Source: Magallana gigas
Lineage: Eukaryota
Assembly: GCF_963853765.1 (NCBI RefSeq)
Contig: NC_088857.1
Coordinates: 46,562,001 to 46,626,000 of the forward strand
DNA length: 64,000 nucleotides
Reading direction: 5' to 3'
Position 1 is the first letter of the stretch. Every line of letters starts with the position of its first letter. The position numbers and the translations under genes were made by a program. Positions 1 through 64,000 of this stretch are shown here, piece after piece. Below the pieces are notes generated by a model. The model did not search any database. It saw only the letters and a program-made list of their open reading frames with translations, and was not told the DNA's origin.

Positions 1-600
1 GAGTAAATCTTTAATGTCAGAAGTTCTGAATGTGCTCAATTTCTAACTGATCACTTTTTTGACAGGATTTTTTTTAACTACAAAGGATGGAAGTGCAGTT
101 TATATATATATTTGTACATGTATAACAAATATTATGAATTGTGTGTATTAAAAGTGGTAAACGAAAATAAATAAATCATGCTCCTGTTAGTGATATGTTC
201 TTTCTATCGCATTGGATTTTTTCAGGGGTGGGTTCCGTCAACAAGCACCTGTGCGTTTGACATGCCTTATTCAGTCACGTCTGCTGATTTTCAATCGCAT
301 CTCAGTGTTTTACATATATTGTACTGAAAAAAATATGTCAAGGACGTTGCACAAAGGGGACTTTACAGAGAACGAATAATCACTAGTGGTTGTTCAATTT
401 ATGAAAATTGCAGCATTGAAAAGAGTTTATATATAGTCTTCAAAGTAAAATCTCAAGATCATTAATCCCACACCAAGTAAATGTAAATGTTTGTAAACAT
501 CTCCCGATCAGTACCATGAGGTTCGGTGTTAATCGAAGCGAAAGACTAATTAAACGACTGGCGAGAAAAAAGGTCACCAACTCTTACATGTATTTGTTAA

Positions 601-924
601 GGTGGTATGGGACATGTCCATGTTGTGAGGTATTGTTTATCGAAATAAAACAATAAAATTAAGTGAACTTATAAAAAATTAAGTTCCTTTCCCAATAATG
701 TCATCTACATGTAACAGCGTAGCGAAGTGGGTTGAAGGATTTACTACGAATCTGGAAGTCATGAGTTCGAATCCCACTCGGAGCTTTACAATATTTACCT
801 CTCCAAGTTTTTTAAAAGCAATTTTTTGTTTAAATTTTGTAAAATTTGAAAATTCTAAACTGGTGAAATTATTTCAATTACGTGCTTTAATCCACATTAA
901 TATCGACAGATGTCCCATACCAAC
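601..924. mobile_element. Non-autonomous TIR element with TTAA target-site duplication (Kolobok-like MITE)
   Basis: TIRs GGTGGTATGGGACAT (601-615) and ATGTCCCATACCAAC (910-924), 1 mismatch; TTAA on both sides (597-600, 925-928). TTAA TSD with a purine-purine 5' end is typical of Kolobok; the superfamily call is inference. Confidence 0.7.
716..785 (+). other. tRNA-derived segment (Pol III A and B boxes) inside the MITE; not a functional tRNA
   Basis: A-box TAGCGAAGTGG (720-730) and B-box-like GAGTTCGAATC (763-773) at tRNA spacing. Acceptor and anticodon stems do not pair properly. Confidence 0.6.
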
Positions 925-937
925 TTAAATACGATTC

Positions 938-940
<3 letters not shown>

Positions 941-994
<54 letters not shown>
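941..994. repeat. (GT)n microsatellite
   Basis: Uninterrupted GT run. Confidence 0.95.
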
Positions 995-997
<3 letters not shown>

Positions 998-1986
998 GGT
1001 GCGATTCTCTCTGCGTTTCTAAAATTATTTTTGCTTTAGTTATCATTAGATCAAGATTATTTAAAAGAAAAATATGAGCCGTAATTTTCAAACTTTGTTT
1101 CGTTTCAAAAACCTGCCTCTAAGGTAACTCTGCATGTTTCATGAATCTTTATTATAAATAGTTGATCTGCTACAGTTCAATTGTAAAGCATCTGCAGATG
1201 AAGACAGAAATGAGCCATAGAACGAAAAATAAATGTCTCTGATGTATAATCTCAAAAGGTACACAAATAAGGAGAAAAACCCACCAAAAGAAATTAAAAA
1301 AAAAACTAAGAAGCAAAGAAACAAACGAATGTCAAACTAACAAACAACAACAACAAAACTATTATTTTTATCAACTTAAACTCTTTAAAAAACATTATTT
1401 CCCTCAAAATAATCGCACACTACAAGTGTACATATTATATCTTAGACAATTTTACTAAATACTATTGAATACTAGTGACCTAGTAATCAAGAAATATTGG
1501 TCCTTCAGAAAATAAAACAAAAATGAGTCTTTTAAATAAGTATTGTTTCATTAAGACGAAGTCGTACTTACATCAACATTAATATATGGGTGTCTTATAA
1601 TATTTATAATACTATGGAGCTACAATTATTTAATTTTTAAAAAATGACGAAAAATTAATGAAATATTTAATTTACAACCCTTTAACCTTTATATCAGATA
1701 TGAACACATGGTAAGCATCATGTATTGTACATGCTGTTTACGACAATAAAACAATTGTACATTTAGTATACCGCAATAACATCATGAGCATTAGCCCAGT
1801 TTACAACAATATTTACAAACAGCAAACAAAAGATGTCCGCCTGTAACAACGATTGTATACATCGTCAAAAGGTAAAGTATAACAATTTCATAATTAAATT
1901 GACATGTCGGATGAAAAACATATGGTAATCCTGAGAAGGAGAAATGCCATGTTTTATAACAATAGAGACCACTATGTAGAACATTA

Positions 1987-4900
1987 TCATATATTCCGTG
2001 TTTTCCTCCTTTTCCCCCTTTTACCAATGGCCCTGTGGTTTATGTTTACATTAGATCTACTTTGATGGGAACCATTATCTCTTCTCACTATTTTTACAGG
2101 CTCCATACTTTTGAATTTAACCATCTTTTTTAGATAGTTATGAGTTTCACTACGGTTCAGTTTTGCATCAAGTTTATATTTCTTCATTGAAATATCTTTA
2201 GTTTCTCGTTTCTTTTGTTGGTATGGTACTTTTGATGTCTTTAAAATTGATCCCTTTGACCTGACTTTTTCTTCCTGGCGCTTTTTAACCATTGCAAACC
2301 ATTCCTCGAAATTCTTGGATACTTTTATTAGCTGGTCTATTTCAGAATTCGGGTTAAGTTTGGATGCCTTCTTCCTCTCATAGTACCTTTTCAATGTATT
2401 GGTTTTTGATAAGTTTTTTCTTAAGGCTGTTTTTGGTCTATAGTTGAAAGCCGTATCTTTCCATAAATACCGGTCATCATTTAACATCTCCGCTAGTTTT
2501 CTGTTTGGTTCTTCGAAAAACTCGGTTAAGATCTCCCATGTTTCATTTAACATAGATCCCTGAACGGTTTTCAGTTTGGTCTCGTATGCCTTTGGTAGAT
2601 TAACAATAGTATCCACCAGTCGAGTGCTGATATCACCTGTCATAGAAAACACAAGAAACTTGTATTATGACTTCCAATTTTTGCTATGGAAAATTATATA
2701 GACAGAAACCGGGAAACTCTTTTAGTAATATTTGTCAATTGTAAATATTCATCGGAACTATTTAACGGCAGCATTTGAATATCTTCGCGTATAATTCGGA
2801 ACCTTTGTGATGTTACTAGTGTCTTACATCGCAAAAAAATATTGGGTTTTTTTTATATGAAATAATTATCTACTGACTATTCAGACAATAGAAAGTTAAA
2901 CAGTTTAACCCACTAACACCCCTCGTTCAACAGAAACTGGAAATGGGAACTTGTGTTACTGTCCTTGGGTAGGCAATTTAACGTTGCAGAAAGTTCCTGT
3001 AACAAAACATAAAGGTACCTGTCGCAATAGGTACTGATTTTATAAAAATGTCTTTCACTCCTTATATGTTAAGGAATCCTGCATCGAGAATGAATAAATA
3101 GCACTCTGTGTATAAAGTCAATAGATATTCTGAACCGTGATATCTTCTAGGAAAATGCAATGAATGTAAGTGTAAATGGAGTATAATGTTATTGAAGAGA
3201 TCTATCTATTTTAAGTGTTCTCTTATTCAGAATTAAACAGGAAAATTTACATAAAAAACAACCTGAAGAATAGATTTAAGTAATTAAAACTTTCTTTTTT
3301 TATCATTATTCAATTTACCGCAAAAACACGAAGACCTATGCGTTACCACTGGTCCACGCATTTACCATTTTTATTGGCTGTCTTTTTGATATATGTTGCT
3401 ATATACAGGATTGTACTTAAAAAGTCACTAATTTTCAGTACGAAGACCACGTTAAACCAAAATTAGTTTAATGTAAACGTGTACTAAAATTTCTGTAGAA
3501 CATGATTTTAATCGGATTTCTTTAGTTTACAGTGGTTCAAATAGTCAAATACCCGTTTCCAACATTTAATTGCATACCACAAGTACCTATTTTCCTATAA
3601 TTCTTAACAAATCCTTAAGATTTTAATAATGTCGTGTAAGATAATTAAGACCCTTTTAACATTGGAATTGTGTTATTTGCGGTTTTTTAATATACTTTAA
3701 CGAAATATTTTCAAAATATTGAAATTGTCTGATGATTGCAAAAACGTTTAATTGTAGGCGAAATCGTGTACTAAGTGCACAATACCTCTTTATATATCTA
3801 ATAGACATGAAAACATGGGCTACATACATGTACAGGTACAGTTGAATTTTTTCTTAAAAAGGAAAATTAGGTTTCAAAAGAGAAACATTACAGATTTAAA
3901 ACTGGTGAGATAAACATAAAAAAGTAATTAGGCTTCTAAAGAGGCTATTAGACTAATGATGAATATACAGATAAATTCTTGATACTAGTAATAAAAACAC
4001 ACGGACTGAATCTGAGAGTACTTTTAAGCCAAAAAGAAGATATTTAATTAACTTATAAGATTTTGTTATGCTAGTAAACATATGACTAATATTTTAGTCT
4101 AACCTGCAGTTAGTTGTTTATTTGTTAATCAATCTAATAGTTTAAAAAGAACAACATTGGGGTTAAAACTACATACCGACTTCGAGAAACTCAAATAATT
4201 TGAATAGGCTGTACTTCTTATCTTTCCTATAATCTTCATTTCTAAAGATGAATATTTGATCCCGTGGGAAAACAGACATCCATTCTTTTAGATGAATATA
4301 GTACAAACTTGCTGACAATGGAAGCTAAAGGAAATAAATACAGAACATAAGCGTATTAGTAAAAGTAAAAACATAGGTAATCACAGATTACAAAGCTCAC
4401 CGAGACGAGGCATCACCTTTATGAGGCATCACCTTAAGACCACCTTTATCATGAAATATGAAAATCATACTTTATGATCTTGGATATTCATGGATACTGA
4501 TTTGACACAATATCGATAATCATCTGTTAAAAAATTGTATGATAATCATCTATTCATTTCATAAGATATTATAAGATACAAAGTTTATCAATACAATAAT
4601 ATAAAAAACAATATTGTTTCATACCATACTAACAATATATATCATATAATACAATAAAATACCGTAATAAATAATGAGATTTTATATTGTAACACATCAT
4701 TTGACATTGTATTGTGTTTTACATTGATGTATTTGATCACATAATACAATATCATTATATATGATATAATATAGTATTATATGATGTAATATCATATCAC
4801 ATAATACATCACAAAATTGTACATCATAATATCATATTGTTTAATATAGTATGACATTGTATTGAATGATACTGTATCAAATTTGATACATAATATGATA

Positions 4901-7900
4901 TTGAATCATATGATACAATATAATTTGATACAAAATTGAATCATATCATATGATACAATATCAAGTGATATAGTAATATATTATATAATACAATATCATT
5001 ATAAATATTGTATCATATAATACAATATTATATATTTCAATATCATATTATACAATACCCTGTGATATAATAATAGATTATATAAACTTATATCATATTA
5101 TACAATATCATATGATACTATATAATATAATATACAATATCGTATTATATGATACAATATTATATTTTGCAATATCATTTTAACAGTATCATGTGATTTA
5201 ATAATATGTTAATGATACAATATCATATTATACAACATTGTATCATAATATACAATACTATACATAACAATATCATGAAACAATATCATATCATAAAATA
5301 TAAAAAAAATTGATACAATATCATATCGTATCATATAACTTTATACAATATAACATATGATATAATATTGTTTCATATTAATCAATTGAGTATCATATCA
5401 TACAATACTATATCATAGGAATCATGTTATATCATTTAACAACAAACACATCTATCAAGCAGGTTTGAGTGAGGTAGGAGATTTTTTTTAGCATCCTTGA
5501 TAATGGAGATCAGGCTCTGCATCTGAAGATACCTCTGCAATTCATTTATATTATAGTAAATCAACTATGCAAGCTATTATCTATAAAACATGTGACATGT
5601 TATATAAAAACTTAACCTCATCCAGCATCCAAAACCTATGGCTCAGATTCAGCATTCACTCCTGTCAGGTGCATCAGTATCATAAGACGCATCATCAATG
5701 CAAGCTTAGTGAAGTTAGAACCAGTAATAACTAAGATATCATCATCAGAGGGCACCTGTTTCAAAACCTTTAACCAGCTCTAAAAACTTTAACCTCCTTC
5801 AGCATCCAAAACCTATGGCGCAGATTCAGTATTCAAGCCAGTCTGGTGCATAAGTATCATAACATGCACCATCTATGCAAATTTGGTGAAGTTAGGACCA
5901 GTAGTAATTAAGATATCATCAAAGGGCACCTGCTCCAAAAACTTTAACCAGCTCTAAAAACTTTAACCTCCTTCAGCATCCAAAAACTATGGCTCAGATT
6001 CAGCATTCAAGCCTGTCTGGTGCATCAGTATCATAAGACCCACAATCCATGCAAGTTTGGTGATGTATGGCCAGTAATAACTAAGATATATTCATCAGAG
6101 GGTACCTGCTCCAAAAAACTTTAACCAGTTCTAAAAACCTTAACCTCCTCCAGCATCCAAAAACTATGCTTCAAATTCAGCATTCCAGCCTGTCTGGTGC
6201 ATCAGTATCATAAGACCCACGATCCATGCAAGTTTGGTAACGTTAGGACCAGTAGTTACTAAGATATATTAATCAGAGGGCACCTGCTCCAAAAACTTTA
6301 ACCAGTTCTAAAAACCTTAACCTCCTCCAGCATCCAAAACCTATGGCTCAGATTTAGCATTCAAGCCAGTCTAGTGCATCAGTATCATAAGACGCATCAT
6401 CAATGCAAGCTTAGTGCAGTTAGAACCAGTAATAACTAAGATACTATCCTCAGAGGGCACCTGTTTCAAAAACTTTAACTAGCTCTAAAAACCTTAACCT
6501 CCAGCATCCAAAACCTATAGCTCAGATTCAGCATTCAAGCCAGTCTGGTGCATCAGGATCATAAGACCCACAATCCATGCAAGTTTGGTGACGTTAGGAC
6601 CAGTAATAACTAAGATATATTCATCAGAGGGCACCTGCTCCAAAAACTTTAACCAGTTCTAATAACCTTAACCTCCTCCAGCATCCGAAACCTATGGCTC
6701 AGATTTTGCATTAAAGCCTGTCTGGTGCATCAGTATCATAAGACCCACCATCCATGCAAGTTTGGTGAAGCTAGAACCAGTAGTAACTTAGATATTGCTA
6801 CCAAGGGGCACCTGCAACAAAAACTTTAACTTGCTCCAAAAACCTTAACCTCCTGACCAGCACCTGAAATTCAGGATTCAGATTCAGCATCCAAGTCTTT
6901 CAAGTCCATACGTAGGTCCAGATGCATCATCCATGCAAGTTTGGTGAAGATAGGAAAAGTAATAGCTTAGATACAGGACCTGCAACAAATACTTTAACCA
7001 AGTGCGGACGCCGACGCCATAGTTTAATGTAAATGTGTGCTATGCTGATATATATACCTTAAAAACATCAATTAACCATATCCAACAGAGAGACAGCTAA
7101 TGAAATTTAAACAATAGCCCAATAAACAAATAAACAAAAGCCATTACCGGTAAAGTTGTTGTCAAATTATGTCCATATAAACAACCCCTGTAACTGCTCC
7201 TTTCCACGCATTCATTTAAGCGTTGAATCCCCGCGATGACGTCATGGTGAAATTCCTCTGGGGTCCTCCCGTACCCTCCATGATAATAATGACTGTAGAG
7301 CCTGCAATGTCAATTCACTTACCTTTAGTCGAGCTCTTTTATTTATTTATTTTCTTACACTATTTACGCATTATCTTAATCAACTTTATTTGAGCCTAAA
7401 AAATCATACTTTGAACTATGATAATTGTCTGTAGGTTGTGTTTGATTCAGAGTGGACCTGTTGCTCGAAAGTCCGGATTGCATATATGCATGTACACGTA
7501 GGGAACAAAGGACCGGTATATTTCATGTCTGTATTCTAATAACAGCCTCCCTTCTTGACCCCCAATGGTGAATGTTTGTTCACTTTTTAAATTGCTCGTC
7601 AGGAATATTTGGTATGAGTCCTGACCTTCCACCCACACTTGGCCCGTTGCTACGAGCCATATATGGGTCGATAGATAAATCTTTGAAAACTTAAACGTGA
7701 ATATGGACAAAACTAAGAGAAATCTAATAAAAAAAAGTACCTTTCCGCGGGTTCTCGGAGGAGAAGAATGAGTTTGATGTTAGGAAGCACGTGCTTCACG
7801 AGGTGTGGGGTCATGACCTTTGGGACGTTAGCATAGGGATCGTTCTGGTGAATGTCTCGCCAATGTTTGTGATCCCAGAAATCCATGGGATCGCCGTGCC

Positions 7901-9691
7901 CTGTAGGAGTTATACCAATGTTGCGAAGTTATGGAACCAGAAATCCAGATATATGGAAATGTTGGACAATCATGAGTTACAAACAACAAGTATTTATAAT
8001 GAATACAGTACTGTGGTTTCATTAATATTCAAGGGTATCAATTTTCGTGGATAAAGACTTTAGTGAATATCACAGTTTCAAGGATTCGTAAATTCGTGGC
8101 CAATGACCCTTTCAATACAAAATGTTAATAGAAATTGCATTTCAATGAATATTTAATTTCATGGATCAACTCAACAACGAAATCCACGAAAATCGTTATT
8201 CAACGAATATTGATGAAACCAAAGTATATGTTTATCATCCTTAAATCATTTAATATTTATTCGTTTGATGAGATATCGGCGCTTCTGATTGGTTGAAAAA
8301 TTTCTTTGATACCTGCATCAATAAAATTTTCGCCGGATCTACTTTTCTCAACTGCTCTGATCTAACACTATTTATAGAACGGGAATTTCCAAGATAAACA
8401 CTGTCAACAAAATGTAGTGTTGTGTCTGTTTAATGTCAGCAAACAAAATGCAAACTTGTGAATATAAAAACTTGAAAGTTTAACCTTCAAAAATAAACAA
8501 AACACTTTGTTTGATTCACGAAATAGAAAATTAAGCGTCTTCTCACGATTTCGTCTGCTTGAGATCAATCAACATTTACAGCGAGGCTGGCTGTTCCTTT
8601 TAAGGATTTCAATATTATAACGAACGTATAGGCATATAAACTTTCACGGTAACACTGCTGTTCCAATTTGGTAACGATAATTTTAAAATTTACACACGTA
8701 GATGATCGGCCATCAAAATAAGCGTCGTATAGAAAAGCTATGAGTAATGCATCAACTCCTTCGGTGAATTCCAAGCGGCAGATATATACCATTTAAGTAC
8801 GTCACTGGCTATCTAGTTACCACAAAGTATACAAAAGTCGCTTATACATACTATTCTTTGTCGACATATCAGCTATTTTCGTCCACGATCGCTTTTCCTT
8901 GGATGGTTATGTCCAGTTGCATATTCCAGCGATCTCGCATGAAAACTAGTTTTAATACACAGTGAATGATATCACAAGCTATCGCATGTACAGTCTGTAT
9001 TTTCCTTTCGTTTTCAATTCAGCCGGTTCAAATTTATCTCACTATTTGTGTTTAATCCATTAAATTCAGCCCAGTAGCTCTGCATCAGCTGAAGGCGAAT
9101 CCATTTTGAATATTGTTGCTGTTGTTGTTTTGTATTCATACGCGCCGCTTCTTTTACATTATTTACATTTTTGATCAATGACACTTCACATTTTTTTATT
9201 TGAAAATGTTTTATTAAATGATAAGAAATGAAGATAATAATTTCTCTATTGATCGACGTATCAAAGAAAAAATTGACCGGAAAACTTTTTCATCAATGCG
9301 CTTCTTAAATCAATATCATTCATAGATGAACGCAATAGGATCTATACGACCATCGCAACAACACCAGAGAAGCTGAGATTGACTTATTCTTGAGGGGTTT
9401 TTTTGAGAAATTAAAATTTTGTGGATATAAATGATTTTTTAAAAGGATATTTAGTCCATAAATGGTATACATTATTTACAATATTTGTTTTAGATTTACA
9501 TACGTAACAGGAATTTTTCAACCAGAGAATTCATAATTTTCTTATATTTAACAGTTATTCTGAAATTTAATCATAACATCTAGCTTCAAGTCTTTATGTC
9601 TGTCTTTTCGTGTGTCTGTTTTTCTCTGTCTGTCCGTCTCCTTTTTTCCCTTTAGTAGAGAGTCTGTACAGACAAAAGAGTAAAAGAATCA

Positions 9692-9763
<72 letters not shown>

Positions 9764-11044
9764 GAGGAAAAAAAGTACCTGTTATAAGATCTGAATACTG
9801 TGACCCATCTTCTATAGACATTTTAGTCTCCCCAATTTTTTGAGCGTCAAACGCTCGTGTGAACTGTTTTACAGTCACTTTAGTATATCCGTCGGTATCT
9901 GAACAACAAAATTATCAAAGTTATCATTTATCACCAGTATATTATGTTACAACATAAGACAGAGTCAAATTTATATTGCAATTCTGCACATATATAGTGT
10001 AGAATAAGGGACATGTAATTATGGCAATGTACGTACATTCTCCGTATCTCCTCCAGGACCAAAACCATGTTTCTTTCCCCAGAACCCCCGCATTGGGCAA
10101 GATCTGGGGGTGCTGAATTAATCTAAAGAAGAGGTCTGTTGTCCCTGTCTTGCAAACGCCAAAAATGTGAAAATAAGGCAGGCACCGAAGAGTTTTGTTT
10201 TGAACAGAGGAAGAACTGCTTTGACTTTTTCCGGATGGTTCATACCAGCAAGGGTTTTTGAAATTCTTGAGGAACGTCCTTTTCTCCTAAGACAATTGAA
10301 AAAAACAACCCAGACTCGTTAGCAGAATGGATTTCCATTGTGTGGTACATGTAGCAAATGGTTGTTATTGCTTTAACTCTGACCAAAAAATGGCGATCAC
10401 ATTTTATGGTTTAAACAACAGACAAACGTGGATATATAACGAATTCATGTACGGGATATTTCATCCAATCACACTTTCAAGCCAGACAGTGTTCTTGGCT
10501 ACATATATGTGAGGCACATGCTTGTAATTGTTGTCTACGATTATCGTAACTTTCGGGTATGATGGTAAAATTGAGAAAAGAAATGCACTTTAATGTTATT
10601 CTAAGCACTATTGTTTCACCTGCGTTTCAAACTAAACTTGCTGCATAAAATAAATGAAAACTTTATTAAATTTCCTAGACCACATAGTGGTAAAGCTGCG
10701 GGTGCTGACTCTATAATGTCATTTGCAAACTCTACGACAACGACCAGATACATGTAGTACCGACACTACCGCAATGAAAAACGAAATTACCAAGAACCAA
10801 ACAATTCATATAACGTCATACATACCAAGCAAAGAATGTCCTCTACGCGCGTACTGGAAACGTTGCTTGGACAAGAATATTTCTCTGGCTTTACAGTGTA
10901 TTCTTTCACGAACACTTTGTGTACAAAGAGTGCCTCCAGCGAAGGTTGGATGTATTTTTGTCGTAGATCGATTTGAAGGGAAATGAGTATCACCAATACA
11001 CCGAATAAACACAGGCCAAAGAAGGAGCGGGTGATGTGTTTCAT
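1987..11044 (-). CDS. CHST15: Carbohydrate sulfotransferase 15-like (GalNAc4S-6ST family), type II Golgi membrane protein, 566 aa
   Basis: Exons 10826-11044, 10037-10286, 9779-9898, 7741-7900, 7148-7301, 4177-4324, 1987-2636 (1701 nt, all GT-AG, phases compatible). N-terminal TM (FFGLCLFGVLVILISL), FKNPCWY, LRCLPYFHIFGVCKTGTTDL (5'-PSB), KLILLLREPAERLYSHY (3'-PB), WMSVFPRDQ, MLNETWEILTEFF..N..LAEMLNDDRYLW. An acceptor AG just before the ATG implies an unlocated upstream UTR exon. Confidence 0.9.
4560..5435. repeat. Degenerate AT-rich low-complexity repeat (TATCA/TGATA/TACAA words), intronic
   Basis: About 870 bp built from atatcatatgatacaatat-like words. Confidence 0.8.
5600..7010. repeat. 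Tandem array of about 8 units of 174-179 bp in a CHST15 intron
   Basis: Anchor AGCATCC recurs at 5624, 5801, 5975, 6152, 6329, 6503, 6680 (spacing 177/174), with a degenerate last unit near 6859. Core tccatgcaagtttggtgaag; ends with cggacgccgacgcc. Confidence 0.92.
8011..8224. mobile_element. MITE with TA TSD (Tc1/mariner-type), copy 1
   Basis: TA|CTGTGGTTTCATTAATATTC...GAATATTGATGAAACCAAAG|TA; closely similar copy at 27525-27732. Confidence 0.85.
8230..9390. mobile_element. Putative non-autonomous DNA element with subterminal inverted repeats
   Basis: tttctttgatacctgcatcaata (8301-8323) is the reverse complement, with 3 mismatches, of tattgatcgacgtatcaaagaaa (9247-9269). Exact ends and TSD not resolved. 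Confidence 0.4.
9692..9761. repeat. (CT)n microsatellite just inside a CHST15 intron donor
   Basis: CT run of about 70 bp. Confidence 0.95.
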
Positions 11045-11904
11045 CCTGAAAATAGATTAATAATTTGAAATGAAAAATGGGGTTAAATCCAGTTGGTGTT
11101 AAATCATGTTATGAAGACAGAATATGATTTGATCCAATACGATGTAAATGGCAGATATGTATAACGAAATTCATTTACTTATTTTAAATTCCAATCTTGT
11201 TATATAAAAATGTGTCTAATTAGATATTCGTGGCTTAGAAATGAAGATTGACATCTAAAAAATGTTGATGTCGTCATCACTTATTTATCAGTTTTCACAA
11301 ACAGTTAATGAATAGCAGACTTCAAGGAAACATACTTTAACTAGATACATGTACATGTATAACACTTACTTGTAAACGCTGTGCAACATTGTTAAAACTT
11401 CGCGACATTGATTTTACTTGTTCAATATCTGACTGGTGGTACTTATTTAATGCATTAAGTATCAAATGATCCAGGCTGGCTGGAATATTGAGACACAATT
11501 GAGGTATAATTGCTATTATTATCCGATAATCATGCCTCCGGTATTCTCATGATCCATAACTAAACAATTGTTGTACATTGCTCATTGATTTTGTCATGAA
11601 TTTATGTTAAATCATTACTTTACTGAGTTGCTTACATATTATCATATTCAATTTATGTCATACATCAAGGACGAAACGTTTTTCGTGGTTCCTATTCTTG
11701 ATTTCGTTTTATATAAACAGTCACACAGCATTTGTAAAAATGCAGAAAAATAATTCTAAAAAAGTAAAAAACTTCTTTCAAGAATTACACACGTACATAT
11801 CCCTGTGTTGAAGCCAGCATCAAGCAAACGAGTTCACATCCATCAAAATATCACATGATACGAAAAGTTATAATCATTCCAATTGTCTTTATATTAAGAA
11901 CTAC

Positions 11905-12056
11905 NNNNNNNNNNNNNNNNNNNNNNNNNNNNNNNNNNNNNNNNNNNNNNNNNNNNNNNNNNNNNNNNNNNNNNNNNNNNNNNNNNNNNNNNNNNNNNNN
12001 NNNNNNNNNNNNNNNNNNNNNNNNNNNNNNNNNNNNNNNNNNNNNNNNNNNNNNNN
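11905..12056. other. Assembly gap
   Basis: Run of N. Confidence 1.
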
Positions 12057-12339
12057 CGCGGTAAAATGGTTAGACTTTAGGAATTCAGAGAGATGAGATG
12101 AACGTAACTTTATATAGCACTATCTGCCCAGTTATTTTATTTATTAGAGTAATTAATTACAGTGTAGTATACATGATTATAATGATGACACAATATTTAC
12201 ATCGTATATGTGATACCATATGATGGTTCCTGTGGATTTTTAAAGGTAATAAGAGATTTAATGCATAAAAAACCCACCGCAATCATGATACATGTAAATT
12301 TACATGTAATTAAAAACATGCAATGCATATATTTAAACA

Positions 12340-12480
12340 ATAAAATGCTTTCTTTGGTGATTCATTCAGTATATGAAGGTAACGACATTGCATAAAAATA
12401 CATAACCCGCGTTGTAATTTTTATTCTCCAATGATCGCTACCTTCATAACCTGCATGAATCATCAATGAAAGCATTTTAT
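12340..12480. mobile_element. Palindromic (foldback) short element
   Basis: Left arm ataaaatgctttctttggtgattcattcagtatatgaaggtaacgacattg pairs imperfectly with right arm caatgatcgctaccttcataacctgcatgaatcatcaatgaaagcattttat (about 50 bp arms). Confidence 0.65.
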
Positions 12481-13614
12481 CATTTATATTAACATCTTTC
12501 TTTTAATTAATCAATAAATTGATTAGTGAAAATCGCTTAATTACTGTTAATGTACATAAGTACGTTAGCTAAAAGAAACAGCCAAATAGTCTCCTGTGAG
12601 ATTTTGAGTCTGACATCATCATGATTATTTCGTGCAGTTTGTAATTTTTTTTAGGCTTTGACTTATCGATAAACAGGGCGTGTCAATTTCAGTCCTGTCA
12701 ATTTCTTGTCAGTTTCAGTCGCTGTAGATTTCGACCAATCGATAAATAGTTAATATTTACAAGACGTATTCAATGTACTATATCTACATCTACCAAATAT
12801 TATAAAATTTTCAATATTTCTTACGGAAACTTACAGTTAATTCATAGCTCTATAGAAACAGCCAGACTGAAATCTACACGGCCCGTTTATCAGATTATTG
12901 AATTAGATCATGTTGAACTGTTGGGGGATAAAAAGGGCAAAGAACCAACTCTGATTTAAGAAAAAATCGATTTCAGCCAAGAAAATGTCTTTTTTTTCAA
13001 TTTTGAAATACATTTGACAAGCTATGTGTCCCTTAACTCGCACTGGTTACATGTATATAATCTATGTTTACTGTATTTACATAGGGGCATCTCAGTTGTT
13101 TCTCCTAGCTTTGAGCAAGGATTATTGTTGTGGAAACTAACTACAGGTCTAATACATGCCAATTTTATTTCCATAGTTCTTTAAAATTGAACCATGCTAG
13201 AAGCGAATAAAAACAGTGAGTGGGCTTGAAATAAATTTTACCTTATAAATTAAAAAGCTAGGTAGATTTTGTATGTAACCTCATGACTATGTCAAAATAT
13301 TGCTTAGCTATACAATTATTCAAAGATTTAACTTATTGTATTCGGAGACAAGCTTAAGATGAGTGAAATACATAAATATACGATTAAACTGTGGACTAAT
13401 GCTTTAGAAGTTGATGAGTTTTTACACCAAACCATCCCCATTATCTTGAGTCATTTGTTCTTATCGATCACGTGATGTGTGCTTAACTTTGCTGAATTTA
13501 AATGCAATTCAAGCATACAGAAGCATTTGGCAAATTAACAATTTGCAAACTTCAATAGGGATAATTAAGGGGTTTTTAAAACTTTTTTTTAACAAAATCT
13601 CTGAAAAAGAATAA

Positions 13615-13809
13615 NNNNNNNNNNNNNNNNNNNNNNNNNNNNNNNNNNNNNNNNNNNNNNNNNNNNNNNNNNNNNNNNNNNNNNNNNNNNNNNNNNNNNN
13701 NNNNNNNNNNNNNNNNNNNNNNNNNNNNNNNNNNNNNNNNNNNNNNNNNNNNNNNNNNNNNNNNNNNNNNNNNNNNNNNNNNNNNNNNNNNNNNNNNNNN
13801 NNNNNNNNN
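13615..13809. other. Assembly gap
   Basis: Run of N. Confidence 1.
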
Positions 13810-15732
13810 CGTTAAAAGAACGATAGCTGTTGATTAATTTAAAGATTTCGTTTGTTCACGGACTGTTCGTCCTATGGCTATTTATTTTAACAAATTTGAC
13901 AAAATAACCCGACAGAGTAAAAGCGATATTAAGAGGACATCGTATTACAATGTATAGAGTCCGTGGTGCATGAAGTGGGACGGGAACGTTATTATTGTAG
14001 CATCAAACTTTCATAAAACGGAACTTTATGTACATGTATCTTCAGATCGTCTCTATACTCTATCCCAAGTTTCTGCTTCCACCATTTCTGCTTCATAGCT
14101 CGATAATCATCAACACCTTGGTGTCCAAACTACGTTCATCTGCTACAATGAGCTCAGATGTTCCGTTTTGAAACACCCTCCTAACGCTCCAGGTTTCAAT
14201 GCACAACCAAGAATAGAAAGTCTAAGGACGTGAAAAAAAATACCCGGATGATAACGTTGGAAAATTGTGCAGGGTATCCCGAGTACCTCCGAGTGGAGAA
14301 AAGATGTAAACATTTCTCATTATAAACTAATAAATCTCCGTAAGAAATTTGTTTTTGATCATGTTAATTTCTTTGGGTCAAAAAAGATCATGTGTCAAAG
14401 AGGAAATCTTGGATTTTCCTCCTTGTATCGATTTCGAATTTCATTCGTTGACAGGTAATATGTATCTCATTTAAATTGGTCAAAAAGTAACTGAAGCAAA
14501 AACTTTGGATATAGTATTATAGTTACTGTAAACGATAATTATGTTAGGGAAATAGCGGTTCAGTCACAGCAGGTCATGTTAAAATGGCAATACTAGATTC
14601 CTGGTTAAACACGCGGGATTAATATCCGCGTATAAATCGCGAGCTCTCTCAGCGGACACTGCCAAAGTAAATAACAATTGTGGGGATGAAAATGTAGCGG
14701 CCCGTGTCGTATAATTTAAGGTCCGACCCGTTAATCGGTCCGGCCGGACCTTTAATGTTAACATATAAGGTCCGCCTTTCCCTTATAAGATAAGGTCCTA
14801 CCTGTGTTTCAAACAAATAATTATACACAGCTATGTATACATAATTGTAAGAAATACTACAATATTTATGCGTAGTTGTTGAAAAAAAAAATGTTCAGAA
14901 GCTTCTTTTACCGCCTGTTTTCGTTTTGCAAGTGAGTGTTTGACCAGAGATAGAAAGACCTGAGAAGTTGCCCCTGTACCCCATAGAACGAATCAATCAA
15001 AGTTAGGCTGATTTATGGAAGTTTTTAAAAGTACTTGGAATTCTCACTTTGGGCCGCGGAGTCAGTACAATACGTGTTGTTATTGAAGCTTTTTTTTTTA
15101 ACTATCACGAAATAGTCCACGTTGAAAAGTTAAAAGGTGACATTATTCAATGACCATTTAACAAACTGATTTAAACATTATGTATGACACTTAGGTATTT
15201 GAACAAATATTGTCCCTTAATGAGCACTGCCACAAAATGCATTCAAAGAAACTTCGATGTTTATAAAGTTTAAGAAATGCGTATATTGTGTTTCGGCTTT
15301 CCCCGTGACCGTGGTTTTATGAACACCATTAAATTCCTGAAGACAATACAGACAAATTAAAATACTCAGCTGATATAAATTAAAACATAGAAACAAAGAA
15401 ACTACGTGTGCCAAAAGGAGGGTTTCACAAGCGGTGTGAGGTCGACCAGTATCTGATCATACGAAGCTGAGATTCATAAAACACTCCAGGTTCCTTGAGC
15501 TGACACGAGTACAGGTACTATAAAGCGACCTGTTTAACGAGGCCGAGTACAGAACGAGTACGCACGCTTTCGCGCAGCGTTTCATTTGTATTTTGACGTC
15601 ATCTTTTTGCTTTGTTGACGCCATGGCGTGATAGTTTCAACTGCAGATATTCAACGAAATTTGTTGAAAATAGCTCATTTGATGCGTAAAATTGATATTA
15701 TATTGTGGAATAAACATAAATGTCTCGAAGTA

Positions 15733-15825
15733 TAAGCTATATTTGGGCTCGGGTCGAAAACGTGAAGAAAGTTCAGCAAGCCTAGCCCTCTGTCACGTTT
15801 TCTTATCCCGCCTAAATATAGCTTA
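15733..15825. mobile_element. Palindromic short element, second family
   Basis: taagctatatttgggctcgggtcgaaaacgtga versus reverse complement of the right arm, taagctatatttaggcgggataagaaaacgtga. Confidence 0.55.
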
Positions 15826-16986
15826 ATTCATATATTTCAAGACAGTAACCATGTATTTTATATTAATGACCCTTAATATGTGATGTTTTATATTTATTTA
15901 TTACTTAAATATGTCTGAATGTTTTAATCATACTATAAAGATCACCATTTCCGCCTTTGTCAAATACAAAATAGCCATTACCTGACAAATCTGGGAAATT
16001 GGGCATACAAAAAACAACTTTGATAAGACCCCTGGAACAAACCAGGAGGTAAAAGTGTTTTTTTATTTGACCATTTGATGCCTTTTAGCAATAACTTTAA
16101 TATGTAAAACAGAAAAAGATATCCCTAGGGCAGAAGTTTTTAAAAAATTGCAAAATTGATACATTTCAAGCAAAATCCCATAGGGTCCCATGTTAAAAAT
16201 TAACAAACTTTGAGATTGCCCCTTAAACAAACGGTGTGGTAAATGTCTTATTTTTTTATCTTAAAAAAATAATTATATCAGTAGAAATTCATGTAAAAAA
16301 ATTCATTCAAAAATCTAGGGCAGAACAAATTAGACCCGGCTTCGTTAAATCGAAGAGACACCGTGCTGTGCCATGTATTTATTTTTAATTATGTATTCAA
16401 CTCATTGCACTCGAGTGTTTTCCATACCTGGCTGGGTACAACAAAGAGAAAATAGATCTCACGTTACAACACATTTCAAGACCGCTGACGAATTGTTGTC
16501 CAATTGTTTGGCCTGACTAGGAATATACTCTTATGAGACTGATAAATAAACGCAAGGTAATGGACATACATAAAGTAAAAAAAGAACTTTTTAAAATCCT
16601 AACCACACAGAATTGGAATAAATCACGGTCTAATTCATTCCAATGTTATGAACTAATGACGAACTAAGTTCACAAACCGGCATTTAAAAGGATAATGTCT
16701 ATAGTGACCAAACGGAACATTTACATAGACGAGGAGTAGAGCCACTGACCTGACTGGCTGGTAGACTTGCACAACATATGTTTAATTTCCATTTTTCGCT
16801 CAATAATTTGCACCTCGAAAGTACACTTCATCTGTTTACGTTTCTACTCGTCGGAAGTTTAAATTTCGTTAGAACTGTACATGTAGAGATGCCGTAATGT
16901 CGACTGGTCGGCCTATTATCCAGAACTACCCGTCAAGCTCCAGTGAACATTACGTATAAAAGCATTCAGGGCAAAAGTAAGCTGCC

Positions 16987-17336
16987 CATTCAAGGTTTTA
17001 TGTTTGAACAAGTTAGGATTTATATGTGATAGTAATTTACAGTGAAAATCAACCAGAAGTACTAATTCAACAGCATTTAATTGGTACAAAAATATTTACA
17101 TGTACACCGACCCACTGTAATAACGATCGAAAAAGTCATGGAATGCAAACTCGTAAAGGGCATTCAAGGTTTTATGTTTGAACAAGTTAGGATTTATATG
17201 TGATAGTAATTTACAGTGAAAATCAACCAGTAGTACTCATTCAACAGCATTTAATTGGTACAAAAATATTTACATGTACACCGACCCACTGTAATAACGA
17301 TCGAAAAAGTCATGGAATGCAAACTCGTAAAGGGCA
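16987..17336. repeat. Near-perfect direct tandem duplication, 2 x 174 bp
   Basis: cattcaaggttttatg...ctcgtaaaggg starts at 16987 and again at 17161; I see 2 substitutions. Confidence 0.95.
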
Positions 17337-18137
17337 CTATAGCTTATATCAATCGTAGAAGTTGTTAGAATTTTTTTGAAATAAGAATACAAGTTAACAT
17401 GCATACGTACATGTATGTTTACAAGTGTTTAAACAGTTATTATAATATAAAATTAAAGTACTGAAAGTTTTGGAAAAGTTAGCAAGCTTGTTTTTAAGTT
17501 TTTGGGGAATACATGCCTTAATATTTCATTTCGGGGCACTGTAGATTTCCAATACAAGTGTCACCAATTACTTTTAACATTACGTTTTTATCGTGGAGAT
17601 GTGGTTAGCCCGGAAGGATGCATCTCGGCTACCAAAGAGATGGTATTGACTTTTAAGAAAAATAAACATTCCAACTATTACGCACGGTTATCTAACTAAA
17701 AATAAAATCGAAACGCATGTTCTCTTACAATTAGCAGCTGGTACATTTTAAATCTATAATTTTGTAAAGTTAAGAGATCTAAATTTTTAATATAACACAT
17801 TAATTTTTATTTATGTCTACTAATTGCTAGGATGTCCATATTAAAAATTAGTATTTTTGGTGAGGAAATGTGAAGCAGATAGTGCTCATATATGTGATCT
17901 AATTTCTAAGTGGATTTTTTAATTTGCTAAACTTGGTTTGCATGCAGGGAACACGGGGTCCTGACTCCTGAGATTTTTTAAACATTTCAGAATAAACAAG
18001 AACAACTTACATAATGTACCATATAGAATAGCCAGGGATAATCTCAAAACTTTCCGAGGGAATGCCCCTCTTCACATTTTCACGGGTCCATCACCACGCT
18101 CCAGTCCCGAGCAACTACCATATACTACCATAGGATT

Positions 18138-18575
18138 TGTCAGTGGTGTAACAAATAATGTCAATGGTGTAACAAATAATTTCAATCGTGTAACAAATAA
18201 TGTCAATGGTGTAACAATTATGTCAGTGGTGTAACACATATTGTCAGTGGTGTAACAAAATGTCAATGGTGTAACAAATAATGCTAGTGGTGTTACAAAT
18301 AATGTCAGTGGTGTAATAAACAATGCTAGTGGTGTCACAAATAATGTCAATGGTGTAACGCTTCTCATTTTTAAGATTTAAGAAAACACTATTGCAATCA
18401 AATAGCCACGCTTTCTTTATCATGAAAGTGTCTAACTTGTAAAATTGATAAATCACAATTTCTCAAAATGTTCAAAATATAAATGAAATGGAAGAAAAAG
18501 TAAAATTGTTAAATAGTGTCATGTGGTGTAACAATTTTGTCAGTGGTGTAACAACGATTTTTGGTAACACCACTG
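18138..18575. repeat. 21-bp minisatellite (TGTCARTGGTGTAACAAATAA)
   Basis: About 11 units at 18138-18359, plus a few degenerate units at 18520-18575. Confidence 0.9.
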
Positions 18576-19822
18576 ACCGTTATACCCCTGATGTATCAAG
18601 AGTTAATGTAGCAGTAGAACCGAAGAGAACAGAAACTACACATAGCCACATAACCTATGTTATAATGTTATAAACATTCATCATTTATGTGAAGCACCTT
18701 TTTGTTCTTTCATTATAGAAAACCTTAAATAACACGTTATCCCACTGACATAGTTTGTATCGTATTTTTCTGAGCATACTAATATTTTCTGTCATACTCT
18801 CTCTCTCTCTCAATGATGTCATCACTGATACGTTTATCTTTTCAGCAGCAGTGAATGATGTCACTGTGATCTGGAAAATTTTAACTTTCGTAAAATATCA
18901 TTTATTTAATGTATTTAACGATAGTTTTGGATAATATGCCATGTTCCACCAATATAATGACGATTTCTTTTGGGACGAACATATATCGGTGATTTTTGGA
19001 GCAAAAACATCAATCTCATTGATGATATTGTAGGTTAAAGACGTTGGCAAATTTTATTGACAACATAAATTCACTGGAATCTCATAGCGAATAATATTTT
19101 ATTTATACTTCAAGCAGCAAAATTATCAATTTATTTTTTCAATAATGACGTTTAAGGTTTCTAAAATCTAATGGTACTGTAGATACCCCCCCCCCCCCAA
19201 AAAAAATACCCCCTTTAAATTATCCTTAATGCAAAAGGCTGCATGTTTTTACAATGACCCATATATTTTATGGTATCGATGATCTGCATTGTGAGTTAAT
19301 AACATGCTTGGTCTGTCGAGCTCTATTTACAATATATACTGAGAAATATTGAAGTTTTAAAACGTTAAACATACAAAAGAGCAACTAATATAAGTCTGAA
19401 GTAAGCATAGAAGAATTTGCTTCTATAAGAATAATTATATCCTATAAGATTCGAAATACTAGTATCAAGAAACGTTCTCATTTTTAAATTAATAATCATA
19501 CTGATATCCAACTGGTGAAAAATTATAGTTAATACCTTGTAACCGTACGCGTATTGACCTACTTGTAACTTCATGTAAAAAAAATTCAAAAACACATTTA
19601 TTTGTATCTTCATTTATTGAAACAAAGATTCATTTGTATAAAAAAAATATTCGATGAAAATGTACACGATATGATGGCGCAAGACACCTTTTAACTCTAA
19701 CACATTTACGTAAAGAATCTTAGCACAAACTCAAGCGCAACCTAAGATACAAGTACTGCATAGAAACAGACTTTGATCAGTTAAGAGTGGAGAGGAAGAG
19801 TCTATATCATATTGAATAATGT

Positions 19823-22800
19823 CTAAGCTATACAGCGTCCACGGAAGATGTACACATCATCAAAGGCCATATCTCCGTTGTCTGTTCCTCCAATGATGGC
19901 CTCCAAGAAAATCTATAGATTGATAAATGAATAGAAAAATTAATAAAAATCTCAGCTTTATTAAAAAAACAACAACAGCAAAAGACTTTCTTTCAAATAA
20001 ACTAATACTGTCTATTATTTCAATACTGGTGTTGAATATTCAATGCAAATTGGTAAATATACCAAAAGTATCAATATAATTGCAATTGTGATTCAACACG
20101 AAACATTCTCTGTAAAAATTATTGATAGTCTATTGCACACTTTATAGTGAATCGAACATTGACATAGACAACCAACCTGGAACTTTGTGTTCATGGTGAT
20201 ATCTTTAGAGTACGTGTGCCAGCTTCCTCCCTGGTTGCCCTCCAAAGAATCAAGAACTGTGTCTCTATCTCCAACTCTTGTGTTCACTCTGAACTTGTGA
20301 ATGTCTTGTCCGTACAGGAAGTAGTAAAATCGGAGACAGTATTCACCGGCGTTCAGAACAGGGGAGATAACTCGGGCATCTTCGTTGTGTTCACCCTGTG
20401 CCCCAGCATAAACGTAGTAGCCTAGAAAATTAAATTTACAAAGGTTATTACTATCAATCTCGCTTGTTTACCAAGGCATTTGCGGATCTAGACTTCAAAT
20501 TCGTTTAATTCACGACGTGCAATTTTCAAAAAAGGCCTTGGACCTTCTCCCTTTAACAAAATCCCTCCTCAGACATTCCTTATCCCGTCCCCGGAAACTT
20601 AATAAGATCCTTGCATGCGTCCTCGTTTATTTAGGGGACAATTACCTGTTCCACTGCTGTAATCGGCCATTGGTCCGGTGACGTTGCTACGAGGAGATGG
20701 TCCCTTCATTCTCTGGAAGTCGAAATCGTCATCTGTCAACTGGGTCCACTCGCACAGATCGAATTCAAAGTTACAGTATGAGACGGTGCCTGCAGAAAGG
20801 TAAAAACCCTGTTATTCTTACTCAAAGACTTTTCAAGCTTCAAAAATATCTTTTGAACATTAAATCTTATAAATTTACATATGTAACGTACCGTCCAAAA
20901 GGTCGATCTTGTTTCCGTTATCTGTAATAGAAACAGAATACACACTATTGAAGCTTTGCTTTATGTGGCGGTTTTTATAGAGATGCTATATTATATACAC
21001 AGTCAGTAATTTATTATGAAGACATGTACAAAATTTTGCATGTGGTGCAAATCAAAAGATGATGCAACACCCGCATTATTGGATCTACAAAAATTACATT
21101 GAAGGATAGGAAGAAATTGATGTCAATATATAATCCTACATATGATTTTATAATGGAAAAAGTTTTTGTAGTGATAAATATTAATCTACAAGTCTTGTCT
21201 TGTGATAGACGAATATAATTATTACCAATTCCACATTTGTATTCTCTTTGGATGTTAAGAATGTCGTATTTGCTGAGAGAAACTTTGTATGGAATGCTGA
21301 CAGACTCGTATTTGGGGGTGAGAGTGGGTTTGGATGGGTCAATGGCCCAGGCGTATGGGAAGAAGAAAGTAATGGACTCAAAGTCGAATGGGTAGTTGAA
21401 GAATGTTGTGTCGTTAGTAATGTCGAAGAATCCACGATACTCTGCAAGACAAAGCCACATCGCAAATGATTCACTGTTTTTATATACACTCATTCGTTCA
21501 AAAAAGAATCTGCCGACAAAATAACGTATTTCAGTCGTTAAACAATGCAAAATCCGAAAGAAACTTTCCCTCTGGTTTAACACAATCAGTTGGGGAGTAA
21601 GTTAATAAGACTTAATCATTACCTGGGGCAATGTTTTCGTAGTGGACCATGACCTGGCTATCTCTGTCGGGACGACGGAACTCATTGAAGAAGCCGAGCA
21701 AGTACATGATGAGCTGCATAATGTCGGCCTTGGCGGCATCACGGTACAGATGGACGTATTGGACACCCCCAAGACGGCCGGGCAAGCTGTCTCCAGATCC
21801 ACTGTAAACAACAGGGGATGATTATTAAAAATTAAACAGGCAAATGTTGAATTGGAAAGCAAGCATTCTGAATCATCCAAAAAATCATCCAAATATGGTT
21901 TACCCTTTCCCTTTTTTTATTATCTTCATATGTCTTTAAAACGTTTAGTTCTATAAAAGTAATGTATGACTGTTTCATGTTAAAAGCACCTTTGATCTTA
22001 CAAGAAAAAACCCTCAGTATTTGTTGATACATTGACTTGTCAAATTAAAGACTGTGACACTCACTAGACAACTGATGTGAAAACAACGTAGTCCTTCTCC
22101 TGTGTTCTAGGAACAAACTGGACACACGGCATACCATTGGCGTGAGTGGAAAAAGAGATTTCCTGCATAGCTGCCAGGACCTTTTCTTTCATTGATCCAT
22201 CTAACAAAATAATCCTCTTATGAATATAACTACAAACACAATTCTATTGCAGCTAAATACTTTATAGCGATGTACTATTATATAACGTTTCTTGGATATA
22301 AAAAATATGAATAAATAATTAAATAAATGAATAGTTACCTAAACTAACGTCGAAGGCAACTGGGACTTTTCCATTTGCCCATAGCCTGCTGCTGTCTGTG
22401 ATAATATTTCTGAGTTGCTATGAAAAAGAAAAAACAAAAACTAAATATAATTAAATAAATTGTATTTAAAGATGATAGAAAACATAGAGTACAAAAAATT
22501 GTGCTGAAATGGTTATTCGCTGCGGTCATTTTGAAGTTTTCTATAACACTTTTGTTATTTTTCCCGACTTCACATGTAAAACTTTGAAGGATTTGAAAAG
22601 TTAAAGATCAAAAGTACTGATCGAGTGCTTCTTTGATATTACTGCCCATGATAAGGTATAGATAAACCATTTAAGGACGTTTTTTCTAGGTCGACATTAG
22701 TATTAAAATGATAAGACGTAGTGACGAAACGTCTAGGTCACTAAGAACACGCTGTCTCAACGTGACCTAGATTCATTTGTTCAAGACGCTAGGTGATCGC

Positions 22801-23377
22801 AATATTAGAACATTAAATGGCAAGCCAGGTCGTCTGATTCCTTGGTTTCTAACCAATTGCCTTTCGTATTGGCATTCGTTGCAAAGATATGCCGAGCAAG
22901 CTATTTGTATCCAATTTATTTTACCTATACGGTGTTTAAAGTGTTCTAGTGAATTCTATATTAAGAAACATTGGATTCAGCAAAATTTTACAAACGTAAG
23001 CTTCAGTTATTATAATAAGAGTTGAAAGAAATGCATTAACATTACATACAGCTTGGATTGAAATTTTGTTTAAAATGAGAATAGTATGTGCAACATAAAC
23101 GTATTTGTAAACAAGAAAGTTTCTAAATTATTTTCATTCATCAGCCGCTTTTGCATTTAACAAGATAGCTGCAAAAAGTATTACAGTAGTGCTGAAATTT
23201 AATATGTACAATCAAAGTTACAAGAGAACAGTACCTAATGGCATCCTTAGTGAATGCATAATGCGACATAAGAGCAGAATATAAATGATAAGAATTAAAA
23301 AACAAACGTACCCCGGGGACAGCAGACACACCCAGGACAACAGCGAAGCAGAGGACGATGTTGGTAGTGGACAACAT
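19823..23377 (-). CDS. Secreted astacin-like + MAM domain protein (meprin-like architecture) with a degenerate active site, 394 aa
   Basis: Exons 23312-23377, 22339-22417, 22065-22200, 21623-21801, 21226-21441, 20892-20921, 20646-20789, 20177-20421, 19823-19912 (1185 nt, all GT-AG, no stops). Signal peptide MLSTTNIVLCFAVVLGVSA; astacin hallmarks RNII...RLWANGKVP, AAMQEI..PCVQFVPRTQEKDYV, LGFFNEFRRPDRD, YPFDFESI, PTLTP, LSKYDILNIQREYKC; MAM hallmarks CNFEFDLCEW, TGPMADYSSGTGYYVY, YCLRFYYFLYG, GNQGGSW, GDMAFDDVYIFRGRC. Confidence 0.92.
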
Positions 23378-23413
23378 GATGACGATGTGGCACTCTGTCT
23401 TGAGAACTTTACC

Positions 23414-23421
23414 CTTTTATA
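23414..23421 (-). promoter_or_regulatory. TATA box of the astacin-MAM gene
   Basis: TATAAAAG on the minus strand, ending 37 nt upstream of the ATG at 23377. Confidence 0.6.
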
Positions 23422-26400
23422 ACTCTTCTAGGCACATGCGCATTCACAAGATACAATTAATTTAGCGTCTCGGTATCTAGAGAGACGATATTTATATTGG
23501 AATGGAAATCATTTTATCATTGGGCTTATTCTGTCTTATCTCACGCGATTGGATGACTCGAATCAAGGGTAACCGAGGTTACGGTGAACAAATTAACTCG
23601 GACACACATCTGTCTAGAATAGAAGACCATGTTGTTTGCAACGGGGTCACCGTTTTATTGTCATAAAGTGCAAAGAACTATTTCTGCAGTCTTCAAGTAT
23701 TTGACCGACATCCATTTTTACTCAGAGTGATAGCACAAATTCTTAAAGTTAAATCATTTGGTGCATTTCTTATATCTGTTACATGTACGTACCACTAAAG
23801 TGCAAGATATTGCAATAACATTATGTTGAAAGTCTGTGTTGCATTCATCCTTGTTTTGCGTATATCATAATATGAAGACAAAGATGAAAATGGATTTTAA
23901 GTGTTAAGCTATCAATCACCATTTAACAAAAGTTATGTCCCTTGGTCGCCATTTTTTGGGGAAAACCCATAGATTTTTCAAAGTTAGAGATTTGGTAACT
24001 TTGACATTTGATATAAAAATCCGTTGACGCTGTGTTTTTGTTTTGATTGTCCAAAGATGGGACAACCCACATATCGTAGAAAATAAGTGAATTCTATGAG
24101 ATTTCATCACAGGACGCCCAAATATTTGGTTCATTGGTAGCGTGAAAGGGGGATTTTTTTTCATAGGACCTTTATGTTGACACTGCAAAGAGAAATAACT
24201 TTTCCAAAGTGTGAATAGGTTCGATCAGTCTGAAAAGAAACGTGTTCTTAAAGGACATATTTCATCAGTTGGCATGATTTCTTTAACTAATAATCTAGTC
24301 ATTTATGTTCTACAAAACATGCCTAATTTTCATCTTTGAGATAGAACGTGTAAAAGTAAATGAATATGATACATGAACATTAGCTGTATTCTCACACGTA
24401 TATAACTTTTACAATATGTGAATCCTTAGATTGTGTTTGTTTATTGTAATTAATTATTTATTGTAATAAATGACTTATTTTACTCCTGAAAGGGTGTTAT
24501 TGTTTATGCGGTAAAGGCAGACAGGCATGAAAGTAAATGAAATAATTTTCATCGTGTGTCTATAAGTTAATGAGTAACTGTCAGAAATCTTATCTTGAAA
24601 GCCTATGATAAGCTAGTTTGTTTTGAAAAACAAAACTATGCTCGCACTGAGTGACATTGTAAATGATACTGCGTCACTGTTTTGCGTCGTTACCAGAGTA
24701 CTGTCCTCATACCGAGGTACATGTATATCAGTCACACTCTGTACTCAGAGGAGGTTCACCAAAGTGAAGTGCAGTTCAATGACGTACATTCATGTTGTTG
24801 TCCTCATCTCTTTGTATTTGATAAAGTCGATTTGATCAATTTGATAAGAATTTGATGACCCTTGGTCTGTGTCCATATGCGTTTATCAACTGTTTACGTT
24901 GGTCCTGGATTCGTGGAGAATTCTTCTTTTCTGTAGACAACACAAAATGATTATATCTGGGTAAGATGTTTGTATTTCAAACTTTGAAAGGGTATTATTA
25001 TAATCATATCTTAAATTCAACAAATATTGCCACTAAAGATTACTGTCATTAGACTCCCGTAAAAATTCACTCATTGCAACTCTATAACTCTTCCTGTCCG
25101 TGTCTTCTTTTTATTGTATATCAGTCTAAACTTTTTAGTTGAATTTTATTATTTTCTACTTCAACTCTGCGAGGTGCCCCTACATAAACGAAGAAAATTA
25201 CATGCATTTAAAACAAGCTATCCAGAAGTGGTCGCCAATTTCCCCTCGTGTGTATACTTTATTTACTTTTGAGGAAGTACCTTAAATATATGTGAATTTA
25301 ATAGTTATGAGTGGGAGTTTCACCCTTTTTAAATTACAGTTACTATCTTTATAATTAAACTCCCAAGTCCCTTCTCTGATCCTTACTAAAATAGACCCCT
25401 ATTAAGATACCAGCATAAATACATCTTTGAGTTAAAAGAAGATTCCTAATATCTTAATGATAGGAGTTTTGCTCACGAAACAAGATAAATCATTTAAAAT
25501 AAAGCAAAGAACCATCATGATTTTGGATATTTTACATATTTCCAATTGATCAAAACATATTTAATTTTAACTATGAACTATATTAATTTAGTTAAAATCA
25601 CTAACGTATCATATGCACACATTAACCATATTGAGATAAACATTTTACCAATTTTATAGTGTTCTCTCTTTATTTACACTTTTTAAATTATTTTGGTGCA
25701 ATTTAGATCGAAGCATTGTATTCCTCGAGATTATTGGGTTTCCGTCTATCTGTATCTTTCTAATGTCTCTTTTTGTAAAATGAATAGAAATTGATAAAAT
25801 TTGTTTATCAAACCTCACAGCTCTATATAAATCCTTAATCTAGTTCTTCAAACAAAGGTTGAGTCATTTCTGGTGTGGAGTGAAAACCTTAAGATTTTCT
25901 TTCCCGTATTTGACAAACAAGACCCCCGGGGACTAATTTCGTTTAAGAGTAATATTTGTCCTATTTTGAGATAGGTAGTGTAACTTAGGATTACCTACTT
26001 GAGAAATACCGATAACAGGAACTAGTGTGTATTGTTTACAAACAATCGTCCGTTTGATACAAAGAATTCATAACTGGTAATGGAGGACAACAAGCCCGTC
26101 AGCCATTGTTGACTGCATTAGGTTCTTTAAGTAAATACTATTGATACTATCAAGGATCAAATCATGTTAGATAAATTCTACCTTAACTTGTTGGATATCG
26201 GTATGTAAAATAAGAAGAAGAAAATGTATTTAATGTGCGCCGAAACGTGAAGATACATGCTGTTCAGTTTAAGTTAAATTCAAATGTACTGAATGCAAAG
26301 TTTAGAATTACAGATAACGTTTTTGAATGACACCAGACATGGATGTTATAAAAGATGTCTCGTTGCCGTGTTCCAAATGTTAGTTTGACCCATCAATGCT

Positions 26401-27524
26401 TTTTGTGAACAATTTGCCCCCTCCAAGCGTCAAAGGTTGGATTTACTTTTATACCTAAAATAGCTCTTTAATCCACAAATACCATTTTGAGTGCATAGGA
26501 CAGCTCAAGAGATAAATTTAGACAAAATGCAAATTGCAATTTTGAATAGCAGAGTAACTTAAGTATTTTGGCAAAAGTTTACATTTGGTGGAATGTCGTA
26601 TTTTAGACATTTTCAGGAAATGCTGACATCAAGAGACTTGCATGTAATTGTCAATTACATAAAACATAAAAGTGAAATTGATAATTTATATTGAAAAATC
26701 GTATTCGAAATATGATTTATTTACCAAGATTTTTTCAAATTAAGAGCATATTATATATATGTACATGCAATACTGTTCGAAATGGAATAATCAAAACTAG
26801 ATATAGACATATCGGAAATATTTCACACACATACGTTATTAAACGGCACGTTTTCATAAAATACAGAATTACATGTACCTGTACGTTACCTCTACAGCTG
26901 GTCGCTTTAAAATTTTGCAAATGCGGCAGTTACGAAAACGCACGTATAGTAATACTACAATGTTCTGCAATAAACAAATAAAAACAATCAGTAGTTTATA
27001 CTTTATAAACATATATACTTCATTCGTTTATATTATTTACAAGTTCAAAACTTACATTATTGACTCATGACCTACTTATATCGCCGTATGAGCCATTATG
27101 TGATAATAGTAAATGCTCTTCCACTCGGCGTTGACCCCTTACCGTAAGAATTCAGAGTTGATAACCTACATTCTGAGATTTCACTTGAATTAAAATATCG
27201 AACGAACATTCTCATACATTATCACACAATAAATGTATGAAATAAATGCGAATATAAACAGGTATGTAATTTTAAAAGAAATGGAAGTTCGTTCCTTGTG
27301 AAATTATTACCTATTTTTTGTTGATACTCGTCTTTCCACGCTTTATACTAACCATTACAAAAATCTTCACGAGAACTTCGTTAAAATGTTGATTGAAATA
27401 GTGACCTGTACATGCCTTCTGTATATATACTACGATAGGCGGCAATGCCTCTTTTCTCTACATGTACAAGGATAGACAGCACATGCAATGATGCTCTTTA
27501 TCGCTACACGAAGAATGGCATATA

Positions 27525-27732
27525 ATGTGGTTTCATTAATATTCGTGGGTATCAATTTTTCGTGGATTCAATGAAAATCACAGTTTCAAGGATACGAAAA
27601 TTCGTGGCTTACGATCCTATCAATACAAAGTGTTAGTAGAAATTGCATTTCAATGAACATTAATTTTCATGGATCAACTTAACAACGAAATCCTCGAAAA
27701 TTGGTATTCAACGAATATTGATGAAACCACAG
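27525..27732. mobile_element. MITE with TA TSD, copy 2 (same family as 8011-8224)
   Basis: TA|ATGTGGTTTCATTAATATTC...GAATATTGATGAAACCACAG|TA. Confidence 0.85.
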
Positions 27733-27857
27733 TATTTGTTAGTGTATGTAGTAGACAGTTAAATTATGCATCGTACATATCACATTGTGATTGTTGATGC
27801 CAGCCGTTGCAATGTTTATAAGGTTGAGAACAAAATACATGTACTCGAATGAATATT

Positions 27858-28216
27858 TTATTTGAATCGCTCTTTTACAACAATTTTCAGGTCGAATGGT
27901 TCTTCTGTACCAAAGAAAATGCTGTGTTTTCGTTCAAAGATTTGTTCCTCGTCCATCGGAAGCAAAATCTGAAAACGTTGCCAAAGATTACACAAATCAA
28001 AGAGATTTCTGCTTGGGTTAGTCATTTCCCAAGACACACTCTTATTCCGGTTCAGAACGACAGCATACTCTCTAGCTTAACAGGATCGACTTTGCCCATT
28101 TCATCCAAATATCAAAATGGATTAAAACTTGTCATGATATTGCCACCGTTTTGGATCTTGATGAACGGCATATCGGTTGATAAAGACTACATTTTCTTTG
28201 GGTACATCATACCCAC
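27858..28216 (-). pseudogene. CYP pseudogene remnant: terminal (heme-binding) exon 10
   Basis: Translates GGYDVPKENVVFINRYAVHQDPKRW..YLDEMGKVDPVKLESMLSF*TGIRVCLGK*..FFGTEEPFDLKIVVKERFK*. Collinear with exon 10 of the intact copies but has several stops and frameshifts. Confidence 0.88.
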
Positions 28217-28289
28217 CTTTAAAAATTCGATAAATAATATTTCAAATGCAAACATATTTTTTCATTAGTTATGAAAAATTAGGCTTAAC

Positions 28290-29367
28290 ATTGAACATTC
28301 CAATTACACAAAAGTACTGCAGCACAGGGAAATAAAGCAATGTTCAGCATATCTAGTAAAATGAAAGATTTGAATTTTAATGTTGAAACTCAATTAAATG
28401 CTTTTCATACTTATGTAAAAAGTGTACTTAGTTATGGTGCTGAAATTTGGGGATTCCATAAAGGTCAAGATGTAAAAAAGTGCATATAAAGTTTTGTAAG
28501 AAGGTTTTGGGTGTCAGAAAAAATACTTGCAACAGTGCAGTTTATTATGAAGTAGGTAGATTTCCACTAGAGATTTTCAGGAAACAAAAAAATTTTCAGT
28601 ACTGGTTTAAATTAAGAAACAGTAAAAACTGTATTTTAAAAGCATGCTACGAAGACATGGTGAAAAATAATGACATATGGATTTCAAATATTAGGAAAGA
28701 ATTGTCCACCTTAGGCTTAGCCGATTTATATCGAAGTACTATGAAAGAATCTGTTATTTTAGATATTATATTTAATAGAATGTGTGATGTCTTTAAACAA
28801 AAAGTTGTTAACGATATAAGCAATGCATCAAAATGTATATTATATAAACATGTTGTTGATCATTTTTGTTTACAAGTTTACCTAAAGAAACCAATTCATG
28901 TAAAATATCGTAAATTAATTACACGCTTACGGTTGTCCTCACATGACTTAAAGATTGAAACAGGGAGGTATGATAATTTAACACGTGATTGTCGACAATG
29001 TGAATCTTGCAACTTTAATGTAATTGAAGATGAGTTCCATTTTTTACTTATTTGTCCATCACTTCGTTGTTTAAGAGATAAGTAATGTATATTAAAAAAT
29101 AATACTCCCGAAAACCAAGTGTCTATAAAGTTACACAGTTATTATCTACCTCTAATACTAAAGAACTGTGTAATTTAGGTAAATGTTTATATTATGCAAA
29201 CAAGCAACGAACTCTCCGTGTGAATTATCCAAATTGATTATGTACACTTTGTTTTTCTCACTGTTTATTTAATATGTATATTCATTCATTCATTCAGTCA
29301 TTCATATGTTCATATGTATAACCTATGTGACATTTGTCTCTCGGAATAAAGAACTTGAACTTGAACA
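28290..29367 (+). mobile_element. 5'-truncated non-LTR retrotransposon, 3' end of ORF2 (RTEX-like; clade uncertain)
   Basis: Post-RT region VLSYGAEIWG, FCKKVLGV, EVGRFPL, YWFKL, RLRLSSHDLKIETGRY, C..C....EDEFHFLLICP; 3' tail aataaa-(gaactt)n at 29346-29366. The 5' boundary is approximate. Confidence 0.85.
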
Positions 29368-29374
29368 GAAAAAT

Positions 29375-29560
29375 TTGATATTTGTTCGGACGAATTAGGA
29401 ATTTTTCGGACGAATTAGTATTTGTTTGGGCAAATTAGTTTTTTGTTCGAATGAGTTTAAATTTGTTCGGACAAATTAGTGTTTGTTTGGAGGAATTAGC
29501 TATTAGTTCGGACAAACTAGAATTTGATCGGACAAATTAGCTACAGTGTATTTGTTTAAA
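29375..29560. repeat. Degenerate minisatellite of about 21 bp (tttgttcggacraattag)
   Basis: About 8-9 units. Confidence 0.8.
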
Positions 29561-30132
29561 CGAATAAGTTATCTGTTGATGAAAACAGTATTTTTGACGA
29601 GTAATTAATACTTATCTTATCTGGCAATGATGTAGATGAAGATGGGTTCTATTATCAAGCCACCCCTTTCCTTTTAAATGATGAATTGCTATATACACAT
29701 AAATGTTTTACATGTGCGGCGAGCTGTTTTCATTTGAGCGCAGATGATAACGGCGATTTGTGTTCAATGGAGCGGGGTAGTGTCTTGACTTTATTTTTTA
29801 CACATGCAAAAGTGTGTTATATATACATGGTTTTGGTGTGTTTTGACATTCAACAGTGCACTTATTAAATACGTTTTACCTTAGATATCATTTTTCAGCG
29901 TTAAGATCAATTATGATTAGTTGTAAGTAAAAAACAACTAATATAATTTATGAGCTATATATAATTTACATGTACATATAATATGCCAGCACATGATTCA
30001 CGGAAATTCATTAATGGATTTTTGCAACTGTGAAACAGAGACTGATAAATTAAATTAATTTTACTAGCCCAAGGCCCTTTTTGGTAACTTTACTATGTAA
30101 AAAAAAAATTAGAAATTTAAAGGGGTGGGGTC

Positions 30133-30135
<3 letters not shown>

Positions 30136-30205
<70 letters not shown>
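30136..30205. repeat. (CT)n microsatellite
   Basis: CT run. Confidence 0.95.
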
Positions 30206-30207
<2 letters not shown>

Positions 30208-30854
30208 CCTCGCTCTATACATGTACAGTGTAAACTTCTCTAATATAAATGTGAGTTGCGTTATCTTGACACACAATACATGTCATCAATGTTAAGAAAA
30301 AAAAAGTACGACTTTGCCTTGCTTCTTATATAGTGCCATCAAATACTAGTAAGCGACAATATAATTTATCAAATTCAAGAAAAGTTTGACAAACTGTATA
30401 ATATCGCGTTAAATCCCCCCTCCCCCCGCAACAAATTCTTATTTGTTGTGACTTTTTTTATTAATAATATATATTTTCTCCATATAAAAAGGTTAAAGTT
30501 TCGCAAGATATACATGTATGCTCTATTGAAGCATCATAATTAGTGTATCAGCCTATTTAAAATTCTTGATCAATATGTTTGAATTCGTTTTGAATGCACG
30601 GCCGGATTGAGAAGCGTTCCTTCATATGTTAATGATATACAAGATTCACACAATTTGACGTCTGCAATATTTATTTCATATCATTTATTAATAATATATC
30701 ATAAATATCACCTTTCTCCTCTATAAAACCTACATGAGTTAATTAAAAGAAAATCACTTAATAAAACGAAACAGCTGGTTCTAAAGTCCACAGTGCAATT
30801 TGATATATAGGAAGGCACCTCAATTTTTCATAAAAAAGGTATGTTATTAATCTT

Positions 30855-33800
30855 TTAATTTGATCTTTCCTTTACGACAATTCGTAAGTCGGCGGGACAT
30901 TCGCTTCCAAAAACATTACGATGCACACCTACAAAGTTCGGTTTGACGCCTTCCGGAAGTGATATTTTAAACCGTTGAAGAAGATGGACGCACATCATTA
31001 AAATTTCCGGTTTTGCAATAGATTCTCCAAGACATACCCTCCTCCCAGCAGAAAATGGTAGCCAACTGTCCAGTTTTGTAGGATCCATTTTACCATTTTC
31101 ATCCAAGTAACGGAGCGGATCAAATTTCTCGGGATCTTTCCAATATTTAGGGTCACGATGGAGTGCAAAATGGTTGATTAGGACAACCGTGTCTTTTGGA
31201 ATGTCGTACCCACCTTTTTAAAATTCAAAAAAAGTTACCTAACTTGTAATTCATTACTAGACATTATGAAAGAGAGTAATTTTCAAATATATTTATATTT
31301 GTTTTTATTTGTGATTTCAGTTTCGTTGACAACCATCTCCTATTTCATATTCTTGTTTTGTATTGTTCGTGCATTTGGTATTGATAATATGCATACTTAT
31401 AAAATAGGTAATTAAAAACCAGTTTTACACTTGCCTATCCATCCTTTCAAAAATAAGTGAATATTTGTGCAAATATTGTTATTGCACGTGTTTTTGATAA
31501 ATGAAATAACATTATAAGATACATCTTAAAACCAAGCACTGAAACCCACAACTTACCAACGTGTGTATCGCAGATGGTAAGATGTGGCAAACCCAGGCCT
31601 GCTATTACTCCCAACCTCATTGTCTCGTAGAGGCAGGCCTCGGTGTAAGGCAACGACTGCCTGTCGGCGATGGATGGACAACGTCTCCCTATCAGAAGTC
31701 AAGGATTTAAAAAAAAGGTACTTGTATTTTCCTATTTCCTCTTGAAGTAATACTTATTATTTTTATTGCCGCTATGCAAGCATGTCGAAATATAGATATA
31801 CGTGGGTAACTTGTTTATCAGTTACTTTACTCAAAGTGTTAATAATAGTTTTGTCAATTTCTTAATTTTGAATATACTTGATTGGTGTAACTGCAAATTT
31901 TAATAAGAAACCACGTCGTAAATTGTAAAAAATACCAATTGTTTCGTCGATCTCCGCCTGACATTTTGCCTGTATTTCCGGAAGACCAGATATGAAGCAC
32001 AAGAACCATTCTAGGGTCATTCGTGTAGTATCTACACCAGCTGTAAAGGAAAAAAGTTCTATATACAGTTAAAATATTAATCTAAAAGACAGTTTTGATA
32101 TATCAAAAGTTTTGTAACGTATTACGTCACAAGTAGACTAAAGTAAAGGGCGTCTATATCTACATGCTGAAAAGTGACCAAAGCCATTTTTAAAAAAGAG
32201 AGATTGACTAAAGACAAAGCTGGAGAAATAAAAAAAAGCAATCATGACAATAAAATCTTTTAAATGCTAATACTTTGTGTGTTTTTAAAACACGCGCAAC
32301 ATCATGCATTATTAGGGTTGAACCTTATTGAGTATTTATAATTTATATTTAAAATAGACAAACAAATATTATTGTGGATAGGATATGAAGTTCTCACCGA
32401 AAAAGATATCCGAAATGGTTTGTACAAGATAAGTATCATTTAATTTCTCCATTGATTCGTTGTCTCCAGATTTTTCCGCCTCGGATCTTGCTAGTAGAAG
32501 ATGATCGGTAAGATCTCGGATGTTATCTATAAATCAAAAATGAAATTCTAAGAAAATTTATATGTATATTGTTTGCATATTGAAATAAATCGTTAAATTT
32601 TATGTTTGGGAAAACGTAACAATATGATACAATTATATTGCTATGCAATTAAAACTGAAAACTTAAACAAGAAACTGAGGCATGGGAAGTTTGGTCTCAA
32701 CCTCTTTGATATAGATTTTGTGGAAATGTTAAAACCTTTCCCTTGACACAACATCTGTTGTGGGCAGATTTGTTTTCTGTTACCCAAAATTTAAATTATC
32801 TATTCCAACACTTCGGGAACAACACTGCCTTACTTGGGTCAAACGTTTCCTGGTGTTCGTGTAGGAGTTTATACATAAATGAAAACGCCCTATCCACCGC
32901 GTCCTTGATGATGACGTAACGCCTGGACGGGTACACGTCCTTTAGGAAGGGTAGCAAATCCTCTCGGAGACCGTTTCCTATAGCTTTGTTCACGTTGTCT
33001 TTTTCTCGGAGCAGGAACTCTACATCCGGGTCGCCGATCTCCTTTCTTTAAATGATTTAAGAAATGTTCTTATTATTTATTGTAAAAAAAAATTATGGAT
33101 GTTATCTGACTGTGAACAACTGAATGAATTTCACAGAAGACGCGAAAACTCAAGTACTAAATCATAAATACTAAAAAGCAACATTTTCCTCTCAAATTTG
33201 CAATAGTATATATTATACTCACTTTTCTCCAAAACAGAGTGTAAAAAGCTGGTAGAAGACTATATTGTCCATGTGAGATTTTACTACAATGGGACCCTTT
33301 TCTGCCGCCATCATGTTCATCACTTTTTTCATATTATCTTGTGTAAGTTTCTCAAGCAAGTCTCCTTGTAGATAATTTCTGGAATTCAAACCTAGTGGTA
33401 TTCACTTTTGACATTAATTAACATAATTACATAATAACATAAAAAAGTAGGCGTATTCTTACATGCATTTATTCAATATGGCATTCTTTTCTCGTTTGCG
33501 GGGAGAGGGGGAGGTGTTAAGCGAATGGGTTGGGAAAATATTTTAACCATTTTTATATTAAAAAAAAAGAATAAAGATTTATAGGTGATATTTGTTTTCA
33601 AAACTTTTTTTACACAGCCAGAAGGACTGACTTTTAAATATATGTCACCCGCGGAGCGGGGCCCTATGGTTTTATGCTTGAGAGGGAATATGAGGGTTGG
33701 AGACTTTTTACCTTTAAATAATTGAATCATGTATAAGTGCATCTTTGGATGTCCCTTCCTCGTTGTCAAAGACAGTTAGTCATATTCATTAGTGTTTACA

Positions 33801-36800
33801 AATCATACAAATCATTTATCTATCATATAATTTAAATTTAAATCCCAAAATGTTTGATTTAGATTTAAACATATTTTTTTTTCAAAGTGCGTTAACTGTA
33901 TGTATCATAGTAAAACATTTTGATGTTCCTTAATGGCCAAATTTGATTTTTTTTTTCCAAACTGCGTTGACTTCGTACCAATCGTCACGCTTTTCAAAGT
34001 GGGTTGATGTGGTTAAAATTTAATGAACTTTGAAAGAAAAAAACATTCAGAGTGCGCTGCAACAAAATGTACCTTAAAGCTTTGATGGCTACACGTCGGT
34101 GATACTGCCACATAGGAGAGTAGGACGCCAGAGCTATGTCCTTGAATCCCTCGCTGATCAAAGAGACTTAACAAAACAAATCTAGAACTAATTAGCACTT
34201 CGACTAGAATGTCCTGTTGATGGTTTCTGCGGGTGTGAACGTAGCATGATTGAAGAAAAAAATATAAGCAGGGTTTTTACGTATTTGTATTTTTTCTGCA
34301 GAAAGGATAACACTGACGGTTAATAATTTTGCATTGCTTATTCTCTGTATGCATGAACCACCAAATGATTTAAATGTATATATCTTTCTTTAAAACTGTC
34401 ATTTTTTAATTCCTTTTTTCTTTGGTAAATTACTCTGTTACATTTCAAGACGTATTATTTGTTGCCTGAAAGAAGTCGAAACCACGCTCACATGTCACTG
34501 AAGTGGGGCGTCCAGCAAAATCTGCCTTTCTCTTCACCAAGGCTTCTATCACAACCTCATAGTTGTTTAGAAAGACAGTTGGGATAGGTCCTGTGTGCAA
34601 ACAACAAGGATGAGGGCATACAATAAACAGCTGATGAAAGACTCATTTCATATGAAGCTTTCAACGGAATTACCACCTATTCAAATTTCTAATGTAAACG
34701 GTACAACCAAGTTTGTTTATTCAGATATTGGGAAGATCGAATCTCTTAATACATATTTTTCTTCTATTTCTTCTGTAGACAATAAGAATGCGGCTTTACC
34801 TAATATGTATAGTTTATGTAGAGAAACACTTTGTAATAATATATAAATGAACAAGAAGTGTTAGACATTATTTCAATATTACCTGTTAATAAAGCAATTG
34901 GTCCTGATTTGGTTAGCCACAAAATGTTGAAGGCAACCCTTTTTACTACTGTAAAACCACTTACATTGTTATTTAATAGATCACTTGTTGATAATACTTT
35001 TCCATGTTTTTGGAAAATTGCTCACGTTATTCCTCTATTCAAAAAAGATGATCCGTCATTGGTTTCTAATTATAGACCGGTATCTTTGTTATCATGTGTT
35101 AGTAAAATTATGGAAAGAATCGTTTTTAAACATGTGTACAACTATTTTCATAGGAACAATTTATTTGATCGATATCAAGCCGGTTTTTTACCAGGTCATT
35201 CCACTGTTTATCAACTACTAGAAACGTATCACAGCATTGTTCAAAATATTGATGAAGGTAAATTTTCATGTATGATTTTTTGTGATCTGTCAAAGGCATT
35301 TGACAGAGTATGGCATAGCGGCCTTTTATTCAAGTTACAAACCTATGGAGTATGTGGAGATCTTCTTAAGTGGTTTTCTAGTTACTTAAGTCAAAGGTCC
35401 CAAAAAGTTATGTATAAAGATCTTTTGTCAAGCAAATCAGAAATTTCAGCAGGTGTACCCCAGGGATCTGTATTAGGACCTCTTTTATTTTTGATATATG
35501 TCAATGATGTGGCGGTTAATATGTTATCATTGTGTAGATTATTTGCTGATGACAGTTCGCTTCAATATTCTTCAAACAACATACTTAACATTGAATATAT
35601 TTTAAATCATGATTTAAAAATTTTGGAATCGTGGTCCAAAAAGTGGCTTCTTAAATTCAATTCATCAAAAACAAAGGTTGTTTTTTTTACTAAGAAGCAT
35701 AACTCTGTTTTACCTAAATTATTTTTTGAAGGCGATAGACTAGAGTTTGCCTCGACCCATCGCCATTTAGGACTTTTATTATCGCAAAATCTCAGCTGGT
35801 CTGAATACATTGATGGTATTGTAAACTCTGCATACAAAAAATTAGGACTCTTAAAAAAACTTATGTATAAATTGGGTAGAGAGCATCTCTCTAAATTATA
35901 CATTTCATTCATTAGACCTACCCTTGAATATGCGTCGATTGTGTGGGATGGCTGTTCTGTGCATGATGCAGACAAACTTGAAAAGGTTCAATTGTGAGCT
36001 GCACGAATTGTCACTGGGTTGCCAATTTTTGTACCAAGGGAATCGCTTTACTTAGAAACAGGGTGGGAAATTTTACAAACCAGACGATACATCGCCAAGA
36101 TGAAAACTATGTTCAAATTTAACATGGGGAGTCTGCCTGATTATTTATGTGATATTATTCCTAACAAGAGGGAAAATATATCGCGATACAACACACGAAA
36201 CAAGGATCAGTTTAATGTTCCTAAGTGCAGGTTAGACTTACTTAAAAAATCATTTGTACCCAATGCTGTCAATCAATGGAATTCACTAAATATAGAAGCC
36301 AGAACAGCCACCTCAATCAATTTGTTTTGCAAACATATGCCTAAAGTTACGAAACCCCCTATTTATTTTTCTTTTGGTAAACGCTGTACCAACATTATTC
36401 ATACAAAGCTGAGACATAACTGTGTATTAAACTATGATCTTTGTAAACGTAATATTATAAATAATCCGTTGTGTTTATGTGGTCAAACAGAAGATGTGTA
36501 TCATTTCTTTTTTTCTTGTAAAAAATACTCTAGAGCGAGAAACAACATGTTTGATCAATTGTTTATGTTAGATTTAGTCAATATTGATACTGATTTACTT
36601 TTATATAGCAACAACAACCTACCTTTACATATCAACAAAAGCATTTTTGCTTCTGTACAAAAATTTATTGACGAATCCTTGAGATTTAAATAATATTTCT
36701 TTGTGTATATCAATATTATATTTTCTTTTGTTCTATATTCATATGCATGACAACTATTGTTATATTTAAGGAGAGGAACTTGTAAGTTGTTAGAACTTGT

Positions 36801-38805
36801 TTCTGATCCTTTTGTTTAGTCAATAAAATATGTTCAAAACAAAACAATAAACAGAAGGAACATGATCATTAGAAATAATCATTTCACATGGAACACATGG
36901 ACGAGCATGTTTGATTTATGATGTCCAAAACAAGTAAAAACTTACCGAAATAAAATTGAATGACTGGACCATACTTCTTCGACAGTTGTAGAATAACTCT
37001 GTGCACTAAAGGTTTAGTGTATACTGCAATTATAAGAATGAAAATGGCATATATTATTCTGAATAAGAACCTTAACATTGAGTTAAGATGGATATTGAAT
37101 TCGCTAGGTTTAGTTATTAATACTAGCACTCCTTATGGCGAACCGATACCATTGGTGGGTCACTTGAATGAATACCATGTTGATTATACATTGGTCAAAT
37201 TATCTCAGAATAGGCTAGGGTAATGAGATGCCATTGCATGGGTCTTCAGCAAGTATTGTTGCCTCTGTTTTAAAAGATATGGACCGTGCACAAAAGTGGC
37301 ACATGCATACATGTATATTTACAAATAGACGGACATTGTAATTTCACATGGTTTTTAAGTTTCTTCACATAGAGTATAAATACAACAAACGCATAGTAGT
37401 GGAGTGACAAAACCATCAAAAATTTGATTTTAATGTACCAGTCCCTACCTACTTTTATGGAAAGATATGATATCACACAGTACTTTTCATCCGGTTGTAG
37501 AAATTTCTATGGTCTAAATTTAAAACAATTATAGGTCAAAGGTCAATATCTGAAAAAATGACCAAACATATACAAACTGAAATAATCTGTAAAAATCAGC
37601 GAATTATTTATCAATTACACATTTATTAGAAATATAGACCATACAAATTAAAATTAACACAAGGAAAAACAATAAAGTTGAATAACTTTACATTCATATA
37701 GAGTAAATAATAATTGCCATGCCATTTTAATCGAGATTTGAAAAAAATATCCAGGTACATAAACAATAGTTGGTATCTAATAGAAGAGATGAAATGACAT
37801 ATATTTTTTCATCTGTTTGTCTCTTCGCATTGCCTTGCTGAAATAATAAGACTTCAACTATCAGTCGAAAAACACAACTTTTCACTTTTTTGACGTTTAA
37901 CCTATGGGGCACAAAGCAAAGCTGTAAAATAGCAGGACATTTCATGCAGTAATTTGTAATGAATGTACACATATAAGATTTTCATAGGCAATGTATTATT
38001 TAGACACTGCAATCTGTGATTTCGAAATATGCTAGAAATTTAATAATTTTGGTAACATTGAAATGTCACCGCTAGTTTTTTTAATGCCATTCTTTCATTA
38101 TGATTAAAATGAAAATGACGAAAGACATATGTATGCAAAGTCATGAAAATAAGTACAAAATAAACAAATATAAGTAAAACTAATATTTTTAATTGAGTGT
38201 GCAATTTTAAAACATTATTTTATCGGCAAGTTGTCATACCAAATGGGTCTCAAACTGAAATTTAATTGCACGTATGTGTATGTTATATACACAGTTTAAT
38301 TCTAACAAAAACTAAGTTGGTTCTACTAAAACAAACATGATGCCTTACTTATGTAGCAATATACCTTCATTACCTGCATATGGTGTTTATGACATAAATA
38401 TTAGAGATCTGTAGTGCATTTTCATTTTTATTGAGAAGTTAGTTTAGATTTTCAGTTGCTTGAAAGTATAGGCCATAAAGTACAGGAGCTTGCTTATTGA
38501 AGCATGAATCTAGTCAACGTATTCTTCTTTGAACATCGTCGAAAACCCACGTTTGGTCTCGCTTTTTTTACCCGAGAAGCTAGACCGACCGTGGGTTAAC
38601 CATGTGTCAAACAGTGAAACCTATTAGGTAGATACTATAGTATATCAACCATCAAAATTATACCTTCAAAGTTTCCAATCAGAGGGATGGCCCAAGGTCC
38701 CGGGGGTAACCGGTAGATGAACCTCCTCCTGATTAAGTAGACAATCAGCCCCACGGTAAGGGCCACCAGCACAGTCTTTACGTTCAAAAGGTTGAGTGTC
38801 AGCAT
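30855..38805 (-). CDS. CYP356-like: Cytochrome P450 copy A, clan 2, CYP356-like (often auto-annotated steroid 17-alpha-hydroxylase/17,20-lyase-like), 501 aa, intact
   Basis: Exons 38664-38805, 36946-37023, 34492-34590, 34073-34166, 33223-33378, 32834-33045, 32398-32526, 31936-32040, 31557-31688, 30855-31213 (1506 nt). N-terminal anchor + PPGP hinge, WQYHR (C-helix), AGVDTT (I-helix), ETMR (K-helix), FDPLRY (PERF), PFSAGRRVCLG (heme Cys). The CYP356 call is from recall of oyster CYP356A1. Confidence 0.93.
34631..36843 (+). mobile_element. 5'-truncated CR1-group LINE in intron 2 of CYP copy A (antisense to the gene)
   Basis: RT motifs KAIGPD, NYRPVSLLS, QAGF..GHST, FCDLSKAFDRVWH, GVPQGSVLGPLLFL, LFADD; C-terminal CLCG..EDVYHFFFSC. 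11-bp TSD ACAATAAACAG at 34620-34630 and 36844-36854; the empty site is visible in copy B. One in-frame TGA (35995-35997) and a frameshift near 34846. Confidence 0.95.
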
Positions 38806-39119
38806 CTTTCTGTCTAGTCACTGCAGCATAGCTCGATCTGGATCCGGATCAGACCCCAGCTCTTAAAAAAGCTCAAGTTATAAAACTCAGTAAAATAACC
38901 CGACAATAGACCTCGCTTCCACCTCCCCCAACACAATTGATTCTCCTCCAGCCCCCCCCCCCCCCCCATCCCGAGGAAAGAATCGTGATCCGCGAATTAT
39001 TGACACCTACGTTTAAAGGCTTTGTCTCTATCGTCCGACGTACAAAATCGTATGCGCATATGCAGTCAGTCAATTTTTGATCTTTAAAAAAAAGTTTTTA
39101 AAAGAGTGTTTTATACTGC

Positions 39120-39175
<56 letters not shown>

Positions 39176-39541
39176 ATTTCCAATTATGGTGGTACTACCC
39201 AGTAACGTACATGCACGTGAAGTATCTTTTAATCTTTCGAGTGAGTCAGTCCTAGACGTTTTTGTTCTTACGAAATTCCCTTTCGGATAATCAAAAGATC
39301 AAGGAGTAGGAGTAGTTTTTAATATTACGCATAACGAGAATTTAGTAAGTTTAAATTTTAAAGCCGCTAGATAACTTAATTGGAGGAAAGAAAGTGTATG
39401 TAAATATGTTTTTACTTCTTTCCTAAAAACTAATGGTCAAATGCCCTACAAAAAGCATCGGGTTCGGTGTTGCGATCAATTAAAATGAAAGTAGATAAGT
39501 AGGTCAATTTGTAGAATTTAATTAATATAGCTGTCTTAAGC

Positions 39542-39572
<31 letters not shown>

Positions 39573-39725
39573 GAGAGAGAGCAACTTATGAAAATATATT
39601 TCCATTTTTGGTGGTAATACTTAAAACCTTACCTGCACGTGCAATACGGTATCTCTTTATCTTTCGAGTGAGTCAGCCCCGGACGTTTATGTTCTTTTTT
39701 AGATTACAATAAGGTCAAGGACATT
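39120..39725. promoter_or_regulatory. Upstream region of CYP copy A: two diverged copies of a (GA)n + promoter block
   Basis: (GA)n at 39122-39172 and 39542-39581, each followed by similar sequence containing CACGTG (39214, 39636) and TGAGTCA (39242, 39669) and ending aagRtcaagga. Confidence 0.6.
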
Positions 39726-40472
39726 GAGCGGTTGTGTGCTAGCTATTAACCATCACTACGAAAGCCTTTTAGCATCATTTCTATTTTTACAGGCTAAATA
39801 ATGCTATGTTTCTTCGGGGAAGTATAGGGGCCTAATTATTAACCCGGTTTATGTTATAACTTAAACCTTGGTATTCTTTTTGTCGTCTTGCCAATATATA
39901 AAACATATTGTATTTTCTTTATGCTGTATTGCATTTATACATGTAAAAAGAAATTTTGACATAGAACAATAAATTTTCATGCATATAATGGTTATAATGT
40001 TCAGTGACATGAATATGTTTCATGTTTCCGATGTATTGAAAAAAAATGTTGTCGAATTCACTTTTAAAAGAAAACATTTCTTTCAAATGTTTTTTTGCAC
40101 TTTTTTCACGCGCAACACGGTTATCAGCTTGTAAAAAACTTGCTGAATTCCCAATTAAATCACTTTGAATTCGAGAGCGCTGGCTAAACATGCAGGATTA
40201 CTCTCGTCTTTATGTGGCCTGGGTACTCTACATATGCACCTTAGAAGGGACACCACCGACTGAGTTTTTTTCGCTAAAGAATTACATATGGATGTTTAAT
40301 TTATTTGTTTCATTAGGTTTAGTATGCATTACCTGCCAAAACACTTTACTGATAATAGTGAAAACGAAAGTAGGCGTAAAAAGTATAAGTAAGGTAAAAC
40401 TAAACGAAAACATGCCATACTACGATCACGGTTGACAGTACTTGGTGGTATATATTTACACTTCACAGAGCA

Positions 40473-40572
40473 GGGGCCCGTTTAACAAAGATTTGTAAGT
40501 CATAAGTCATAATTAAGTCTTAAATATTCCTAACTTACGACAAAGCGTAAGACCGTTTTATGAAACGGGCCC
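40473..40572. mobile_element. Short MITE with GGGCCCGTTT TIRs (possibly PIF/Harbinger-type)
   Basis: gggcccgttt...aaacgggccc, 100 bp; TSD not clear. Confidence 0.55.
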
Positions 40573-41349
40573 TATCTGCATGTCGTAACTCCTAAATCGC
40601 AAATTTCCTCGTAACTTGTTGAATAATCATGTTGATGAATGGATGCGGGGGGGGGGGGGGGGGTGTAGCTATATAGAAAGTTACGTCTCCACAGGGGATT
40701 AATTGATAATGCGCAAGCAATATGTACGATTGAGACAAAGAACCCGCCATGTTTATTCATTGAATTTCATAATTAGTCAATATTTCGTCCACCACTAGAT
40801 AGTTATTAAGGGATCCTTATTATTTGACGTCACGGGCAAGACATTTACAATACCGGTATACTGTTATACATTGAGTCTCCGTCTGAAAAGTAATAACCAC
40901 TTTACGATTACATCGCTTGTGAATCCCAAACATCATTAATATTTATCAGACACATGCATATTAATACTTGTTGTGCATTTGACGTAATCAAAATTTACGA
41001 GAAGAGTGATTTTTCATTAATATGTATAGTTCCATTTATAGTATATTTTATAATTGTAAATAATTTTTTTATTTATAATGTATTATGAATCCTAAACGAA
41101 TATCACAAATTCCGCCGCTAGATGGTGTCCGTCGAATCCACCAAGTTCATTATCGACGTCACATGCAAGCTGACCGGTAGCAATAGAGGAGGCTCATAGA
41201 TCCTCCGTCTAAAAAGGACCTACCCTGTTTAACATGGTTTAAGCTATATTCAACATATATAAATCAGTTGATTTTGTTTGAAGGTGAAGGTTCCAGTGTC
41301 TGCATTAAATAAACTGTATCTTAATACGTTTTTAGAATACTTAGGTACA

Positions 41350-41376
41350 CTAGATGATAGCCCGTGCAAGCGCGGG
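41350..41376 (-). mobile_element. Helitron-like 3' terminus
   Basis: Minus strand reads CCCGCGC-TT-GCACGGG hairpin, a short spacer, then CTAG followed by T. The 5' end is not identified. Confidence 0.55.
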
Positions 41377-41989
41377 AAAATAACACTTTACACAAGTAAT
41401 GGCCTTTGTATGTTGAACCATATCTTTTTGTATATACTGTGACCGGGTTTTCTTCCTTAACCAATTTTTAGAACTGATATATATGAATAAACTATTTGGA
41501 TATTTGTACATGCAGGAGCAGTCAGGAATGAAAATCTGTTAATTTATATTAATCATATTTGAGTTAATTTTTTTTATTTGCAGCTGAATAAAAAATTACA
41601 AACTTTTTTTTAGTGTTTCGACTGTTCTGTTTGCAGGTAATTGGAACAGGTTTTTTTATGAAAACACTAATAAATCTTTAATATATATACATCTTTGCCT
41701 ACTAAAAAGTCAATGATTTCAAAACATTATTCACATTTTTCTACCGCTTCTTTATATCATGATACTTAATAGATAGTTTAACATTATAATGTTTATTTAG
41801 TCAATTATTCATGCAAGGGGTACTCTGATTGGGGATTAGCTACATTAACAACATTATAAGTTTAAAACATTATTAAAGTCTTTTTTTTTTTTTTTTTTTA
41901 GTTTACAAAATTTAATACATGACAACTTGTTTTTATGTAATAAAATTGAAGTTTAGACAACAATACATCGTGAAACGTGAATAAACAAC

Positions 41990-42082
41990 AAATATTTTGT
42001 CGATCTCTGTCTGACATTTTGCCGATGTTTCCGGAAGCCTAGACATTAAGCACAAAAACCAATTGAGTTATTTCTACACCAG
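41990..42082 (-). pseudogene. CYP pseudogene remnant: exon 8 (I-helix)
   Basis: ag|CTGGTGTAGAAATAAC..TGGTTTTTGTGCTTAATGTCTAGGCTTCCGGAAACATCGGCAAAATGTCAGACAGAGATCGAC; homologous to exon 8 with an internal deletion. Confidence 0.8.
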
Positions 42083-42455
42083 CTATAAGAAAAGAAAATT
42101 AATTCTGCATACAGCTACAAATGTCTTTAATAAAACTTGAGAGTTTTTAAATAAAATAGTATATCGATAGCTTTTAATTTAAAAAAAGACTTAAACACAG
42201 CAACCTTGTCAATGAAGTTTGAGTATGGGAAGGTTGATCCCAGAAATTCGAAGGAACCTGGCCGATTTACAATTTTTGGTTAATATTTAAACCTTTAATT
42301 GTATGATATAACACTTTTCATGTGCACTTTCATTTTGTTACCCAGCATATGAATTCTCATGCATTCAAACACTTGGGGAACAACTCTGTCTTACTTGGGT
42401 CGAATGTTTGTAGGTGCTATTTCATGAGTTTGTACATAATAGAAAGCACCCTATC

Positions 42456-42651
42456 TTTCGCGATTGTATAGTGGTCTTTGAGTCAGATAGAACGAAAACA
42501 CATCTGAACGCTTTGACTGGTTTATCTAGACTGATCTGAACATAAACATATTATTGTAACGTTACCATGACGTCATATTATGATGACGTCATAATAGCAA
42601 TGTCTCACAACGTCACATGCACCTTGGCGTCGTATAAGATATTTACCAACT
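42456..42651 (-). repeat. 3' LTR of the Bel/Pao element
   Basis: Direct repeat of 47953-48148; both terminal dinucleotides altered (AG...AA instead of TG...CA). Confidence 0.95.
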
Positions 42652-42741
42652 TACTCCGGGCCGCAAAATGTACAAATTAAATCACAATGTAAAAAAACAT
42701 TAAAAGTTCATAATAGGTTCGCGTTGTGTTTAAAAAATTAA

Positions 42742-44560
42742 TTAGAAAGTCTTTGACTTCTCCTCAGCTCTGGCTAACTTCATGAGTGAACTCTTATCTT
42801 CAAGTTTCAGTATTGACTGTATACTTTCAGTCTTGATGTCTACAGTATCTTGAATCTTCGTTTGATGACTCGTATCACTCTCTTCTTCTGTGCTTGTGGA
42901 ACATAATATTGCCTTTGTTGGTCCATCCCATACAGGCCATTTTTGGGGTTCCATTAACCATTCTGGTCTATTCCACCAGAGGGCATCCTCTTTGAATTTC
43001 TTGAGAGCAATTCCTCGTGTGAGATAGTCAGCAGGATTACAGAATGTTGGACAATACTGCCATGTTGAAGATTCGCTGATCTCCCGAATTTCATTTACTC
43101 GGTTTGCTACAAATCTGTTTGCCGTTTTCTGTGAAATGATCCAGTGAAATACAATTTCACTGTCACACCAAAAGTAGATTTTGTTAACTCCAGTTATTTC
43201 TTTTACATGTTTTCCCAATCTTGCTCCAATAAGCGCTCCCATGAGTTCTAGTCTTGGAAGTGTGATCTGCTTGATTGGTGGCACTCGATTTTTGGCCATA
43301 AGTAATGTTATCTTGTTCTTTGATAACAAATAGACACATGCACCATATGCTTGCTGACTTGCATCGGAGAAAACGTGCAATGAATCACAACTACAATCAA
43401 TTGATGAACTGTTATTTCTGTTTATTCTGATGTCCAGTGCATCATAAATTTCTGATGAGATTTCTCTCCATGTAGTCTGCATAGACTTAGGCAGTTTTTC
43501 ATCCCATTTCAAATTATCTTTCCATAACTCTTGCATGAAAATCTTCGCCTTCACAGAAATAGGACTTAATAATCCAAGTGGATCAAACACCTTTGATGTT
43601 TCTCTCAATACTTCTCGCTTTGTAGTCACACGATCCTTCTTTTGTCCAGTATCATTCTTTGCATATTGGAGAGTATCTTCTTGTGGATTCCGTTTCATTC
43701 CAAGAACTTTAACGACAGAGTCTTCATCCGCTGTTTTTTCTGCTTTAGACAAGTTTTGTAGCATCTCACTGTTGGAGCTCCAGGAACGAAGATTAAAACC
43801 TCCTGCTGCAAGTAAGGTTCTTGATTCTTTGTAGAATTTCAAAGCTGTTTCCTCACTCTGGAAGCTGGCTAAAACATTGTCAACATAGATATTTTGTTCA
43901 AGAAGAGATGAAATTTCATTTGCATTCTCTTGAAAATGTTTTATCAGAGTAGCGCTGAGGATAAAAGGTGAACAGGTGGACAGATCGAAAGCGGTAAGTT
44001 GTCAATGGACTCAATGCATTACCGGGATCACTAAGCCAAAGGAATCGTGTTGAATCACGGTCTTTCTGGTGAAGCTCAATTTGAAGGAAGGCCTTTTCAA
44101 TATCTGCTGTTACTGCAAACTTGTTCAGTCTGAATCTGGTCAATATTGACGTGATGTCATTCATCATAGGGGAGTATGGCTCTATGCAGTCGTTTAGACT
44201 AACATGTCCAGTTTTGTCCTTGCAGCTACAACCGTACACAATTCTAATCGGGGTTGTAGTGCTGTCCTTTTTCACAGGGTGATGAGGGATATAATGGACT
44301 CTATTTCCTGAATTTTCTGGATCTTCAACTTTCTCAATAAATCCTTTGTTTGCTTGATCCTGTATTATCTCACTGTACAGCTTTAACATTTTAGGATCCT
44401 TTGCTAATCTCTGAATAACATTTTCTGTTCTTCTTTTCACAATCTCGTAGTTTGTAGGTAAGCAGGGATAGTTTTCTTTCCAGGGGATTTTAGCAACATA
44501 ATGACCATCCTCTTTATCGATTGATGTAGCAGCATAATTCAAGAGTTTCTCCTTGCCTTT
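42742..44560 (-). pseudogene. Bel/Pao pol remnant: RT and RNase H, no integrase
   Basis: YIPHHPVKK, SLND, ADIEKAFLQI, RFLW, a frameshifting deletion near 43980, then YVDN, GGFNLRSW, VFSDASQQAYG, TLPRLEL, NPADYLTRG; ends KSSLMKLARAEEKSKTF*. Confidence 0.92.
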
Positions 44561-44565
44561 TATTA

Positions 44566-45587
44566 CTAAAACCGATTTGGTTTGACTTTTCCGATCGCGT
44601 CGCGTTCAACTTGTTCAGCTACGTCATACATAAACAATACCCGCACCTTAACCACAGTTTTTTTTATTGGTGGATTCAGCTTACTGCTGATTGGCTGCTG
44701 GTTAACTAAGACTAAATTATGCACGGACAGAACAACAACATATCAGAGAATGAAAAACTCACATGGGTACTCGTGACTGTCAAAATTGGGCTATTTTTCG
44801 AAAGTGTACACTTGTGATAAAACAATACATACGGTACATAACATATATAGCTGTAGCTCTGTGTATAAATTTTGGGTTAGAAAATATAAAGCTACAGTGC
44901 ATACAATACTTACATGTACAAAAAAAACTTTACGGCAATTTGCCGCGTATAAAAATAACACTATTTTTAAAAAATATTTACATCATACCATACCACATTT
45001 TGTGCAAATAATCCATTTAAATAATTCTTCATTTAGTTTACTACTGTTAATAATTGTAGCTTTACCCGCCCCAAACTTTCTCCTATTAAACAACCTTTAA
45101 CCGTACTCGGAAAGCGGATCAAGAACTGTATTTTTTATGTATGTAAACAAACCAGTGTTCATGTATGGAGCGGGTGATCGGGGGTTCAGAGACAGGTAAA
45201 ATAAAGAAATCTGCAGTAAATGGTTTGTGGATATTTTAGTATATATATTTACACCGAAAGTGATAGGGCAACAGAAGAGAAACGAATCGGACACTTGCCT
45301 AATGAAGACGCACATGTACAAACCTCCTTGCACTCTCCACTTCCGTCTCGTTCTTTCACACCATCGTTCAATACTTTTATTGACTGTCGATTGCCGATCG
45401 AAAGGTGTAGAAATCGAGGAATTCATACCTATCACTTTGACTGGCAAGTTAGTAGGTAATACATGTGCATTATACATTAACGGTATTTACATGAAATCAT
45501 CGCTTAGCACATGCAACTTTTAAATATTATATTTTTTATAACGCCGTACTCTGGACCGTAGCTTGAGGCTATGGTTTAACGCCCGTT

Positions 45588-45657
<70 letters not shown>

Positions 45658-45898
45658 AGCACAGAATTTAAACAAACGGGATAGTCGCTTTTGAATGAAT
45701 AATATTGGGGGGAAATAAACTGTTCTGAGAAATCCTTCAGCTCTGGCATTGCATAAGCGTATACTGATAACTCGGCCTAAAAATAGGAGTTAACCAATCA
45801 TATAGTTTTCACACCGGCGGCGTGTACAATTTATGCATGACGTAGCTGACAGAAATGATCGTGACGCTATAGGAAAAGTCAAACCAAATCGGTTTTGA
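44566..45898. mobile_element. Non-autonomous TIR element (1.33 kb, TA TSD) nested in the Bel/Pao pol
   Basis: About 70-bp imperfect TIRs beginning AAAACCGATTTGGTTTGACTTTTCC; TA at 44564-44565 and 45899-45900. Removing the element plus one TA restores the pol frame (DDHSEEILIKGKEKLLNYAATSI). Confidence 0.88.
45592..45654. repeat. (GA)n microsatellite within the nested element
   Basis: GA run. Confidence 0.95.
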
Positions 45899-47926
45899 TA
45901 ATATCTCTTCACTGTGATCATCAATTCCCATGGATTCAATTTTCCAGAATTTTTCCAGGTCAACCTCTTCCACTTTATGATCTGCCAAAATATGGAACAT
46001 CCCTGAATGCTGTTTTCCAGATGAGTGGATAGGTCCAGATATAAGATATCCAACCTTTGATTCGACCGCTGTGGGTCCATTTCCTCTGATGATTCTGTCT
46101 CCTACTATGCTCCAATAGTAGTCTGCACCAATTAGCATTGAAATATGGAACTGCTCATCTGAGCTGACTGGGTGTGCCAATTTCAATCCCTTTAGGTATG
46201 AGAGTTCCCTGATATTGACACGTGCTCTGTTGAAGATTGGAGCTGCTATTGTTGGAATGATGATGACCTCCATTGGAATTTTCTCTCCGGTTTGTGTTTC
46301 TAGTTGAACTGTAGCTTTCTCTAGGTTATGAACTTCACTGTTCTTGTCTCCAAATGCTGAAATCTTTAGAGTGATAAATCCCGTTGATTTTATGTCAAGT
46401 TTCTGTGCTAACTCCTCAGTTATAAATGAGTTTTTGAGCTCCTTCATCTAGCAATACATTGCAGTTGACTTCTTGATTTCTATACCAAATTGGTGTCACA
46501 GCAGTTTTTAGCAGCACTTCAGTGTTGGCTCTAACATGTGATGAAGAGTGAAGCTGGAATGACTGCTCTCGTTGATGTGGCTGTTTGAATTGTGTGCTCT
46601 CGGAATTAACAGCTCTCTCTGAAGTACTTCGTGGGAATTGAGAATTGCGGCAAATACTAGTATGATGAAACTTTTTGCAATTCCTACACTTGAAATGCGA
46701 CTGACATTCGCTTACTTTGTGTTTTCTAAAGCAATTAAAGCAGACTTTCTTCTGTTTGACGATTGATATCCTTTCTTCATAATCAGTGATGACATGGCAA
46801 GCCGCTGGCGAGTGTTTTCCATTACAAAACAAGCATTGCTTTACCGTAGTTCCTTGCTTGATGGTTTTCTTATGGTTTGCTCCTGTAACAAGTTAGCAGT
46901 TGGGTTGAACTCCTGTGATTCTTGGTTAGATCTTGTATTGCTAGCATTTCCAGCATCCTGAACGCAAAGTTCCTTCTTTATTGCTCTCCTCACTGAGTTT
47001 AAATCCCAGTTGTCATCTCCTTTGTCCCGAGTAATGTTCTTCCGAATGTCTGCTGGGAGCTTGTTGTAAATCATGGGTGTTAGAATCGTCCCATACGTGG
47101 TTTCCTCAGTGCCCAAGGACTCCAAACCTCTAATGCAGCACTCCATTTTGTCATAAAAAATTCTCAAACAATCTGGATTAGACTTTGGTAGTTGTATGTT
47201 GATAAGAGCCTGTATGTGCGCATTGACGATTTTATGATTTTGGCCATATCTTTCAAATAAGACATCTATTGCCTGTCTGTAGTTTGTATTGGTCAAACTA
47301 AATCCTGAGATAACACGAAGTGCTTCTCCACACAACAATGACCGAAGGTAGCTAAATTTTTCTACATCAGATAAAGTGTTGTTTCTATGGATACTTGTAT
47401 TGTAACAATCCCAAAATGTTTCCCATTCAAGAAGATTTCCCTCAAAAATTGGTAGATTGAGTTTCGGTAACTTATGGGAGTATGCTGAGTGAGTAGCACC
47501 ACTATTGGATTTTGGATTCAAATTGAGGCTTGTAACGGTCTGCTGAGAAAAATCATGCGTCGAATGAGCATTCTCTTCGATTTGAAGATTTTCATTGTGA
47601 TCCAAATACTGGTAACTGCTGGCAGTTGCATTTAAAGTCGATCCTTGTACTAAGAGATGTTTTTTGATTTTCTTAATTTTTGACTCTATATTAAATTTGT
47701 ACTCATCTGCCTCAAGGATTTCCTTTTCCACATCCTCTTCAACTGTATCTTCTAGAATTCTGTCATCTAGATTCCTAAGAATTTCTTGCTTCTCCTTTAG
47801 TGTTGATACTATAGTCTCTATATCCTCTGTATTGTTTTCCTCTAAAAATGATTCTTCCAATTTTCTAAAAAGTCTTGTTACAGCACTTCTTTGTCCTGAA
47901 CGAACTGCTCTAAGTTTAGAAGTCAT
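45899..47926 (-). pseudogene. Bel/Pao gag-protease remnant
   Basis: KLPKLNLPIFEGNLLEWETFWD, LSDVEKFSYL, Cys/His knuckles (CLFCNGKH..C; CFNC..H....C), protease LLDEGAQ, YLISGP, LEKFWKIE; 1-nt frameshifts near 46890 and 46430. Confidence 0.92.
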
Positions 47927-47952
47927 CTCTCCGTTTGGTCACGGCACCAAAA

Positions 47953-48148
47953 TGTCGCGATTGTATAGTGGTCTTTGAGTCAGATAGAACGAAAACACAT
48001 CTGAACGCTTTGACTGGTTTATCTAGACTGATGTGAACATAAACATATTATTGTAACGTTACCATGACGTCATATTATGATGACGTCATAATAGCAATGT
48101 CTCACAACGTCACATGCACCTTGGCGTCGTATAAGATATTTACCAACA
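47953..48148 (-). repeat. 5' LTR of the Bel/Pao element
   Basis: TGTTGG...GCGACA on the minus strand, followed by the PBS. Confidence 0.95.
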
Positions 48149-48694
48149 CTATCTAAAGCTTCCTTGATGATGACGTATCGTCTGAACGGTTACATGTCCA
48201 TTGAAAAAGGCTGGAATAGAAAGAAATCTTCCCGTAGATCGTTCTCTATAGCTTTGATCATAAAGTCTTTTTCTCGGAGAAGGAACTCCACATCTGGGCC
48301 ATCAATCATTCTATTTTGAAGGAATTTAAGAGGTTTTTCAGTAATTTACTATAACCTGTGGCAGTCTTTAGGCAAATTACATTGTTAAGTAATGCATTAC
48401 ATTGCCATAACTTGATGATTTTTGGCAATAAAAGACCATTACCATTACTAAATTTTATTAATAAATTTGAAGTAATGCATTTCATTACTATGACATGAGT
48501 ATTTTAATGCATTACCATTAAAGATTTGCAATCTTTAATCTCTTTCTTCAATAAAACGTTATTTACTTTGATGTGAGTTAATAAAAGATAATTATAAAAT
48601 ATCATTAACATAATGCAACGTAAAACCGTTTGGAAGGTTTGAATTTTTTAACCAGAAACCTCAATATTTATGTATCATTCTTAAACTACCATTT

Positions 48695-48838
48695 GTAAGT
48701 CAAAAGGACATTCAAATCCAAAAGTATTACGATATACATCAACAAAGTTTGGGTTCGGGCCTTCGAAAGTGATATTTCACACCGTTGAAGAAGATGGTCG
48801 CCCATAATCAAAATTGTTGGCTTTGCAATAGATCCTCC
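48695..48838 (-). pseudogene. CYP pseudogene remnant: 3' part of another exon 10
   Basis: aaagtattacgatatacatcaacaaagtttgggttcgggccttcgaaagtgatatttcacaccgttgaagaagatgg..ttgcaatagatcctcc aligns by eye with about 30885-31030 of copy A. Confidence 0.75.
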
Positions 48839-48839
48839 T

Positions 48840-49235
48840 GATTTGAAAAAACTGGAATGCACCTAAGGATGCTCCCACACAAGTTTACAGTTTTTTCTGG
48901 CCGACTGGTTTTAAAAAAGATGATCTTAAAAGATTTTTATCTATGTATTCCTATGTAAAAATGTGATCCATCACATTGTTGTCCTACCCAGGGATCATGA
49001 TTTTAACAACCTTGAATCTACACTATCTGAGGATGCTTCCACATAAGTAGCTTTTCTGGCCGATCGGTTTTTGAGAAGATACCAACAAAATTTCAATAAT
49101 TCTTAATTATCTCCCTTGAAAAAAAAACTCAACAGACTTGAATACCCTTTACCTAAGGATGCTATGTGCCAGGTTTTGTTGAAATCGGCCATGTGGGTTT
49201 GGGGAAGTCGAAAGAGAAAAAAGTTACAGACGTTT
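48840..49235. repeat. Degenerate Cg170-like / Helitron-associated oyster repeat
   Basis: Three recurrences of (ct)aaggatgct and the segment ttatctcccttgaa..cttgaataccctttacctaaggatgctatgtgccaggttttgttgaaatcggcc. Similarity to the C. gigas 166-bp satellite is from memory. Confidence 0.6.
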
Positions 49236-49504
49236 ATAACCTTAATATTTAAAATTCGTGATTGATATGTTTGATTTTCTTTTGATTGCACGGATTAAGA
49301 CGTGTTCTTTCATATGTTAATGATGATATAAAACATCCATACGTCTGCAATGTTTATTTTATACCACTATTATTAATTCATAATAAAGATCGCGTTGACA
49401 GGATTTCTGGCCTTTTCCCGCATATAAAACCTACCTATGCGAATTTTACGAAATAATAAAACGAAACATATAATTGAAAAGCCCACAAATTAGTTTGATA
49501 TTAA

Positions 49505-50375
49505 GGACGTTGTTTACTCAGGGTTTGAGTTCTCAAATCCGGATTGTTAAGAAGTTCAATTTCATGAGTAAAATTTGTTTTAAATACAAAAAGCATTTAT
49601 GAAATGAATTATTGACATAACAATCGATATGTTTACCAAATTATGGAATTAGGCTCTGACAAATTTTGACTTTAAGCAAAACAGAGGAAATTCGGGCTTA
49701 ATTTTTCAGAATTTGTTTTCCACTGAAATATTTTTGGTAGTACTATAATATTTAAAGTTAAGATTTTATCTGTTAGTCAACATAATTTTGCATATTTTCT
49801 GTTGGTTTTATCTTGCTTTTTCGTTTAGATAATCGTATGGCACACACTACAAAAATATTGAAAAATACTTAAAAATGATAAAAGACACCATATCTCAAAA
49901 TTTTTATCATTCACCTCATATACATTTTATGCCAGCAGAAAAAGGTCAATACACTTAGTTTAATACTATAAATGTTTTAGCATTATCATTATTCAGTTTT
50001 TTGTTATATTGAATCAAAAATGGGTAGTAATTTGAAAACTGATAGAGGAAATTCGGACTAGAATATCTATAAAAATTGTGAATGAAAACTTAATGCTTTG
50101 TATCCATTTAATGTCACTACCATTCATATACTGTATTTCATTTGTTAAAGAGTTAAGCAATTTGTATTATTTTCACAATTAAGAAAATCTCAATCATAGT
50201 GTAAAATTTTTATGGATTTTTCTTAAATTTTCAAAAAATATTCAATGGACATTAACTCAAAAAGTAGGTCATTGAAAGTGAAGAATAACACTACTATGTA
50301 AGGTCTATAACGCACAGTAGATGGTTTGTCATTATCATCAGTGGAATTTTTTTTCATTCTGAGTAAACGTCATCC
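49505..50375. mobile_element. Non-autonomous TIR element with TTAA TSD (Kolobok-like), in the 3' UTR/flank of CYP copy B
   Basis: TTAA|GGACGTTGTTTACTCAG ... CTGAGTAAACGTCATCC|TTAA; absent from the homologous flank of copy A. Confidence 0.8.
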
Positions 50376-50426
50376 TTAAGATAAATATCTGAATTTTTTA
50401 TAAGAAGAGGAACGTCATTGATATTT

Positions 50427-53400
50427 TTATTTGAATCTTTTCTTTACGATAATTCGTAAGTCGGCGGGACATTCGGTTCCAAAAAAATCACGTTGCACAC
50501 CTACAAAGTTCGGTTTGGTGCCTTCCGGAAGTGATATTTCAAACCATTGAAGAAGATGGACGCACATCATTAAAATTTCCGACTTTGCTATAGATTCTCC
50601 AAGGCATACTCTCCTTCCAGCAGAAAATGGTAGCCAACTGTCCAGTTTTGTAGGATCCATTTTACCATCTTCATCCAAGTAACGGAGCGGATCAAATTTC
50701 TCGGGATCTTTCCAATATTTAGTGTCACGATGGAGAGCAAAATGGTTGATTAGGACAACCGTGTCTTTTGGAATGTCGTACCCACCTTTGTAAAAACAAA
50801 ACGCGTTATCTAACTTGTAATTCATCACTAGACATTACGAAAGTGTTTAATACTTTTCAGTTACTAATACCTATATATACGAATTGATTTTGTGATTTCA
50901 ATTTTTTCTTGATCTTCTATTTTTCATGTTTGTTTTGTAGTGAACATGTATTTTGTTCTGATATTATGCCCCCTTATAAAAGAAATAGTTGAGAACGTTT
51001 TTCCCTATCAATCCTATGAACATAAAGTCTTTGCCAATATTGTTATTGCATGTTTTTGATATGTAAAATAAATAATAAATTCAATATAAAAACTAGGCAC
51101 TGAAACCCACAACTTACCAACGTGTGTATCGCAGATGGTAAGATGTGGCAAACCCAGGCCTGCTATTACTCCCGCCCTCATTGTCTCATAGATGCAGGCC
51201 TCGGTGTAAGGCAACGACTGTCTGTCGGCGATAGATGGACAACGCCTACCTAAAAGTAAAGGATTTCTAAAAGGTACTTACATTTTCCCTATTGCTCTTG
51301 ATAAAATTCTCATTAATTCTACAATCACGATGGCAGCATTTCAAAATATCGATATGTGTGATTAACTTGTTTGTCAGGTATTTATACTACAAATTACAAA
51401 ACATTATTTTGTTCATTTCTAAGCTTTAATATATATATTTGATCGGTGTAGCACACATTCTAATAAATACTATATCGTAAAAGGTGAACATATACCAATT
51501 TTTTTGTCGATCTCCGCCTGACATTTTGCCTGTATTTCCGGAAGTCCAGACATGAAGCACAAGAACCATTCTAGGGTCAGTCTCGTCGTATCTACACCAG
51601 CTGTAAACGAATGAAAGCAAGTTCTGTATTCAGTTAAAACGCTTAACTCAAACAGATGTTTCGATGTATCAAAAGTTTGGTGACGTTTTTCACGTCACAG
51701 GTAGAGGTAAAGTAAATAATGTCTATGTCTTCATGCTGAAAGGTGACCAAACTCATTACACCAGGAGAAAATGGTTAAGGACAAAGCTAAATAAAAAAAG
51801 ACGTCAACCATGACAGTAAGATCTAATATATACATGTGTCTGCGTCTTTGTCCATGATAACACTACGAATCAATTGTGTATTGTAGAGTCCAATGGATTC
51901 AAATTACGTATTGTTGGGGTGCAAGTGGGGTCTACATAATTTAAAGAAATAAAATAACATAAATGTGTCAATATGCTAATATTTAATTGTAAAATTGCTA
52001 AACTATATAAATATTAGCTATAAGAAATCATTCTTTGAACATTATGAGGTGATATTTTATCTTTATATTTGGGCATAAATGGATTTTACCCATTCTGACC
52101 AAAATTATTATCTCATAATACTCAAAGAATGATTCATTATTCCTTATTTAAATACTCTTACTCTGTGTGTTTGTAAAACACGCTCAACATAATGCATTAT
52201 TTGGGTTTAACCTAGCTAATTGGGAATATATAAGGGAAGTAGACCAACACGACCATGTGGTAGTGGGTAGGATAAGTTCTCACCAAAAAAGATATCCGAA
52301 ACGGTTTGTACAAGATAAGTATCATTTAATTTCTCAAGGGATTCGTCGTCTCCAGATTTTTCCGCCTCAGATCTGGCTACTAGAAGGTGATCGGTAAAAT
52401 CCCGGATGTTATCTATAAATCAAATAAGATTCTTAAATATTACATACTTAGTGGAAAAAAATCGTTAAAATTGTTATTACCGGGACACGTAACAATATGC
52501 TTCAAGCATATCTCAATGCAATCAAAACTGAATTAATCAAAACTGAAAAACTTTAACTAGAAACTGACACATGGGAAGTTTGACGCAGGAACAGCGATAA
52601 GGTTTTGTTGAAATGTCAAAACTTTTCACTGGACTCAACACTTCTTGTGGGCAGTTTTGCTTTTTGTTACCAAAAATTTAAATCATGAAGTACTTAGTAT
52701 TCCAACACTTCAGGAACGAGGATGGCTTACTTGGATCAAACGTTTCCTGGTGTTCGTGTAAGAGTTTATGAAGGAATGAAAACACTCTATCCGCAGCTTC
52801 TTTGATGATGACGTAACGTCCGGACGGGTACACGTCCTTCAGGAACGGAAGCATATCCTCTCGGAGACCGTTCCCTACAGTTTTGTTTATTAGGTCTTTT
52901 TCTCGGAGCAGGAACTCTACATCAGGGTCACCAATCTCCTTACTTCAGAGAAATTAAGAGAGGCTTTTATCATTCATCATAAACAACTTGTGCGTGTTAG
53001 CTGATTGTGAGCAACTGAATGAATTTCACAGAAGACATGCACATTCTAGTTCTAGTATATAATGCTAAAAAGCAACGTTTTCTTCTCAAAGCAATAGTAT
53101 ACACCCACTTTTCTCCAAAACAGAGGGTATAAAGCTGGTAGAAGACGATATTGTTAAGGTGAGATTTCATTGCAATGGGTCCCTTCTCTGTCGCCATCAT
53201 GTTCATCACTTTTGTCATATTATCTTGTGTTAGTTTCTCAAGCAGATCTCCTTGTTGATAATTTCTGGAATTCAAACCAACCTAGTGCTATTCACTTCTA
53301 ACATGCAAGAATTATTTTAATTACATAATAACTTTATAGGCGTATTCTTACAGACATTTATTGAATGTTGCATTTTTTACATGGAGGGGGGTGAAACGGA

Positions 53401-56400
53401 TTGGGTGGGAGATTATAGGACCAGTCGTATTTTAAGCATAAAAATAAAGATTTATAGGTGAATTTTTCTTAATATCTTTATTTTCACAGCCGGCCGGCCG
53501 GCCGGACAGACTTATTACAATAGGTCGCCCGTGGAGCGGGGTCCTATAATTTTATGTTCGAGAAGGAAAGATGAGGGGTGGGTACTTTCTTCCTGTAATT
53601 AATTGAATCATGCATTAGTGTTTGAACTGTATCTTTGGATGTTTCCTCCTTTTTCTCAAAGACGGTTAATCATATTCATTAGTGTTTTCAAATCACCATT
53701 CTATCATCTAATTTGAATTTAATCCCAGAATTTGTGATTTAAACATTATTTTTTTCAAAGTGCGTAAAGTGTATTCATAAAAAATATGTTGATGCTCCTT
53801 CATGGCGCCTTTTGAATCTTTTTTCCAAACTGCGTTCACTTGACTTGGTACCAATTTTTACACACTTTGAAAATTTGTTTTCAAAGTGGGTTGATATGGT
53901 CCCAAATTACATGATCTTTGAAAAAATAATTCAGATTGCATTTCCATTTAGCTGTGTAAATGTACCTTAAAGCTTTGATGGCTACACGTCGGTGATACTG
54001 CCACATAGGAGAGTAGGAAGCCACAGCTATGTCCTTATATCCCTCGCTGACCAAAGAGACTGAATCAAAAAAATTCTAGAACTAATGGGAGTTCTAAATT
54101 TATTAAACACTTGTATGTGTGTATTGGTTTACCATTTAAACAATAAATAGAACGTTCTTTTGATGGTTTATGCGGATGTGAACATAATAAGAAAGGAAAA
54201 AATATATTAAAGCGTGTTATTTACGTATTTATTTTTCGGTTGAAAGGATAACACTGGCGATTAAAAAATGAAATGTATAATTTTGCAAAGCTTGCTATCT
54301 GTATGCATCAACAACCATTAATTTTATTTAAAATTACATTTCTTTTTGAAACTCTCTTCATTTCTTTCCTTTTTTTGAAAATTACTCTGTTCAAAGTTAA
54401 AGACGTAATATTGGTTGCTTGGTAGATGTTGAAAACACACTCACAAGTTACTGAAGCCGGGCGTCCAGCAAAATCCGCCTTTCTTTTCACCATGGCTTCC
54501 ATTACAACCTCATAGTTGTTTAGAAAGACGGTTCGGATAGGCCCTGTGTGTAAACGACATTGATGAGGGCATATAAAAAAACCCAGAATGAACATGTTCA
54601 TTGGAAATAATAATTTCACATGGAATATGGAAGAGAAAGTTTGATTTGAAAATCAATTCCCAAAAATGATGCTAAAAATTAATGCAAACTTACCAAAAGA
54701 AAACAGAGTTACTGGACCATACTTCTTCGACAGTTGTAGAACTACTCTGTGCAGTAAAGGTTTAGTGTATACTGCAATAAGAATGAAAATGGCATATATT
54801 TCTCTGCAAAATTCACTTTGAGTTAGGATGGATATTGAATTCACTTGGTTTAGTTATTAAAACTATCACTACCAAGTACGAACTGATACCATCTGTGAGT
54901 CACTTGAATAAATGCCATGTTGATTGTGATGTGACCTTGACATTGGTTAACTTACCTCAGAGCAGGGTCATGGGATGTCATTGGGTTTTCAGCAACCACT
55001 GTTGCTTTTGTTTTAAAAGATATGGACTGTGCATAAACGTGGCACATGCATACATGTCTATTTACAGACAGACGGATATGGTAATTTCAAATCATTTCCT
55101 AAGTTTGTTTGCACAGGGTACACACACGACAAATGCATAGATATCCAAATAAACAATAAACTATAACAGGGCCTGTTTTTAAAACATCAATGCTGAAAAT
55201 AGTGTCTTTTGTGACTGCAAGGTCTGACCTTGACTGGGTCTAACAAAAGAACCTACGATAAATTTTTGATTTTCATGAAATGATCCTTAATGCTCACGAT
55301 TTTGGCCAAAAATGTCTTAATGTATAAAATGCTTAAGTAAGGCATTTCTAATAGGCAACAAAAATTTAAATGTCATTTGTTGAGTTATAAGCGAGTTACA
55401 GAGCTTACAATTCTTTGCAATGTAAACAAAACCTAATGAATGTGTTGAACGTTAGGAACTGTTTATTTATGCTTAAAATGAATAATAATATAGACAATAC
55501 AGGTACATGTATATTGAACCTATTTAAACAAAAACAGGAAACGAGCCTTGTTTACATAACAAGTAGTTGTGAGTCCTGTATGTTGCTTATATCTCTAAGA
55601 CTGACTCTCAAATTTCATTTGATCATTAGAAATGCATTTCTAAAACATTGTAAATAATAAAAACAGGAAAATAGAATTTGACAAAAATCGTGATCATGCC
55701 AATTAACGAGCCAGATGTTTCAAAAACCATAAATTGGGTCATTATCAAAATATGCAGACTTATGCGTAAGTTTCAATTTAAAGGGGAAAAAATAATTGGG
55801 GGGGGGGGGGGGGGTATACAGTACCACTGGATTTTAGAAAACTAAAACTTTAACTTTGAAAACATAAATTGAATTGATAATTTTATTGCTTAAAATTTGA
55901 AAAAAATTTATCATTTGTTATCAGATATTGGTGACTTTGTGTTGTCAGTAAATTTTGCCAACGTTTTTAACCAGTCCTACAAAGTATTCAATAATATTTA
56001 ACTTTTTACTAAAACAATCACCGTAAATACTCAAATTAACATTTATATTTTAATTTCTGCTATGCTATGCATTACTGAACAAGTTTTCAGTGGTATAACG
56101 GTGAGTGGTGTAACCAAAAATTGCTCAAGCAATATCCATTTAAATTATGTTTTGAAATCAGAGATCGTTTGAGATTGAATAAGTGAATAGATCATAAATT
56201 CGAAATGATAAGCTATTTTTTACAGAAAAGAGACAGAAATGTTAGAGTATAGTGGTGCATTTTTAATTTGTATGAAGAAGTTAGTTTTAATTGTCAGTTG
56301 CTGTTGTAAAGTATAGACATATAAGGTACAGGCGTTTGCTTCATACAGCGCTGTAGTCAACTGCATTCATTCTGATACATAGTCAAATCTCGCTTCTCAG

Positions 56401-56629
56401 GTTAAAAAAAGTTAGACCGACAACAGGTTTCCGACGATTTCCATGTGTCAAACAGTAAATTTTTTTTTACATATATCAAAACTATACCTTCAAAGTTTCC
56501 AATCAGAGGGATGGCCCATGGTCCCGGAGGTAGCCGGTAGATGAACCTCCTCCTGATGAAGTAGACAAGCAGCCCCACGGTAAGGGCCACCAGCACAGTC
56601 TGTACGTTCAAAAGGTTGAGTGTCAACAT
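50427..56629 (-). CDS. CYP356-like: Cytochrome P450 copy B, clan 2, CYP356-like (CYP17A1-like annotation), 501 aa, intact
   Basis: Exons 56488-56629, 54694-54771, 54445-54543, 53966-54059, 53109-53264, 52731-52942, 52284-52412, 51496-51600, 51118-51249, 50427-50785. Exon sizes and phases identical to copy A; AGVDTT, ETMR and PFSAGRRVCLG intact. Confidence 0.93.
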
Positions 56630-56699
56630 CTTTCCGTCAAATCACTTCAGCTCAGGATTCTGTATCATCTAATGTCAAGCAAAAAGAATTCATTACACC

Positions 56700-56870
56700 C
56701 TTGTGGGGATCTATAGGGGGCGGTCGAAGGAGGAGTTGTCGATCTTGACCCCCTTACAAAAATAGTCCTTGGACCCACCACCACCCACCCATCGCCCAGC
56801 CCAACCAGCAAAGACAAAATTATTACTAGGCTCCCACTCCTCTGGGAAAATTTCTAGATCCGCTCATGAC
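56700..56870. mobile_element. Degenerate MITE of a GGATC...GATCCGC(G)CATG family; related copies near 38840-39060 and 63293-63445
   Basis: ggatctatagggggcgg ... gaaaatttctagatccgctcatg, with G/C tracts shared with the other copies. Confidence 0.5.

Positions 56871-56874
<4 letters not shown>

Positions 56875-56930
<56 letters not shown>
56875..56930. repeat. (GA)n microsatellite upstream of CYP copy B
   Basis: GA run at a position homologous to those upstream of copy A. Confidence 0.95.
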
Positions 56931-56934
<4 letters not shown>

Positions 56935-57491
56935 TAGATATATATCAATATTTAACGATACGGTATATATACTTTGTAGCCTGCACATAGTTTATCAATA
57001 CTCTTAATCCCTCTCCATGCACATCCTTTTACACTGGATCTTTTTTTTATCTTATGAAATTCCTCTTCGGATTTCGATCGTCAATCTAATAATTTAAAGG
57101 TCAAGGACTTCGAACGAAAAGTCCGCAGATTTGTTTGCAAGAGGCGGATCCAGCTTTGAAAGTGAGAAAATGGGTCGAAGGTTCAGATGATCTAGAAATT
57201 GAACCCGATTATGTATATCAAATGGAATCAGTGTGCCAACCATCCATTCATTAATTTCTGTTGTCTTTTCGACTATTCTCTTTGCTGAAGTGACCGACTG
57301 TTAATTGATATTCATTTTAGGTCAAACGACCTAAAATGTTTAACCTACATGTATTTCGTGTGCGCTTGCGATTGAATTACGTACGTAAATATACAAAATT
57401 CATCATATGTTTTTATATGAAAGATAAGTGCTTTTTGCAGACACTTTCTTGAATAAAATATGAACGACCCTCTTATCAAATGTCAATTTCA

Positions 57492-57508
57492 TACGTGTAT
57501 CATGTTGT

Positions 57509-57546
<38 letters not shown>

Positions 57547-57564
57547 TACAACATGATACGTGTA
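57492..57564. other. Near-perfect hairpin (27-bp arms, 9-nt loop)
   Basis: gtatcatgttgtaaattttgaatttac (57497-57523) and gtaaatacaaaatttacaacatgatac (57533-57559), one mismatch. Confidence 0.9.
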
Positions 57565-57901
57565 CACACACTTCCAGAGGGAACGTGCTCTTTACAAAGC
57601 TCCTTCTAACACCTAAAAGTTTAACACAATAAATTTTCCCATTCATTATACATTGAACTATACATGCACATATTTATCATAGTTAAATCTGTTCTGTTTC
57701 AAGATTACACAGTTTCGCATTTGCGCGAATTAATTCTTAGATATTAATTTTGTAAATAAAACTTCAAGTCAAATGCGTTAAAGTCTTTAACTTGAATTCT
57801 CACCTGGCGCAAACTATTTTTCTCATGATAAATTTTTATTTATTTATTTTTTTTTTTGATTATGAGAAAAAGTATAAAACGTCAGCTGTCTGGCAGTAAT
57901 C

Positions 57902-58144
57902 CACTGGTGTCGGAAGCAAATTGAAAGTGGGGGGCTAGACTAATCCTCTGAAATATTGAGGAAAAAAGTAATTCCCAAAATCATGGAAATCCTAATCCGG
58001 GGGGGGGGGGGGGGGGGGAGGGGGAGTATACCTATACTTCCCGTAAAAAAAAAATTACTTACCCAACAATTTTTTTCCCAAAATCATGAAATTCCTAATC
58101 AAAAGCCCCCCCCCCCCCTAGCCCCCCCGTTGCTGACGCCTATG
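57902..58144. mobile_element. G/C-tract MITE
   Basis: cactggtgtcggaagc..ggggggcta at the left, tagcccccccgttgctgacgcctatg at the right (imperfect inverted ends), internal G and C homopolymers. Confidence 0.55.
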
Positions 58145-58363
58145 TACTCTATTCTATCGTTCTTTTTAATGAATTAAGATATGATTTTACCTCGTTTTAG
58201 GCCTAATTAGGCATAATTATTATGCATACTGTTTTACATGTAGATATATAATTTCGTATTTGTAGTAAAAATGTCTAGTAAAAGCATTTTGTTTTCGCAA
58301 AGGGACTACACAGATATATACCGAAGAAGGATACAGGGGGTGGGTCCTAAACACGCGCATGAC

Positions 58364-58533
58364 GGCACCTGAATTTTTATCAATCAGTCGCTCAATAATT
58401 AAGCCAGCTGTAAAAAAAAAAATACCTCCTTTACATGTATATATAAATACACCTTGTGTATTTATATATAGAGGAGGTAGAATTTGTTTATATTTGGCTT
58501 ATTGAGCGGCTGAATGATAAAAATTCAGATGCC
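58364..58533. other. Imperfect foldback (arms of about 80 bp) just upstream of N6AMT1
   Basis: ggcacctgaatttttatcaatcagtcgctcaata..tacctcct..tataaatacac / gtgtatttata..aggaggta..tattgagcggctgaatgataaaaattcagatgcc. Confidence 0.8.
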
Positions 58534-58651
58534 TGTGGTCAAATGTCTATATATATTTCATATAATTTGAGAAAACATCGGGTTCGGTGTTGCGGTTGAA
58601 AACGAAAGTAGAAAAGAGTGGTCTGTTTGTGACTGTCTTACGTCGGTCTTG

Positions 58652-61562
58652 ATGTCGCTAACTTCGCTAAGTCATTTCCCAACTCCAAAAATATCTCACT
58701 TGTCAACAGATGATTTCAAGTTTATTTACGAGCCAGCGGAAGACTCGTTTCTTTTGCTAGATGCTTTAGAAAAGGACTGTGTTCGCATCGAGAAATTAAG
58801 GTAGGTATTCACCATAAACAGATAAACAGATGAAGTTAATATTATTTGATTGTTCGAGACTTTCATATAACGTTAAGAATTATTGTGAATGGTAAAAATA
58901 AATTGAGCCCAAAATCGATAAGTGTTTAAGACAATCTTGTTATATTGTGACCTTTAGATATTCTTTTGAAAAAAATCCAAAACAAAACAAATCGATAACA
59001 AGCCTTCACAAACTTTCTTTTCACACCCTCTTATTGTTTGTGATGGTCTGTGCTTCACACTATATTTTGTTTCAAGTTAGTATAACTGAATCCTAGCAGC
59101 AAGTGTTACAGTGTATGTTGTCATCATGTATTTAAAACACCAATGATTACATCAGAGTGACATAAAGCAATCAACACCTGCATATTGTAAAAAAAATACA
59201 AGTAGATAAACATAATATAGAGAAGTAAATCCTCTGTTCCCTTGGATTTTGGAGATTTAGTGTATGAGTAAATTTAAATTCTGTGTTGCATAAGCCTGAA
59301 TTAAATAATATAAATGTTAAAGTTTTTAAGATTAAATAAGTAAAAACATTTGTCAACATGTAACTGTCACCCATTCCAACATTTACACATAATCAAAATA
59401 TCAGAGTTTGCAAGAAAAGATATCTCTATACACATTAAAACATTCAATCAGTATCTTAAAACGTGTACTATGTTATAATTATTTGTATTTTATGATAGAC
59501 CATGCATTTGCCTGGAAGTTGGGTGTGGATCAGGGATATGCATTACTTTTTTGGCGACTATTCTTAAGTCATGGCCTTCTTTATATTTGTAAGTATGAAC
59601 TACCTGTCTATAATTTTTTTTTTAATTTTAAATACTGACATGCATATTTCCAATAGAGTATACAGGTGAAATATAAACTTTTATTACTGCCAATAGTTGA
59701 AGAGAAGAATGTTCTGTACATGTAAATAAATGTTAAAGAGTAAAAATGAACATAAAGCTTGTTTGTTGGTCAAAAATTTGACACATGAAAATAATAAGTT
59801 ATTGATTACTTGTATATACCAGAGGTATGTATATATATTATTTTTTCTATTATTTTGAAGATGCACAGATATAAACCATAAAGCAACGGAAATTGCCCAA
59901 CAAACTGGGAGGGAAAATGGCATTAACATACAACCAGTGACTACTGACTTAGTGGGTTATCTTTTATACATAAATTAAGTGAAATTTTATCCTATGTGAA
60001 ATTATGACTCAAATAGTTCAAATCGATGTTGTTTGTTAAACTTTGTACACATATTATTAACTTTAATTTACTCATTTATAAAAGTCTTATAAGAAAAAAA
60101 ATATATTGATGAACAGTCAAACCTTGTTATCTTGATTTTGAGAAAGGCTGAGAAAAAACTGAGATAACCAAAGGTTTTATATAATTTTATTTAGGTTGAG
60201 GTATAGTAAGAATATATTGATTTGGACTTTGTATTAATTACAAACCCCATTCTGGCATTCTTCAGCTATTACACACTGCTTTCCATTAATCATTGGCTAT
60301 TATGACATTAAATTCGGTATGCGTGGTTCAATTCCAAATTTCCAAGTATGACGTCAAATGATTACATTAACGTCAACTTGGTATACAAACAGCTGGCACA
60401 AATTGGCAGGAAAGTTTATAAGAGACAAGTATATAATAGACAAGGAACGATTTGTTAACAATAAGCATTCTTCACAATGTCATGATGTATTTTCTATTGT
60501 TTCTTTGATATTTTCTATAAGTATATAATTTATACAGCACCCTCGAGCTGATATATTGGTTGCGATATAAAAAATGCCACGCAATAATCTATTACTTATA
60601 CATACCTGACCTTCCTTAGCTTAATGTTCAATTTCAGGTGGAAAGTCTAGATGTCAGGCTGAAGGGGCAGGTGGACATCCTTTTATTTAACCCACCATAC
60701 GTGGTGACCCCAGAATCTGAGGTATGGTTCTCAACTTGCTTGAATGTCTGTTATTCTAATGATGAATGTACATACTTTTTTGCAATGGAACTGAAATGTT
60801 TTAACTTTTATGTTAGGTTTTTTTCTTTACTTATGATATCATTTTAGAGAAAACATACACATTCAAAGCTGTTGAAAAATTAAGAAAGATAACTCTTACC
60901 ACCTTGCTTTCTCTTTTGTCTGGCTGCTGCAGGTTGGGTCTAAAGGAATAGAAGCAGCATGGGCAGGTGGGGAGAGAGGCAGACAGGTGATTGACAGATT
61001 CCTGACCAAAGTTTCAGACCTTTTGTCTGAAGAGGGATTGTTTTATATGGTTGTGATCAATGAAAACATACCTGGTAATTTCTAAGAGAGAGAGAGAGAG
61101 AGAATTGGTAATTTTTAAAATACTGTAAAAGCTAATATCAAGTCATCTTCGCTAGCCAAGGGTTTTCGGTCCACTTTGCTCCCCATAAACCCTTGGCGTA
61201 TGTTGTCTGAGATAATCTCTTCAATATTTGTAAAGGTATGCGGGTTTTGATGACTAGTCACTATGGATAAATAGCACAGAAACTATTTAACGCTAAATGT
61301 TGTCTTGATAGAATACATATATATCAGGTTTATTGGTCATAATTTTACATAGAAATAATTCACAGAGGTATAATAAATCATACTGTTCACTAATATTAGA
61401 TTAAGTTTTCTAAGATATGTACTACTCATGTTAATACTTGTATTTGTAGAGGAAATAGAGCAAATGATGAAGAAGGAGGGCTTCGACATGGAGACAGTTC
61501 TAACAAGACGGTCCGGTCCTGAGCTCCTCTCTATCCTCAGGTTCCATAGGACGCAAGCCTGA
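58652..61562 (+). CDS. N6AMT1: HemK methyltransferase family member 2 (eRF1 glutamine methyltransferase / KMT9 catalytic subunit), 222 aa
   Basis: Exons 58652-58800, 59499-59588, 59861-59951, 60638-60721, 60933-61074, 61450-61562 (669 nt). YEPAEDSFLLLDALE, CLEVGCGSG (SAM motif I), TDIN, VDILLFNPPYV (NPPY), AAWAGGERGR, G.FYMV, ELLSILRF. Confidence 0.96.
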
Positions 61563-61734
61563 GGTGAGTTCCACCTGTATATTAATCATATGTTTCAATA
61601 GGTCATTATGTGCAATGAAGGTAGACATTTACTGACCATGAGCCTGCTCACTGAATTTTCTGGTTCTCTTGAATAATTTATGCCCTCTAAGGCTCCTAGA
61701 ATCCAAATCTTGTACCTGTTTTCTTTGGTGATAA

Positions 61735-61960
61735 GCAGGTGTCAGAGTCTTTGACTCCCCCTTTGGTGGGACACCAGTCCATCACAGGTTAACCTCCAGC
61801 TATAACCTTTACCTACCAGTATTAGAGCTGGGTGGACTGAGACAATGCAGATAAAGTGTGTTGTCTAAAGACACAACGCATCCCAGATGACATCAAATGC
61901 CCACTGTAGGAGTTGAACCAGCAACCTATTTGTTACTAGCCTAGCATCGCGTGCTCCACA
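61735..61960 (-). mobile_element. tRNA-derived SINE (CORE-like central domain), degenerate
   Basis: ggtgggacaccagtccatcacaggttaacc..agctgggtggac..ataaagtgtgttgtctaaagacacaac..ggagttgaaccagcaacc reads as the reverse complement of a SINE2 body with a B-box remnant (GGTTCAACTCC). The family is recalled, not searched. Confidence 0.6.
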
Positions 61961-62592
61961 ATTAGATGTTTGTTGCTGTATATATATACATTTACATGAT
62001 CTACATACAGTTACAAGTACACAAGTGCTTATCATTATTGTTACTGATACTATTTTATGTAACTGCATGATATTTGTGCTTGAAACATTTTATGCATGCA
62101 TTTTACATGATCCTTAACCTTTATGATTACCAGAGGTACACGCACTGCTGCAGTCTATAAACAATTTCAGCCATATATGCTTTATGAGGGTTGTAAATTA
62201 AAAAAATGGATTGAATGTTGTGTATGACTTTAATTTCAGAAGAGTTAACTTAAATAAAAAAACAACTGTTCAACATTGTGACCAAAGTTTATAAAACCTG
62301 TACAATGTGTATATAACATTATCTCAGAGAGATTTTATGTAGAGCCATAACACAATGGAGATATTTAGAGCCATAACTCAATAGAGATAATTAAAATCAA
62401 GACTATCTATATTGATAATTGATGATCAATTTATAAATTCAATGAATTGTCAGAGTATTTTCCAATCATTTTCGGAGAATAACTTTTGAAGAATGGCTAC
62501 TTTCATACATTTTATTTAGGCCCTTGGTGCAATAGAAGGGGCATTAACTTAACATAGAAATGAATAGGGATGTGGCCCTGTTTGCTTTGCTA

Positions 62593-62843
62593 TTAGTACC
62601 TGGTAAACTGTCTGTGTTTGCATTCCTCCTGGATTTGGCATGCAGGTATTTGCTTCCCATAATTCCAATATTTAAACAGCAGCTTCATGTGAAATGAAAT
62701 CCTCATCAATCTCGGCCGTCTAAATATACCCCACACTTGTAGGTCATCCTGGGCTGGCTTCATTAAATACTTCACCCGACAACAGCGCCAGTGAAGGACA
62801 AATACATGTAGTGTCTGCATGCATATGTATTTTTCTCTGTCTG
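62593..62843 (-). CDS. Possible orphan exon of a gene lying mostly beyond the window
   Basis: Pyrimidine-rich acceptor ttatttctggcag| followed by about 83 open codons (DREKYICMQ...KHRQFTRY*), less AT-rich than the flanks; no recognisable homology. Confidence 0.2.
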
Positions 62844-64000
62844 CCAGAAATAACAAAAATGTTCTATTTCATTTTAGACTCTGTATTCGTACATCCATTA
62901 TAGCTATCTACTGATATAAGTTATTATTTTATCAGACAGAAATTTATCCAATCTGACGTTTTATATTTTTCTAATGATGAAATATATATACTCTGTACCT
63001 ATCAATACACGTGTAATATTACGTAGAAGGTATATATATTAAAACATATAACGTCAGGTGCCCTGTGACTTATCCTTATTGAAACTTGAATATTAAAATA
63101 CATGTAAGTGATTGATTGGTTGGTTGATTGATTGATTGAACGTTTTTAACAAGAACAGCGCAAACAAACGGTAGTTACATGTACATGTAGTTTAGATCGT
63201 GCGTAAAACGGTTTATTGAACATATGCCGTACGTAATTTTTATGCATTTAAGTGAATTCCGCAATCCATTGTACACATATTATGTAATATATCATGTGCG
63301 GATATGAAAGGGGGGAGGGGAGTCTGGACCCTCCTTGGGAAAAGTCGAATTTTTTGAAATTACAAAGTAAAATTACCGAAAATATACCTCGCCCCCCCCC
63401 CCTCACGGAACCCCCTGGAAAAAAATTATGGGTCCCCGCACGTATATGTAGCGTAAGTCGAACATTATATTAAAAAAGTTAAGTGAAAACATTATTGTTC
63501 TGGACTATTGAAGTTCTTAACAAAATCTTTTGGCAAAAAACCCACAAAAAATACCGAAATCAAACTTGAACGTATGGATGAGGTGAGGAGCTATACACAG
63601 TGTATTGTAAAGGGAAAATGGACAAGCTTAAGGATAACAAATTTATCGCAAAAGGACAGCAATTTCAAAATACTTATTGCATTTGCTCCAAACTGTATAT
63701 GGGTTGTGATGTTTCGAGAGCTAAGTGGGGTGTGTGTGGAAGTTCACCTTCATTATGCATGCACATATTTCACATGTATCGTCCAATGATATATGTAACA
63801 TTTGAAATACATATACCTGCAGGTACATCAACAAACCAATGAAAAAATGTAAATTTATTACTAAGTATTATAATATACATGTAATTAATATGGGTTTTTT
63901 GGTGACAAAAAAAACCTTAATTTATCAATTGGACTCTTAAAATGTATTGAAATATTTTAAACCCAAGGATATGTATAAGAAGCAGTCGTGAAATATTTTC

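What the first reader, a model, noticed from the sequence alone, without database searches (positions are those of the whole stretch)
19823..23377. Intact, secreted astacin-MAM protein with a completely dismantled active site (pseudo-protease)
Seen: a 9-exon ORF of 394 aa with no stop or frameshift, a signal peptide, canonical splice sites and a TATA box. At 21681-21716 the astacin motif HExxHxxGxxHE reads QLIMYLLGFFNE. All three Zn-binding His (now Q, Y, N) and the catalytic Glu (now L) are replaced. The Met-turn SxMHY reads SITFF, so the Tyr ligand is lost as well. Fold-defining residues (LW..G.VP, E..RPDRD, FDFES, LS..DI..I...Y.C) and the whole MAM domain remain. Established: these residues are required for astacin catalysis; MAM domains mediate adhesion and oligomerisation; oysters are known to reuse dead enzymes as abundant secreted proteins (SOD-like cavortin/dominin). 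Inference: a maintained non-catalytic binding protein, such as an inhibitor decoy, substrate-masking, immune-recognition or matrix protein. I cannot tell from the sequence whether this subfamily has been described.
Basis: partly seen in the sequence, partly recalled or inferred. Interest (0 to 1): 0.78.

Follow-up and report, generated by a model that had tools for sequence, protein, structure and literature searches.

The report
Oyster dead astacin-MAM protein, already described
This is a real, expressed and strongly conserved oyster gene for a secreted protease look-alike that has lost every catalytic residue, but the same protein family (scallop myMEP1A, a cadmium-binding gut-gland protein) and its loss of the zinc-binding histidines in oysters were already published in 2025.

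Summary
On the minus strand, nine GT-AG exons (23377 to 19823) give a 394-aa protein with a signal peptide, an astacin (M12A) domain and a MAM domain. The zinc motif at 21716-21681 reads QLIMYLLGFFNE and the Met-turn reads SITFF. PolyA RNA reads confirm seven of the eight introns at the base and show no alternative exon.

The gene is single copy and not decaying. dN/dS against Saccostrea is 0.07: 0.04 in the dead astacin domain and 0.09 in MAM. All nine coding SNPs listed in the reads are synonymous. Exon sizes match Saccostrea exactly.

Eight orthologues (oysters, a pearl oyster, a scallop, mussels, two unnamed) all carry Q, Y and N in place of the three histidines, L/I/V in place of the catalytic Glu, and T in place of the Met-turn Met. 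All lack a prodomain and one astacin disulfide.

It is not new. Zheng et al. 2025 (PMC12357810) purified the scallop orthologue myMEP1A as a 44-kDa, midgut-gland-specific Cd-binding protein. They noted Q122/Y126/N132 and reported that the histidine loss is conserved in Magallana gigas XP_034302681.1.

Most likely it is a maintained non-catalytic binding protein. The physiological ligand is still open.

The parts
23415..23421 (-). TATA box (TATAAAA), 44 nt upstream of the ATG
   Evidence: Sequence read. RNA depth falls to about 0 upstream of 23399 in the polyA runs.
23312..23377 (-). Exon 1: ATG and signal peptide (aa 1-22, MLSTTNIVLCFAVVLGVSAVPG)
   Evidence: Covered by RNA reads. Same 66-nt exon in Saccostrea. 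Low pLDDT for residues 1-24.
22339..22417 (-). Exon 2: mature N-terminus (QLR-NIITDSSRLWANGKVPVAF). N26 aligns with residue 1 of mature crayfish astacin, so there is no prodomain.
   Evidence: Joint 22200>22339 in reads.
22065..22200 (-). Exon 3: N-terminal sub-domain of the astacin fold, with C74 (partner of C223)
   Evidence: Joints on both sides in reads.
21623..21801 (-). Exon 4: astacin active-site helix region
   Evidence: Pfam Astacin 25.8 bits, profile positions 60-113. Joints 21801>22065 and 21441>21623 in reads.
21681..21716 (-). Dismantled zinc motif QLIMYLLGFFNE (canonical HExxHxxGxxHE): H>Q123, E>L124, H>Y127, H>N133, with G130 and E134 kept
   Evidence: Q, Y and N are invariant in 8 orthologues.
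21226..21441 (-). Exon 5: C-terminal sub-domain of the astacin fold, conserved NDT sequon (N163), C223
   Evidence: Pfam Astacin 27.4 bits, profile positions 126-188..
21362..21376 (-). Dismantled Met-turn SITFF (canonical SxMHY): M>T178, H>F179, Tyr ligand>F180
20892..20921 (-). Exon 6: 30-nt linker between the astacin and MAM domains
   Evidence: Joints in reads. The same 30-nt exon occurs in Saccostrea, Pinctada and Mytilus. Low pLDDT for 226-233.
20646..20789 (-). Exon 7: start of the MAM domain (C241, C248; E244, D256, D259 of the Ca-type metal sites)
   Evidence: Pfam MAM 21.9 bits. Site mapping.
20177..20421 (-). Exon 8: core of the MAM domain (C312, T273, Y285)
   Evidence: Pfam MAM 42.8 bits..
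19823..19912 (-). Exon 9: end of the MAM domain (D383, C392) and TAG stop at 19825-19823. No transmembrane tail.
   Evidence: Joint 19912>20177 in 70 and 234 reads.
19665..19822 (-). 3' UTR (at least this far)
   Evidence: RNA contig 19665-19914 and read depth. AATAAA at 19618 and 19602.

Best explanation
This is the oyster (Magallana/Crassostrea gigas or a very near relative) orthologue of scallop myMEP1A. It is a single-copy, transcribed, strongly constrained gene for a secreted, prodomain-less astacin-MAM protein that cannot work as an astacin-type zinc protease.

Its ancestor was an active astacin-MAM enzyme. Before oysters, pearl oysters, scallops and mussels diverged, it lost the three zinc-binding histidines (now Q, Y, N), the general-base Glu (now L/I/V), the Met-turn Met and the Tyr switch, the activation prodomain and one disulfide. 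The fold was kept.

Shown here: the gene model, its expression, purifying selection, shared derived residues, and the fold by homology and model.

Inferred from established astacin enzymology: no metalloprotease activity (about 95%).

Inferred mechanism: it acts by binding, not cutting. The only experimentally supported ligand in the family is a divalent metal. Cd2+ binds native and recombinant scallop protein, and this was attributed to two Ca2+-type oxygen-ligand sites in MAM whose side chains are all present here. I put about 40% on metal (Ca/Cd) binding or buffering in the digestive gland as the physiological role. About 30% goes to a protein or peptide ligand held in the dead cleft. The remainder is unknown.
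For: - Gene model: nine GT-AG exons, 394 aa.
- Domains: Astacin and MAM.
- RNA: seven introns confirmed at the base in stranded polyA reads. Exon depth is 20-200x from about 1% of the run, and no competing joints reach the 10% reporting level.
- Copy number: single copy. The next best match in the genome is 51% identical over exon 4 and has an intact HELMHVLGFFHE.
- Polymorphism: 9 of 9 coding SNPs in the reads are synonymous.
- Divergence: dN/dS against Saccostrea is 0.071, with the astacin domain at 0.039 and MAM at 0.093.
- Gene structure: exon sizes are identical in Saccostrea, and the core exons (179, 216, 30, 245, 87 nt) are the same sizes in Pinctada and Mytilus.
- Orthologues: all eight have MQ[LIV]xxYxxGxxN and S[IV]T[FM][FY], while about 30% of columns are invariant overall.
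- Sharp family boundary: the profile score drops from 532 to 116 bits after the last orthologue. In an exhaustive HMMER scan, every hit with the Q..Y..N motif was either a fragment or model of this oyster gene or a short fragment matching the mussel or lgn orthologues.
- Structure: the model of the Saccostrea orthologue has pLDDT 77. Its astacin domain superposes on crayfish astacin with TM 0.85 and rmsd 2.2 A. The best full-length hits are LAST-MAM and the meprins.
- Literature: myMEP1A is a 44-kDa, Cd-binding, midgut-gland-specific protein with Q122/Y126/N132. The His loss is reported as conserved in M. gigas XP_034302681.1 and five other bivalves.
- Metal sites: the MAM metal-site side chains E244, D256, D259, T273 and D383 are present here.
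Against: - No oyster tissue, protein or metal-binding data were available here; the run metadata are coded.
- Cd binding by the scallop protein may be a side effect of ordinary structural Ca2+ sites in MAM rather than the function.
- The site assignment in the paper rests on a homology model, not on mutants.
- The dead astacin domain is more constrained than MAM. This is not what one expects if MAM alone were the working part.
- Absence of protease activity is inferred, not measured.
- The SNP list from the reads tool was truncated (12 rows not shown), so a nonsynonymous variant could have been hidden.
- dS against all species other than Saccostrea is saturated.
Confidence: 0.85

Rival explanations
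1. The working part is the dead cleft. The protein holds a peptide or protein ligand without cutting it: a substrate trap, a decoy for astacin inhibitors, or a masking or recognition protein. MAM would serve only for oligomerisation.
For: The astacin domain is under stronger constraint (dN/dS 0.039) than MAM (0.093). The replacement residues Q123, Y127, N133 and T178 are invariant in eight orthologues, against about 30% of columns overall. Pseudopeptidases of the sister M12 ADAM group act through protein-protein contacts (PMC11266112). The fold and the cleft-forming elements (RPDRD, upper-rim strand) are retained.
Against: No partner is known and no interaction data exist. The one experiment on the family found metal binding, not a protein ligand. 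High constraint may reflect only folding or secretion requirements.
Confidence: 0.3
2. It is a recently inactivated gene on its way to becoming a pseudogene, or an annotation artefact in which the real transcript uses another exon with a canonical motif.
For: None found. The UniRef M. gigas model P0005 differs from my model by a 48-aa internal deletion, which shows that automated models of this locus disagree.
Against: The same replacements occur in oysters, a pearl oyster, a scallop and mussels. dN/dS is 0.07 and 9 of 9 SNPs are synonymous. PolyA RNA reads support exactly the exon 3-4-5 joints that place QLIMYLLGFFNE in the message. No alternative joint, and no joint for the P0005 deletion, is reported.
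Confidence: 0.01
3. It is still a hydrolase, using a non-canonical mechanism or another metal held by Q/Y/N/E.
For: The replaced positions are invariant polar residues rather than random ones. E134, next to the third ligand position, is kept in 6 of 8 orthologues.
Against: The general-base Glu is replaced by L/I/V in every orthologue. The Met-turn and the Tyr switch are gone, and there is no latency prodomain. By established astacin and metzincin enzymology, each of these alone abolishes or cripples activity. Zheng et al. also conclude that it may not possess peptidase activity.
Confidence: 0.03

Closest known systems
[quoted passage not shown] 2025, PMC12357810)
   Same: Same architecture: signal peptide, astacin-like domain and one MAM domain, about 392-394 aa. 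The replacements match, offset by one residue: Q122/Y126/N132 against Q123/Y127/N133 here. The MAM acidic metal-site residues are the same. The scallop Ylistrum sequence used in that paper's alignment (P0061) aligns end to end with the window protein. The gene is single copy in this genome, so it is an orthologue.
   Different: It comes from a different species. The oyster protein has not been purified or assayed. The paper mentions a C-terminal transmembrane domain for the scallop protein, whereas the oyster protein ends with the MAM domain (…YIFRGRCIA) and has no hydrophobic tail. Site 1 main-chain position D252 is L253 here.
Human meprin alpha and beta (PDB 7UAE, 4GWN)
   Same: Astacin catalytic-domain fold followed directly by a MAM domain. 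They are the best sequence hits among solved structures (E about 1e-20) and among the top structural hits.
   Different: Meprins are active zinc proteases with HExxHxxGxxHE, a Met-turn and a prodomain, plus TRAF, EGF and transmembrane parts. This protein has none of these. Identity is about 23%.
LAST-MAM, astacin-MAM of the horseshoe crab Limulus polyphemus (PDB 8A28)
   Same: Same two-domain layout and similar length (382 residues). It is the top Foldseek hit, E 9.5e-28.
   Different: LAST-MAM is a zymogen-forming active enzyme with a prodomain and an intact zinc site. Identity is 23%.
Crayfish astacin (PDB 1AST), prototype of MEROPS M12A
   Same: The catalytic-domain fold matches: TM 0.85, rmsd 2.2 A, 28% identity. 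The C42-C198 type disulfide, the RPDRD segment and the Glu after the third ligand position are retained.
   Different: All zinc ligands, the general base and the Met-turn are absent. So are the second disulfide and the prodomain.
ADAM pseudopeptidases (ADAM2, 7, 11, 22, 23; M12B)
   Same: These are metzincin domains with degenerate HExxH motifs, often starting with Q, that are kept for non-catalytic binding roles (PMC11266112).
   Different: They belong to a different subfamily and have a different architecture. ADAM pseudopeptidases typically keep the Met-turn, whereas here it is lost. The review lists no astacin (M12A) pseudoenzymes.

Membership tests
Astacin family (MEROPS M12A, Pfam PF01400): homology | Significant match to the astacin catalytic-domain profile and fold | tested here: met
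   Exons 4 and 5 score 25.8 and 27.4 bits, above the 22.5-bit cut-off. The orthologue P0053 scores 86 bits over profile positions 2-188. The model superposes on 1AST with TM 0.85.
Astacin family: active peptidase | Zinc-binding and catalytic motif HExxHxxGxxHE | tested here: not met
   The motif reads QLIMYLLGFFNE at aa 123-134. All three His and the catalytic Glu are replaced, in all 8 orthologues.
Astacin family: active peptidase | Met-turn SxMHY with the Tyr zinc ligand or switch | tested here: not met
   It reads SITFF (aa 176-180). T replaces Met in all 8 orthologues, and F replaces Tyr in 7 of 8.
Astacin family: active peptidase | N-terminal prodomain with the Asp-switch (FxGD) that gives latency | tested here: not met
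   Only about 3-6 residues lie between the signal peptide and N26, which aligns with residue 1 of mature astacin. Active relatives in the same alignment show F/W-x-GD prosegments.
Astacin family: active peptidase | Two conserved disulfides of the catalytic domain | tested here: not met
   C74 and C223 (the first pair) are kept. Both cysteines of the second pair are replaced (GSGDSLPG; DAAK) in all orthologues.
MAM domain (Pfam PF00629) | Profile match and four conserved cysteines | tested here: met
   Exons 7-9 score 21.9, 42.8 and 16.3 bits, covering profile positions 1-157. The orthologue scores 104 bits. C241, C248, C312 and C392 are present.
Bivalve myMEP1A subfamily (Zheng et al. 2025) | Q, Y, N at the three former zinc-ligand positions | tested here: met
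   Q123, Y127 and N133 match Q122, Y126 and N132 of the scallop numbering.
Bivalve myMEP1A subfamily (Zheng et al. 2025) | Conserved oxygen-ligand (Ca-type) metal sites in MAM | tested here: met
   E244, D256, D259, T273 and D383 are present, and F258 and Y285 (main-chain ligands) are conserved. One main-chain position is L instead of D.
Bivalve myMEP1A subfamily (Zheng et al. 2025) | Cd2+ binding by the protein | not testable with these tools
   Shown only for native and recombinant scallop protein.
Bivalve myMEP1A subfamily (Zheng et al. 2025) | Digestive (midgut) gland-specific expression | not tested
   Expression in polyA RNA runs is shown, but the tissue of those runs is not given.

The most novel reading that the evidence does not exclude
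The invariant Q-Y-N triad, with the retained Glu next to it, is not debris. It is a re-tooled oxygen-ligand pocket in the old zinc site that binds a hard divalent cation (Ca2+/Cd2+) or a small non-peptide ligand. On this reading the astacin domain, not only MAM, is the working part. That would be the first astacin catalytic site converted into a storage or recognition site, and it would explain why this domain is the more constrained one.
Probability: 0.15. Interest if true: 0.6.

Novelty: already known. Interest (0 to 1): 0.33.

Why it matters
Pseudoenzymes of the astacin family are almost unstudied: a 2024 review of pseudo-metallopeptidases lists none. This one is ancient, single copy, well expressed and tightly conserved across Pteriomorphia, which includes commercially important bivalves.

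Its scallop orthologue has been linked to cadmium accumulation in edible tissue. The oyster gene is therefore a reasonable candidate in studies of metal load in shellfish.

The points added here go beyond the 2025 paper. The catalytic apparatus is completely dismantled: general base, Met-turn, Tyr, prodomain and one disulfide. The replacement residues are invariant. Constraint is stronger on the dead domain than on MAM. Together these argue that the published "MAM does the binding" picture may be incomplete. None of it is a new kind of system.

Tried and rejected
- **Paralogues in the window or genome.** tblastn of the protein against the window finds only the gene itself. A search of the whole genome with exon 4 finds only itself, then active astacins at 51% identity or less. 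So this is not a tandem family.
- **Pfam Astacin scan of the genome.** It gave 84 exon hits, and this locus was too weak to appear. That is consistent with its degenerate motif.
- **Alternative exon or isoform restoring HExxH.** No such joint appears in four RNA runs.
- **The 48-aa deletion in UniRef model P0005.** It has no read support and is treated as a model artefact.
- **dN/dS with more distant orthologues.** dS is saturated: NG86 returns -1 or values above 1.7, and YN00 fails. Only the Saccostrea pair is used.
- **Literature.** I searched for 'crystalline style' with astacin (0 papers), astacin with pseudoprotease (only a review without astacin cases), accession numbers (only the 2025 paper), and 'meprin A subunit alpha' with gigas (nothing specific).
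- **Supplement of the 2025 paper.** No sequence text is held.
- **Earlier findings of this scan.** Blank.
- **The look-up of sequencing runs.** Busy on the first try and answered on the second.
- **The spliced 394-aa window protein.** I did not hand it to the remote tools because it has no reference form. The 88%-identical Saccostrea orthologue P0053 stood in for Pfam, the PDB search and the structure model.
- **Complex prediction.** None was run, because I claim no specific protein partner.
Full report

Yes. From the raw window I anchored nine minus-strand exons: 23377-23312, 22417-22339, 22200-22065, 21801-21623, 21441-21226, 20921-20892, 20789-20646, 20421-20177 and 19912-19823. Every intron starts with GT and ends with AG. 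The joined CDS is 1185 nt and translates to 394 aa without a stop.

The motif QLIMYLLGFFNE is aa 123-134 and sits exactly at 21716-21681. SITFF is aa 176-180. A TATAAAA lies at 23421-23415, 44 nt upstream of the ATG.

Exon by exon, Pfam reports Astacin (PF01400) for exons 4 and 5 and MAM (PF00629) for exons 7-9. The 88%-identical full-length Saccostrea orthologue gives Astacin 86 bits over profile positions 2-188 and MAM 104 bits.

**2. Is it transcribed as modelled?**

One reads-tool call on two stranded polyA raw-read runs and two contig runs gave exact joints for introns 2 to 8. The joints are 19912>20177, 20420/1>20645/6, 20788/9>20891/2, 20921>21226, 21441>21623, 21801>22065 and 22200>22339. 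Each is supported by 17-234 reads per raw-read run.

Nearly all first mates lie on the + strand, as expected for a minus-strand RNA in a dUTP-type library. Exon depth is 20-200x from about 1% of each run, and intron depth is near zero.

No alternative joint at the reporting level could bring in another exon. The 48-aa internal deletion seen in the UniRef Magallana gigas model P0005 has no read support.

The intron 1 joint was not listed, because the tool skipped a repeat at 22417-22456. Exon 1 is covered. The same exon 1/2 join occurs in P0005 and, with an identical 66-nt exon, in Saccostrea.

**3. Is it maintained or decaying?**

The gene is single copy. A whole-genome six-frame search with exon 4 finds only itself at 100%. 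The next hit is 51% identical, on contig C3, and reads HELMHVLGFFHEQSRPDRD, an intact active site.

All nine coding differences listed between the reads and the reference are synonymous. The tool's list was truncated, so this is suggestive rather than complete.

I spliced the orthologous genes from Saccostrea cucullata, Pinctada imbricata and Mytilus trossulus out of their genomic loci by exact protein threading. Saccostrea has exon sizes 66/79/136/179/216/30/144/245/87, identical to the window. Pinctada and Mytilus share the core sizes 179/216/30/245/87.

dN/dS for window against Saccostrea is 0.071 (dN 0.080, dS 1.13; YN00 gives 0.077/1.24). By domain, the dead astacin domain is 0.039, linker plus MAM is 0.093 and the signal peptide is 0.49. 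More distant pairs are saturated at synonymous sites.

This is strong purifying selection, and it is strongest on the domain that lost its chemistry.

**4. How old and how uniform is the loss?**

The orthologues come from word-indexed searches with P0005 and with a profile. They are:
- Saccostrea (394 aa)
- Pinctada (388 aa)
- Ylistrum balloti, a scallop (392 aa)
- Mytilus trossulus (378 aa)
- Mytilus californianus (393 aa)
- two unnamed transcript-derived sequences

After the last orthologue the profile score falls from 532 to 116 bits.

In the alignment of eight orthologues with six active astacins:
- His1 is Q in all eight orthologues.
- The catalytic Glu is L, I or V in all eight.
- His2 is Y in all eight.
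- His3 is N in all eight.
- The Met-turn Met is T in all eight.
- The following His is F in seven of eight and M in one.
- The Tyr ligand is F in seven of eight.

Only about 30% of astacin-domain columns are invariant overall.

All orthologues also lack the second astacin disulfide. They keep an N-x-T sequon at N163. None has a prodomain: N26 aligns with residue 1 of mature crayfish astacin, whereas active relatives in the same alignment carry F/W-x-GD prosegments.

An exhaustive HMMER scan of 1.84 billion representatives with exon 4 returned 52 hits. Hits with the Q..Y..N pattern were either fragments or models of this oyster gene, or short fragments matching the mussel or lgn orthologues. 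The other hits I read have H-x-x-x-H, apart from two: P0017, described under section 9, and P0021, a hit to a low-complexity repeat with no astacin domain.

The shared derived states and the shared gene structure indicate one loss before oysters, scallops and mussels diverged. From general knowledge, that places it in the early Palaeozoic.

**5. Fold**

An AlphaFold2 model of the Saccostrea orthologue, built on a 24-sequence alignment, has mean pLDDT 77, with mostly 85-97 in the astacin domain.

Foldseek against the PDB gives LAST-MAM of Limulus (8A28) and the human meprins as the best full-length matches. Crayfish astacin matches the first domain with TM 0.85, rmsd 2.2 A and 28% identity. MAM domains match the second domain. 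Sequence search of the PDB agrees.

**6. What is known**

Zheng et al. 2025 (PMC12357810) looked for the cadmium carrier in the midgut gland of the scallop Mizuhopecten yessoensis. [quoted passage not shown]

Their main findings were:
- Its mRNA is midgut-gland specific.
- Recombinant protein competes with a Cd-porphyrin complex for Cd.
- A homology model on human meprin alpha (7UAE) shows Q122, Y126 and N132 at the 'Zn-missing site'.
- The same model shows two conserved Ca-type sites in MAM.

They state that the lack of the three histidines is conserved in Argopecten, Magallana gigas (XP_034302681.1), Mytilus edulis, Ostrea edulis, Pecten and Ylistrum. They also state that the protein may not possess peptidase activity.

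The window protein is identical to the M. gigas UniRef model outside that model's deletion. Its numbering is offset by one from the scallop (Q123/Y127/N133). It carries the MAM site side chains E244, D256, D259, T273 and D383.

**7. Mechanism**

That the protein is not an astacin-type protease follows from established metzincin enzymology. The three His hold the zinc, the Glu is the general base, and the Met-turn and Tyr complete the site. All are gone, and the latency prodomain is gone too. I put this at about 95%.

That it is a functional binding protein follows from the selection and expression data. What it binds is not settled.

Metal binding at the MAM Ca-type sites has experimental support in scallop and conserved residues here (about 40%). 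However, it could be incidental to structural calcium sites.

Three observations point to a function located in the old cleft: the dead domain is more constrained than MAM, the replacement residues are invariant, and all are oxygen-donor or aromatic side chains. That function could be a protein or peptide ligand (about 30%). Less likely, it is a re-tooled hard-cation or small-ligand pocket (about 15%, the novel case).

Decay, mis-annotation and residual protease activity are each at a few per cent or less.

**8. Novelty and score**

- RNA-level confirmation of the oyster gene model
- quantitative selection data by domain
- conservation of exon structure
- the complete list of lost astacin features
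- the invariance of the replacement residues

It is a well-behaved member of a known, if barely studied, pseudo-astacin subfamily. Interest is 0.33.

**9. Seen in passing**

- P0017 is a database protein with three HExxH-less astacin domains fused to a tyrosine-kinase domain.
- The window contains retroelement ORFs and a P450 exon.
- The reference differs from all reads at three synonymous sites.
- In one run, an RNA contig reads from upstream of the TATA box into exon 1.

Noticed in passing
P0017 (database protein, hit; not in the window): A 1244-aa protein with three Astacin (PF01400) domains and a C-terminal tyrosine-kinase domain (PF07714, residues 884-1194). By eye all three astacin domains lack HExxH (QLMRILGFHRE, MQILLSILGFGIE, LGELLVVLGFTAE). 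It looks like a receptor kinase with pseudo-astacin ectodomains. Source organism unknown.
   Followed up: partly
window 21370-21686 (aa 133-180) versus P0005: The UniRef Magallana gigas model A0A8W8NRV0 (P0005, 346 aa) is identical to the window protein except for a 48-aa internal deletion between two FF repeats (GFF|FPY). No RNA joint supports it, so it is probably a gene-model artefact.
   Followed up: yes
window 21684, 21437, 22145: At these three synonymous coding sites every raw read in the two polyA runs carries the non-reference base, and the contig runs agree at 21684 and 22145. At 21437 one contig run (X2) keeps the reference base. The assembled individual therefore carries alleles absent from the two raw-read runs.
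   Followed up: partly
window 23322-23500: In run X3, one RNA contig (438 nt, depth 104) runs from beyond 23500 into exon 1, upstream of the TATA box. The polyA raw-read runs show almost no depth there. It could be a minor upstream start, read-through or DNA carry-over.
   Followed up: no
window 34858-35994 (+): A 379-aa ORF with a reverse-transcriptase domain (RVT_1, 114 bits), followed by a 224-aa ORF (36019-36690) with no Pfam hit. Probably a retroelement.
   Followed up: partly
window 42745-47926 (-): A run of ORFs with DUF1759, DUF1758 peptidase and Pao retrotransposon peptidase A17 domains. This is a BEL/Pao-type LTR retrotransposon, split over several frames.
   Followed up: partly
window 50430-50828 (-): A 133-aa ORF matching the C-terminal haem-binding part of cytochrome P450 (113 bits). 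It is an exon of a neighbouring P450 gene.
   Followed up: no
G000:C3:2396000-2405999 (L006): The nearest paralogue of the pseudo-astacin in the same genome has an intact HELMHVLGFFHEQSRPDRD and weak MAM-like matches downstream. It is probably an active astacin-MAM gene.
   Followed up: partly
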